A DNA stretch of 32,000 nt from Chlamydiota bacterium. Lineage in GTDB: Bacteria > Auribacterota > JACPWU01. Each line of letters begins with the position of its first letter. The first letter of the stretch is position 1. The stretch lies in contig JACPWU010000011.1 of NCBI GenBank assembly GCA_016196885.1, positions 60,001 to 92,000 on the forward strand. Reading direction: 5' to 3'. The notes under the pieces are model-generated. The model saw only the letters and a program-made list of their open reading frames with translations. It made no database searches and was not told the origin of the DNA. The position numbers were made by a program, and so were the translations under genes. Positions 1 through 32,000 of the stretch are shown here, one piece after another.

Positions 1-89
1 GCTTTCAACCTCCCAGATAATTCCAGAAGCTCAAGAATCTCTTTCTCGTTCCAGTCTTGAATATCAATAAAATCTTTTTTAACTTGCAT
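1..89 (-). CDS. argF: Ornithine carbamoyltransferase, N-terminal fragment running off the window start
   Basis: My translation of the minus strand from the ATG at 87-89 gives MQVKKDFIDIQDWNEKEILELLELSGRLK, the N-terminal helix typical of OTC/ATCase-fold carbamoyltransferases. It lies 22 nt downstream of argD in an argCJBD block. Only 29 codons are visible, so OTC versus ATCase rests on context. Confidence 0.5.
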   Translation of the reverse strand, partial: MQVKKDFIDIQDWNEKEILELLELSGRLK

Positions 90-111
90 CAACATTTTTC
101 ACTTTTCATTT

Positions 112-1308
112 TTAATTCTTCACTGCTTTTCTAAAAACCTTCCTCAAAATCTCCACCGCCTGATGAAGCTCCTTTTCAGTCACTGTCATTGAGGGCATGA
201 AGCGGATCACATTGCCTTGCGTACAATTAATCAGAAGCCCCTGGGCTAAACATTGCTTCACAAACTCCACGCCATCTATAGAAAGCTGAAGGGCCATCAT
301 CAAGCCCATCCCCCGAATTTCTGTCACAAAACTAAATTCTTTTTTAAGCGTCTCCAATTCCTTCCGTAAAAACTTCTCCATCTTTTGAGATCGCCTTGCC
401 AACCCTTCTTTTCGAATCACATGAAAAGAGGCCAGCGCCGCTCGACAAGCCAAGGGATTTCCGCCAAATGTGGTCGCGTGCGTCGCAGGCTGCAGCACAT
501 CGCCAAATTTGCGTTGGGCAATCATGGCCCCCACCGCCACCCCCCCTCCTAGAGTCTTGGCCAAAGTCATGATGTCCGGGAGAAGATCATAATGTTGATA
601 GGCAAAGATTTTTCCGGTACGGCCCATCCCCGTCTGAACCTCATCCAAAATCAAAAGGGCATCCTTCTGTGTGCATAAGTGCCGCGCCTCTTTTAGAAAC
701 TCGGGAGTCGCCACATGAACGCCTCCCTCTCCTTGTACCACTTCCAAAAGCACCGCACACACTTCACCATCAAAGGCCTTTCGCAAGGCCTCTACATCAT
801 TGAAGGGAATATGGATAAATCCGGGAACCAAGGGATCGAAGCCCTGCTGATATTTAGGTTGACCCGTCGCCGTAATCATGGCCAGCGTTCGGCCATGGAA
901 AGAACTCATGGCTGCAATGATTTTAAATTTTCCTTTGTCATGCCCGTATTTGCGAGCAAGTTTAATGGCCCCTTCATTGGCCTCCGCTCCACTGTTCGAG
1001 AAAAAACATTTTCCATCAAAAGAATTTTTAGAAATTTCTTTCGCCAGCTCACCTTGCACCTCGTTGTAATAATTGTTTGAAATGTGCAAGAGTCGGCCGG
1101 CTTGCCCGCGCACGGCCTTCACCACCTCCGGATGACAGTGGCCAAACCCGCTCACCCCCCAGCCCGGAAAACAATCCAGGTATTTTCGCCCCTGGGCATC
1201 CCAAATATATGAACCCTTCGCCCGAACAAACACGACAGGATTCTTTCGATAAGTCGGCATCACATATTGATCATACATTTGTATAATTCTTTTTGTCTTC
1301 TGACTCAT
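112..1308 (-). CDS. argD: Acetylornithine aminotransferase (class III PLP aminotransferase)
   Basis: 398-aa ORF with class III aminotransferase hallmarks (SNSGAEANEGAIKLARKY, LDEVQTGMGRTGK, TFGGNPLA). GGAGAG RBS upstream of the ATG. Arg operon context. Confidence 0.93.
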   Translation of the reverse strand: MSQKTKRIIQMYDQYVMPTYRKNPVVFVRAKGSYIWDAQGRKYLDCFPGWGVSGFGHCHPEVVKAVRGQAGRLLHISNNYYNEVQGELAKEISKNSFDGKCFFSNSGAEANEGAIKLARKYGHDKGKFKIIAAMSSFHGRTLAMITATGQPKYQQGFDPLVPGFIHIPFNDVEALRKAFDGEVCAVLLEVVQGEGGVHVATPEFLKEARHLCTQKDALLILDEVQTGMGRTGKIFAYQHYDLLPDIMTLAKTLGGGVAVGAMIAQRKFGDVLQPATHATTFGGNPLACRAALASFHVIRKEGLARRSQKMEKFLRKELETLKKEFSFVTEIRGMGLMMALQLSIDGVEFVKQCLAQGLLINCTQGNVIRFMPSMTVTEKELHQAVEILRKVFRKAVKN

Positions 1309-1357
1309 TTTTGAATTTTCTCTCCATGAATGATAAAATCAAAATGCAAAATGACAG

Positions 1358-1405
1358 ATCAAAATTTAAAATGTATCTATGTCTAGTCTTGTGAAAAATT
1401 TTGAT
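1358..1405. repeat. AT-rich inverted repeat (ATCAAAATTT / AAATTTTGAT) in the argB-argD intercistronic gap
   Basis: 10-bp arms at 1358-1367 and 1396-1405, flanked by CAAAAT-type tandem words (1335-1375). Confidence 0.5.
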
Positions 1406-1417
1406 ATTTAATTTAAC

Positions 1418-2350
1418 TTACAAGTTCTTCGAGAAAGGAAGCACCTGGGCCTCCGCTGAGCCTTCTCTAAAAATTTCTGTCCCAATTCCTTTGTCCGTAA
1501 AAATTTCCAACAAAAGAGAATGCAGGACGCGGCCGTCAATGATGTGTGTTTTCTGGACCCCTGCCTCGACGGCCCGAATACAAGATTTCACCTTGGGAAG
1601 CATTCCACCTGTTATCACACCCGTCTCAATCAAATGTTTTAATTCATGAACACCAAGGGTCGAAAATAAACTGTTGGGATCTTTGGGATCGCTCATCACA
1701 CCATTCACATCCGAAAGATAGACCAGCTTTTCTGCCTTGAGGGCCCCCGAAAGCTGGCTCGCCACATGATCGCCATTAATGTTATAAGCATTCCCCTCTA
1801 AATCAACACCGATGGGAGTCACGACGGCCACCGATTGTTTTTGAATCGCCTTACGAATCGGTTCCGCATTAACCAGTTTCACCTCCCCCACAAAACCAAT
1901 GTCCACCGCCTCGACCGTTCCATCCGCTCGCCGCGTCTCAACGAGAGGATGCTGGGTCACCAAAATCATATTCTCTGTTCGGCCTGAAATCCCCTTGGCC
2001 CGCCCGCCAAAGCTCTGAATCACATCCACCAATTCTTGATTGATCTCAAGCAAGGTCTCCTCAACCATGCGCATTGTCTGGGCATCGGTCACGCGAAGCC
2101 CTTCCACAAATTTGGGAACCTTTCCATGGGCCTTCATTTTCTCACTGATGCGCGGGCCCCCACCGTGAATAATCACGGGATTGATGCCCACACATTCCAT
2201 GAAGACCACGTCGCGCAAAATCCCCTCCAGAAAATCCTTTTGGGTCATCACACTGCCGCCAAACTTAATGACCACCGTCTTATTGCGGAAAGACTGGATA
2301 TAGGGAAGCGCCTCAATCAACACTTGAGCTTTTTGAATGTATTCTTGCAT
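1418..2350 (-). CDS. argB: Acetylglutamate kinase
   Basis: The ORF matches the amino-acid kinase family (VIKFGGS, IIHGGGPRI, NINGD). I trimmed the start to the ATG at 2348-2350 (MQEYIQKAQ...), because the 20 upstream codons read through the repeat at 2365-2476. Confidence 0.92.
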   Translation of the reverse strand: MQEYIQKAQVLIEALPYIQSFRNKTVVIKFGGSVMTQKDFLEGILRDVVFMECVGINPVIIHGGGPRISEKMKAHGKVPKFVEGLRVTDAQTMRMVEETLLEINQELVDVIQSFGGRAKGISGRTENMILVTQHPLVETRRADGTVEAVDIGFVGEVKLVNAEPIRKAIQKQSVAVVTPIGVDLEGNAYNINGDHVASQLSGALKAEKLVYLSDVNGVMSDPKDPNSLFSTLGVHELKHLIETGVITGGMLPKVKSCIRAVEAGVQKTHIIDGRVLHSLLLEIFTDKGIGTEIFREGSAEAQVLPFSKNL

Positions 2351-2364
2351 GCAATCCCCAAAAA

Positions 2365-2476
2365 CAGTACTTCGTGCATCGTACTTCGTACATCGTAAAA
2401 AGCAAGCCAACGTTCGAAGTTCGAAGTACGATGTACGACGTACGGTTTTACTCGATGTACGAAGTTCGCAGCACGG
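2365..2476. repeat. Word-repeat hairpin W2 (GTACGA/TCGAAG words) between argJ and argB
   Basis: The left arm 2365-2396 is complementary to the right arm 2413-2445 with a few mismatches. Loop AAAAAGCAAGCCAACG at 2397-2412. It shares more than 40 nt with the copy at 3693-3794. Confidence 0.8.
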
Positions 2477-2479
2477 TTG

Positions 2480-3682
2480 TTACATATTTATATCCACATA
2501 CTTATGCGTCAAATCGCACGTCCATACAACAGCATGCCCTTTTTCCAAGCCTAAATCCACGTGAATGTCGAGCTGCTTGGCCCGCATGACTTTTCTTGCC
2601 TCTCCCAATTTGATGCCAGAACTCTTGCCCTTTTTCACAAAGAAACGGCCATTAAATTTAACAGAAATTTTTTCAGAAACAATGCCTGAAATTTTAGCAC
2701 TTCCCAAAGCCGCCATGAGACGGCCCCAATTCGGGTCCTGAGAATAAAGGGAAACTTTAAAGAGATTTGAATTGGCAATCGCCAAAGCCCCTTTTTTCGC
2801 CTCTTCATCCGTGTGGGCTCCTGTCACACGAACCTGCACCAGTTTTGTCGCCCCCTCTCCATCCCAGGCAATCATCTTCGCCAATTTCAGCGTCACAAAA
2901 GAAAGGGCCTCGAGAAAAATTTCATACCCTTCTGATCCCAAGAGAATCTCTTTATTTCCCGCCATGCCATTGGCCATCAGAATGACAGAATCATTGGTAC
3001 TCATGTCTCCATCCACTGTCAAACAATTAAAAGAACGGTCCACCGTTTCTTTGAGCGCATGCTTCAACGCAGAAAGTTCAATCGCCGCATCGGTGGTGAT
3101 ATAGCAAAGCAGGGTCGCCATGTGGGGCTCGATCATACCGGCCCCTTTCGCCACTACGCCCATACGAACCCTCTTTTTCCCAATGCTAAATTCAACGGCG
3201 GCTGTTTTACCAAAAGTGTCCGTTGTTAAAATAGCCGCGGAAGCATCCATCTCTCCTTTTTTTGAAAGAAGCTTGGAAATTTTTTGAATCCCCATTTCAA
3301 TGGTTTCCATGGGAAGTCTTTTGCCGATCACACCTGTCGAGGAAACTAAAACTTCTTCCTGATGAAGATTCAATGCTTGAGCAACGGTCTTGGCCATTTT
3401 ACGCGTATCTCGAAAACCGCCTTCGCCCGTACAAGCATTCGCATTTCCACTGTTCACAATAATGGCTCGAGCCATACCCTTTTTCACAATTTCTCGGCAC
3501 CATCTGACGGGAGCAGCCGCAAAAGAATTGGTTGTAAAAGTCCCTGTAACTCGAGCAGGGACTTCAGAAAAAATCAGGGCCAAATCCTTTTTGGACATTT
3601 TAATGCCACAATTCATTCCTGCAGCCAAAAATCCTTTCGGAAAACAAATAGAGCCATGTGACAATTCTTTGAGATATTGCAT
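2480..3682 (-). CDS. argJ: Bifunctional ornithine acetyltransferase / N-acetylglutamate synthase
   Basis: ArgJ family features are present, including the autoproteolytic site region (HMATLLCYITTDA). Start trimmed to the ATG at 3680-3682, preceded by GGAGGTG; the upstream codons lie in the repeat. Confidence 0.92.
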   Translation of the reverse strand: MQYLKELSHGSICFPKGFLAAGMNCGIKMSKKDLALIFSEVPARVTGTFTTNSFAAAPVRWCREIVKKGMARAIIVNSGNANACTGEGGFRDTRKMAKTVAQALNLHQEEVLVSSTGVIGKRLPMETIEMGIQKISKLLSKKGEMDASAAILTTDTFGKTAAVEFSIGKKRVRMGVVAKGAGMIEPHMATLLCYITTDAAIELSALKHALKETVDRSFNCLTVDGDMSTNDSVILMANGMAGNKEILLGSEGYEIFLEALSFVTLKLAKMIAWDGEGATKLVQVRVTGAHTDEEAKKGALAIANSNLFKVSLYSQDPNWGRLMAALGSAKISGIVSEKISVKFNGRFFVKKGKSSGIKLGEARKVMRAKQLDIHVDLGLEKGHAVVWTCDLTHKYVDINM

Positions 3683-3692
3683 TTCACCTCCA

Positions 3693-3794
3693 CGTACATC
3701 GAACATCGTACATCGAACACCGTACATCGTACTTCGAACACCGCAAAAAGCAAGCCAACGTTCGAAGTACGATGTACGACGTACGGATGTTCAG
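3693..3794. repeat. Word-repeat hairpin W3, homologous to W2, between argC and argJ
   Basis: Stem CGTACATCGTACTTCGAAC / GTTCGAAGTACGATGTACG around the same loop AAAAAGCAAGCCAACG (3745-3760). It fills nearly the whole 114-nt gap between the argC stop and the argJ RBS. Confidence 0.8.
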
Positions 3795-3796
3795 TA

Positions 3797-4813
3797 TTAT
3801 AAAAGTCCCATCGTCTCCGCAAGCCCACACATCAAATTCATATTCTGAACAGCCTGACCTGAAGCCCCCTTCACCATGTTATCAATGACAGAGATCACAA
3901 TCACGCGATTCGTTCTCTCATCCACTTGAAGTCCAATATCACAGAAATTAGAACCGTAGACATTTTTCGTCTGCGGATAGTTTCCAAGAGGCAGGACTCG
4001 AATGAAGGGTTCATTTTGATAAAATTTTTGATAGGCCTCTACTAAATTCTCTGTTTTTACCTTCTTGGCAAGAAAGGCGTACATCGTTGACAAAATTCCT
4101 TTTTCAAGGGGAATAAGATGCGGCACAAAAGTCACATGGATGTTGGCGCTTGTGAAATTCTTAAGGACCTGTTCGATTTCCGGCGTATGCTGATGCACCG
4201 CAATTTTATACGCCTTCATATTCTCATAAACTTCAACAAAATGTGTTCCCAAACTCAGGCCTCTTCCCGCACCACTCACCCCTGACTTCGCATCTATGAC
4301 AATGCCCTGAGGATCTATGAATCCACCCTTCAATGCCGGGACCAGTCCTAAAGAGGCGGCCGTCGGATAACAACCCGGATTTGAGACAAACGTGGCCTTT
4401 TTAATTTTATCCCGAAAAATTTCGCTAAGGCCATAAACAGCCTTCGAAAGATTCTCAACATCCTCATGAGGATGTTGATACCAAGTCTCATAGAGGGAAG
4501 CGCTCAAGCGGTAATCCCCACTTAAATCAATCACCCGCGTCCCTTGAGCCAAAAAAACTTTGGCCACTTTCATGGAAACCGTGTGAGGCAATGCCAAAAA
4601 AACAAAATCTAAAGTACCTTTTGGGGGAAGCTGATCTACAGGTTGGCACAGCACAGAAATTTTTGAGCGCAACTCTGGATAAACATCCGCGATGGATTGA
4701 TTCGCATATTGCTCGGATGTCAGAAAAGCAATCTGGACTTTGGGGTGGTGCAACAAGATTCTGATCAATTCACGACCGCTGTATCCCGTCGCCCCGCAAA
4801 TACCTATTTTCAT
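3797..4813 (-). CDS. argC: N-acetyl-gamma-glutamyl-phosphate reductase
   Basis: 338 aa with an N-terminal Rossmann motif (GICGATGYSG) and the catalytic Cys region (SNPGCYPTA). Confidence 0.93.
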   Translation of the reverse strand: MKIGICGATGYSGRELIRILLHHPKVQIAFLTSEQYANQSIADVYPELRSKISVLCQPVDQLPPKGTLDFVFLALPHTVSMKVAKVFLAQGTRVIDLSGDYRLSASLYETWYQHPHEDVENLSKAVYGLSEIFRDKIKKATFVSNPGCYPTAASLGLVPALKGGFIDPQGIVIDAKSGVSGAGRGLSLGTHFVEVYENMKAYKIAVHQHTPEIEQVLKNFTSANIHVTFVPHLIPLEKGILSTMYAFLAKKVKTENLVEAYQKFYQNEPFIRVLPLGNYPQTKNVYGSNFCDIGLQVDERTNRVIVISVIDNMVKGASGQAVQNMNLMCGLAETMGLL

Positions 4814-4846
4814 TTTTTCTTAAAAACATCCTTCCTGAACTGAAGC

Positions 4847-4874
4847 ATTATAATCCAATCACTGCCCACAAAAA
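4847..4874 (-). promoter_or_regulatory. Possible sigma70-type promoter for the arg operon
   Basis: Perfect TATAAT on the minus strand (4847-4852). A weak TTTTGT -35 lies 16 nt upstream (4869-4874). About 34 nt upstream of the argC ATG. Confidence 0.35.
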
Positions 4875-4908
4875 ATAAAAAAGCAGAAGTAGCAAAAACC
4901 ACCTCTGC
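4869..4908 (-). terminator. Intrinsic terminator downstream of rpsI
   Basis: Imperfect hairpin GCAGAGGTGG...CTACTTCTGC (4883-4908) followed on the minus strand by TTTTTTATTTTTT (4869-4882). Confidence 0.6.
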
Positions 4909-5003
4909 TTTCAAAAAAATAGAAAAATCAAAAATTAAAAATTTCCGCTACTGATAATGACGAAGATGAAAAATCCAAGTTAGGCAAGAGGGTGAAGAAC
5001 CGA

Positions 5004-5399
5004 CTATCGTTTCGAGAACTGGAAGCGTTTTCTGGCACCTTTTTGCCCATACTTCTTTCTCTCCCGCTCTCGTGAATCACGGGTCAAAAAGCCCCCACCT
5101 CTCAAGGCCTTCTTAAAAGTAGAATTCGATTCCAAAAGCGCCCTGGCAATCCCATGACGCAGTGCATCCGCCTGACCCGCAACCCCGCCGCCCAAAACTT
5201 TCGCGTCCACATCAAAAAGCTTTTCGGTCTTGGTCGCTTCCAAGGGCCGACGAAACAAACGAAGCAAATTGGGACTCGGAAAATAACTCTCGCAGTCCCG
5301 GCCATTCACCAGAATTTTCCCGGTTCCTGTTTTAATCCACACCTTGGCGATCGCCCTTTTTCTGCGCCCTGTGCCGTAATATTTGATTGTCTCTGCCAT
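5004..5399 (-). CDS. rpsI: 30S ribosomal protein S9
   Basis: 131 aa ending in ...KKYGQKGARKRFQFSKR, the canonical S9 C-terminus. Immediately follows rplM. Confidence 0.97.
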   Translation of the reverse strand: MAETIKYYGTGRRKRAIAKVWIKTGTGKILVNGRDCESYFPSPNLLRLFRRPLEATKTEKLFDVDAKVLGGGVAGQADALRHGIARALLESNSTFKKALRGGGFLTRDSRERERKKYGQKGARKRFQFSKR

Positions 5400-5412
5400 G
5401 GTAAGAAACCCC

Positions 5413-5841
5413 TTAAAGTTCTATTTTCTCCGGCTTCTGAGCCGCATGGGGATGAATCTCCCCCGCATAAATCTTCAGCTTCTTGAGAACAGCCCTTCCC
5501 AACCGATTCGCAGGCAGCATTCCCTTCACCGCATGCTCAATAATTCTCTCAGGATGTTCTCGTTTCACTTTTTCGTAAGGGATCCGTTTTTGTCCGCCGG
5601 GATAACCCGAAGCCGTCTTATAAATGATTTGCTCCTCTTTTTTACCCGTGACCTTCACCTTTTCGGCATTGATCACCACCACAAAATCTCCGCAATCCAC
5701 ATGCGGGGTAAAAATGGGCTTTCTCTTGCCCCGAAGCAAATCTGCAATGTTCACAGACAAACGGCCTAGAATCTTATCTTGAGCATCCACCAAAAACCAT
5801 TTCCTCGTGCCATCTGCAATTTTAGCAACATACGTTTTCAT
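5413..5841 (-). CDS. rplM: 50S ribosomal protein L13
   Basis: 142 aa beginning [24 protein letters not shown], the canonical L13 N-terminus. Confidence 0.97.
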
Positions 5842-5877
5842 CTCAAAATTTATCCCCTTCCAAACTTAAGGCCTCGT

Positions 5878-5905
5878 ACTATACACGATTCCAAAAAACT
5901 GTCAA
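5878..5905 (-). promoter_or_regulatory. Sigma70-type promoter for rplM-rpsI
   Basis: Minus strand TTGACA (5900-5905), a 16-nt spacer, then TATAGT (5878-5883), about 37 nt upstream of the rplM ATG. Confidence 0.6.
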
Positions 5906-5998
5906 TATAGATTTACATCGTCCGCATGGTTCTTTGCCGACAGCGTCTTAAATCTTCGGATCTTCTCTTTCCAACCTCAAATTCTTCCACAACGCCTC

Positions 5999-6083
5999 GT
6001 AAGGTAAAAGTAAGGAGTAAGAGTAAGGGGTCATGCTTGAAGTAAGGTAAGGTAGAAGTAAGTCAGTAAGAGTACGGGGTCAA
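5999..6083 (+). repeat. Direct GTAAG-word array: two ~40-nt units each ending GAGTA(A/C)GGGGTCA
   Basis: Unit a is 5999-6033 and unit b is 6042-6083. All words are on one strand, with no complementary arm seen. Confidence 0.7.
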
Positions 6084-6124
6084 ATCTCTGGTTAGATCAT
6101 TCTTAGCCGTCTCTTGCTTGAACC

Positions 6125-6308
6125 TAGCCCGCATTTCTCATCACATTTCTGCTACGAGCGCCGATTCCGCCTCGTCTCTCCGTGCAGACTCGGTCGGCCA
6201 CGCTCAACATACTGTAAAGTATGCCTCGCATGGCCTTGGTCGTCTTCCTCGCATCCAAAGCGGACTCAGGCGTTCCTCGCGACGAAATCTGATGAGAAAT
6301 GCGGGCTA
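6125..6308 (+). mobile_element. MITE family H, copy 1 (180 bp plus flanking TA/TA)
   Basis: Perfect 20-bp terminal inverted repeats, counting the flanking TA (CTAGCCCGCATTTCTCATCA / TGATGAGAAATGCGGGCTAG). TA dinucleotides flank both ends. Nearly identical second copy at 15280-15465. Confidence 0.85.
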
Positions 6309-6321
6309 GCTCAAAATATCC

Positions 6322-7197
6322 TCACTTTTCAGGAACCTCGGCAAGTTCCAAAATCTGCCCAATCAAATCCTCTCGCCCAATGCACATTAAATGAACTCCG
6401 GCGCAAACTCCTTGAAGGGCTTCGATCGTTTCCGCGGCAATACGAACACCTTCTTGAATCGGGTCTTGAGCCTTTTCTAGGCGCCCGATGTAAGAAGCGG
6501 GAACATGTACACCCGGCACTTTCTCATTTAAAAAGGTCGCCATCTTGGCCGATTTAAGAAGAATAATCCCCGCAATCACCTTCGGTGAAAAAGCACGGAC
6601 GCGATCCATAAAGCGCTTGAACGGTTCAATTTCATAAACTCCTTGCGTCTGAAAAAACTGAGCCCCGCATTCTACCTTTTTTTGAAATTTAGAGAATTCC
6701 ACTTCCATGTCTTTGGCACCTGGATTGGCTGCTGCACCAATACAAAAATCGGTCTTGGCATTTAATTCTTTGCCAACATCATTTAAACCTTGATTTAAAT
6801 TTTGTAAAATTCTCATCAAATGCAGTGAATCAATGTCAAAAACTTCTTTGGCTTGCGGATGGTCTCCTGCCTTCACAGGGTCTCCGGTCAGGGCTAACAC
6901 ATTGCGAACCCCCAAGGCATAGGCCCCCAAAAAATCGGATTGAATGGCCATGCGATTACGGTCCCGGCAAGTGACTTGCATAATAGCCTCTACTCCCTCT
7001 CTCACCAAAAGCGCCGCAGCTGCTAGCGGGCTCATGCACATCACGGCGCGATTGTTATCCGTTAAATTGGCCGCATCAATCCTGCCTTTTAAATGTCTCA
7101 CCTTCTCTAAAAGCTCAGACACATCGGGCCCCTTAGGGGGGGATAATTCTGCGGTGACAACAAACTGGCCTAAATTTATTTTATCGCGTAACCTCAT
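6322..7197 (-). CDS. metF: Methylenetetrahydrofolate reductase
   Basis: 291 aa with MTHFR-family motifs (VTAELSPPKG, TCRDRN, LALTGDP). Confidence 0.85.
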   Translation of the reverse strand: MRLRDKINLGQFVVTAELSPPKGPDVSELLEKVRHLKGRIDAANLTDNNRAVMCMSPLAAAALLVREGVEAIMQVTCRDRNRMAIQSDFLGAYALGVRNVLALTGDPVKAGDHPQAKEVFDIDSLHLMRILQNLNQGLNDVGKELNAKTDFCIGAAANPGAKDMEVEFSKFQKKVECGAQFFQTQGVYEIEPFKRFMDRVRAFSPKVIAGIILLKSAKMATFLNEKVPGVHVPASYIGRLEKAQDPIQEGVRIAAETIEALQGVCAGVHLMCIGREDLIGQILELAEVPEK

Positions 7198-7216
7198 CTC
7201 TGCCTTTCTAGTACAT

Positions 7217-7300
7217 CATTGATAATGGATAATTGAGAAATTGACAATGAAGGAATATTGATTTTAAATTATCCATTATCAATTCTCAATTATCAATTAA
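7217..7300. repeat. Word-repeat hairpin W5 (GATAAT/TTGAGAA words) between truA and metF
   Basis: GATAATGGATAA (7221-7232) pairs with TTATCCATTATC (7269-7280). GATAATTGAGAA pairs with TTCTCAATTATC (7283-7294). Confidence 0.65.
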
Positions 7301-7324
7301 GTTTAATAAACTCATCACTGAATA

Positions 7325-8074
7325 CTACCTGTATTTCACCTTCATCAACACCAACCCCTGCGGTAAAGCCGTTTGACCCGCCAGAGAACGATTCTTGCCA
7401 GAAACAACTTTCCTAAACTCTGCTACTGTTAATTTCCCCTCGCCTACTCCTAATAAAGTCCCCACAATAGATCTAGCCATTTTATACAGAAATCCATTTG
7501 CTTCCAACTCAATTGTGGTGCGATCGCCTTTTTTTGAAATAGATACTTTTTTCATTCTCTTCACGGGATTATCTTTGAAACCCTCCGGATGATGCCGATG
7601 GACCCCAAAACTTGAAAAGTCATGTTTCCCAATGATTAAACGAGCCGCTCTCCTCATCTGGATCAAATCCAGAGATCCTGGATGATGAAGTAAAAAATTT
7701 CTCTCGAACACGGGCAAGATTTTTCCCGTCCATATCTGATAGCGATAAATTTTCCCCTTCGCCCCATATTGCGCGTGGAAATTGTGAGAAACTTTTTCTA
7801 TTCTCAGAATGCGAACATCCGCCGGCAACTTGCTGTTAACAGCCCTTTGAAGATCCTGACAGGGAAGCCTCGTCTTCGATCGAAAATGGGCCACCTGCCC
7901 TAGGGCATGCACCCCTCTATCCGTTCGGCCCGATCCATGGACTCTGACCTTTTCGCAAACAATTTGCTCAATGGCCTTTTCTAGCACCTCTTGTATCGTG
8001 CTGGCGTTTTTCTGAATTTGCCAGCCTTGGTATGCTGTTCCATCGTAAGATAAAGTTAATTTAAACATATGCAT
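7325..8074 (-). CDS. truA: tRNA pseudouridine(38-40) synthase
   Basis: 249 aa: LSYDGTAYQGWQIQ, the GSGRTDRGVHA catalytic Asp motif, and YKMARSIVG. The start could instead be the ATG at 8066-8068. Confidence 0.93.
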   Translation of the reverse strand: MHMFKLTLSYDGTAYQGWQIQKNASTIQEVLEKAIEQIVCEKVRVHGSGRTDRGVHALGQVAHFRSKTRLPCQDLQRAVNSKLPADVRILRIEKVSHNFHAQYGAKGKIYRYQIWTGKILPVFERNFLLHHPGSLDLIQMRRAARLIIGKHDFSSFGVHRHHPEGFKDNPVKRMKKVSISKKGDRTTIELEANGFLYKMARSIVGTLLGVGEGKLTVAEFRKVVSGKNRSLAGQTALPQGLVLMKVKYR

Positions 8075-8100
8075 ATTGACGATGAGCCTTCTAAAAAAAT

Positions 8101-8186
8101 AAGCGTTCAGCGTTTAGCGTACAGCGTTCAGAAAAACAAAAATCGATGTGATTGTTTTTCCTGTCCGCTAAACGCTGTACGCTATT
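8101..8186. repeat. Word-repeat hairpin W6 (AGCGTT/CAGCGT words) in the truA/amidase divergent region
   Basis: Left arm AAGCGTTCAGCGTTTAGCGTACAGCGTTCAG and right arm CCGCTAAACGCTGTACGCTA. The central region holds a sub-hairpin GAAAAACAA...TTGTTTTTC. Confidence 0.7.
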
Positions 8187-8227
8187 GCATTTTAGCACAG
8201 CATCCGCTAAGTTGTTATCGAACCTTT

Positions 8228-9214
8228 ATGCGCAAAATTCTTTGTTCCATACTTTTATTTTTCCCTTTGTTGCTCGAGGCCCAGACACTCACTGTTTCAG
8301 GACTCAAGGGATCCGTTCAGGTCCCAACACGGACCTTGGGCAGTCTCGCCTTTGTCCCCGCCTCTTCCTTTGCCCAGGCTTATGGCCTTCAAGAAATTTG
8401 GAATTCAAAAAGCAAAACCCTCGTCCTTCAATCTCCCCAAACAAAGATTGCTTTCCGAGCGAGTTCCACTTGCGTTTGGGTCAACGGAAAAATATTGAGA
8501 CTGCCGACCAGAGCCAAAATGGTGAATGGAAGATTGTTCATTCCTTTTGAATCCAGTTCGAAAATCTTTTCTCCTTTCCACCGCGTACCCACATCCCCCA
8601 AAAAGGAGACTCCACCGACTCCCCCTTCTTCCAAACCAAACTTTGTTGTTGTGATAGACCCAGGACATGGGGGTTATGACATAGGAGCCCGGGACCGCAA
8701 GGGATTGAATGAGAAAGATATTAATTTAGATGTTGCAAAAAGGGTGAGAGATAAACTTTCATCGTATGGAATCCAAGCAACGATGACCCGAAGCCGCGAC
8801 GTTTTTGTGGGGCTTCCCCAAAGGGTTTCTATCGCCAAAAGCGCAAGGCCCAATCTTTTCATCAGCATTCATACCAATGCGGCCAGAAACCGCAATGTTT
8901 CCGGGACTGAAATTTTTTACTACGCCCAAGCCAATATCAGACAAAACGGATCTTCTTATCAACAAAATCGCTTAAAGAGTTATCAATTGGCTAAACTCGT
9001 TCAATACCACACAGGTAAAACGGTCAGGAGCCGAGGGGTAAAGGATGCAAGGTATTTCGTCCTTAAAAACGCAACGTATCCTGCGATTCTCTTAGAAATG
9101 GGATTTATCACCCATGCTTGGGAAGAAAAAAATCTGAACAATCCAAAACATCGTGATAAACTGGCGCAGGCCATTGTGCAAAGCGTCTTGGATTATAAAG
9201 CGAGAAATAAATAA
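8228..9214 (+). CDS. N-acetylmuramoyl-L-alanine amidase (Amidase_3) with signal peptide and N-terminal beta-rich domain
   Basis: Start trimmed to the ATG at 8228 (MRKILCSILLFFPLLLEAQ signal peptide). C-terminal amidase_3 motifs are present (VVIDPGHGG, SIHTNA, LLEMGF). Confidence 0.85.
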   Translation: MRKILCSILLFFPLLLEAQTLTVSGLKGSVQVPTRTLGSLAFVPASSFAQAYGLQEIWNSKSKTLVLQSPQTKIAFRASSTCVWVNGKILRLPTRAKMVNGRLFIPFESSSKIFSPFHRVPTSPKKETPPTPPSSKPNFVVVIDPGHGGYDIGARDRKGLNEKDINLDVAKRVRDKLSSYGIQATMTRSRDVFVGLPQRVSIAKSARPNLFISIHTNAARNRNVSGTEIFYYAQANIRQNGSSYQQNRLKSYQLAKLVQYHTGKTVRSRGVKDARYFVLKNATYPAILLEMGFITHAWEEKNLNNPKHRDKLAQAIVQSVLDYKARNK

Positions 9215-9226
9215 TGAAAACAGAAA

Positions 9227-9294
9227 GCGATGGATGATGGACGATGGATGACTCACGACTCACGACTCACGACTCACGACAAACGAAATCCATC
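9227..9294 (+). repeat. GATGGAT words plus 4 x CTCACGA heptamer tandem repeat
   Basis: CGATGGAT (9228-9235) is complementary to ATCCATCG (9287-9294). CTCACGA repeats four times at about 9252-9279. Overlaps the annotated murI 5' end. Confidence 0.75.
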
Positions 9295-10149
9295 GGCATT
9301 TTCGACTCCGGCATCGGAGGGCTGACTGTTTTTTCACAAATCGCCAAACTTCTGCCTTATCAAAACCTTATTTATCTAGGGGATACGGCCCGCCTCCCCT
9401 ATGGAACCAAATCCAAAGAAACGATCGAGCGATTTAGTTGGGAAGATGCCCAATTCCTTTTGCAACAGGACATTCAATTAATGGTCGCAGCCTGTAACAC
9501 GGTGAGCGCCCTGGCCCTCCCCTTTCTCCAGAAAAATCTTTCCATCCCTATTTTGGGCGTCATTGAACCCGCCGTTGAAAAGGCCCTCACCCTATCAAAG
9601 ACGAGTAAAATCGGTGTGATTGGAACCCGGGCCACCATTGAAAGCAAAACATATGAAAAAACTTTTCGAGTCTTAAATCCATCTGTTCAAGTCTGGTCTA
9701 GCGCCTGCCCTCTTTTCGTGCCCTTGGTGGAAGAAAATTGGATGGAAGAGGGTGAATCCTTTTCCATTGCTCAAAAATATTTAAACCCCCTCATCGAACA
9801 CAAAATAGATACGCTCATCCTGGGATGCACGCATTATCCCCTTTTAAGGACAGTGATTCAAAAAATCATGGGTCCAGAAATCATGCTGATCGATTCAGCT
9901 GAAGCAACTGCGCTTGAGTGCGTTAAGATTATTCAAGATCTTGAAGCGAGCCCCAGAGAGATTCCCCAACATCAATTCTTTGTCACAGATGAACCTACAC
10001 GTTTCAGAAGAATGGGAGAAAAGTTCTTGGGCTATCCGATCCCTGAAGTCAAACATGCAGATTTATCAACAATTTACAATCAACGAACGACGATCAACGA
10101 ACCACATGTTCTTATAGTCCCTGTGGGACGAACAGCGGCTTTCCCATGA
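9244..10149 (+). CDS. murI: Glutamate racemase
   Basis: IGIFDSGIGGLTV, ACNT and GCTHYP active-site motifs. At 301 aa it is longer than usual because both termini read through repeats (see findings). Confidence 0.88.
   Translation: MDDSRLTTHDSRQTKSIGIFDSGIGGLTVFSQIAKLLPYQNLIYLGDTARLPYGTKSKETIERFSWEDAQFLLQQDIQLMVAACNTVSALALPFLQKNLSIPILGVIEPAVEKALTLSKTSKIGVIGTRATIESKTYEKTFRVLNPSVQVWSSACPLFVPLVEENWMEEGESFSIAQKYLNPLIEHKIDTLILGCTHYPLLRTVIQKIMGPEIMLIDSAEATALECVKIIQDLEASPREIPQHQFFVTDEPTRFRRMGEKFLGYPIPEVKHADLSTIYNQRTTINEPHVLIVPVGRTAAFP
10105..10129 (+). repeat. Y micro-element copy 1 (CATGTTCTTATAGTCCC-TGT-GGGAC)
   Basis: Shares CATGTTYTTATAGTCCC plus a short GC hairpin with the copies at 20794-20819 and 30818-30841, all in the same orientation. 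Confidence 0.6.
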
Positions 10150-11237
10150 TCGCACAAAGAATGTCCCACATGGATTCTTCCGGCATACGCAAAATTTTTG
10201 ATTTGGCTAAAAACATGAAAAATCCCGTGAATTTAAGCATTGGCCAACCCGATTTTGACGTTCCGTCCCAGATTAAAAATGAAGCGATTCACTGGATTCA
10301 AAAGGGGTTCAATCAATACACCGTCACTCAAGGAATTCCTGAACTAAGGGAAAAATTGCTTGAGAAGTTAAAAAGGGAACGGGGCATTGAAGCCGAAGAT
10401 ATTTTGATCACCTCGGGTGTTTCAGGCGGTATTTTCCTTGCCTTCATGGCACTTTTAAATCCAGGCGATGAAGTCATTGTGCCAGACCCCTATTTTGCCA
10501 TGTACAAACACCTTTCTCATTTAATGGGGGCCTCTCCTGTTTACATAGATACTTACCCCGAATTTATTTTAACCGCCGAAAAAATTTCTGAAAAAATTTC
10601 TAAAAAAACAAAATTAATTTTAATCAACAGCCCTTCGAACCCAACAGGGGTTGTGACACCCCAGAGAGAACTTAAAAAAATTGTGGAATTGGCTAAGAAA
10701 CATCACCTTGTCATTTTATCGGACGAAATTTATTCTGAATTTTCTTATGACGAGCCCTTTCAAAGCATCGGCCGAGATTACCCTTTGACGCTAGTCCTGG
10801 ATGGATTTTCAAAAACCTTCGCAATGACTGGATGGCGGCTGGGTTTTACAGCGGGCCCCAAAGAAATCATTCAGGCCATGACCCGATTGCAGCAATTTTC
10901 ATTTGTCTGCGCCCCTTCTTTCGCACAAAAAGCTGCCCTGAAGGCCCTGGATTGTGATATGAAAGGCCCTATTCAAGAATATCGAAGGAAGCGGGATCTT
11001 ATTTACGAAGGCCTTAAAGAAAAATTTAAACTTACGCGACCCGGTGGCGCCTTTTATTTATTTCCTCAAGCCCCCGACCCAGACGGGGATGTATTTGTTC
11101 AAAAAGCCCTTGAGAAAAATCTTCTCATCATTCCGGGCAGTGTTTTCTCTGAAAGAAAAACCCATTTTCGCATTTCCTTTGCAGCCCCCAACGAAACCTT
11201 GGCAAAAGGAATTGAAATCTTAAATCAGATGGTGTAG
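10146..11237 (+). CDS. Class I/II PLP-dependent aminotransferase (aspartate aminotransferase-like)
   Basis: 363 aa with the PLP-lysine motif SKTFAMTGWRLGF and NSPSNPTG. Its ATGA overlaps the murI stop. Confidence 0.88.
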   Translation: MIAQRMSHMDSSGIRKIFDLAKNMKNPVNLSIGQPDFDVPSQIKNEAIHWIQKGFNQYTVTQGIPELREKLLEKLKRERGIEAEDILITSGVSGGIFLAFMALLNPGDEVIVPDPYFAMYKHLSHLMGASPVYIDTYPEFILTAEKISEKISKKTKLILINSPSNPTGVVTPQRELKKIVELAKKHHLVILSDEIYSEFSYDEPFQSIGRDYPLTLVLDGFSKTFAMTGWRLGFTAGPKEIIQAMTRLQQFSFVCAPSFAQKAALKALDCDMKGPIQEYRRKRDLIYEGLKEKFKLTRPGGAFYLFPQAPDPDGDVFVQKALEKNLLIIPGSVFSERKTHFRISFAAPNETLAKGIEILNQMV

Positions 11238-11245
11238 GTTGAACC

Positions 11246-11439
11246 GATCCAGTTTTTAAAAGTGTGTCCTTTATTCATGCGGGTGACGCCCAACGGGGTC
11301 CCCATCAAGCGTCAGCAGGTCGAGTCATTCGCATCAGCTATACATCTGGCATCCCTCATCGAGACCGATGCCGTTGATGGGGTGATTGGGCGGCAGGACC
11401 CGCCCCCTTTCCAAAGGACACACTTTTAAATACATCATC
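11246..11439 (+). mobile_element. T-MITE carrying S-element copy S1 (core 11279-11403)
   Basis: ~24-bp imperfect (19/24) TIRs, GATCCAGTTTTTAAAAGTGTGTCC and its complement GGACACACTTTTAAATACATCATC. Flanked by the 8-bp direct repeat GTTGAACC (11238-11245 and 11440-11447). Confidence 0.85.
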
Positions 11440-11475
11440 GTTGAACCTTCATGGGCCATTCACGGAAGGAACGTT

Positions 11476-12195
11476 ATGAACCGCATTGACAATAGAAAGC
11501 CCAATCAATTAAGACCTGTCAAAGTAACAAAAAATTATATCAAGTCGGCAGCGGGCTCCGTCCTTATCGAAATGGGACAAACCCGTGTCATCTGTGCAGC
11601 CAGCGTGCAAGAAGAAGTTCCAAAATGGATGAAGGGAAAAGGACAAGGCTGGGTCACGGCCGAATACTCCATGCTCCCTTATGCCTCCAATGAACGCAAG
11701 CAGCGAGAAAGTTCTTCTGGAAAAATCGGGGGCCGGACCCATGAAATCCAGCGGCTCATCGGGCGGGCCCTGAGAGGGGTTGTGGATTTAAAAGCCCTGG
11801 GCGAAAGAACCCTTTGGATAGACTGCGATGTTATTCAGGCCGATGGAGGAACGCGAACAGCTTCAGTCACGGGTGGTTTCACAGCCCTCATGTTCGCACT
11901 TCAGAAACTGAAGGATGAGAAAAAAATCACTGCCATTCCCATTAAAGAATACGTCGCAGCCGTGAGTGTGGGGATTTTCCAAGCAACCCCCCTTCTAGAT
12001 CTCTGCTACGAAGAAGATTCCAAGGCAGAAGTGGATATGAACATCATCATGACCAGCGAGGGAAGATTCATTGAAATCCAGGGAACTGCAGAGCACGAAC
12101 CCTTTACCTTTGAACAGATGAATCAATTATTGAAACTTGCAAAATCGGGAATGAAAAAGCTGTTTCAAATTCAGAGGAAGGTTCTCAAGATATAA
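11476..12195 (+). CDS. rph: Ribonuclease PH
   Basis: Start trimmed to the ATG at 11476 (RBS GGAAGGA). [33 protein letters not shown] is the canonical RNase PH N-terminus. The upstream ORF extension reads through the MITE. Confidence 0.93.
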
Positions 12196-12256
12196 TGGCT
12201 TTCCAATAATGAGGGCAATGACTATGCCGCTTTCATCTCCATCGGGGAGCCCAACC

Positions 12257-12877
12257 ATGAACATCGTCCTAGCCACAAAAAACCTCCATAAACTAAGAGA
12301 AATTCAAGAAATCTTTCAAGGGCTTCCCTTCCACTTTCTTTCCCTTGCCGAATTTAAAGACGCCCCTTCCGTGACCGAGGACGGCACATCCTTCGAAGAA
12401 AATGCGATTAAAAAAGCCCAAAGCGCCGCATCCTTTACTAGAGAAATCAGTCTGGCGGACGACTCGGGACTTGAGGTAGATGCCCTTCAAGAAGCCCCCG
12501 GGATTTATTCTGCAAGATTTGCAGGTGAAAACGCCACCGATGAAGAAAACAATCTCAAAGTTCTGGCGCTTTTAAAAAATCTACCCCCCGAAAAAAGAAA
12601 GGCCCGCTACCGCTGTGTGATGGCGCTCGCCACACCCGAAAAAAGGGTTCACATCACCGAAGGAATTTGTGAAGGACTCATCACAAAGACTCCACAAGGG
12701 AAAAACGGATTTGGCTATGACCCTATTTTCTTTTACCCCCCTTTTGGAAAAACATTTGGCCAGACGGATCCCATTCTAAAAAACAAAGTCAGCCATCGCT
12801 TCCAGGCTTTGGAAAATATAAAGCCTTTTTTAAATCTTTATTTCTCAAATCCATCTTTCTCCCAAGAACAGAGATAG
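12257..12877 (+). CDS. rdgB: dITP/XTP pyrophosphatase (RdgB/HAM1 family)
   Basis: Start trimmed to the ATG at 12257 (MNIVLATKNLHKLREI). Motifs DDSGLEVDAL, GFGYDPIF and SHR are present. The last 5 codons and the stop lie in the MITE terminus at 12861. Confidence 0.9.
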   Translation: MNIVLATKNLHKLREIQEIFQGLPFHFLSLAEFKDAPSVTEDGTSFEENAIKKAQSAASFTREISLADDSGLEVDALQEAPGIYSARFAGENATDEENNLKVLALLKNLPPEKRKARYRCVMALATPEKRVHITEGICEGLITKTPQGKNGFGYDPIFFYPPFGKTFGQTDPILKNKVSHRFQALENIKPFLNLYFSNPSFSQEQR

Positions 12878-13024
12878 GAAAATGGAATTCGACGCAACAT
12901 CTTGGCCATCTTGACCTTCAGAAAGCCTCGACAGACACCTGTCAGTGTATGCCTACGTTTTCTTCAGGTCAATCTGGCTCAAGCTGTTGCGTCTCGGTTC
13001 TCATTTCCTATCTCTGTCCTTGGG
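12861..13024 (+). mobile_element. MITE family M, copy 1 (164 bp)
   Basis: TIRs CCCAAGAACAGAGATAGGAAAATG / CATTTCCTATCTCTGTCCTTGGG, flanked by the 5-bp direct repeat TTTCT (12856-12860 and 13025-13029). An inverted homologous copy lies at 30691-30876. Confidence 0.85.
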
Positions 13025-13094
13025 TTTCTAGTCATTTTTTCATCTTTTTTGTGCTACATTGTATCTGACAGTGTAAGCTCCATATTCTTTTACC

Positions 13095-14414
13095 ATGCGC
13101 AACTCGAATGAACGTGGACTGACCGTTTTATCCCTTGTCTTTCTCCTGCTTTTTGCAGGGGCAAGTGCCGCCGTGTGGTTTGAATTCCTACGTCCCTTTT
13201 TTCTTGAACAGCAAATCATCCATGCTAATCAAAAATTTGAATTCAATCTATTTTCTGAGGCAAAATTGCTTTACGAACAATTGCTGCCCAAGACAGGGGC
13301 CCAAGAAAAAAGGGCCCTCCAAGATCATCTTTCTCAACTTTCCCTCGCTGAAAAACGGGTGATGGACCTGGCTCCACCCCATCCCACCATTGCCTTAGAT
13401 GTTTTGGAAGCTATTTCGGCAAAGGTCGGCCTTCTTTTTATTCATTATGCCATTCAAAACAATGGAAGAGAATCTATTCCCATCCGCCGCAGCCTTTTTT
13501 ATTTAAAATCCCAGACGGGGAAATCGGAAGTCGCCCTCGACAGACCCCAGAACAAAGAGGTGAACTCTTGGGATGGAGATCTCCTGCCAGGGGACCGGGT
13601 GGAGGGAGGCATTTGCGTTAAATATTTTCTCGTGGATCCCGACGAAAAAATTTACCTCGTCTACAACAATGGCTCAACCTATATCAACAGCCTCTTACCC
13701 ATTTCTCTCATTTGGCCGCAAACATCGAAAGATATTTTTCATGAAGGATGGCTTGGAAGAAAAATAGCGGCTGTCCCCATGAAAGAATTTAAAAGGCCCG
13801 CGGTCTCCGAGAACCCTCCCTCCGCAGAAAAACCTGCCACGCCTCCTACAACTCAACCGGCGACTCCGCCTATATCCTCTCCTCCTCCAAGTACAATCTC
13901 TAACCCTCAAACATACAAAGATGAAACCTATGGCTTCACCCTGACACTTCCAGCAGGCTGGAAAAAAATCAATCGAATGGATTTATCCTCCCAGAGCCCC
14001 GCCCTCATGCTTCCATCCGTTTCATGTTTCAAAAGCCCTTCCTCACAAGAGAAGGGTCCCTTTCTCTTGATTCAAAAAGGGGATAAACCCTATGGGAAGA
14101 ATCCTCAGATAGACAACACGGTTCTGACACATGTCGAACAAGAAATTCGGACCGCTTTACGAACAAAAAAGGTTGAAATTAAGCAAGTCACCAGCAGAAT
14201 TTCTCTCTTAAAGAACACGCAAGTGGCCGAGGTTGACCTTCTTTTCACCCTGCGGGATGATTTAGCTGCGGGTCATGAACTTTTTCACTTAAAAAGCTAT
14301 TGTTTGGAGGGAAACACGGAATTCATCATCAGCCTTCTCGCCACTCATGTCAATTTCAACGCTTGTGCCGCCGAGACCCTTTCAGCGATTCTTTCTTTTG
14401 AATCACAAAAATGA
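13095..14414 (+). CDS. Membrane-anchored hypothetical protein with a Pro/Thr-rich linker
   Basis: 439 aa: an N-terminal TM helix (LTVLSLVFLLLFAGASAAVW), a central PATPPTTQPATPPISSPPPS linker, and two globular parts. I recognise no confident family. Confidence 0.7.
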   Translation: MRNSNERGLTVLSLVFLLLFAGASAAVWFEFLRPFFLEQQIIHANQKFEFNLFSEAKLLYEQLLPKTGAQEKRALQDHLSQLSLAEKRVMDLAPPHPTIALDVLEAISAKVGLLFIHYAIQNNGRESIPIRRSLFYLKSQTGKSEVALDRPQNKEVNSWDGDLLPGDRVEGGICVKYFLVDPDEKIYLVYNNGSTYINSLLPISLIWPQTSKDIFHEGWLGRKIAAVPMKEFKRPAVSENPPSAEKPATPPTTQPATPPISSPPPSTISNPQTYKDETYGFTLTLPAGWKKINRMDLSSQSPALMLPSVSCFKSPSSQEKGPFLLIQKGDKPYGKNPQIDNTVLTHVEQEIRTALRTKKVEIKQVTSRISLLKNTQVAEVDLLFTLRDDLAAGHELFHLKSYCLEGNTEFIISLLATHVNFNACAAETLSAILSFESQK

Positions 14415-14415
14415 A

Positions 14416-15036
14416 TCAATTTGTATACCCGACAGAAGAAGATTCTGAAGCATCGCTTTGTGAAGAGGAAGTCGAAGCCGTTTGAGTATTTGAAAGCTCG
14501 GAATGGCAGCTGTTTAATTCTGATTGCAGCCCTCTCACCTGAGAAAGGCTGGCCTCTAGCTTGATCTGGAGACTCCTCATCTCTGATTGGCGGCCCACGG
14601 AGCGGGACTCCAAATCATCTTTTCTTGACTGACAATCTTGAAGATCAGATTGAAGACTGCTAACCTTAGATTGAACATCACTTGCCTCTTGCTCCTTCTG
14701 AGACAACTCCTCCTTAAACCCTTTTATCTCCTCGTCTTTCTTGAGAATATCCTTTTCAAGAGAGCCTATTTTTGATCCCAACTCCTGAATCCCTTGAGAA
14801 AATTTTAGATAAGTAGAAATTTTATAACTCAAGGTTTTGATCTGCTTCATATCTCCCATTTGAATCACATCCTCAAAATCCTTCATCAACTCTTCAAGTT
14901 TTTTAACGTCACTTACCAGTTTTTTGACTCTGGCATCGGAATCGCTGGCCGCAGCGATTTCTTTCGATTCACAAGCAAAAATCAAAAGGGAAATCAAGCC
15001 CACGTGAACGAAAACTCTTTTCATCCTGTCATTCAT
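14416..15036 (-). CDS. Coiled-coil lipoprotein, Ser-rich C-terminus
   Basis: Start trimmed to the ATG at 15034-15036 (RBS AGGAGA). Lipobox-like LLIFAC. Long heptad-like, Q/E/K/S-rich sequence. Confidence 0.7.
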   Translation of the reverse strand: MNDRMKRVFVHVGLISLLIFACESKEIAAASDSDARVKKLVSDVKKLEELMKDFEDVIQMGDMKQIKTLSYKISTYLKFSQGIQELGSKIGSLEKDILKKDEEIKGFKEELSQKEQEASDVQSKVSSLQSDLQDCQSRKDDLESRSVGRQSEMRSLQIKLEASLSQVRGLQSELNSCHSELSNTQTASTSSSQSDASESSSVGYTN

Positions 15037-15091
15037 TTCGTCTCTCCTTTCTAAAGCCCATCGTACACAACTCACTTCCCTACAAAAATGC

Positions 15092-15166
15092 TGGGGCGAC
15101 TAACGGGATTCGAACCCGTACTAAGAGAGCCACAGTCTCTCGTGCTACCATTACACCATAGCCGCC
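15092..15166 (-). tRNA. tRNA-His (GTG), with encoded G-1 and CCA
   Basis: Hand-folded cloverleaf: acceptor GCGGCTA/TAGTCGC, anticodon stem AGAGA/TCTCT, loop CTGTGGC, T-loop TTCGAAT, extra 5' G opposite C73. Confidence 0.9.
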
Positions 15167-15251
15167 GTCGATCTGTCCTGTGAATTTTCTAAGCGATTAT
15201 AAGAAAATGATAACTCAATGTCAAAGAACACAGCCAAACACTATAACTCCC

Positions 15252-15278
15252 CCTCCCCTCTTAAATTAAGAGGGGAGG
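15252..15278. repeat. Perfect palindrome CCTCCCCTCTTAA-A-TTAAGAGGGGAGG
   Basis: 13-nt arms around a single central base. It abuts the TA target of MITE H copy 2. Confidence 0.8.
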
Positions 15279-15279
15279 C

Positions 15280-15465
15280 TAGCCCGCATTTCTCATCACA
15301 TTTCTGCTGCTCTTCTCCGATTCCGCCTCGTCTCTCCGTGCAGACTCGGTCGGCCACGCTCAACATACTGTAAAGTATGCCTCGCATGGCCTCGGTCGTG
15401 CAACCTCCCCTCCAAAGCGGACTCAGGCGTTCCTCGCGACGAAATCTGATGAGAAATGCGGGTTA
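15280..15465 (+). mobile_element. MITE family H, copy 2 (182 bp plus flanking TA/TA)
   Basis: Same TIRs and core as 6125-6308, with two short divergent internal patches. Flanked by TA at 15280-15281 and 15464-15465. Lies between tRNA-His and tRNA-Arg. Confidence 0.85.
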
Positions 15466-15546
15466 AGGAATCCAAAAATCATTTATTAATTCTGTCGAAT
15501 CTCCCTTCAATTCCCGCCGTTAAGGAAAACGATCCATGGCACTTCG

Positions 15547-15620
15547 TGCGCCCGGCAGGAATTGAACCTGCGGCCTACTGGTTCGAAGCCAGTCGCTCTA
15601 TCCAACTGAGCTACGGGCGC
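15547..15620 (-). tRNA. tRNA-Arg (TCG)
   Basis: Cloverleaf: acceptor GCGCCCG/CGGGCGC, anticodon stem ACTGG/CCAGT, loop CTTCGAA, T-loop TTCAATT. No encoded CCA. Confidence 0.9.
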
Positions 15621-15630
15621 TTTAAAAACA

Positions 15631-15719
15631 GGGACTAGGGCATAGGGCTTAGGGTATAGGAAAAAAACAACTCTCTCTCTGGCTTCTCCCTAAACCCTAA
15701 GCCCTACACCCTATTCCCC
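15631..15719. repeat. Word-repeat hairpin W8 (TAGGG/CCCTA words) between two tRNA-Arg genes
   Basis: Left arm GGGACTAGGGCATAGGGCTTAGGGTATAGG is about 26/30 complementary to the right arm CCTAAACCCTAAGCCCTACACCCTATTCCCC. The loop starts AAAAAAACAA. Confidence 0.8.
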
Positions 15720-15729
15720 GCATTTAACG

Positions 15730-15801
15730 TGCCCCCAGCAGGAATTGAACCTGCACGGCCAGCTCCGGAGGCTGGTACTCTATCCGTTGAGCTATGGGGG
15801 C
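15730..15801 (-). tRNA. tRNA-Arg (CCG)
   Basis: Cloverleaf: acceptor GCCCCCA/TGGGGGC, anticodon stem CCAGC/GCTGG, loop CTCCGGA. Confidence 0.9.
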
Positions 15802-15805
15802 TTTC

Positions 15806-15898
15806 CAATTTTAGATTTTAGATTGCGGATTTTAGATTAAAAAGGTGTTCATCTAAAAATTCCGCAATCCCCAATCTAAAATCTAAAACCCGCAATTG
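15806..15898. repeat. Word-repeat hairpin W9 (TTTTAGA/GCGGAT words)
   Basis: CAATTTTAGATTTTAGATTGCGGATTTTAGATT, an AAAAAGGTGTTC loop, then a complementary arm. Near-identical copy at 15981-16055 and a half copy at 20661-20695. Confidence 0.85.
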
Positions 15899-15903
15899 AA
15901 ATG

Positions 15904-15977
15904 TGCGCCCGGCCCGATTCGAACGGGCGACCCTCTGCTTAGAAGGCAGATGCTCTATCCAACTGAGCTACGGGCGC
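15904..15977 (-). tRNA. tRNA-Arg (TCT)
   Basis: Cloverleaf: acceptor GCGCCCG/CGGGCGC, anticodon stem TCTGC/GCAGA, loop CTTCTAA, T-loop TTCGAAT. Confidence 0.9.
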
Positions 15978-15980
15978 TTA

Positions 15981-16055
15981 TCAATTTTAGATTTTAGATT
16001 GCGGATTTTAGATTAAAAAGGTGTTCATCTAAAAATTCCGCAATCCCAAAATCTA
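15981..16055. repeat. Word-repeat hairpin W10 (copy of W9)
   Basis: Near-identical to 15806-15898. It begins 4 nt from the 5' end of tRNA-Arg(TCT). Confidence 0.85.
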
Positions 16056-16140
16056 AAATCAGAAGATCCTACTACATTGTCCTACCAAGTTCAGCAATTT
16101 TTTGAGGTTTTATCATGGATGAGCAAAACAAGGGGGGAAA

Positions 16141-16470
16141 TCACCATTTCTTAAAAATCAAGAAAACGGCACCGATGATCATCAAGAATCCAACCACGTA
16201 ATTCCATTTCAAGGGTTCCTTCAAATAAAGGATGGAAAAGATGGAGAAGACAATAAGCGTGATGACCTCCTGCATGGTTTTTAACTGAGCTGCAGAAAAA
16301 TAGGCATGTCCGATGCGATTGGCTGGAACTTGAAAACAATATTCAATAAAGGCAATCCCCCAGCTCACCAGAATCACCTTCCAAAGAGCCGATTGCTTAA
16401 ACTTTAAATGACCGTACCATGCCATCGTCATAAAAATATTTGAAATAGTGAGTAAAAAAACTGTTCTCAT
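16141..16470 (-). CDS. DMT-superfamily small membrane protein (DUF486-like)
   Basis: 109 aa with about four predicted TM helices. MAWYGHLKF...FIEYCFQVPANRIG matches my recollection of the DUF486 family. Confidence 0.75.
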   Translation of the reverse strand: MRTVFLLTISNIFMTMAWYGHLKFKQSALWKVILVSWGIAFIEYCFQVPANRIGHAYFSAAQLKTMQEVITLIVFSIFSILYLKEPLKWNYVVGFLMIIGAVFLIFKKW

Positions 16471-16474
16471 ACCC

Positions 16475-17809
16475 TTAACTCTTTCTTATCAATTCGTTAT
16501 TCATCCAAGAAACAAGCTTCAAACATCCGTACCCTCCCCATAAAGAAATGAGGGGCATGACCGGATGGCGAAACCGGGCCAACCCTTGAGGCCCACCAGA
16601 AATCAAAATAAAATATCCCATCAAGGCCGTTGTTAAAAAGAGAATAAATTTTGATTCTCTATAAGAAAAAATCCCAAGACTCGCAAGAATAAAATAAAAG
16701 ATCAAAACAATCCCCATCAAAAAATAGCTCCAAAAAAGCATCGGCTTTTTCTTCAACAATTGCTTCAAAATTTTTATAACCCCTTGGTCTAAAATCTGTT
16801 TCAACAAACCTCCCCTTCTAGGATATTTTCCCAAAAGTCTCAAATATTCAACAGCACACGGATCAAGCAAGACCCTTAACACCCCTTGCGTATAAATCCA
16901 TCTGTATGAAGTAAAATACTTTTTTAGGATTCTAAAAGACTCTTTCCTCATCCATTTAAATTTTTGTCCTTGAGTCCAGGATAATTGTTCCGGATGCTTT
17001 TTATTGTATTTTTCCCAACCGCCAAAGCCAAGGATTTCTCTTGCCCGATCAAAAGGAATTTTTTGCGTTTGTGCTTCTAGAGAAGCTACATGATAAAAAT
17101 AAAATGTCTTATCAAAAACTGCGGAAAAACCCGAATAACCCGTTTCTTTTAGATTTCTCATTTGCCATAAAACAACAGGAATAAAAGCAATTGCAAAAAA
17201 GAGAACGACCCTTAAAAATCTTCTTTTTATATACTGGATTCCCCAAATTCCTAGAGCAAACGTTGTTAGAAAAATTAAAAAATACGAAATAGGTTTCACA
17301 TACGTTGCAGTGGCAAGAGACAAAGCTGAAAAACACAAATCCCTCATTGACTCCTTTTTGAGAAACCTCACCAAAAAATAGACAAAGGACATCAAAAAAA
17401 AGGTAAACAAGGTCTCAGGCATGATTTTAACACTGTATAAAACAGACAACGGCTCCAATGCATATAAAAAAGCACTGATCAAGGCCACACGAACATTTTC
17501 AAAAAGCAACATCGCTAATTTAAAAATGAGAAATACCGTCGCACAACTTAAAAGAATTTGTAGTGTGATCGTTACAATCTCCCAACGACCTATTTTTAAA
17601 CCCATATCGAGAAAAAGAGGATAACCGGGTGTGCGTACGATTTCAGAAATGCCGTGTGTCGAAAATGCACCCAAAGAAAGCATGGCTTGAGCCGGAAGAA
17701 GATACGTCACTGAATCTGGAGAATGAAAAACAGAAAAATCATGCGTAAAAAGAAGGGAAATAACTCCAAGAACGAGTCGCAAAGCAAAAGCCAATAAAAT
17801 AAAACACAA
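16475..17809 (-). CDS. GT-C fold membrane glycosyltransferase (ArnT/PMT_2-like, GT39-type)
   Basis: Many TM helices and an RTPGYPLFL motif. The start is uncertain. I chose TTG 17807-17809, preceded by GAGGGTGGTGGA. The longest ORF (to 17983) and the ATG at 17921-17923 both lie inside S-element copy S2. Confidence 0.65.
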   Translation of the reverse strand: MCFILLAFALRLVLGVISLLFTHDFSVFHSPDSVTYLLPAQAMLSLGAFSTHGISEIVRTPGYPLFLDMGLKIGRWEIVTITLQILLSCATVFLIFKLAMLLFENVRVALISAFLYALEPLSVLYSVKIMPETLFTFFLMSFVYFLVRFLKKESMRDLCFSALSLATATYVKPISYFLIFLTTFALGIWGIQYIKRRFLRVVLFFAIAFIPVVLWQMRNLKETGYSGFSAVFDKTFYFYHVASLEAQTQKIPFDRAREILGFGGWEKYNKKHPEQLSWTQGQKFKWMRKESFRILKKYFTSYRWIYTQGVLRVLLDPCAVEYLRLLGKYPRRGGLLKQILDQGVIKILKQLLKKKPMLFWSYFLMGIVLIFYFILASLGIFSYRESKFILFLTTALMGYFILISGGPQGLARFRHPVMPLISLWGGYGCLKLVSWMNNELIRKS

Positions 17810-17838
17810 CAGCAGTTTTCCACCACCCTCTTCATACC

Positions 17839-17973
17839 AAGAAGTGGGTGGCCCGACTGGAGGTCCCCCATCGAGCGCCAGCAGACGTCGCCTACAACTC
17901 CCAAAGCCATACCTAAGGCTCATCCGACGTCGATGCCATCGATGGGGGTGAGGAGGGACAGGACCCACTTCTT
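17839..17973 (+). repeat. S-element copy S2
   Basis: AAGAAGTGGGT-GGCCCGACTGGAGGTCCCCCATCGAGCGCCAGCAG...GATGCCATCGATGGGGGTGAGGAGGGACAGG-ACCCACTTCTT. Begins 6 nt past the acs stop codon. Confidence 0.85.
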
Positions 17974-17979
17974 TTACCC

Positions 17980-19971
17980 TCACAACTTTCTTCCCTTAAC
18001 CAAGGTATCCACCACCGATGGATCGGCCAAAGTCGAAGTGTCCCCTAAATTGCCAATATCCCCTTGCGCAATTTTTCTTAAGATGCGACGCATGATTTTT
18101 CCAGACCTTGTTTTAGGAAGGCCTTCATTGAATTGTATTTGATCTGGCTTGGCAATGGGGCTGATTTCTTTTCTGACATGAGAAATGAGTTCTTTTTCAA
18201 GTTTTTCAGAAGGAGAAAACCCTTTTTTCAAGGTCACAAAACAATAAATCCCCTGCCCTTTAATCTCATGGGGAAAACCTACGACGGCCGTCTCCGCAAC
18301 CGCCTCATGAGAGACCAAAACATGCTCCACTTCAGCCGTGCTGATGCGATGACCCGACACATTGATCACATCGTCAATGCGACCCTGAAGCCAATAAAAG
18401 CCGTCCTCATCTATTTTACAGCCATCCCCTGTAAAATAATTTCCAGGAAACTGAGAAAAATAAATTTTTTGAATGCCTTCATTTTTAGAATCCCCATAAA
18501 CCCCTCTCAGCATCCCTGGCCACGGACGTGTAATAACCAAAGATCCTTTTTCATCAGCGGAGGCCTTTGTCCCATCTGCTCTAAAAACTTCAGGAACAAT
18601 CCCAAAAAAAGGTTTCGAGGTAGAACCTGGTTTCATGGGTATCGCACCTGCCAAAGGAGCAATCATAATCCCGCCCGTCTCCGTTTGCCACCACGTGTCC
18701 AGGACCGGACACCGTTCTTTGCCAATCACACGGTAATACCATAACCAGGCCGCAGGATTGATCGGCTCTCCCACACTGCCCAGAATCCTCAAAGACGAAA
18801 GATCATGTTTATGGGGCCATTCATCGCCCAGTCGCATCAACGCGCGAATCGCTGTGGGGGCCGTATAAAAAATGCTGACCTTTTCATCTGCAATGATTTT
18901 CCAGAAACGGTCGGGTTCAGGATACGTGGGAATCCCCTCAAACATCAGCACCGTCGCCCCGTTGGAAAGAGGGCCATAAATCACATACGAGTGCCCTGTG
19001 ATCCAACCAATATCAGCTGTACACCAGAATAAATCTTTATCTTTGACATCAAAAATCCATTTAAATGTTAAATGGACATAAAGGAGATACCCTGCTGTCG
19101 TGTGAAGCACACCTTTGGGTTTTCCGGTTGAACCACTGGTATAGAGAATAAAAAGAGGATCTTCTGAATCCATTTTTTCAGGAGGGCAAACAGGATGAAT
19201 ATCTGAACGCCTCATTTCTTCATGCCACCCTAGGTCTCGTCCCAATTTCATCAAGCAATCGCCCTTCCCTCGCCGGAATACAAGAACCTTTTGAACGCCG
19301 GGACATTCTTTCAGAGCCTCATCCACCTTACCTTTTAAATCAATCACCTTTCCTCCATGAAAGCCCACATCGCAAGTGACAACCACTTTTGAATCACAAT
19401 CCAAAATCCGGCCTTTTAAGGATTCCGCGCTGAAAGCCGAGAAAACAACCGAATGAATCGCACCCATTCTCGCACAAGCCAACACTGCAATCGCAAGCTC
19501 TGGAACCATCGGCATAAAAAGAGTGACACGATCGCCACGGCCCACACCATTTTTTTTCAAGACATTTGCAAAACGGCAAACTTCTTCATAAAGCTCTTGA
19601 TAAGTCAGTGTCCGTCTTTCGCCTTCCTTCTCGCCCACCCAGACAAGTGCTTTTTTATTCTTCTTCCAAGTTGAAACATGACGGTCCAAACAATTGTAGG
19701 AAGCATTGAGTTTCCCTCCGACAAAAAATTGACAATAGGGCGCTTCTCTCTGGCCAATCGTTTTGAAATCATACGCCATCACCGGGTCCCATTTCTCAAA
19801 CCATGAAAGATGCTCCTGGGCTTCTCTCGCCCAGAAATTTTCAGGATCCTTGATCGATTGCTCGTACAGGCGTTCGTATTCTTTTAAATTTTTAATGTAG
19901 GCTTTTTCACTTAAAGCTTGAGGAGGGTAAAAAACTGCATCTTCTTTCAAGGCGTGAGTCTGCTTCAACAC
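17980..19971 (-). CDS. acs: Acetyl-CoA synthetase (AMP-forming)
   Basis: 663 aa with YTSGSTGKPKG, the WWQTETGG region and a C-terminal PKTRSGKIMRR. GTG start preceded by GGAGGTG. Confidence 0.95.
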   Translation of the reverse strand: MLKQTHALKEDAVFYPPQALSEKAYIKNLKEYERLYEQSIKDPENFWAREAQEHLSWFEKWDPVMAYDFKTIGQREAPYCQFFVGGKLNASYNCLDRHVSTWKKNKKALVWVGEKEGERRTLTYQELYEEVCRFANVLKKNGVGRGDRVTLFMPMVPELAIAVLACARMGAIHSVVFSAFSAESLKGRILDCDSKVVVTCDVGFHGGKVIDLKGKVDEALKECPGVQKVLVFRRGKGDCLMKLGRDLGWHEEMRRSDIHPVCPPEKMDSEDPLFILYTSGSTGKPKGVLHTTAGYLLYVHLTFKWIFDVKDKDLFWCTADIGWITGHSYVIYGPLSNGATVLMFEGIPTYPEPDRFWKIIADEKVSIFYTAPTAIRALMRLGDEWPHKHDLSSLRILGSVGEPINPAAWLWYYRVIGKERCPVLDTWWQTETGGIMIAPLAGAIPMKPGSTSKPFFGIVPEVFRADGTKASADEKGSLVITRPWPGMLRGVYGDSKNEGIQKIYFSQFPGNYFTGDGCKIDEDGFYWLQGRIDDVINVSGHRISTAEVEHVLVSHEAVAETAVVGFPHEIKGQGIYCFVTLKKGFSPSEKLEKELISHVRKEISPIAKPDQIQFNEGLPKTRSGKIMRRILRKIAQGDIGNLGDTSTLADPSVVDTLVKGRKL

Positions 19972-20010
19972 GAATCACCTCCTAATTAAAAATTTCAAAC
20001 TCTAAATTTT

Positions 20011-20105
20011 AAATCCTAAACCCTAAACAAACTTAAAACTCAAATGCTCAAATGTTTTTGAGTTTTAGTCATTTGAGTTTGTTTAGAGTTTAGTGTTTAG
20101 GATTT
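20011..20105. repeat. Word-repeat hairpin W12 (CTAAA/CAAACT words)
   Basis: AAATCCTAAACCCTAAACAAACTTAAAACTCAAATG pairs with CATTTGAGTTTGTTTAGAGTTTAGTGTTTAGGATTT. Lies between the stop of the small ORF and the acs RBS. Confidence 0.8.
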
Positions 20106-20107
20106 CT

Positions 20108-20413
20108 TTACCAGTTCTTATCACATTTCTTACAATAAAAACGGGGATCCGCACCGCCAATCACGCAACCGCCCAATTTTACTTTACCTTCATCAGCTTC
20201 CTTCATCAATTTCTCACTGGGATAACCATACACAATGCGAACCACATTTTCTGAACTTCCACAGACAGGACAAGCTGGCATGGGGCGAACTTGGGACGGA
20301 GACGGTGATTCAACCTGAGTTTGGGCTTGAGATTTCACATCGGAAGAAGTCTCTCCCTGAACAGGAAAGACACAGAAACAAAAAGTTAAAAGAAAAAAGT
20401 AAATGAATTTCAT
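20108..20413 (-). CDS. Small secreted zinc-ribbon protein (hypothetical)
   Basis: 101 aa: signal peptide (FLLTFCFCVFPVQG), then CPVCG...CKKC. GGAGG RBS. Confidence 0.65.
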   Translation of the reverse strand: MKFIYFFLLTFCFCVFPVQGETSSDVKSQAQTQVESPSPSQVRPMPACPVCGSSENVVRIVYGYPSEKLMKEADEGKVKLGGCVIGGADPRFYCKKCDKNW

Positions 20414-20582
20414 AAATCCTCCGTTTCCTCTGATGTATTTCTCAACCTACTGCCTAAGACCCATGCTAACACAAAGTTAAGGAATCAAAAACTCATGTGG
20501 GAAAACTCACCTATTCCCACACCCTTTCCCTGGCGCAGGCTGATGCCCAATCGTCTTAGCATTCTATTTCTATTTAAATACT

Positions 20583-20656
20583 TCGGGGTGCCCAGAATCG
20601 AACTGGGGACCCCCTGCGCCCAAGGCAGGTGCGCTACCAGGCTGCGCTACACCCCG
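20583..20656 (-). tRNA. tRNA-Pro (TGG)
   Basis: Cloverleaf: acceptor CGGGGTG/CACCCCG, anticodon stem CCTGC/GCAGG, loop CTTGGGC, T-loop TTCGATT. Confidence 0.9.
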
Positions 20657-20660
20657 TGTT

Positions 20661-20695
20661 TCAATTTTAGATTTTGGATTGCGGATTTTAGATTA
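20661..20695. repeat. Half copy (left arm only) of the W9/W10 element, immediately 5' of tRNA-Pro
   Basis: CAATTTTAGATTTTGGATTGCGGATTTTAGATTA with no complementary arm following. Confidence 0.75.
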
Positions 20696-20793
20696 AGAAC
20701 TTAAAACATAATGTCTGAACTACAATCAAAAATCAAGCCCCCATTTTCAGTCATGGATCGTCAATTTTTCAAAGTTTTTGCTTTTACCCACGA

Positions 20794-20819
20794 CATGTTT
20801 TTATAGTCCCCGCGGGACT
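20794..20819 (+). repeat. Y micro-element copy 2 (CATGTTTTTATAGTCCC-CGC-GGGACT)
   Basis: Same motif as 10105-10129 and 30818-30841. Lies 7 nt from the stop of the FAD oxidoreductase gene. Confidence 0.6.
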
Positions 20820-20825
20820 CATCCC

Positions 20826-21944
20826 TCACGACTGCCCTTCAGACATTCCATGCGCAAAGCGGTAGAGAGAACGCGTGGTTTTTTCATGTTTTGACAGCAT
20901 TCTCACCACAACATCTATCATGCCTGAATGATGGCTTAAGAAACGTATTGCCCGGCTGAATAAAAATCTTCTGCCTAATTTTTTGTGAATGGTAGAAACA
21001 TAATTTCCATTTTCAAAAGATTGATTGAGTAAGAACGCAAATTCCAAACCTAAGGTGATTCCATCTCCTAGAAAAGGATCAATCACTCCTAAGGAATCTC
21101 CTACATAAAAGAGATGATCCTGATCACTCCCCTTTACTTTAAGTCCAAAAGAAAAGGGAGCGGTTACTTTGAGGTCCCCCACTCTTTGGGCCTTGCTCAT
21201 TTTCTCGGTCAGCATGGGATGCCGTCTAAAAACCCAATCCATTAATTCATCTTCGCTCTGAGAAATTTTTTCCACAGGGACATGTTCCATATTCAGAAGG
21301 AAACAGGCATTCACCAGACCCTTCTCAATTTGAACAAGTCCTCCATACCCCTCTTTAAAAAAGAAAAGCTCAAGCGCATTTTTTAAATTTTGAGCGCCCC
21401 GATAATGAGCTTTCACTCCCAACATTCTTTGCCCACCTTTAGGCTGATTTTTAAGAGCCTCTCTCCCTGTGGCCAACACTAAATTTTTTGCAATAAAACT
21501 TTCCCCGACCTTTAATTTTTGAGGCGCTGTTTTCACATGCCACAAATTATTTTCTCTCTCAAATCCCGTCATTAAAACCCCTTCTTGAACTTCTGCTCCT
21601 CTTTCTTTCGCATGATTCAGCAAGAGAAGATCCAAACTTGCGCGACTTAAACCCAAGGCATGCTCAGCGCCAAAACTAATTTCTAGAGTTTTTCCAGAGG
21701 GGGCATATAGAACTGCTCTTTCGATGACGTGGTATCCGCTTTGAGAGATTGCTTTTCGGATTCCTAAATGATCAAAAATTTTCCACGCGGCAGGGCTGAT
21801 GAATTCACCACAAACTTTATCTCGAGGAAAAATAGATTTTTCAATAATGAATGTTTTCAAGCCCCTTTCCTGAAGAAAAGAGGCTGACGCCGTTCCTGCA
21901 GGGCCTGCGCCAATAACGATAACGTCATAAACTTTTGTGATCAC
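20826..21944 (-). CDS. FAD-dependent oxidoreductase (geranylgeranyl reductase / flavin monooxygenase-like)
   Basis: 372 aa with an N-terminal DVIVIGAGPAGTASA..IIEK dinucleotide fold, KVCGEF, and YVGDSLGVIDPFLGDGI. GTG start. Confidence 0.85.
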   Translation of the reverse strand: MITKVYDVIVIGAGPAGTASASFLQERGLKTFIIEKSIFPRDKVCGEFISPAAWKIFDHLGIRKAISQSGYHVIERAVLYAPSGKTLEISFGAEHALGLSRASLDLLLLNHAKERGAEVQEGVLMTGFERENNLWHVKTAPQKLKVGESFIAKNLVLATGREALKNQPKGGQRMLGVKAHYRGAQNLKNALELFFFKEGYGGLVQIEKGLVNACFLLNMEHVPVEKISQSEDELMDWVFRRHPMLTEKMSKAQRVGDLKVTAPFSFGLKVKGSDQDHLFYVGDSLGVIDPFLGDGITLGLEFAFLLNQSFENGNYVSTIHKKLGRRFLFSRAIRFLSHHSGMIDVVVRMLSKHEKTTRSLYRFAHGMSEGQS

Positions 21945-21997
21945 AAATAATCCCTGCTTATATATTTTTCACCAAAAACTCAAAATGCTTACAGTTC

Positions 21998-22089
21998 GTC
22001 ATCCCCGAGTGTTTTAATCGGGGATCCATCCACATGGATTCCCGCTTACCCCGACGAGGGGCTGCTTCGCTGAAACCTGCGAGAATGAC
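21998..22089. repeat. GC-rich multi-hairpin element closed by GTCAT/ATGAC
   Basis: Hairpins ATCCCCGA/TCGGGGAT (22001-22025), ATCCAT/ATGGAT (22024-22039), ATTCCCGC/GCGAGAAT (22038-22086, one mismatch) and, enclosed by the latter, CCCC-GACGA-GGGG (22049-22061). Confidence 0.6.
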
Positions 22090-22098
22090 AAACAAAAG

Positions 22099-22800
22099 CT
22101 AAAAAATCCACAGGCTGAGACGATAAGGGAAATGCCTTCTGACCTCATAATTTTTAAATCCGTTACTCTTCATCAGGGTCTTTAATTCCTGAACCGTAAA
22201 GGCTCTTAAAATAGAGATCGCCCCATCATTTCTCGTCATGGCATGAAAACACATCACTCCAGATAAAATCTGATAGAACCCGTATGGAATCCAGGCTCGA
22301 AGTAAATCATTGATCAAGACGCCACAACGAGAAAGCGAAAGCATTTTCTTTAAAATAGGAATGGCCTGATCAGGACTTAAATGGTGTAAAAAAAGAGAGG
22401 AAATACAAAAATCAAATTTTTGCTCTGACTCTTTTAAATCAAAAACATCTTGAATCTGTACTGAAATTTCTGGATAAAGAGCGGCATTCCGCTTGGCCAT
22501 TTTCACCATTCTTGGATTTTTATCAAGAGCCAAAATCGAGACTTGATATGGATTCTTTCGTGCCCATTTTATAATTTGAATAGGAATATCTCCCGATCCT
22601 GTTCCCACATCCAAAATAGAAAATTTTTTAAGCCCTCGTTTTTGAATTTCTCTTTCCAAATTCTTTAAAATAACTCGCGTTCCACCCAACCAGCAATTAA
22701 TCCATTGAAGATTTTTGAGCGTCTTCTCAAGATCCTCTTCTGTGTAATCATCCCCATCCATCCATTCTGGATCATGACTTTGTTTTGGTACAAATTTCAT
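22099..22800 (-). CDS. Class I SAM-dependent methyltransferase
   Basis: 233 aa with the SAM motif I ILDVGTGSGDI and a downstream acidic LALDKN. Confidence 0.85.
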   Translation of the reverse strand: MKFVPKQSHDPEWMDGDDYTEEDLEKTLKNLQWINCWLGGTRVILKNLEREIQKRGLKKFSILDVGTGSGDIPIQIIKWARKNPYQVSILALDKNPRMVKMAKRNAALYPEISVQIQDVFDLKESEQKFDFCISSLFLHHLSPDQAIPILKKMLSLSRCGVLINDLLRAWIPYGFYQILSGVMCFHAMTRNDGAISILRAFTVQELKTLMKSNGFKNYEVRRHFPYRLSLWIF

Positions 22801-22802
22801 AT

Positions 22803-22945
22803 TAATTTCAATGATCCTTCGAGATCATCGTGTGTGATGAAAGTCCTTCCCATCATGCTTTTTTTGTAGTCGCCCGATTCATCGGGCAGCCCCATAAATG
22901 GGGCGACTACAGAATGAGCTTCACTTTCATAGCAAGAATACTCAT
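22803..22945 (+). repeat. REPIN-like element R1 (inverted REP doublet, core 22866-22910)
   Basis: GTAGTCGCCCGATTCATCGGGC faces the inverted GCCCCATAAATGGGGCGACTAC. Each half is a GTAG head plus a GC palindrome. The flanking arms are conserved with the copy at 26803-27072. Confidence 0.75.
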
Positions 22946-22947
22946 AA

Positions 22948-23088
22948 AAATAGAAATTGGGTGGCCCAACTGGGGGTCCCCCATCGAGCGTCAGCAGGTC
23001 GAGACAAAAACCTAACACTCGATCAAGAACATTAACGAGACCGATGCCGTCGATGGGGGTAAGTTGGGACAGGACCCAATTTCTATTT
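22948..23088 (+). repeat. S-element copy S3
   Basis: 15-bp outer stem AAATAGAAATTGGGT/ACCCAATTTCTATTT encloses the conserved S blocks. Ends 6 nt from the PKS stop codon. Confidence 0.85.
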
Positions 23089-23094
23089 CTTAGA

Positions 23095-24162
23095 TTACCT
23101 TTTCAGAAAAATAAAACTTTCCAAAGTTAACCCGGGCCCAAAAGCCATTGAACATCCCAAGCCACGAGTGTCAGAATTTTCCAAAAATTTCTTCAAGATA
23201 AACATCACCGTCGGAGAAGACATGTTTCCATGATTTCTCAAAACATCATAAGAAGGCCCCATTTTTTCTTTGTTCAATTCTAATTCGGCTTGAATGGCCT
23301 CTAGAATGGTTCTTCCCCCGGGATGAATCGCCCAAAACTGAAAATCATTCAGCAAATGGTTGTGCAAAATCTTCTCTTTTTCTTTTCTCAAACCCAAAGC
23401 TAAAGACTGAGGAAGCTCTGGATGCAAATTCATAAAAAAACCATCATTTCCAATCGTCCATCCCATTTTGTCTAAGCTTTCAGGAATGACCGTCGTATAA
23501 AAATCTTCAATCTTTATTCCAACAGGCTCAGCACTGATAAGACTTGCCGCACATCCATCCGCAAAAAGCAGAAATGAAATCAATTGATCAAAGGGAACAC
23601 CCTCTTTTCTCCAATGCAAGGTACAAAGCTCCAGATTGACCATCAAAACCTTTGCATGAGGATTTCCCTGAATCATACTTCTTGCCAATTTCAGCCCCGG
23701 AATGGCCGCATAACAGCCCATGTAACCGATAAAAGTTCTTTCAATATTGGGGTTTAAATTTAACTTTTGAACAATATCAATATCTAGACCAGGTGCATAA
23801 AAACCAGTGCATGAAGTGATGATTAAATGCGTGATTTTTTCATTCAGACCATCTGATAAAATAGGTTTCAACGCTTGATCCGCCAAAGGGAAAGCCTCTG
23901 TTTTGTACCGGGCCATTCTCTCTTGTGTGGAAGGAAAATGATTTGAATGATAAAAAGCCTGAGGAATTTCTCCATTCTCAGAGAAAAAATGTTGAAGAAC
24001 CGTGTGGCGTTTTTCAATCCCTAATCTTTTGGCAATGGCCAAAAACTTCTGCTTGTCTTCTTGAGAACAAACAAACCGGGATAAAAAATCAATAGATCTT
24101 GCATGCCCTTCATAGGGAGGAACCGCTGTCGAGATACGATTGATGTAAATGGGAGAGATCAT
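23095..24162 (-). CDS. Type III polyketide synthase (chalcone/stilbene synthase family)
   Basis: Start trimmed to the ATG at 24160-24162 (MISPIYINRISTAVPPYE). The Cys-His-Asn triad context is visible (ITSCTGFYAPG; FWAIHPGG; GNMSSPTV). Confidence 0.9.
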   Translation of the reverse strand: MISPIYINRISTAVPPYEGHARSIDFLSRFVCSQEDKQKFLAIAKRLGIEKRHTVLQHFFSENGEIPQAFYHSNHFPSTQERMARYKTEAFPLADQALKPILSDGLNEKITHLIITSCTGFYAPGLDIDIVQKLNLNPNIERTFIGYMGCYAAIPGLKLARSMIQGNPHAKVLMVNLELCTLHWRKEGVPFDQLISFLLFADGCAASLISAEPVGIKIEDFYTTVIPESLDKMGWTIGNDGFFMNLHPELPQSLALGLRKEKEKILHNHLLNDFQFWAIHPGGRTILEAIQAELELNKEKMGPSYDVLRNHGNMSSPTVMFILKKFLENSDTRGLGCSMAFGPGLTLESFIFLKR

Positions 24163-24168
24163 AAAGAC

Positions 24169-24298
24169 AAATCCGAAATCCAAAATTCGAAGCACGAAAC
24201 AAATTCAAAATTCAAATATCTAAAAAAGCAAAACGTTTTTAATTTTAAATTTAGGTTTTCGAATTTGTTTCGGATTTCGATTTTCAAACTTCGAATTT
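24169..24298. repeat. Word-repeat hairpin W13 (CGAAAT/TTCGAA words)
   Basis: AAATCCGAAATCCAAAATTCGAAGCACGAAACAAATTCAAAA pairs with TTTTCGAATTTGTTTCGGATTTCGATTTTC.... The loop contains AAAAAAGCAAAACGTTTTT. It fills the GH94-PKS gap. Confidence 0.8.
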
Positions 24299-24302
24299 AT
24301 AC

Positions 24303-26768
24303 TCAAAGCGCTAACACACTCTCAGTCCCTAAGGTTGCCTTCAACTTTTTATCTAAAGAAGCCCCCAAAATCACCTCTACTCGATGAATACCCCCATCTC
24401 CAAAGGGCCTGACCTTATTTCCCTCTATCGCCTGACCGTCTACGCGAACTTCTTTCACACCCGAAGAAACATGTTTAGGGTTTTTGACTTCAATTTCATA
24501 GAGATCTCCTCGAAATCGACGAATCATTTTAAATCCGTCCCATTCTTTCAGAATACAAGGATCTATGACCAAACCATCATAATCCGGTCGAATGCCCAAA
24601 ATCCATTCTGTCGTAATTCGATAATACCAAGCCGCGGATCCCGTGTACCAGCTCCAGCCGCCACGTCCATAATGAGGCGATTCAGGACCATCCACATTTC
24701 CAGGAAGAACATAGGGCTCTGACCAATAAAGATCGGGCTTGTTTCCTCGATAAATGGGGGAAATTCTCTGATAAGTTTCAAAAGCCTTAGCGCCGTCTTT
24801 TGCCACGCATTCGGCCCAGACTCCCCAAACACCTGCATGCGTATAAAGACCGCCATTCTCACGCATTCCAGCCGGATACCGCGTCAAATAGCCCACTTCA
24901 AGATCAGGCGTCTTATAAGCAGGATAAAAAAGAATAGGACCGTAATCTTTATAAAGATATTTCTCCATCATCTTTTTAACGATTTGAGCCCGCTCTCCTT
25001 CGGCTGTCCCATGAATCAGTGACCAAGTTTGGGCGTTGATAAAAATCTTTCCTTCTTTGTTCTCATGGCTCCCCAAAACTTTTCCGGAGTCTGTGGTCGC
25101 ACGCCAATACCATTGGCCATCCCAACCCACTTCATTGACTGCCCGCTTTAATGTAGACGCTTCTTGACGCATTCTTTGAACGAACTCACGATCATTTTCC
25201 TTTTCGGCGACACGAGAAAACTCATTCAAAATGCCATAGAGAAAATGTCCCATCCAAACGGATTCCCCTTTTCCCTCACGTCCACAGGCATTCAGACCAT
25301 CATTCCAATCCCCTTCTAAAATCAAAGGAATCCCGCGAGGACTTTTTCGAGAAAGCACTTTCAGAATCGCTCTTTTACAATGCTCATAAATCGAAGCACT
25401 TCCCTCATTCTTCAAAAAGGGAACTTCTTCACGCAGCAAAGAAAAATCGCCCGTTTCTTTCAAATAATTCATCAAAACAAAAGGCAACCAAAGCAAATTA
25501 TCCGAATGATGAGAACCACTGGCCTCAGGCGCTAAATTCTGCCACCAATGCTGCACCGTCCCATCTGCAAATTGATGAGCGGCATGGAGCTTTAATTGAT
25601 CTGCAGTTTTAGAAGGATTAAGGGGTAAGAAAACCTGGCTGTCTTGAAGCTGGTCTCTAAAACCATAGGCTCCTCCACCCTGATAATAGCCGGTCCGGCC
25701 CCAAATACGGCCTGAGATGGACTGATACTTAAGCCAAGTATTGGTCATGATATTTAAAGCAGGATCCGGCGTTTGAACCGTGAGCCCCTCTAATGTTTTT
25801 TCCCAGAAAGCCTTTGTCTCGCTTAAAGCCTCAGATGCCTTCACAGGATCCAAATACTGACTCAAAGTTTCTTTGACGCCAGATTCTTTTTCAGCAAGTC
25901 CGGTCACGAAAACACATTTTTCAACTTTGCCGGGTTTTAAATTAAATTTCAAATGAAGGCTCGAAATAGAATCATTCCATTTTCCATCATGGTTGCCAAG
26001 TTTTCCAGCCACCACCGCCTTCGGGGCCATCCTATTTCCATATTTGCCGACAAAGCTCTCTTTATCGCCTTCAAAACCGGTAGGTCTACGACTGGCGGCA
26101 TGAAAAGCAACATAAGAATAGCTGTTGTTCCAAAGTTGACCTTTTTGATTTGGAATGTCCCAAAATCTTTTTTTAGCTAAAAGCGCCTGAAGAGATTCCT
26201 GATATTCCGTTTCAATAAAAAGACGATGAAATTCACGATGACTGTCGGGCCAACGTCCCAAAAGCCATTCAAAAAAAGTAAAAATAGAAATTTTTCTGGG
26301 TTTCTTTCCTGTGTTCTCCAATTCCAAAATCCAAACTTCAGCTGATCCCTCAGGTGGAACAAAAAATGTAATCTTCCCTCGAATCCCTTCCCAAACAACC
26401 TCCATTGTCGTGTAGCCCACCCCGTGACGGCATTCAAAAAACGAAAGTTTTGAGCAAGTCGGCTTCCAGGTTAAAGAACCGATTGTCCCCTTTTCATCGT
26501 CTCTTACATAAATAAATTTTCCCCATGGATCCTGAATCAAATCCTGCTCCCAACGCGTCACACGATTGATTTGGGCATTGTCCATCCAACTGTAGCCACC
26601 TCCAGTTTGAGAAAGAATGATGCCGTAACGACCGTTGCTCATGACATTGACCCAAGGCCGAGGCGTGTCAGGTCGGGTAATCACATACTCTTTTCCATCT
26701 TCGGTGAAATAACCATAGGCATTCTTAAACAATTTTTTTTCTGTGTTTTTCACCTGAAAGTCCTCCAT
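24303..26768 (-). CDS. GH94 glycoside phosphorylase (cellobiose/chitobiose/cellodextrin phosphorylase family)
   Basis: 821 aa. The N-terminus FGYF..EYVITRPDTPRPW.N and the later GGGYGFRDQLQD and DWND motifs are typical of GH94. Confidence 0.88.
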   Translation of the reverse strand: MEDFQVKNTEKKLFKNAYGYFTEDGKEYVITRPDTPRPWVNVMSNGRYGIILSQTGGGYSWMDNAQINRVTRWEQDLIQDPWGKFIYVRDDEKGTIGSLTWKPTCSKLSFFECRHGVGYTTMEVVWEGIRGKITFFVPPEGSAEVWILELENTGKKPRKISIFTFFEWLLGRWPDSHREFHRLFIETEYQESLQALLAKKRFWDIPNQKGQLWNNSYSYVAFHAASRRPTGFEGDKESFVGKYGNRMAPKAVVAGKLGNHDGKWNDSISSLHLKFNLKPGKVEKCVFVTGLAEKESGVKETLSQYLDPVKASEALSETKAFWEKTLEGLTVQTPDPALNIMTNTWLKYQSISGRIWGRTGYYQGGGAYGFRDQLQDSQVFLPLNPSKTADQLKLHAAHQFADGTVQHWWQNLAPEASGSHHSDNLLWLPFVLMNYLKETGDFSLLREEVPFLKNEGSASIYEHCKRAILKVLSRKSPRGIPLILEGDWNDGLNACGREGKGESVWMGHFLYGILNEFSRVAEKENDREFVQRMRQEASTLKRAVNEVGWDGQWYWRATTDSGKVLGSHENKEGKIFINAQTWSLIHGTAEGERAQIVKKMMEKYLYKDYGPILFYPAYKTPDLEVGYLTRYPAGMRENGGLYTHAGVWGVWAECVAKDGAKAFETYQRISPIYRGNKPDLYWSEPYVLPGNVDGPESPHYGRGGWSWYTGSAAWYYRITTEWILGIRPDYDGLVIDPCILKEWDGFKMIRRFRGDLYEIEVKNPKHVSSGVKEVRVDGQAIEGNKVRPFGDGGIHRVEVILGASLDKKLKATLGTESVLAL

Positions 26769-26802
26769 TTCGTCTAAAAAAGTCGTTCTTATAAAAATAT
26801 CA

Positions 26803-27072
26803 ATTTTAATAATCTTTCGAGATCATCGTGTGTGATGAAAGTTCTCTCCATCGTGTTTTTTGTAGTCGCCCGATTCATCGGGCAATCCATGCAAGGGGCA
26901 CACGGCAGCCCCATACTAAGGAGGCCATATTCCCACCCTACATGGGTCATCTCTTTAACGATGCAGTTTTGAGCCTCCTTGTCCTTAGTACTGTCAGAAT
27001 TGAGTGGATAAAACTTAATGAACTGACTTGTAAATGGGGCGACTACAAAATGAGCCTCACTTGCATAACAAA
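26803..27072 (+). repeat. REPIN-like element R2, with ~115-nt insertion in the second REP loop
   Basis: Same flanks and REP heads as R1 (core 26862-27046). Extra 23 nt between the REPs and about 115 nt (26916-27030) inside the GCCCCAT..ATGGGGC loop. Confidence 0.75.
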
Positions 27073-27074
27073 AA

Positions 27075-29483
27075 TTAAATAATCTCCAAATAAAATTCCT
27101 TTGCCGAATTTCGATAAGAAATCAAATAGCCCATTTCAGTTGCTGCAAATTCTTGTTCTTTCCCGTTTAAAAGCACTTTCTGAGGCGTCTGTGGCATGCT
27201 GAATAAAAATTCCCCCTTAAGACCGGGCAAACCTTGAAGGGTCAGCGCTACTTTTCCTTCCTCAACTTGCGTTCCTAAAAGCTCAGAAGTCGCATAAAGA
27301 ATTTTCAATCTTGAATTTGGAACACTCCAATCGATTGGAAAAATCTGACCCGATGTTCCTGGAATAGCCAAACGTTTTTTTGACGGAATACGAACTTTCT
27401 TTCCTTGAATCAAAATTTCAATCACCATTTCTTTTTCTACCGGATGAAAATTTAAAACAAATAAAAACGAACCCGCAGGGCCTTTGCGGAGATGACAAAC
27501 CACATCAGGCTCATCGCAAGTGACTTGAGGAAGAACACCCCCTTGATCCAGAAAGGCCTTAAAAACATCCAGATGCTCCGCAATTTGATAATTTGGAAGC
27601 GTTCCCAAAATGGTGGCTTTACCTTTCCCAATTTTTTTCTCAATCCCACAAACTTTCCCAGCAATTTTTGCTACAGGGCTCGCATTGTTTCCGTTAAAAA
27701 TCGTCATGAGCGGGAATGAATTGACCCCTTCATGGTCAAAAAACTGGACCTTTGTTTCTGTGGGACAAAAAAGAGAATCTCCTGTGACACCTAAGCCCTG
27801 GCGTAAAATCTCACAAGGGCGTCCTTCCAAATCTACTTTTGGCAAGGTGGGATAAAAAATGGCCTTCCCTCCCTGATTCAAGAACTCTAGAACTTTCTCT
27901 TGGGTTTTAGCGTCCATCATTTCCAAAGACATAATCCAAATCTGACGATATTTTAGAAGCTGCTCTATAGACTCCTTTTGAAGATCTGGAATCTCTGGAT
28001 TGTAGCTCATCATGTAAAGCGTTTTGATCAAGCCATCAAAATAAAAAGCATCTCTCAACCATTTATAGTCATAGGTCAAGCCTACTTTTTCTGATCTAAA
28101 ATATTTATCTTTCAAGAAAAGCGGATAGAAAAATTCTGTCTCGTAATAGGGTTTATAAAATGGAACAGCGACTGCCGTTTCTTTCTTTGCCGGAACTAAA
28201 TTTGACTCATTGGCTCGAATCCAGCGGTTTAAATCTTCTATGGTTTCATAAAGAGGCATTTCTTTTGCCTTCACATCAAGAGGCGTGTCCCAATAAAACA
28301 TGGGACCGTAGACGCCTTCCCCAGGAGGATTTTTCCCCTGAGAAAACATATAATAATTCCAACCTTGCGTTCCATACGCGAGTGCTGATTTATAAAAAAG
28401 TCCAAGTTGATTCGGATACGTTCTCACACAATGCTCACGCGACCCCGCCTGAAACTCTGCAGAATAAATCGGCAAATCAGCGCCCTGAATCGAACGCGTC
28501 ATTTCTGTAATTACACCCGCGTCATGAAAATTTCTAAAATCTACATTTTCAGGAATGTGATCCAGCCCCAGCAAAAGATCTGGCCTTTGCTCGGCCACAT
28601 CGGCATAAAGCGTTACGCAGACGGGAAATTCATTTGCCCGGCCATACACCCAACCGGGGACGTTTTCATAAAAGGGAGTTTCTACTCCGCGCTTGCGAAG
28701 ATCATCCATTAAATGGCGTAAATAAACGGAATAATACCAGCGATGAAATTCATGCCAATCCCGATAACGGGCCATGTCCTCTGGCTTTTCTGTATTGCCC
28801 GAGGGAGGAATCACTTGCTCAAAGGACGCATACTCTTTGCGATACAATTGATTTAAGGCAGCAAGGGTCTGATATTTCTCTTTCAAAAATTGATAATAAT
28901 ATTTGAGCGTTGCAGGATTATAATCCCCGCAGCCGGCCAGCCAATGTTGAAGTCCGACTTCATTGCAAATCTGCGTCATCACCACAGGCCCATTTTTACT
29001 CACTTGGCGATCACGAATCACAGGAATAATCTGGTCAAACCACTTGGCCGCATATTCCAAAAAGAGAGGATGCATGAGAGAACACACAAAAGGAATATAC
29101 GGCTGGCCTTGAGGATTCTGAACTTGCACTTCGGGATGGCGATTTAAAAACCAACGCGGAATTCCTTGATCTTGGTACTCGGCCAAAATATAGGGGCCCG
29201 GTTTTACCACTACATCCAGGCCCGACTTCCCGCAAAGATCGATGAACCCAATAATATCCTTTTCAGGACCAGTCTTACCTTCTAAATCAAAACTTCCCTC
29301 TTTCGTCTCATGCCAAGACCATGGGATGTACGTCGTAACTGCATTCAAGTGGGCCTTCTTCATTTTCTCCAAATGCTTCGGCCAATCCTTCTTTTGGACT
29401 CGAAAATAATGCATCTCCCCGGAAAGCATAAAAAAAGGGGCCCCTTCCTTCTTAAAACCTTCTTGTGTCAATTCAAAGCGCAT
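27075..29483 (-). CDS. GH35-family beta-galactosidase
   Basis: 802 aa. N-terminal GEMHYFRV....W...L.KMK.AHLNAV.TYIPW..HE is the GH35 catalytic-domain signature. AGGAG RBS. Confidence 0.85.
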   Translation of the reverse strand: MRFELTQEGFKKEGAPFFMLSGEMHYFRVQKKDWPKHLEKMKKAHLNAVTTYIPWSWHETKEGSFDLEGKTGPEKDIIGFIDLCGKSGLDVVVKPGPYILAEYQDQGIPRWFLNRHPEVQVQNPQGQPYIPFVCSLMHPLFLEYAAKWFDQIIPVIRDRQVSKNGPVVMTQICNEVGLQHWLAGCGDYNPATLKYYYQFLKEKYQTLAALNQLYRKEYASFEQVIPPSGNTEKPEDMARYRDWHEFHRWYYSVYLRHLMDDLRKRGVETPFYENVPGWVYGRANEFPVCVTLYADVAEQRPDLLLGLDHIPENVDFRNFHDAGVITEMTRSIQGADLPIYSAEFQAGSREHCVRTYPNQLGLFYKSALAYGTQGWNYYMFSQGKNPPGEGVYGPMFYWDTPLDVKAKEMPLYETIEDLNRWIRANESNLVPAKKETAVAVPFYKPYYETEFFYPLFLKDKYFRSEKVGLTYDYKWLRDAFYFDGLIKTLYMMSYNPEIPDLQKESIEQLLKYRQIWIMSLEMMDAKTQEKVLEFLNQGGKAIFYPTLPKVDLEGRPCEILRQGLGVTGDSLFCPTETKVQFFDHEGVNSFPLMTIFNGNNASPVAKIAGKVCGIEKKIGKGKATILGTLPNYQIAEHLDVFKAFLDQGGVLPQVTCDEPDVVCHLRKGPAGSFLFVLNFHPVEKEMVIEILIQGKKVRIPSKKRLAIPGTSGQIFPIDWSVPNSRLKILYATSELLGTQVEEGKVALTLQGLPGLKGEFLFSMPQTPQKVLLNGKEQEFAATEMGYLISYRNSAKEFYLEII

Positions 29484-29508
29484 ATTTTGCTCCTAAGACT
29501 TAATTAAA

Positions 29509-29655
29509 GCGGGTGGCCCGACTGGGGGTCCCCCACCAGCGTCAGCAGGTAGAGGTCTGAATTTTTACATCCCATCAACAAACAAACCCGACACCGACCC
29601 CACAGGGGCTATAACCTCTGTGCCGCTGGTGGGGGTGAGGAGGGACAGGACCCGC
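29509..29655 (+). repeat. S-element copy S4
   Basis: GCGGGTGGCCCGACTGGGGGTCCCCCACCAGCGTCAGCAGG...GCCGCTGGTGGGGGTGAGGAGGGACAGGACCCGC. Begins 26 nt upstream of the GH35 ATG. Confidence 0.85.
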
Positions 29656-29683
29656 ATACAAATTCTTCCGAAATTTTCGAGAA

Positions 29684-29712
29684 AGCATACATAAAATGAG
29701 AGGGAATAACAA
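29684..29712 (-). promoter_or_regulatory. Possible promoter reading toward S4 and the GH35 gene
   Basis: Minus strand TTGTTA (29707-29712), a 17-nt spacer, then TATGCT (29684-29689). The -35 region is duplicated at 30672-30677. Confidence 0.3.
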
Positions 29713-29738
29713 GGGAGAAGTAGACCCCAAGGGTAGAC

Positions 29739-29997
29739 GATGCTGTATTTAAAAGTGTGTCCTTTTAAGAGGAGGCGGGTCCTGTCCCTCCTCACCCAGC
29801 AAAGGAGGCCCGCTGCCTGTGGCAGAGGAAGGGCCGACTGCGGTAGTAGATGTTTTTTTACCTTGTACTGCGTCGGCATCGGTCTCGGTTTGGTTCTTGA
29901 AGAGTCATTTTCAAGTCTCGACCTGCTGGCGATCAGCGGGGGACCCCCAGTCGGGCCACCCGCATCAATAAAAGGACACACTTTTAAATACACGATC
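29739..29997 (-). mobile_element. T-MITE carrying S-element copy S5 (core 29775-29963, inverted; longer centre)
   Basis: TIRs GATGCTGTATTTAAAAGTGTGTCC / GGACACACTTTTAAATACACGATC, flanked by the 8-bp direct repeat GGGTAGAC (29731-29738 and 29998-30005). Confidence 0.88.
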
Positions 29998-30033
29998 GGG
30001 TAGACCTAAAATCCAATTTAGGATTTTGGAATT

Positions 30034-30444
30034 TCACGCTCTAAAAACCAAGATGTGGGACTTCAAAAATTCTGCATCAAAGGTTTCCAAAAAACCGAGC
30101 CGCCCCAGAAGAGGAGGAATTTCGTCCGTATTAAAAAATGCAACAGGAACCTTGCGCAGAAGGTTGCCCAGCTTAACCAAAACCTTTTTTCTGCACAGGT
30201 AAATCGTTTGTTCTCCTCCCACACCTCTGGTTGTATCAATTGCACAATCAGATTCAAGAGAAACAGCCAACTCTTTTGCTAAATATTTTGGAAGAATGGT
30301 AAAGTCTGCCCCGGTATCTACAACCATCCAAACATCCGTCCATTCTCGAAGACCTTGAGATTGAAAGGAGATTTTAGCTACGGGTCTATAGATAGGGCCA
30401 AAAAAGGTTTTACCTTCGTACTTAAAATTAAATTTTACAGCCAT
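30034..30444 (-). CDS. Retropepsin-like aspartic protease
   Basis: 136 aa with the VVDTGADFTILP catalytic DTG motif and a C-terminal LLGRLGFLE segment, the usual single-lobe retroviral-type layout. Confidence 0.8.
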   Translation of the reverse strand: MAVKFNFKYEGKTFFGPIYRPVAKISFQSQGLREWTDVWMVVDTGADFTILPKYLAKELAVSLESDCAIDTTRGVGGEQTIYLCRKKVLVKLGNLLRKVPVAFFNTDEIPPLLGRLGFLETFDAEFLKSHILVFRA

Positions 30445-30638
30445 AAAATAAGGGAATGGGCTTTGGGAAGGTAGGCTATCTCAGGAGTCACACGAGGATG
30501 TTTTTTACGAATACCTTCAAGTATTTTTGAAGCCCCCTCACCCGTTTTAGCAGTATAAATCTTCCCGGCAGCTAAAATAACATGCTTACCTCGATAGCGG
30601 GGGTTTTTGAAAATATCCACCATCTCTACTTTTCTCAT
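30435..30638 (-). CDS. DUF5678-like small protein
   Basis: Start trimmed to the ATG at 30636-30638 (or 30621-30623). YRGKHVILAAGKIYTAKTGEGASKILEGIRKKHPRVTPEIAYLPK matches my recollection of the DUF5678 pattern. Its stop overlaps the protease ATG. Confidence 0.65.
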   Translation of the reverse strand: MRKVEMVDIFKNPRYRGKHVILAAGKIYTAKTGEGASKILEGIRKKHPRVTPEIAYLPKAHSLILWL

Positions 30639-30647
30639 AACGGTCTC

Positions 30648-30677
30648 ATTGTAACACCCCATGAGAGGGAATAACAA
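30648..30677 (-). promoter_or_regulatory. Possible promoter of the DUF5678-protease pair
   Basis: Minus strand TTGTTA (30672-30677), an 18-nt spacer, then TACAAT (30648-30653). This would give a near-leaderless transcript. Confidence 0.35.
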
Positions 30678-30690
30678 GGGAGAAAGAGAA

Positions 30691-30876
30691 CCCAAGGACA
30701 GAGATAGAAAATGAGAACTCAAGAGCGACAGGTTGGCTCAGATGGACTTGAAGAAAACTCGAGGCATACCTGCAAGGTATGTCGAGATTTTCTGAAAGTT
30801 CAGATGGGTCAAGATGTCATGTTTTTATAGTCCCCAGGGGATGCGTCGAATTCCATTTTCTATCTCTGTCCTTGGG
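30691..30876 (-). mobile_element. MITE family M, copy 2 (186 bp, inverted relative to copy 1)
   Basis: TIRs CCCAAGGACAGAGATAGAAAATG / CATTTTCTATCTCTGTCCTTGGG, flanked by the 5-bp direct repeat GAGAA (30686-30690 and 30877-30881). Contains the 24-nt Y insertion. Confidence 0.85.
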
Positions 30877-30887
30877 GAGAATGGGCT

Positions 30888-31586
30888 TTAGGCAAAAATC
30901 AGCGGCAACAATTCTTTGAGAGACCTCACCGTCGGAACAGGATGCTGCCTCTTTCCTGATCGATCAATCAGAACTGATTGGATTCCAATACGATTCGGAC
31001 CTAAAACATCATCTTTGACACTGTCCCCAATATGCAGAACCTCATGAGATTCAGCGCCACTGCGTCGCAGAGCTTCCTTAAAAATTTCCGGATGAGGCTT
31101 TGAAGATCCCACCAATGCAGAAGCCAAAATAAAATCAAATGTCTTTCCAATGCCTAACCCTTCACATAAAGGAATCAAGCGTGAATCCCAATTGGAAACA
31201 ATTCCTAAAATAAGTTCGGATTTTTTTAACTCCCTTAAAACTTCTTCCACCTCTGGGAAAAGCCTCCAGTATTCGGGTCTTGCAAAAATATCGTAAAGCT
31301 CTTCAAAAAAAGGTTCAAAATCTTTCACGCCGCCAAAATGATTAAAAACATCTTTCACCAAATTGAACCACCATTCTCGCTCCTGAGGATGTGCTTCCAA
31401 AAAAGAATGATGATCCCTCTTTTCCCATTCCATTTTAAATCGAGATTCAATCTCATCAGGCAGCAAACCAGAGCAACCGTAACGCGCCGCCACATCCCGA
31501 TAAATTTCCCCTACCGACGGCTCAGGCCTCACCAGCGTTCCCCCTGCATCGAAAAAAATAGCTTTAAATCGAGAAGTTTTATTCAT
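30888..31586 (-). CDS. HAD-superfamily hydrolase, subfamily IA
   Basis: Start trimmed to the ATG at 31584-31586 (MNKTSRFKAIFFDAGGTL carries DxG-type motif I). SNWD (motif II) and GDS.KDD (motif IV) are also present. Confidence 0.85.
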   Translation of the reverse strand: MNKTSRFKAIFFDAGGTLVRPEPSVGEIYRDVAARYGCSGLLPDEIESRFKMEWEKRDHHSFLEAHPQEREWWFNLVKDVFNHFGGVKDFEPFFEELYDIFARPEYWRLFPEVEEVLRELKKSELILGIVSNWDSRLIPLCEGLGIGKTFDFILASALVGSSKPHPEIFKEALRRSGAESHEVLHIGDSVKDDVLGPNRIGIQSVLIDRSGKRQHPVPTVRSLKELLPLIFA

Positions 31587-31671
31587 GACATCTTTCGTTT
31601 TGATCAAAATAATGGTACGGCATACCCGTTCATGATAGATTGAGAAAAGGTGAACCGTCAAATGGCATTTT

Positions 31672-32000
31672 ATGGGCTTTGAAGAAAAACGTTCTCATTT
31701 TCGAAGATATTTCAGTGAAGAAGAACGCTACTTGATCGAATATAAAGTGGCGGGGAAATTCTTTGCAAAAAAAGAAGTGGCTCTCACTCTGAACCTGAGC
31801 GCCTCAGGCCTTCTTTTCCGAGCAACGCATATCACGCCGGTCAACACCCTCCTCAAAGTTTCGCTCCAACTACCTCATCTCAAAAAAACCATTCCCCTTC
31901 AAGCCCGTGTTGCGCGCATTGAGCCAACCCACAAGGAAGGAATTTATAACATCGCTATTCACTACATTCAAATCCTGGATGCAGACAGAGCTCTTATTGA
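31672..32000 (+). CDS. PilZ domain protein, partial (runs off window end)
   Basis: My translation from the ATG at 31672 gives MGFEEKRSHFRRYFSEEERYLIEYKVAG...LNLSASGLLF.... This contains the RxxxR and (D/N)xSxxG c-di-GMP binding motifs. Not in the ORF track because no stop codon lies inside the window. Confidence 0.7.
   Translation, partial: MGFEEKRSHFRRYFSEEERYLIEYKVAGKFFAKKEVALTLNLSASGLLFRATHITPVNTLLKVSLQLPHLKKTIPLQARVARIEPTHKEGIYNIAIHYIQILDADRALI

Follow-up and report, generated by a model that had tools for sequence, protein, structure and literature searches.

The spacer between the acs gene and a 101-aa ORF, in the 32,000-nt stretch of DNA that was analysed (hereafter the window), contains a long hairpin with arms built from tandem short words (20004-20105; Table 1). 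The hairpin begins 2 nt past the stop codon of the ORF (20108-20110), and 32 nt separate its other end from the GTG start of acs (19971); it forms 40 Watson-Crick pairs in 47 columns, and its z-score is −6.2 when folded as RNA and −7.2 when folded as DNA. The same sequence is present in NCBI contig JACOUD010000035.1 and in Logan contig L050. Every hairpin is unchanged between the window and the NCBI assembly (overall identity 99.95%), and the lack of any hairpin difference between the two assemblies speaks against hypervariability or phase variation. The source is a groundwater MAG; its proteins are labelled Chlamydiae or Chlamydiota bacterium, and the relatives of its TruA are from Chlamydiae and Verrucomicrobia; a cyanobacterial source, which the heptamers might suggest, was rejected on these grounds. 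The acs gene itself looks horizontally acquired, with best matches (70-73%) in Nitrospirota and unclassified MAGs.

The hairpins were located with RNAfold and with our own einverted-like inverted-repeat dynamic programme, the latter used in place of blastn self-comparison, which misses palindromes spanning their own centre. The window holds 12 long hairpins with a score of at least 30, 11 of them with a score of at least 36, and tandem-word arms are found in 9 of the 12. Across 40 local dinucleotide shuffles, the mean number of hairpins scoring at least 30 was 0.075, none scored at least 36, and the top score was 35; chance therefore does not reproduce the 12 real hairpins. An earlier note on this DNA, made by eye, had described such hairpins and proposed shuffling as a check. 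The hairpins exist at the positions it gave, to within a few bases, and their architecture does recur with differing words far above chance; a weak AT-rich case at 1358-1405 finds no support (MFE −7.8, score under the threshold).

Table 1. Positions and construction of the hairpins, the half copy, the direct array and the other long palindromes of the window.
Feature	Position	Strand	Setting	Construction	Lag-7 identity
Word-built hairpin	20004-20105	.	101-aa ORF/acs spacer	49-nt arms, degenerate heptamers CTAAACN / AAATCCT (+ strand), 4-nt loop	0.57
W2 hairpin	2361-2449	.	argJ/argB spacer	GTACNTC / TTCGAAC heptamers, loop TAAAAAGCAAGCCAACGTT	0.70
W3 hairpin	3710-3790	.	argC/argJ spacer; argC stop 6 nt before, argJ start 27 nt beyond	W2 family	0.72
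Hairpin	7223-7299	.	truA/metF spacer; remainder of spacer 25 nt either side	TAATTGA / GAATTGA heptamers	0.72
Hairpin	8091-8195	.	divergent amidase/truA spacer	AGCGTNN / GCTNNAC heptamers	0.56
Hairpin	15631-15719	.	occupies tRNA-Arg(ccg)-tRNA-Arg(tcg) spacer; extended by scan to 15610-15739, into tRNA ends	TAGGGNN / CCCTANN heptamers	0.51
T2 hairpin	15809-15888	.	between tRNA-Arg(tct) and tRNA-Arg(ccg)	GATTNNN / AATCNNN heptamers	0.81
T1 hairpin	15984-16059	.	directly upstream of tRNA-Arg(tct)	T2 family	0.59
T3 half copy	20662-20696	-	ends 5 nt upstream of tRNA-Pro	only the 35-nt 3'-arm block TTAATCTAAAATCCGCAATCCAAAATCTAAAATTG	
Hairpin	24169-24298	.	GH94 stop 4 nt before; annotated start of type III PKS gene 6 nt after	CGAAATN / AATCCGA heptamers, more degenerate, 42/56 columns paired	0.61
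Direct heptamer array	9250-9280	+		perfect (GACTCAC) x4.4, 100% matches, without inverted partner	
Long palindrome	12861-13024			not word-built (inverted-repeat scan)	
Long palindrome	22857-22919			not word-built (inverted-repeat scan); separate REP-like family	
Long palindrome	22939-23097			not word-built (inverted-repeat scan)	

The words are not of 5-8 nt, as had been supposed by eye: the arms of every word-built hairpin have a period of 7 nt. Lag-7 identity in the arms of the 11 word-built hairpins found over 50 kb of the same contig is 0.51-0.83, with a background of 0.26, and 31 of the 44 TRF rows have a period of 7, 14 or 21. Tandem arrays of period 7 number 38 in 1.58 Mb of loci (three of these being masked-N runs), and each other period between 5 and 11 is represented by 3-9 arrays. 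The two arms also mirror each other: Watson-Crick pairing is 0.88 in register (a value favoured by the choice of the best register), 0.64 after one arm is displaced by 7 or 14 nt and 0.24 at other shifts, and the identity of units inside an arm is 0.66. As the arms pair unit by unit, each hairpin is best described as an inverted copy of an array that was already degenerate.

Most loci have words of their own, as the earlier note had held, and most hairpins are single-copy within 50 kb; two families are the exception both to the words being unrelated and to the hairpins not being copies of one sequence. Family W comprises two hairpins 1.3 kb apart, W2 being W3 plus one TTCGAAC unit, and the two pair in registers one unit apart. 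Family T comprises two hairpins and a half copy 4.6 kb away, all beside tRNA genes, T2 being T1 plus one GATTGGG unit. Cores within each family are ~90-100% identical, loops included. The block TTAATCTAAAATCCGCAATCCAAAATCTAAAATTG of T3 recurs at 15982-16016 and 15806-15840; its three copies, each upstream of a different tRNA gene, agree at 34 of 35 positions and stop 4-5 nt short of that gene, although T3 itself lacks a good 5' arm and its region folds at merely −13.7 kcal/mol. W and T are evidence of copying between loci as well, and more of the hairpins that appear unique in the 50 kb read may have copies.

The hairpins occupy 11 of the 53 junctions in these 50 kb, or 11 of the 38 spacers of at least 50 nt; a share of 21-29% does not amount to “most gene junctions”. 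All 11 lie in spacers or overlap gene ends, and their density is ~85 times that in 778 kb of control genomes; the negative controls were 48 loci from a contig search with the acs protein, with no close relative among them. The settings are operon spacers (arg genes, truA/metF), tRNA-gene spacers and one divergent spacer (8091-8195). The hairpins are 75-130 nt long, which is most of the spacer length; they begin 2-6 nt past stop codons or overlap them, and the next start codon, with a Shine-Dalgarno sequence, lies 6-32 nt away. Like architecture with other words is found in 45 hairpins in diverse metagenome contigs, and also in named Acidobacteriota and Roizmanbacteria MAGs. The metagenome hairpins lie at divergent junctions in 6 of 33 classified cases, at 9 of 103 convergent junctions and at 18 of 395 co-directional ones, a distribution that roughly follows the amount of spacer DNA.

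Heptanucleotide repeats in bacteria have been known since 1990; the STRRs (short tandemly repeated repetitive sequences) of heterocystous cyanobacteria were reportedly described by Mazel in 1990, and an STRR within RNase P RNA is said to have been described by Vioque in 1997. The hairpins analysed here belong to this already described phenomenon, that of cyanobacterial STRRs and heptameric long SSRs, and are unusually dense. The view that no described class matches them is thus mistaken, as heptanucleotide tandem repeats forming intergenic hairpins have been reported (PMC2670836, PMC4692102): 7-bp STRR hairpins are “not unusual in filamentous cyanobacteria”, with transcript stability, translational coupling and termination as the proposed roles (PMC2670836); inverted heptamer arrays occur in Xanthomonas and Nostoc (PMC4692102); and heptamers are the over-represented class among long SSRs in bacteria (reviewed in PMC4679880). 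Published words include GGGAATC in Xanthomonas, GGGGAYT in Nostoc and TAACTGA in Beggiatoaceae (Mrazek et al. 2007, via PMC4679880 and PMC4692102). The DNA analysed here has 7-nt units arranged head to tail, dispersed intergenic copies and 7-nt steps between the copies of a family.

As with STRRs, the tandem heptanucleotides are dispersed and intergenic, and some form hairpins between co-transcribed genes (hupS-hupL in the STRR case). However, the host is a Chlamydiota MAG rather than a heterocystous cyanobacterium; the STRR units CCCCAGT (STRR1), TTGGTCA (STRR2) and CAACAGT (STRR3) do not occur in tandem here; the words are largely locus-specific; and palindromes dominate, with 11 hairpins per 50 kb against one perfect direct array that was noted outside any systematic count of direct arrays. 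Heptameric long SSRs share with these hairpins the period of 7, the intergenic location, length and sequence that vary among close relatives, some inverted pairs and a proposed origin by slippage; moreover, AATC, the core of family T as well as of the CGAAATC and CAGAATC hairpins, matches the Nostoc word read as its reverse complement, AATCCCC, and the Xanthomonas word rotated to AATCGGG. The published cases are mainly direct arrays of one genome-wide word, whereas many words coexist here, nearly all arrays are mirrored and most words are without G-quadruplex potential. A literature search found no paper on heptamer hairpins in Chlamydiae.

The comparison with close relatives that the earlier note had suggested points to a recent origin. 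Three relatives (L051, L054 and L055) have the common gene order truA-metF-rplM-rpsI-argCJBDFGH with short spacers, and no hairpins at the orthologous junctions; absence in these syntenic relatives suggests a recent gain in the window lineage. Two sites are graded among the lineages. Upstream of truA, L055 and L054 have TTTTTTC-TGTAC(C/G)C; L051 has TTTTTC and a direct array of ~4 GCTNNAC units; and the window (8091-8195) combines an L051-like T-run and array with an inverted copy upstream of them, such that the truA-proximal arm and the T-run appear ancestral and the distal arm would be the added inverted copy. At the 3' end of argF, a direct (AAAATCA)n array encodes the protein tail in L051; in the window lineage (CAGAATC)n encodes the tail, and beyond a 4-nt loop comes its inverted copy, perfect at 33 of 34 positions (L057:12151-12222). 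For both sites the direction of change is drawn from few taxa, and arm loss in the sister species is a possible alternative; at argF, the conserved coding arm polarises the event. The perfect direct array at 9250-9280 looks like a young array, presumably the precursor state of the hairpins.

We propose that the hairpins are probably, though by no means surely, inverted arrays of degenerate heptanucleotide tandem repeats that arose by slippage followed by inverted copying and that persist mostly as tolerated mutational by-products. A 7-mer in a spacer or at a gene 3' end would expand 7 nt at a time, through replication slippage, to a short direct array, and the units of the array would afterwards diverge; an intrastrand template switch (fold-back synthesis, cf. 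quasi-palindrome mutagenesis) would append an inverted copy beside the array; the outcome would be an imperfect palindrome of 75-130 nt that takes up most of the spacer; and a few hairpins would later be copied to further junctions, giving families W and T. The direct arrays of the sister species, set against array plus inverted copy in the window lineage, support slippage followed by inverted duplication. This origin, which the earlier note had offered as one of two, is favoured also by the hairpin-free relatives, the 7-nt steps within families and the mirrored arms. We infer the template-switch step from end states, there being no intermediate among the sites compared.

Quasi-palindrome template switching, intrastrand or across the fork, makes or perfects inverted repeats; the mutagenesis was reportedly described by Ripley in 1982 and in work of the Lovett laboratory. 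It accounts for the near-perfect inverted copy, with its 4-nt loop, right after the argF coding array. To our knowledge, this mutagenesis is familiar as point-mutation or short-patch events in laboratory assays and has not been described as a genome-wide source of 30-50-nt arms. Slippage by the polymerase has been proposed for heptamers in general (PMC4679880, PMC4692102).

The near-identity of the family cores and loops in W and T could instead be the mark of miniature non-autonomous elements resembling MITEs, REPINs or SDRs; the enzyme that mobilised them would read the hairpin shape, and perhaps an A/T-run loop, rather than the sequence. The hairpin-free orthologous junctions of the relatives, an A5+(G)CA loop motif that is enriched in the hairpin centres (see below) and a metagenome family whose central domain is conserved while its heptamer arms vary would all fit such an origin. 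We nevertheless regard it as distinctly unlikely: terminal inverted repeats, target-site duplications or defined ends are not visible at the W and T boundaries in the family alignments, the hairpins are mostly single-copy and outside the families share no sequence between loci, and the called genes of the 50 kb read include no transposase, RAYT (or RAYT-like) or HUH gene. In two hairpins, one arm has its orthologue in an array that the sister species already carries or is coding sequence, which points to growth in place rather than insertion. The resemblance to REP, BIME and REPIN elements lies in the imperfect palindromes, their intercistronic position near stop codons and their tolerance in operons, as well as in the RNA effects to be expected, namely a barrier to exonucleases and interference with terminating ribosomes; but REPs are 20-40 bp long, conserved in sequence, high-copy and RAYT-linked, whereas the stems here are longer, heptamer-built and mostly single-copy. 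The SDRs (small dispersed repeats) of Nostoc punctiforme are reportedly defined sequence families of 21-27 nt tied to heptamer repeats and hairpin contexts, with a mobility deduced by comparing orthologous loci (Elhai et al. 2008); here two low-copy families are seen. Other cassette-like systems were considered and rejected: attC sites, as no hairpin has both boxes RYYYAAC...GTTRRRY and the flanks are a conserved housekeeping operon; and integron, retron and CRISPR-like elements, as gene calling over the 50 kb gave no integrase, reverse transcriptase or cas gene and the operon is conserved in relatives.

Located inside operons and a tRNA cluster, the hairpins are presumably transcribed. As RNA they would form duplexes of 23-50 bp, of a kind that RNase III cleaves and that blocks 3' exonucleases, and those that begin 2-6 nt past a stop codon could hamper terminating ribosomes, as REP elements do. 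They could accordingly be functional RNA elements, selected to divide polycistronic mRNAs and tRNA precursors into segments or to make them more stable, or to tune upstream translation in a REP-like manner, a reading that we consider unlikely. It would explain the intra-operon and inter-tRNA placement close to stop and start codons and the stability of the duplexes (z about −6); the spacers of relatives hold other structured elements, such as a nested hairpin in the argJ/argB spacer of L051; a role in stability or translational coupling has been proposed for STRR hairpins (PMC2670836); and in one metagenome family the stem base varies in a paired manner (GGTAT/ATACC vs. GGAAT/ATTCC) beside a conserved loop, in 4 of 5 copies. 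However, selection for structure, the second origin that the earlier note had offered, finds no support in the arms: sense-strand mismatches are 43 of G·U type vs. 35 of A·C type, with 41.5 predicted from composition (n=78, thus of low power), and sense and antisense strands do not differ in folding energy. A sense-strand G·U bias in the window alone (19 vs. 8) was gone after correction for composition and the addition of 18 further hairpins. Moreover, orthologous junctions do not keep the hairpins; divergent junctions carry them too, in the window (8091-8195) as among the metagenome cases; and their distribution over junction types approximates the amount of spacer DNA. Lacking a sequence signature of selection on RNA structure, the hairpins are therefore taken as mostly tolerated by-products, with any effect on RNA processing secondary. 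With Rfam 15, only tRNAs reach the gathering score, the hairpins giving sub-threshold look-alike matches to miRNA-precursor models, and the metagenome loci with heptamer hairpins likewise gave no Rfam match at the gathering or E-value threshold.

A role in intrinsic transcription termination, possibly in both directions, or in attenuation is extremely unlikely for these hairpins. Such a role would suit stable hairpins right after stop codons and the mild over-representation of convergent junctions in the metagenome set, but they are not intrinsic terminators because they have no U-tract: a T-tract past the 3' arm is lacking on either strand in most cases, and a terminator scan returned none of the hairpins, yet a textbook terminator is present after rpsI. 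In addition, conserved operons and tRNA spacers leave no room for new promoters, and one hairpin lies between divergent genes.

The strict keeping of the 35-nt T arm by three tRNA genes, once without a partner arm (at tRNA-Pro), is not predicted by a purely random process. It raises the idea that the repeats are DNA-level arrays for protein binding, the T arm being the promoter of the adjoining tRNA gene and its repeated TAAAAT serving as −10 boxes. A −10-like TAAAAT does lie 6-7 nt from the tRNA 5' end, the promoter scan lists TTTAGA-17-TAAAAT in T1 and T2, and in several metagenome contigs AATCNNN arrays adjoin tRNA genes. Nonetheless, we consider this very unlikely: the −35 match is poor (3/6), and a consensus scan is no evidence of function; the TAGGGNN and GTACNTC families are without promoter-like content; tRNA-His uses a canonical TTGACA-17-TATAAT; and one family at most would be explained.

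The loops and words also hold features that may not be arbitrary. That the loops carry A-runs was borne out by comparison with the other intergenic DNA of the genome: A5+ or T5+ occurs in 9 of 11 hairpin centres (a count that includes two same-family pairs) vs. 2.3 expected (P ~3e-5), and the motif A5+(G)CA is enriched ~9-20 fold in the centres. The A/T-run of the loop is real but lineage-specific, and a purely random process does not predict the motif enrichment. Among the words, AATCNNN, GATAATT and ACAGAWG recur across unrelated organisms, and the heptamer word of the 7223-7299 hairpin also builds a hairpin in L166, a metagenome contig with no relation to the window. The AATC+NNN core is common to the window, the sister species, over 80 metagenome contexts (35-67% GC) and published Nostoc and Xanthomonas repeats. 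The cross-organism recurrence of these three words hints at a sequence preference or a function.

These hints allow a more specific account, which, taken jointly in all its parts, we judge quite unlikely. Heptamer-armed hairpins would result from one specific kind of DNA transaction, which works with a 7-nt step and is common to different bacterial phyla; particular words, notably AATC+NNN, would be favoured by it; this Chlamydiota lineage would couple to it an unusually active conversion of arrays to palindromes, begun at TG(C)T5-7, which would later lie in the loop; and behind this could lie an enzyme that was gained or a safeguard that was lost (for instance a 3' exonuclease or SbcCD).

In conclusion, our analysis extends heptamer-repeat hairpins to a host far from cyanobacteria, a member of the Chlamydiota, where their density is far above that of control genomes. 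A small orthologous series, from a single 7-mer to a direct array to an array with an inverted copy, offers a testable path to the hairpins; it is accompanied by negative evidence vs. terminator function and vs. selection on the RNA, and by hints that neither the AATCNNN words nor the loop motif is arbitrary. Should the mutational model be true, the hairpins mark template-switching activity, and they create spacers, protein tails (as in ArgF) and possibly regulatory RNA structure.

Our inverted-repeat scan, a dynamic programme in the manner of einverted (+2 for a match, -3 for a mismatch, -4 for a gap; loops of 3-45), found 12 hairpins in the window at scores of at least 30 and 11 at scores of at least 36, against means of 0.075 and 0, and a top score of 35, in 40 shuffles that kept local dinucleotide content; the shuffle comparison proposed in the earlier note thus favours the hairpins. 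All of its sites were recovered except for a weak AT-rich case at 1358-1405. The flagged hairpin folds better than every shuffle, with z-scores of -6.2 (RNA) and -7.2 (DNA). Within the 50,116 nt of source contig that we read, window included, 16 hairpins score at least 28: 11 have heptamer-periodic arms, and the remaining five are of other kinds, namely a REP-like palindrome family and long inverted repeats without periodicity.

Coordinates of hairpins, blocks and other repeats (plain coordinates refer to the window; L057 and L058 are its own contig beyond the window, L051 is the sister species)
Feature	Coordinates	Remarks
Flagged hairpin, 102 nt	20004-20105	40 Watson-Crick pairs in 47 columns; 4-nt loop
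Heptamer hairpin, argF/argG spacer	L057:12151-12222	beyond window
Heptamer hairpin, argH/lysA spacer	L057:15003-15084	beyond window
35-nt block TTAATCTAAAATCCGCAATCYAAAATCTAAAATTG	15806-15840, 15982-16016, 20662-20696	minus strand
ArgF C-terminal tail, heptamer-array-encoded	L057:12090-12179	beyond window; ...NRIQNPESRIQESE (stop)
ArgF C-terminal tail, heptamer-array-encoded	L051:18250-18311	...DSQNQKSKIKNQN (stop)
Dispersed repeat, about 187 nt	15279-15465, 6120-6308	92-95% identical; between tRNA-Arg and tRNA-His, and in metF/rplM spacer
Imperfect palindrome, non-heptameric, 164 nt	12861-13024	score 68
Imperfect palindrome without heptamer periodicity, 159 nt	22939-23097	downstream of type III PKS gene
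REP-like palindrome family GTAGTCGCCCCATTTATGGGG-CTG-...	22857-22919, about 26797-26884, L058:4046-4098 (outside window)	3 or more copies in the 50 kb read

The arms are built of heptamers: in the TRF output, 31 of 44 rows have period 7, 14 or 21; identity at lag 7 within the arms of the 11 hairpins is 0.51-0.83, compared with a background of 0.26; and no other lag is prominent. The tandem-word arms described earlier therefore stand, but the mixed word lengths give way to a single unit of 7 nt.

Heptamer hairpins occupy the co-directional spacers truA/metF, argC/argJ, argJ/argB, argF/argG and argH/lysA of the conserved cluster, the spacers GH94/PKS and ORF101/acs, three spacers of the tRNA-Arg cluster and, once, the divergent amidase/truA spacer. 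They overlap the stop codon of the preceding gene or start 2-30 nt beyond it, and the next start codon follows 6-32 nt after their end, so that the spacer is mostly made up of hairpin. They stand at 11 of the 53 junctions in the 50-kb contig stretch (11 of 38 where the spacer is at least 50 nt), and not at most gene junctions as first claimed.

The gene order truA-metF-rplM-rpsI-argCJBDFGH is retained in the sister species (L051) and two further relatives (L054 and L055); the nearest TruA (69% identical) belongs to a sister MAG obtained in the same study, and the next matches are from Verrucomicrobia. In the comparison with relatives called for earlier, spacers in all three are short and without hairpins, which argues that the hairpins are recent. 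Two sites probably show intermediate states. Upstream of truA, L055 and L054 have TTTTTTC-TGTAC(C/G)C; in L051, TTTTTC leads into a direct array of about four GCTNNAC units; and in the window an inverted copy is added upstream of the same T-run and array, which gives the hairpin at 8091-8195. The T-run at this site is ancestral. At the argF 3' end, L051 encodes the protein tail by a direct (AAAATCA)n array; the window lineage encodes it by (CAGAATC)n, directly followed by an inverted copy (33/34 perfect, 4-nt loop), and the coding arm must be the older arm. ArgF tails in more distant relatives are unrelated.

Arm pairing is 0.88 in register, 0.64 when the arms are offset by 7 or 14 nt relative to each other and 0.24 at other shifts, unit identity within arms being 0.66; 45 metagenome hairpins give 0.85, 0.67 and 0.23 by the same measures. 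These figures indicate that a hairpin is an inverted copy of an already diverged array rather than a pair of independently grown arrays. Copies within families W and T differ by exactly one heptamer unit, and a perfect direct array, (GACTCAC) x4.4 at 9250-9280, suggests that arrays are still being made. Together with the orthologous series, these observations support a two-step model: arrays would grow by slippage in 7-nt steps, and an intrastrand template switch, which we infer rather than observe, would then add the inverted copy. Inverted duplication plus slippage, as suggested earlier, is therefore the best-supported explanation.

Selection for structure, the other explanation offered at the outset, left no signal. 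In a pool of this genome's co-directional hairpins and 18 from metagenome contigs, sense-strand mismatches are not asymmetric (43 G·U-type and 35 A·C-type; 41.5 expected from base composition) and folding energies do not differ between sense and antisense strands; the pool gives no sign of selection on RNA structure. A G·U bias in the window alone (19 vs. 8) is accounted for by the G-rich sense strand. A terminator role is rejected: no T-tract follows the 3' arms, and the terminator scan lists no heptamer hairpin. The same scan found a textbook intrinsic terminator after rpsI (4879-4912, minus strand), kept in three relatives, and a perfect TTGACA-17-TATAAT promoter match lies upstream of tRNA-His (15196-15224, minus strand); the organism thus uses canonical signals elsewhere.

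All hairpin sequences are identical between the window and NCBI contig JACOUD010000035.1 (MAG GCA_016178005.1; 99.95% identity), so they are not hypervariable on that scale. The differences between the assemblies, two indels and roughly twelve substitutions, lie elsewhere; seven substitutions cluster in a GH35/42 gene (27694-27747), and outside that cluster the 32 kb are nearly the same in both. The NCBI contig lacks 158 nt (12699-12856) that encode the conserved C-terminal part of a Ham1/ITPase ORF directly beside the 164-nt palindrome, of which a related copy lies outside the window; the missing stretch reflects a deletion variant or else a difference in assembly. Also absent from that assembly are 48 nt (15290-15337) of the dispersed repeat, which has no Rfam match. 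For the acetyl-CoA synthetase gene (17980-19971), GTDB at one genome per species offers no close relative from chlamydiae, and its best matches (70-73%) are in unclassified, Nitrospirota and Actinomycetota MAGs, which suggests horizontal acquisition.

The slippage and template-switch model does not explain the tRNA block or the loop motif, and the families W and T show that copying between loci also happens. W2 and W3 (the argJ/argB and argC/argJ hairpins) have about 95 nt in common, loop included, and T1 and T2, beside tRNA genes, are identical across about 70 nt. Three tRNA genes, tRNA-Arg(ccg), tRNA-Arg(tct) and tRNA-Pro, each have the 35-nt block ending 4-5 nt before them; at tRNA-Pro the block lacks a pairing partner, and it contains a -10-like TAAAAT whose spacing to the tRNA 5' end would suit a promoter. 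An A5+ or T5+ run lies in 9 of 11 hairpin centres (2.3 expected), most often in the sense-strand form TG(C)T5-7 adjoining the 3' arm; 8 of 59 genomic A5+(G)CA sites fall inside the hairpin centres, which total 345 nt. Such a run is present in only 6 of 45 hairpins of other organisms, so the motif is particular to the window lineage.

An 18-mer of family T matched at least 120 metagenome contigs (35-67% GC). Among the matches listed, further in-register AATC units prolong the array in 80 of 116 distinct contexts (<1% expected), 22 matches are heptamer-armed hairpins, and these contigs carry, at other places, 23 additional heptamer-armed hairpins made of other words; these words include GCGGAAT, GTGACAA, GACAGAT, GATGAGT, GGTAAAT, GATAATT and GCGCATA. 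Metagenome hairpins are spread over junction types roughly in proportion to spacer length. Named control genomes (778 kb) hold only two hairpins, in an Acidobacteriota and a Roizmanbacteria MAG, or 0.026 per 10 kb vs. 2.2 here. No Rfam family is matched by the heptamer hairpins of the window or the metagenome loci.

Around the 18-mer match, unrelated metagenomes (L065, L066, L068, L073 and L115) share a recurrent element, without Rfam match, that has a conserved centre GG(A/T)ATCGCTKCGCTCTATC...AGAAT(A/T)CCTTA, lying between GATTNNN arrays and AATCNNN arrays, variable triplets that are not mirrored between arms, and a stem base of GGTAT/ATACC vs. GGAAT/ATTCC. At seven metagenome loci (L070, L078, L092, L136, L140, L153 and L171), short AATCNNN arrays immediately precede the start codon of a conserved gene beginning MPSFDIVSE..., filling the intercistronic spacer in several different organisms; the product of this gene may be YajQ-like.

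In the 50 kb read, the heptamer hairpins lack the defining features of REP elements, attC sites and terminators. As to a MITE reading, families W and T have 2-3 copies in that stretch, with no visible target-site duplications or defined ends. The earlier view that no described class matches does not hold: hairpin formation by STRR sequences with 7-bp units is described as "not unusual in filamentous cyanobacteria" (e.g. hupS-hupL), its function being given as unknown, with proposals of stability, translational coupling or termination (PMC2670836); heptamers are the over-represented class of long SSRs, are intergenic, variable among close relatives and at times in inverted pairs, and have been attributed to polymerase slippage (PMC4692102, PMC4679880); and heptamer-derived satellites are probably of local origin (PMC6749651). 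The strict cyanobacterial STRR units are absent from the 50-kb contig stretch, and the host is not a cyanobacterium, as the heptamers had at first suggested, its proteins being labelled Chlamydiae/Chlamydiota bacterium and its TruA relatives being the sister MAG and then Verrucomicrobia.

In conclusion, the heptamer hairpins belong to a known but unexplained kind of repeat. What is new here is the host, the very high density and the mostly palindromic form, and the interest of the finding lies chiefly in the orthologous series, in the loop motif, as yet unexplained, and in the shared word vocabulary.

Follow-up and report, generated by a model that had tools for sequence, protein, structure and literature searches.

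The repeat analysed here, which we call S, probably represents a new family of small, GC-rich, non-autonomous palindromic mobile elements in which each strand forms one long imperfect hairpin (we put the probability of this reading at roughly 0.7), and nothing that is seen requires it to have a host function. S is multi-copy, its copies are distributed as insertions are, some of them reside in frame within protein-coding genes, and their pairing is conserved. The basic unit of the family is a mini form of about 78 nt, and the copies in the window (the whole 32,000-nt stretch of DNA that was analysed, from a MAG labelled Chlamydiae) share its arms, between which lies an enlarged centre that diverges quickly. 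As a family S appears to be new, and the kind of element to which it would belong, small palindromic mobile repeats, is already known; what is unusual in S is an asymmetric fold that is strictly conserved across very different hosts, the presence of two size classes, and the occupation of one site in opposite orientations.

A preliminary description of this DNA had listed five S copies that share a 5' and a 3' block around a variable centre, and block and pattern scans run against shuffled sequences found all five copies and both blocks. The 5' block, GGGTGGCCCGACTGGGGGTCCCCC, has four matches with at most three mismatches (at 17846, 22959 and 29511 on the + strand and at 29938-29961 on the - strand) where 0 were expected; the 3' block also has four window matches with at most three mismatches against an expectation of 0 (none in shuffles), and a degenerate pattern that covers all copies, including the diverged S1, has five matches in the window and 0 in shuffles. 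The palindrome GGGGGTCCCCC was likewise confirmed in the sequence. A sixth copy, S6 (L059:2774-2896), lies 7 kb past the right end of the window, and the copy density is thus 6 per ~52 kb of source genome read. All six source-genome copies are intergenic, and each is a long imperfect hairpin whose two arms of ~45 nt form imperfect inverted repeats, the bulges being fixed. The earlier statement that the two blocks are not reverse complements of each other had to be corrected, since they are inverted repeats made imperfect by conserved bulges and not unrelated sequences. The parts of the fold are, in order, helix P1 (GGGT/ACCC), an unpaired GG, helix P2 (CCCGACT/AGGAGGG, with tandem G.A), a 5' bulge GGGGG(T/A), the variable helix P3 and a 3' bulge ACAGG; in the window copies, which are 123-189 nt in size, the enlarged centre holds an extra helix (GGTC/GACC, GACG/CGTC or GATG/CATC). 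The window copies and their parts are as follows.

S1 core, 11279-11403, + strand: the most diverged copy, with P2 CGCCCAA/TTGGGCG and P3 CCCCATCAA/TTGATGGGG.
S1 long form, 11235-11452, + strand: outer arms at 11245-11272 and 11413-11440, 28 nt, 86% complementary.
S2, 17839-17973, + strand: core at 17844-17968, with copy-specific complementary flanks AAGAAGT/ACTTCTT.
S3, 22948-23088, + strand: the copy on which the preliminary description was centred; core at 22957-23079, scoring 133.9 bits with covariance model R1 and E 3.9e-12 with covariance model R2.
S3 flanks, 22948-22958 (AAATAGAAATT) and 23078-23088 (AATTTCTATTT): 11 nt, copy-specific and perfectly complementary.
S3 5' arm, 22959-22982, + strand: GGGT, GG, CCCAACT (P2), bulge GGGGGT and the start of P3.
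S3 3' arm, 23055-23077, + strand: the end of P3, TA, AGTTGGG (P2), bulge ACAGG and ACCC.
S4, 29509-29655, + strand: P3 CCCCCACCAGC/GCTGGTGGGGG.
S5 core, 29775-29963, - strand: the sole - strand copy, with an internal insertion of ~70 nt after GACCGATGCCG.
S5 long form, 29729-30008, - strand: outer arms at 29738-29767 and 29969-29998, 30 nt, 93% complementary.

The long form, which comprises S1, S5 and S6, has the additional outer arms TTTAAAAGTGTGTCCTTT / AAAGGACACACTTTTAAA, and these reach further out in S1 and S5. In S1 both P2 and P3 have been rewritten yet are still paired, and in S5 the ~70-nt insertion displaces the 3' strand of P3. The genes of the window are ordinary chromosomal ones (arginine biosynthesis, RNase PH, acs, type III PKS, GH94 and GH35). 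Its acetyl-CoA synthetase has 100% identity to a protein that NCBI lists under a "Chlamydiae bacterium" MAG, and the analysis placed the window on contig JACOUD010000035.1 of GCA_016178005.1. S2 occupies nearly the whole gap between acs, whose stop codon (17980-17982) is 6 nt away, and PMT_2, whose ATG (17835-17833) is 3 nt away, and is antisense to both; S4 lies 25 nt upstream of the start of the GH35 gene (29483, - strand), to which it is antisense; and S6 lies between ubiD and a BrnT gene.

Pairing within S is kept by compensatory changes, as had been claimed. Every helix string in the preliminary description is present at the copy to which it was assigned, and all are exact reverse complements except GGTCGAG/CTCGATC in S3, which has one G-T pair. 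In a six-copy MAFFT alignment 91% of cells are paired and 13 of 31 pairs show two-sided changes, a result reached by 0 of 500 shuffles and far above that of a control in which the partner was slid by 1-3 columns (only 32-48% paired). Across 16 distinct copies of both sizes 87.7% of cells are paired, with two-sided changes in 15 of 25 pairs (0/500 shuffles); this alignment was fitted to the covariance model, which favours structure, and MAFFT-based counts agree with it. The S3 G-T pair had been taken to work only on the + strand, as G-U. The pair is there, and it is too little to assign a strand. Neither strand folds better than the other: the mean sense-minus-antisense difference in folding energy is 0, which offers no basis for choosing between them.

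The bulges GG, GGGGG(T/A), TG and ACAGG persist in every lineage. DNA-level pairing processes do not explain conserved bulges, and something selects for asymmetry; the simplest candidate is recognition by a copying enzyme. Two aberrant mini copies were seen as well, a 40-nt remnant at L079:3499-3538 in which only P1 and P2 are kept (AGGGGTGGCCCGACTGGGGGTAAGGAGGGACAGGACCCCG) and a copy at L066:572-687 with an extra hairpin inside its 5' bulge; these indicate that bulge and loop tolerate large indels, whereas the arms do not.

Complementarity also extends beyond the element. There are copy-specific complementary flanks of 7 nt at S2 and 11 nt at S3, and in the metagenome copy L078 the flanks are complementary over 13 perfect nt inside gatA coding sequence; the flanks of copies in mnmA and of L067 are complementary over shorter or interrupted stretches, and at about half of the copies such complementarity is absent. 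Five mini copies share the junctions G/AGGGGT and ACCCCG/A (the slash marking the boundary), and others have complementary flanks. S may prefer the centre of small palindromes as its target; alternatively, the stem may extend after insertion by arm-to-arm templated copying at replication, and quasi-palindrome correction is an established mutational route. Because the complementarity reaches into host flanks, DNA-level processes can create paired changes here, and because those flanks are unique host sequence, covariation alone is no proof of a selected RNA fold. The preliminary description had asked whether the covariation exceeds what arm-to-arm conversion would produce; it is strong, and since the pairing runs into host flanks it does not imply RNA function. 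We draw from this the more general caution that even strong covariation in a palindromic repeat does not show RNA function.

Comparison with relatives and with other assemblies bears directly on whether S inserts. In L062 (GCA_964640155.1), a syntenic relative with the same gene order, the gap between acs and PMT_2 measures 19 nt and that between the PKS and methyltransferase genes 3 nt, and it is these gaps that contain S2 and S3 in the window; when 58 kb from three relatives were scanned with a covariance model of S, no copy was found. Two short-read contigs, Logan contig L057 (in S4) and L089, terminate within an S copy. The genes that flank S are unrelated to each other (acs, PKS, GH35, RNase PH, nfo, ruvA, serS, rplK and groEL), and orientation is mixed, with the source-genome copies 2 sense and 4 antisense to flanking genes and about 9 sense versus 9 antisense to transcription over all events. 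No consistent direct repeat that would mark a target-site duplication, and no conserved flank, was found around the 6 source-genome and 14 metagenome copies, and no transposase or other candidate enzyme was found in the 52 kb of source genome read or beside any mini copy. The gene gaps of the source MAG are crowded with at least five repeat families, and in L062 the same pairs of genes overlap or are separated by 3-19 nt; this crowding points to a lineage-specific bloom of small repeats.

The mini form was found in metagenomes by a scan with the 3' arm, which gave 18 loci, 14 of which match the S model over its full length. It is ~78 nt long and consists of AGGGGTGGCCCGACTGGGG(A/G)CCC, a variable helix of 8-10 bp, a loop such as GCGGAAGTAATCTGAGC, and GGGGTGAGGAGGGACAGGACCCCG. 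A covariance model built from mini forms only (R2) recovers S2, S3, S4 and S6 at E ~1e-12 and S1 at 3.9e-05, and the relationship is therefore independent of the window sequences. Those mini samples that were identified are groundwater (the record groundwater.metagenome, the OBEQ01 set and the Hain-H41/H51 records, Hainich being a groundwater observatory). S is GC-rich, though the genomes that carry it are of moderate GC content. L064, L070 and L081 share one core although their contexts are unrelated (upstream of nfo, upstream of ruvA and within mpg). The intergenic minis L064, L066, L069, L070, L076/L082 and L079 lie in the sense orientation relative to the gene downstream and stop 5-16 nt short of its ATG, and the ratio of sense to antisense among intergenic minis is 6:1; the spacer has no other Shine-Dalgarno sequence, and the 3' arm contains GAGGAGG. 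In L082 the gene caller had stretched serS to 468 aa through the mini element. Repeats of this kind interrupt short-read assemblies and are a source of spurious peptides or extended gene starts in annotation.

Other searches set the bounds of this distribution. tblastn of window-genome proteins against the mini loci found no shared genes; a metagenome scan with a 5'-arm pattern that fits all six source-genome copies gave no match; and a scan with the 5' arm of a genome collection that does not contain the source genome gave 56 single chance matches, in high-GC genomes. Protein searches for S-derived ORFs (a concatenated six-frame query and a six-frame block profile) gave nothing at E <= 10, although the collection contains S-peptide proteins, the matches being of insufficient length to reach a score. 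When a mini copy was compared by BLAST with plasmids and with phages, no match was found, an IMG/VR scan gave none either, and a literature search by sequence strings returned immunoglobulin primers only.

Mini copies also lie inside four different genes, as listed here.

mnmA, in L071, L072 and L068 (three related organisms), antisense: 26 extra codons in L071/L072.
gatA, L065:1522-1601, sense.
gatA, L078:680-761, antisense: at the same codon position as in L065.
mpg, in L081, antisense.
mfd, in L073 and L074, antisense: a remnant of the 3' arm only.

These genic copies are in frame, and the Pfam domains continue through the insertions. When MnmA is aligned with PDB chain 2hma, the alignment is interrupted precisely where the S peptide lies (query 145-179 against chain 138-148); in GatA this peptide is not a simple addition, as it takes the place of most of a native segment. 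The two gatA orthologues, whose proteins are ~80% identical, carry S in opposite orientations at one site and so contain two entirely different 26-residue peptides, which reflects either inversion in place or two insertions at the same site; three samples of the L078 population showed no polymorphism there, all having one orientation. The antisense frames of S are mostly open (23 of 27, versus 11 of 27 for sense), which fits the antisense bias inside genes. Finally, elements of 78, 80 and 82 nt all keep the host frame, through changes in the flanks, which argues that the element is translated and not removed; self-splicing or excision of the genic copies was rejected on the same observation.

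These findings support one of the two possibilities raised in the preliminary description, that S is the core of a non-autonomous mobile element: it is multi-copy, missing from syntenic junctions, a breaking point of assemblies, present as identical minis in unrelated contexts, and in frame within genes in both orientations. Copies would be made in trans by an enzyme whose substrate is the folded single strand and which uses the conserved bulges to recognise it; we infer both this enzyme and the single-stranded intermediate. Recognition of the bulges would explain why the arms are near-invariant while P3 and the centre drift, which they would be free to do provided that pairing is kept. Insertion would leave no target duplication, and copies would survive only at harmless sites, that is in gene gaps or in permissive protein loops, with the antisense orientation, nearly free of stop codons, favoured inside genes. 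The stem would then grow into host flanks by templated arm-to-arm copying at replication, or else its extension would reflect a preference for small palindromic targets. In the Chlamydiae MAG a longer centre, quick to diverge and containing an extra helix, would have taken the place of the loop, and one sub-lineage would have gained the outer arms. Counted against a mobile reading are the lack of a candidate enzyme in the 52 kb read and beside the minis, the lack of a target-site duplication or conserved flank, arms more alike between hosts than is usual for selfish DNA, and the 6:1 sense bias of the intergenic minis.

In its behaviour, as distinct from its sequence (where no relation is expected), S is closest to the Rickettsia palindromic elements (RPE). 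RPE are small palindromic repeats of about 100-150 bp, many per genome, that lie between genes and in frame inside unrelated housekeeping genes and have no identified transposase (PMC10969869), and the presence of in-frame palindromic elements in essential genes has mostly been regarded as something peculiar to Rickettsia (PMC10969869). S, too, is a small palindrome in many copies (6 per ~52 kb) that is intergenic and, as minis, in frame in mnmA, gatA, mpg and mfd, and its peptide is read through at tolerated sites. It differs from RPE in occurring in a Chlamydiae MAG and in groundwater bacteria, not in Rickettsia; in a basic unit that is shorter (78 nt) and GC-rich within moderate-GC genomes; in that the source-genome copies are all intergenic, with in-frame copies seen only among the 78-nt relatives; in the conserved asymmetric bulges of its arms; and in its opposite orientations in gatA of two lineages. 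Since the host is labelled Chlamydiae and not Rickettsia, S is at most an analogue of RPE and not a member. The same behaviour is now seen in uncultured groundwater bacteria, where it is linked to a bloom of an enlarged form in the Chlamydiae MAG, and the compact 78-nt substrate, with its two fixed arms and fixed bulges, is usable in a hunt for the machinery that moves it.

Classical MITEs lie mostly at gene boundaries, and some are occasionally intragenic (PMC10969869, PMC2229807). S resembles MITEs such as Correia/NEMIS, ERIC, BOX and RUP in being non-autonomous, 80-200 nt long and bounded by inverted-repeat ends; it differs in having no target-site duplication and in that the whole element is one hairpin, not two terminal repeats around an unrelated core. 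We know of no parent insertion sequence with the same ends as S. Mobile hairpins that can sit in coding sequence and be translated are found in mitochondria, as the GC-rich palindromic clusters and double-hairpin elements of fungi and the coding palindromes of Nematomorpha. Those elements are organellar and have no sequence relation to S, which is bacterial and has a defined asymmetric fold.

Several other readings must be set against that of a mobile element. The preliminary description had alternatively proposed that S is a structured ncRNA or cis-regulatory element, that is, a small RNA or a cis element at gene boundaries that controls translation start or stabilises transcripts and whose fold is in use. 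The arms are indeed near-invariant across very different hosts while P3 covaries, the conserved unpaired purine bulges and tandem G.A suit the sense strand better than its complement, and the placement of six of seven intergenic minis in the sense direction close before an ATG, with GAGGAGG in the 3' arm, is what a translational element might show. However, the GGAGG would sit 17-28 nt from the ATG and is paired in P2, the two strands fold equally well, and the overall balance of orientations, the unrelated neighbours, the in-frame copies in four coding genes (in both orientations in gatA) and the empty orthologous junctions in relatives all speak against an RNA. Rfam, as that description had anticipated in recognising no named family, has no match to S: at gathering thresholds the window contains only 5 tRNAs, and an E-value search over S4/S5 and 13 mini loci gave nothing credible. 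We consider a functional RNA of this kind improbable. It is a somewhat different suggestion that the asymmetric fold of S is the substrate of an undescribed hairpin-recognising system, or an RNA module before start codons, and so is more than decaying selfish DNA. The near-identity of the arms between the Chlamydiae MAG and groundwater bacteria, which is unusual conservation for selfish DNA, could point to function in this way, and one possibility would be a cross-phylum mobilisation machinery that also flips S in place, as the gatA site might suggest; we regard this suggestion as unlikely. That the host uses the hairpin, whether as an intrinsic terminator or insulator or, in the manner of attC, for structure-specific recombination, is in our judgement very improbable. 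Copies do lie a few nt from stop codons (6 nt for S2 and S3, ~5 nt for S6, while the left end of the S1 long form overlaps the TAG stop of an aminotransferase gene at 11235-11237), and integron attC sites are variable-length imperfect palindromes, located just after stop codons, with a poorly conserved centre and extrahelical bases that make their strands non-equivalent. S shares the imperfect palindrome, variable length, poorly conserved centre, conserved extrahelical bases and nearness to stops, but it lacks R/L core sites (no GTTRRRY/RYYYAAC at its ends), its neighbours are syntenic housekeeping genes and not cassettes, and it lies in both orientations and inside coding sequences. As for termination, the transcribed strand of the upstream gene lacks a T run after the hairpin, and a scan for a terminator or promoter role showed no enrichment of terminator-like sites (28, versus 24.6 expected); this role was set aside.

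A more specific proposal is that S resembles REPINs or PATEs and travels as single-stranded DNA with the help of an HUH Y1 enzyme, either a RAYT or an IS200/IS605 TnpA, whose gene lies elsewhere in the genome. Like REPs and REPINs, S is a hairpin repeat without target duplication in which two-sided changes keep pairing, and those elements are thought to act as folded single strands; the S hairpin also has conserved extrahelical bases. Five of the six source-genome copies share a strand, in a region whose GC skew is negative throughout, but this 5:1 strand bias is not significant. A separate GTAG-tagged, REP-like palindrome family in the window hints that the genome may encode a RAYT, but no HUH gene was found in the 52 kb read and no RAYT is linked to S. 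Most REPs are defined by a GTAG or CGTC tag at one end (PMC3733652), whereas S ends in GGGT...ACCC or (A)GGGGT...ACCCC(G) without either tag, nor is it built as a pair of short REPs. The ends of IS200/IS605 elements have separate subterminal hairpins, which neither S arm forms; the sequence 5' of the copies contains no conserved tetra- or pentanucleotide; and REPs are extragenic whereas S minis lie inside four genes. We therefore hold movement by an enzyme of this class to be a doubtful form of mobility for S, and retain the broader reading of a new palindromic mobile family.

Several other repeats and features were noted in the window and its flanks. The GTAG-tagged palindrome (TTTTGTAGTCGCCCGATTCATCGGGC...GGGGCGACTACA), which resembles a classical REP, belongs to a repeated intergenic module at 22799-22939 and 26797-27075 with hairpins at 22857-22919 and 26858-27050, and the module directly adjoins S3. 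A second repeat family of ~187 nt is present at 6124-6310 and 15278-15465 in copies that are 95-99% identical; its termini form an inverted repeat of 26 nt (CTAGCCCGCATTTCTCATCACATTTC / GAAATCTGATGAGAAATGCGGGCTAG), and one copy lies beside a tRNA-His gene. The copy at 6124-6310 contains CTGATGAG, which raised the question of a hammerhead; Rfam gives no match, so that no hammerhead is recognisable in it. Between genes of the arginine biosynthesis cluster, at 2361-2449 and 3707-3798, there are repeated palindromes of the CGTACATCGTACTTCG type, an inverted pair of ~150 nt (12878-13026 on the + strand and 30689-30860 on the - strand, 81-86% identical) forms another repeat family, and three copies of CATGTTTTTATAGTCCCCGCGGGA lie in gene gaps (10105-10128, 20794-20817 and 30818-30841). 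Several toxin-antitoxin pairs are present in the flanks of the window at L059:3000-4002 and L058:16387-16826 (BrnT/CopG, an NTP_transf_2 gene and a ParE-like gene). A 41-nt motif, TTTTAGATTTTAGATTGCGGATTTTAGATTAAAAA, is found at 15803-15843, 15979-16019 and 20659-20699 in copies 93-100% identical, directly 5' of three - strand tRNA genes (two tRNA-Arg and one tRNA-Pro), and may be a shared tRNA promoter or leader.
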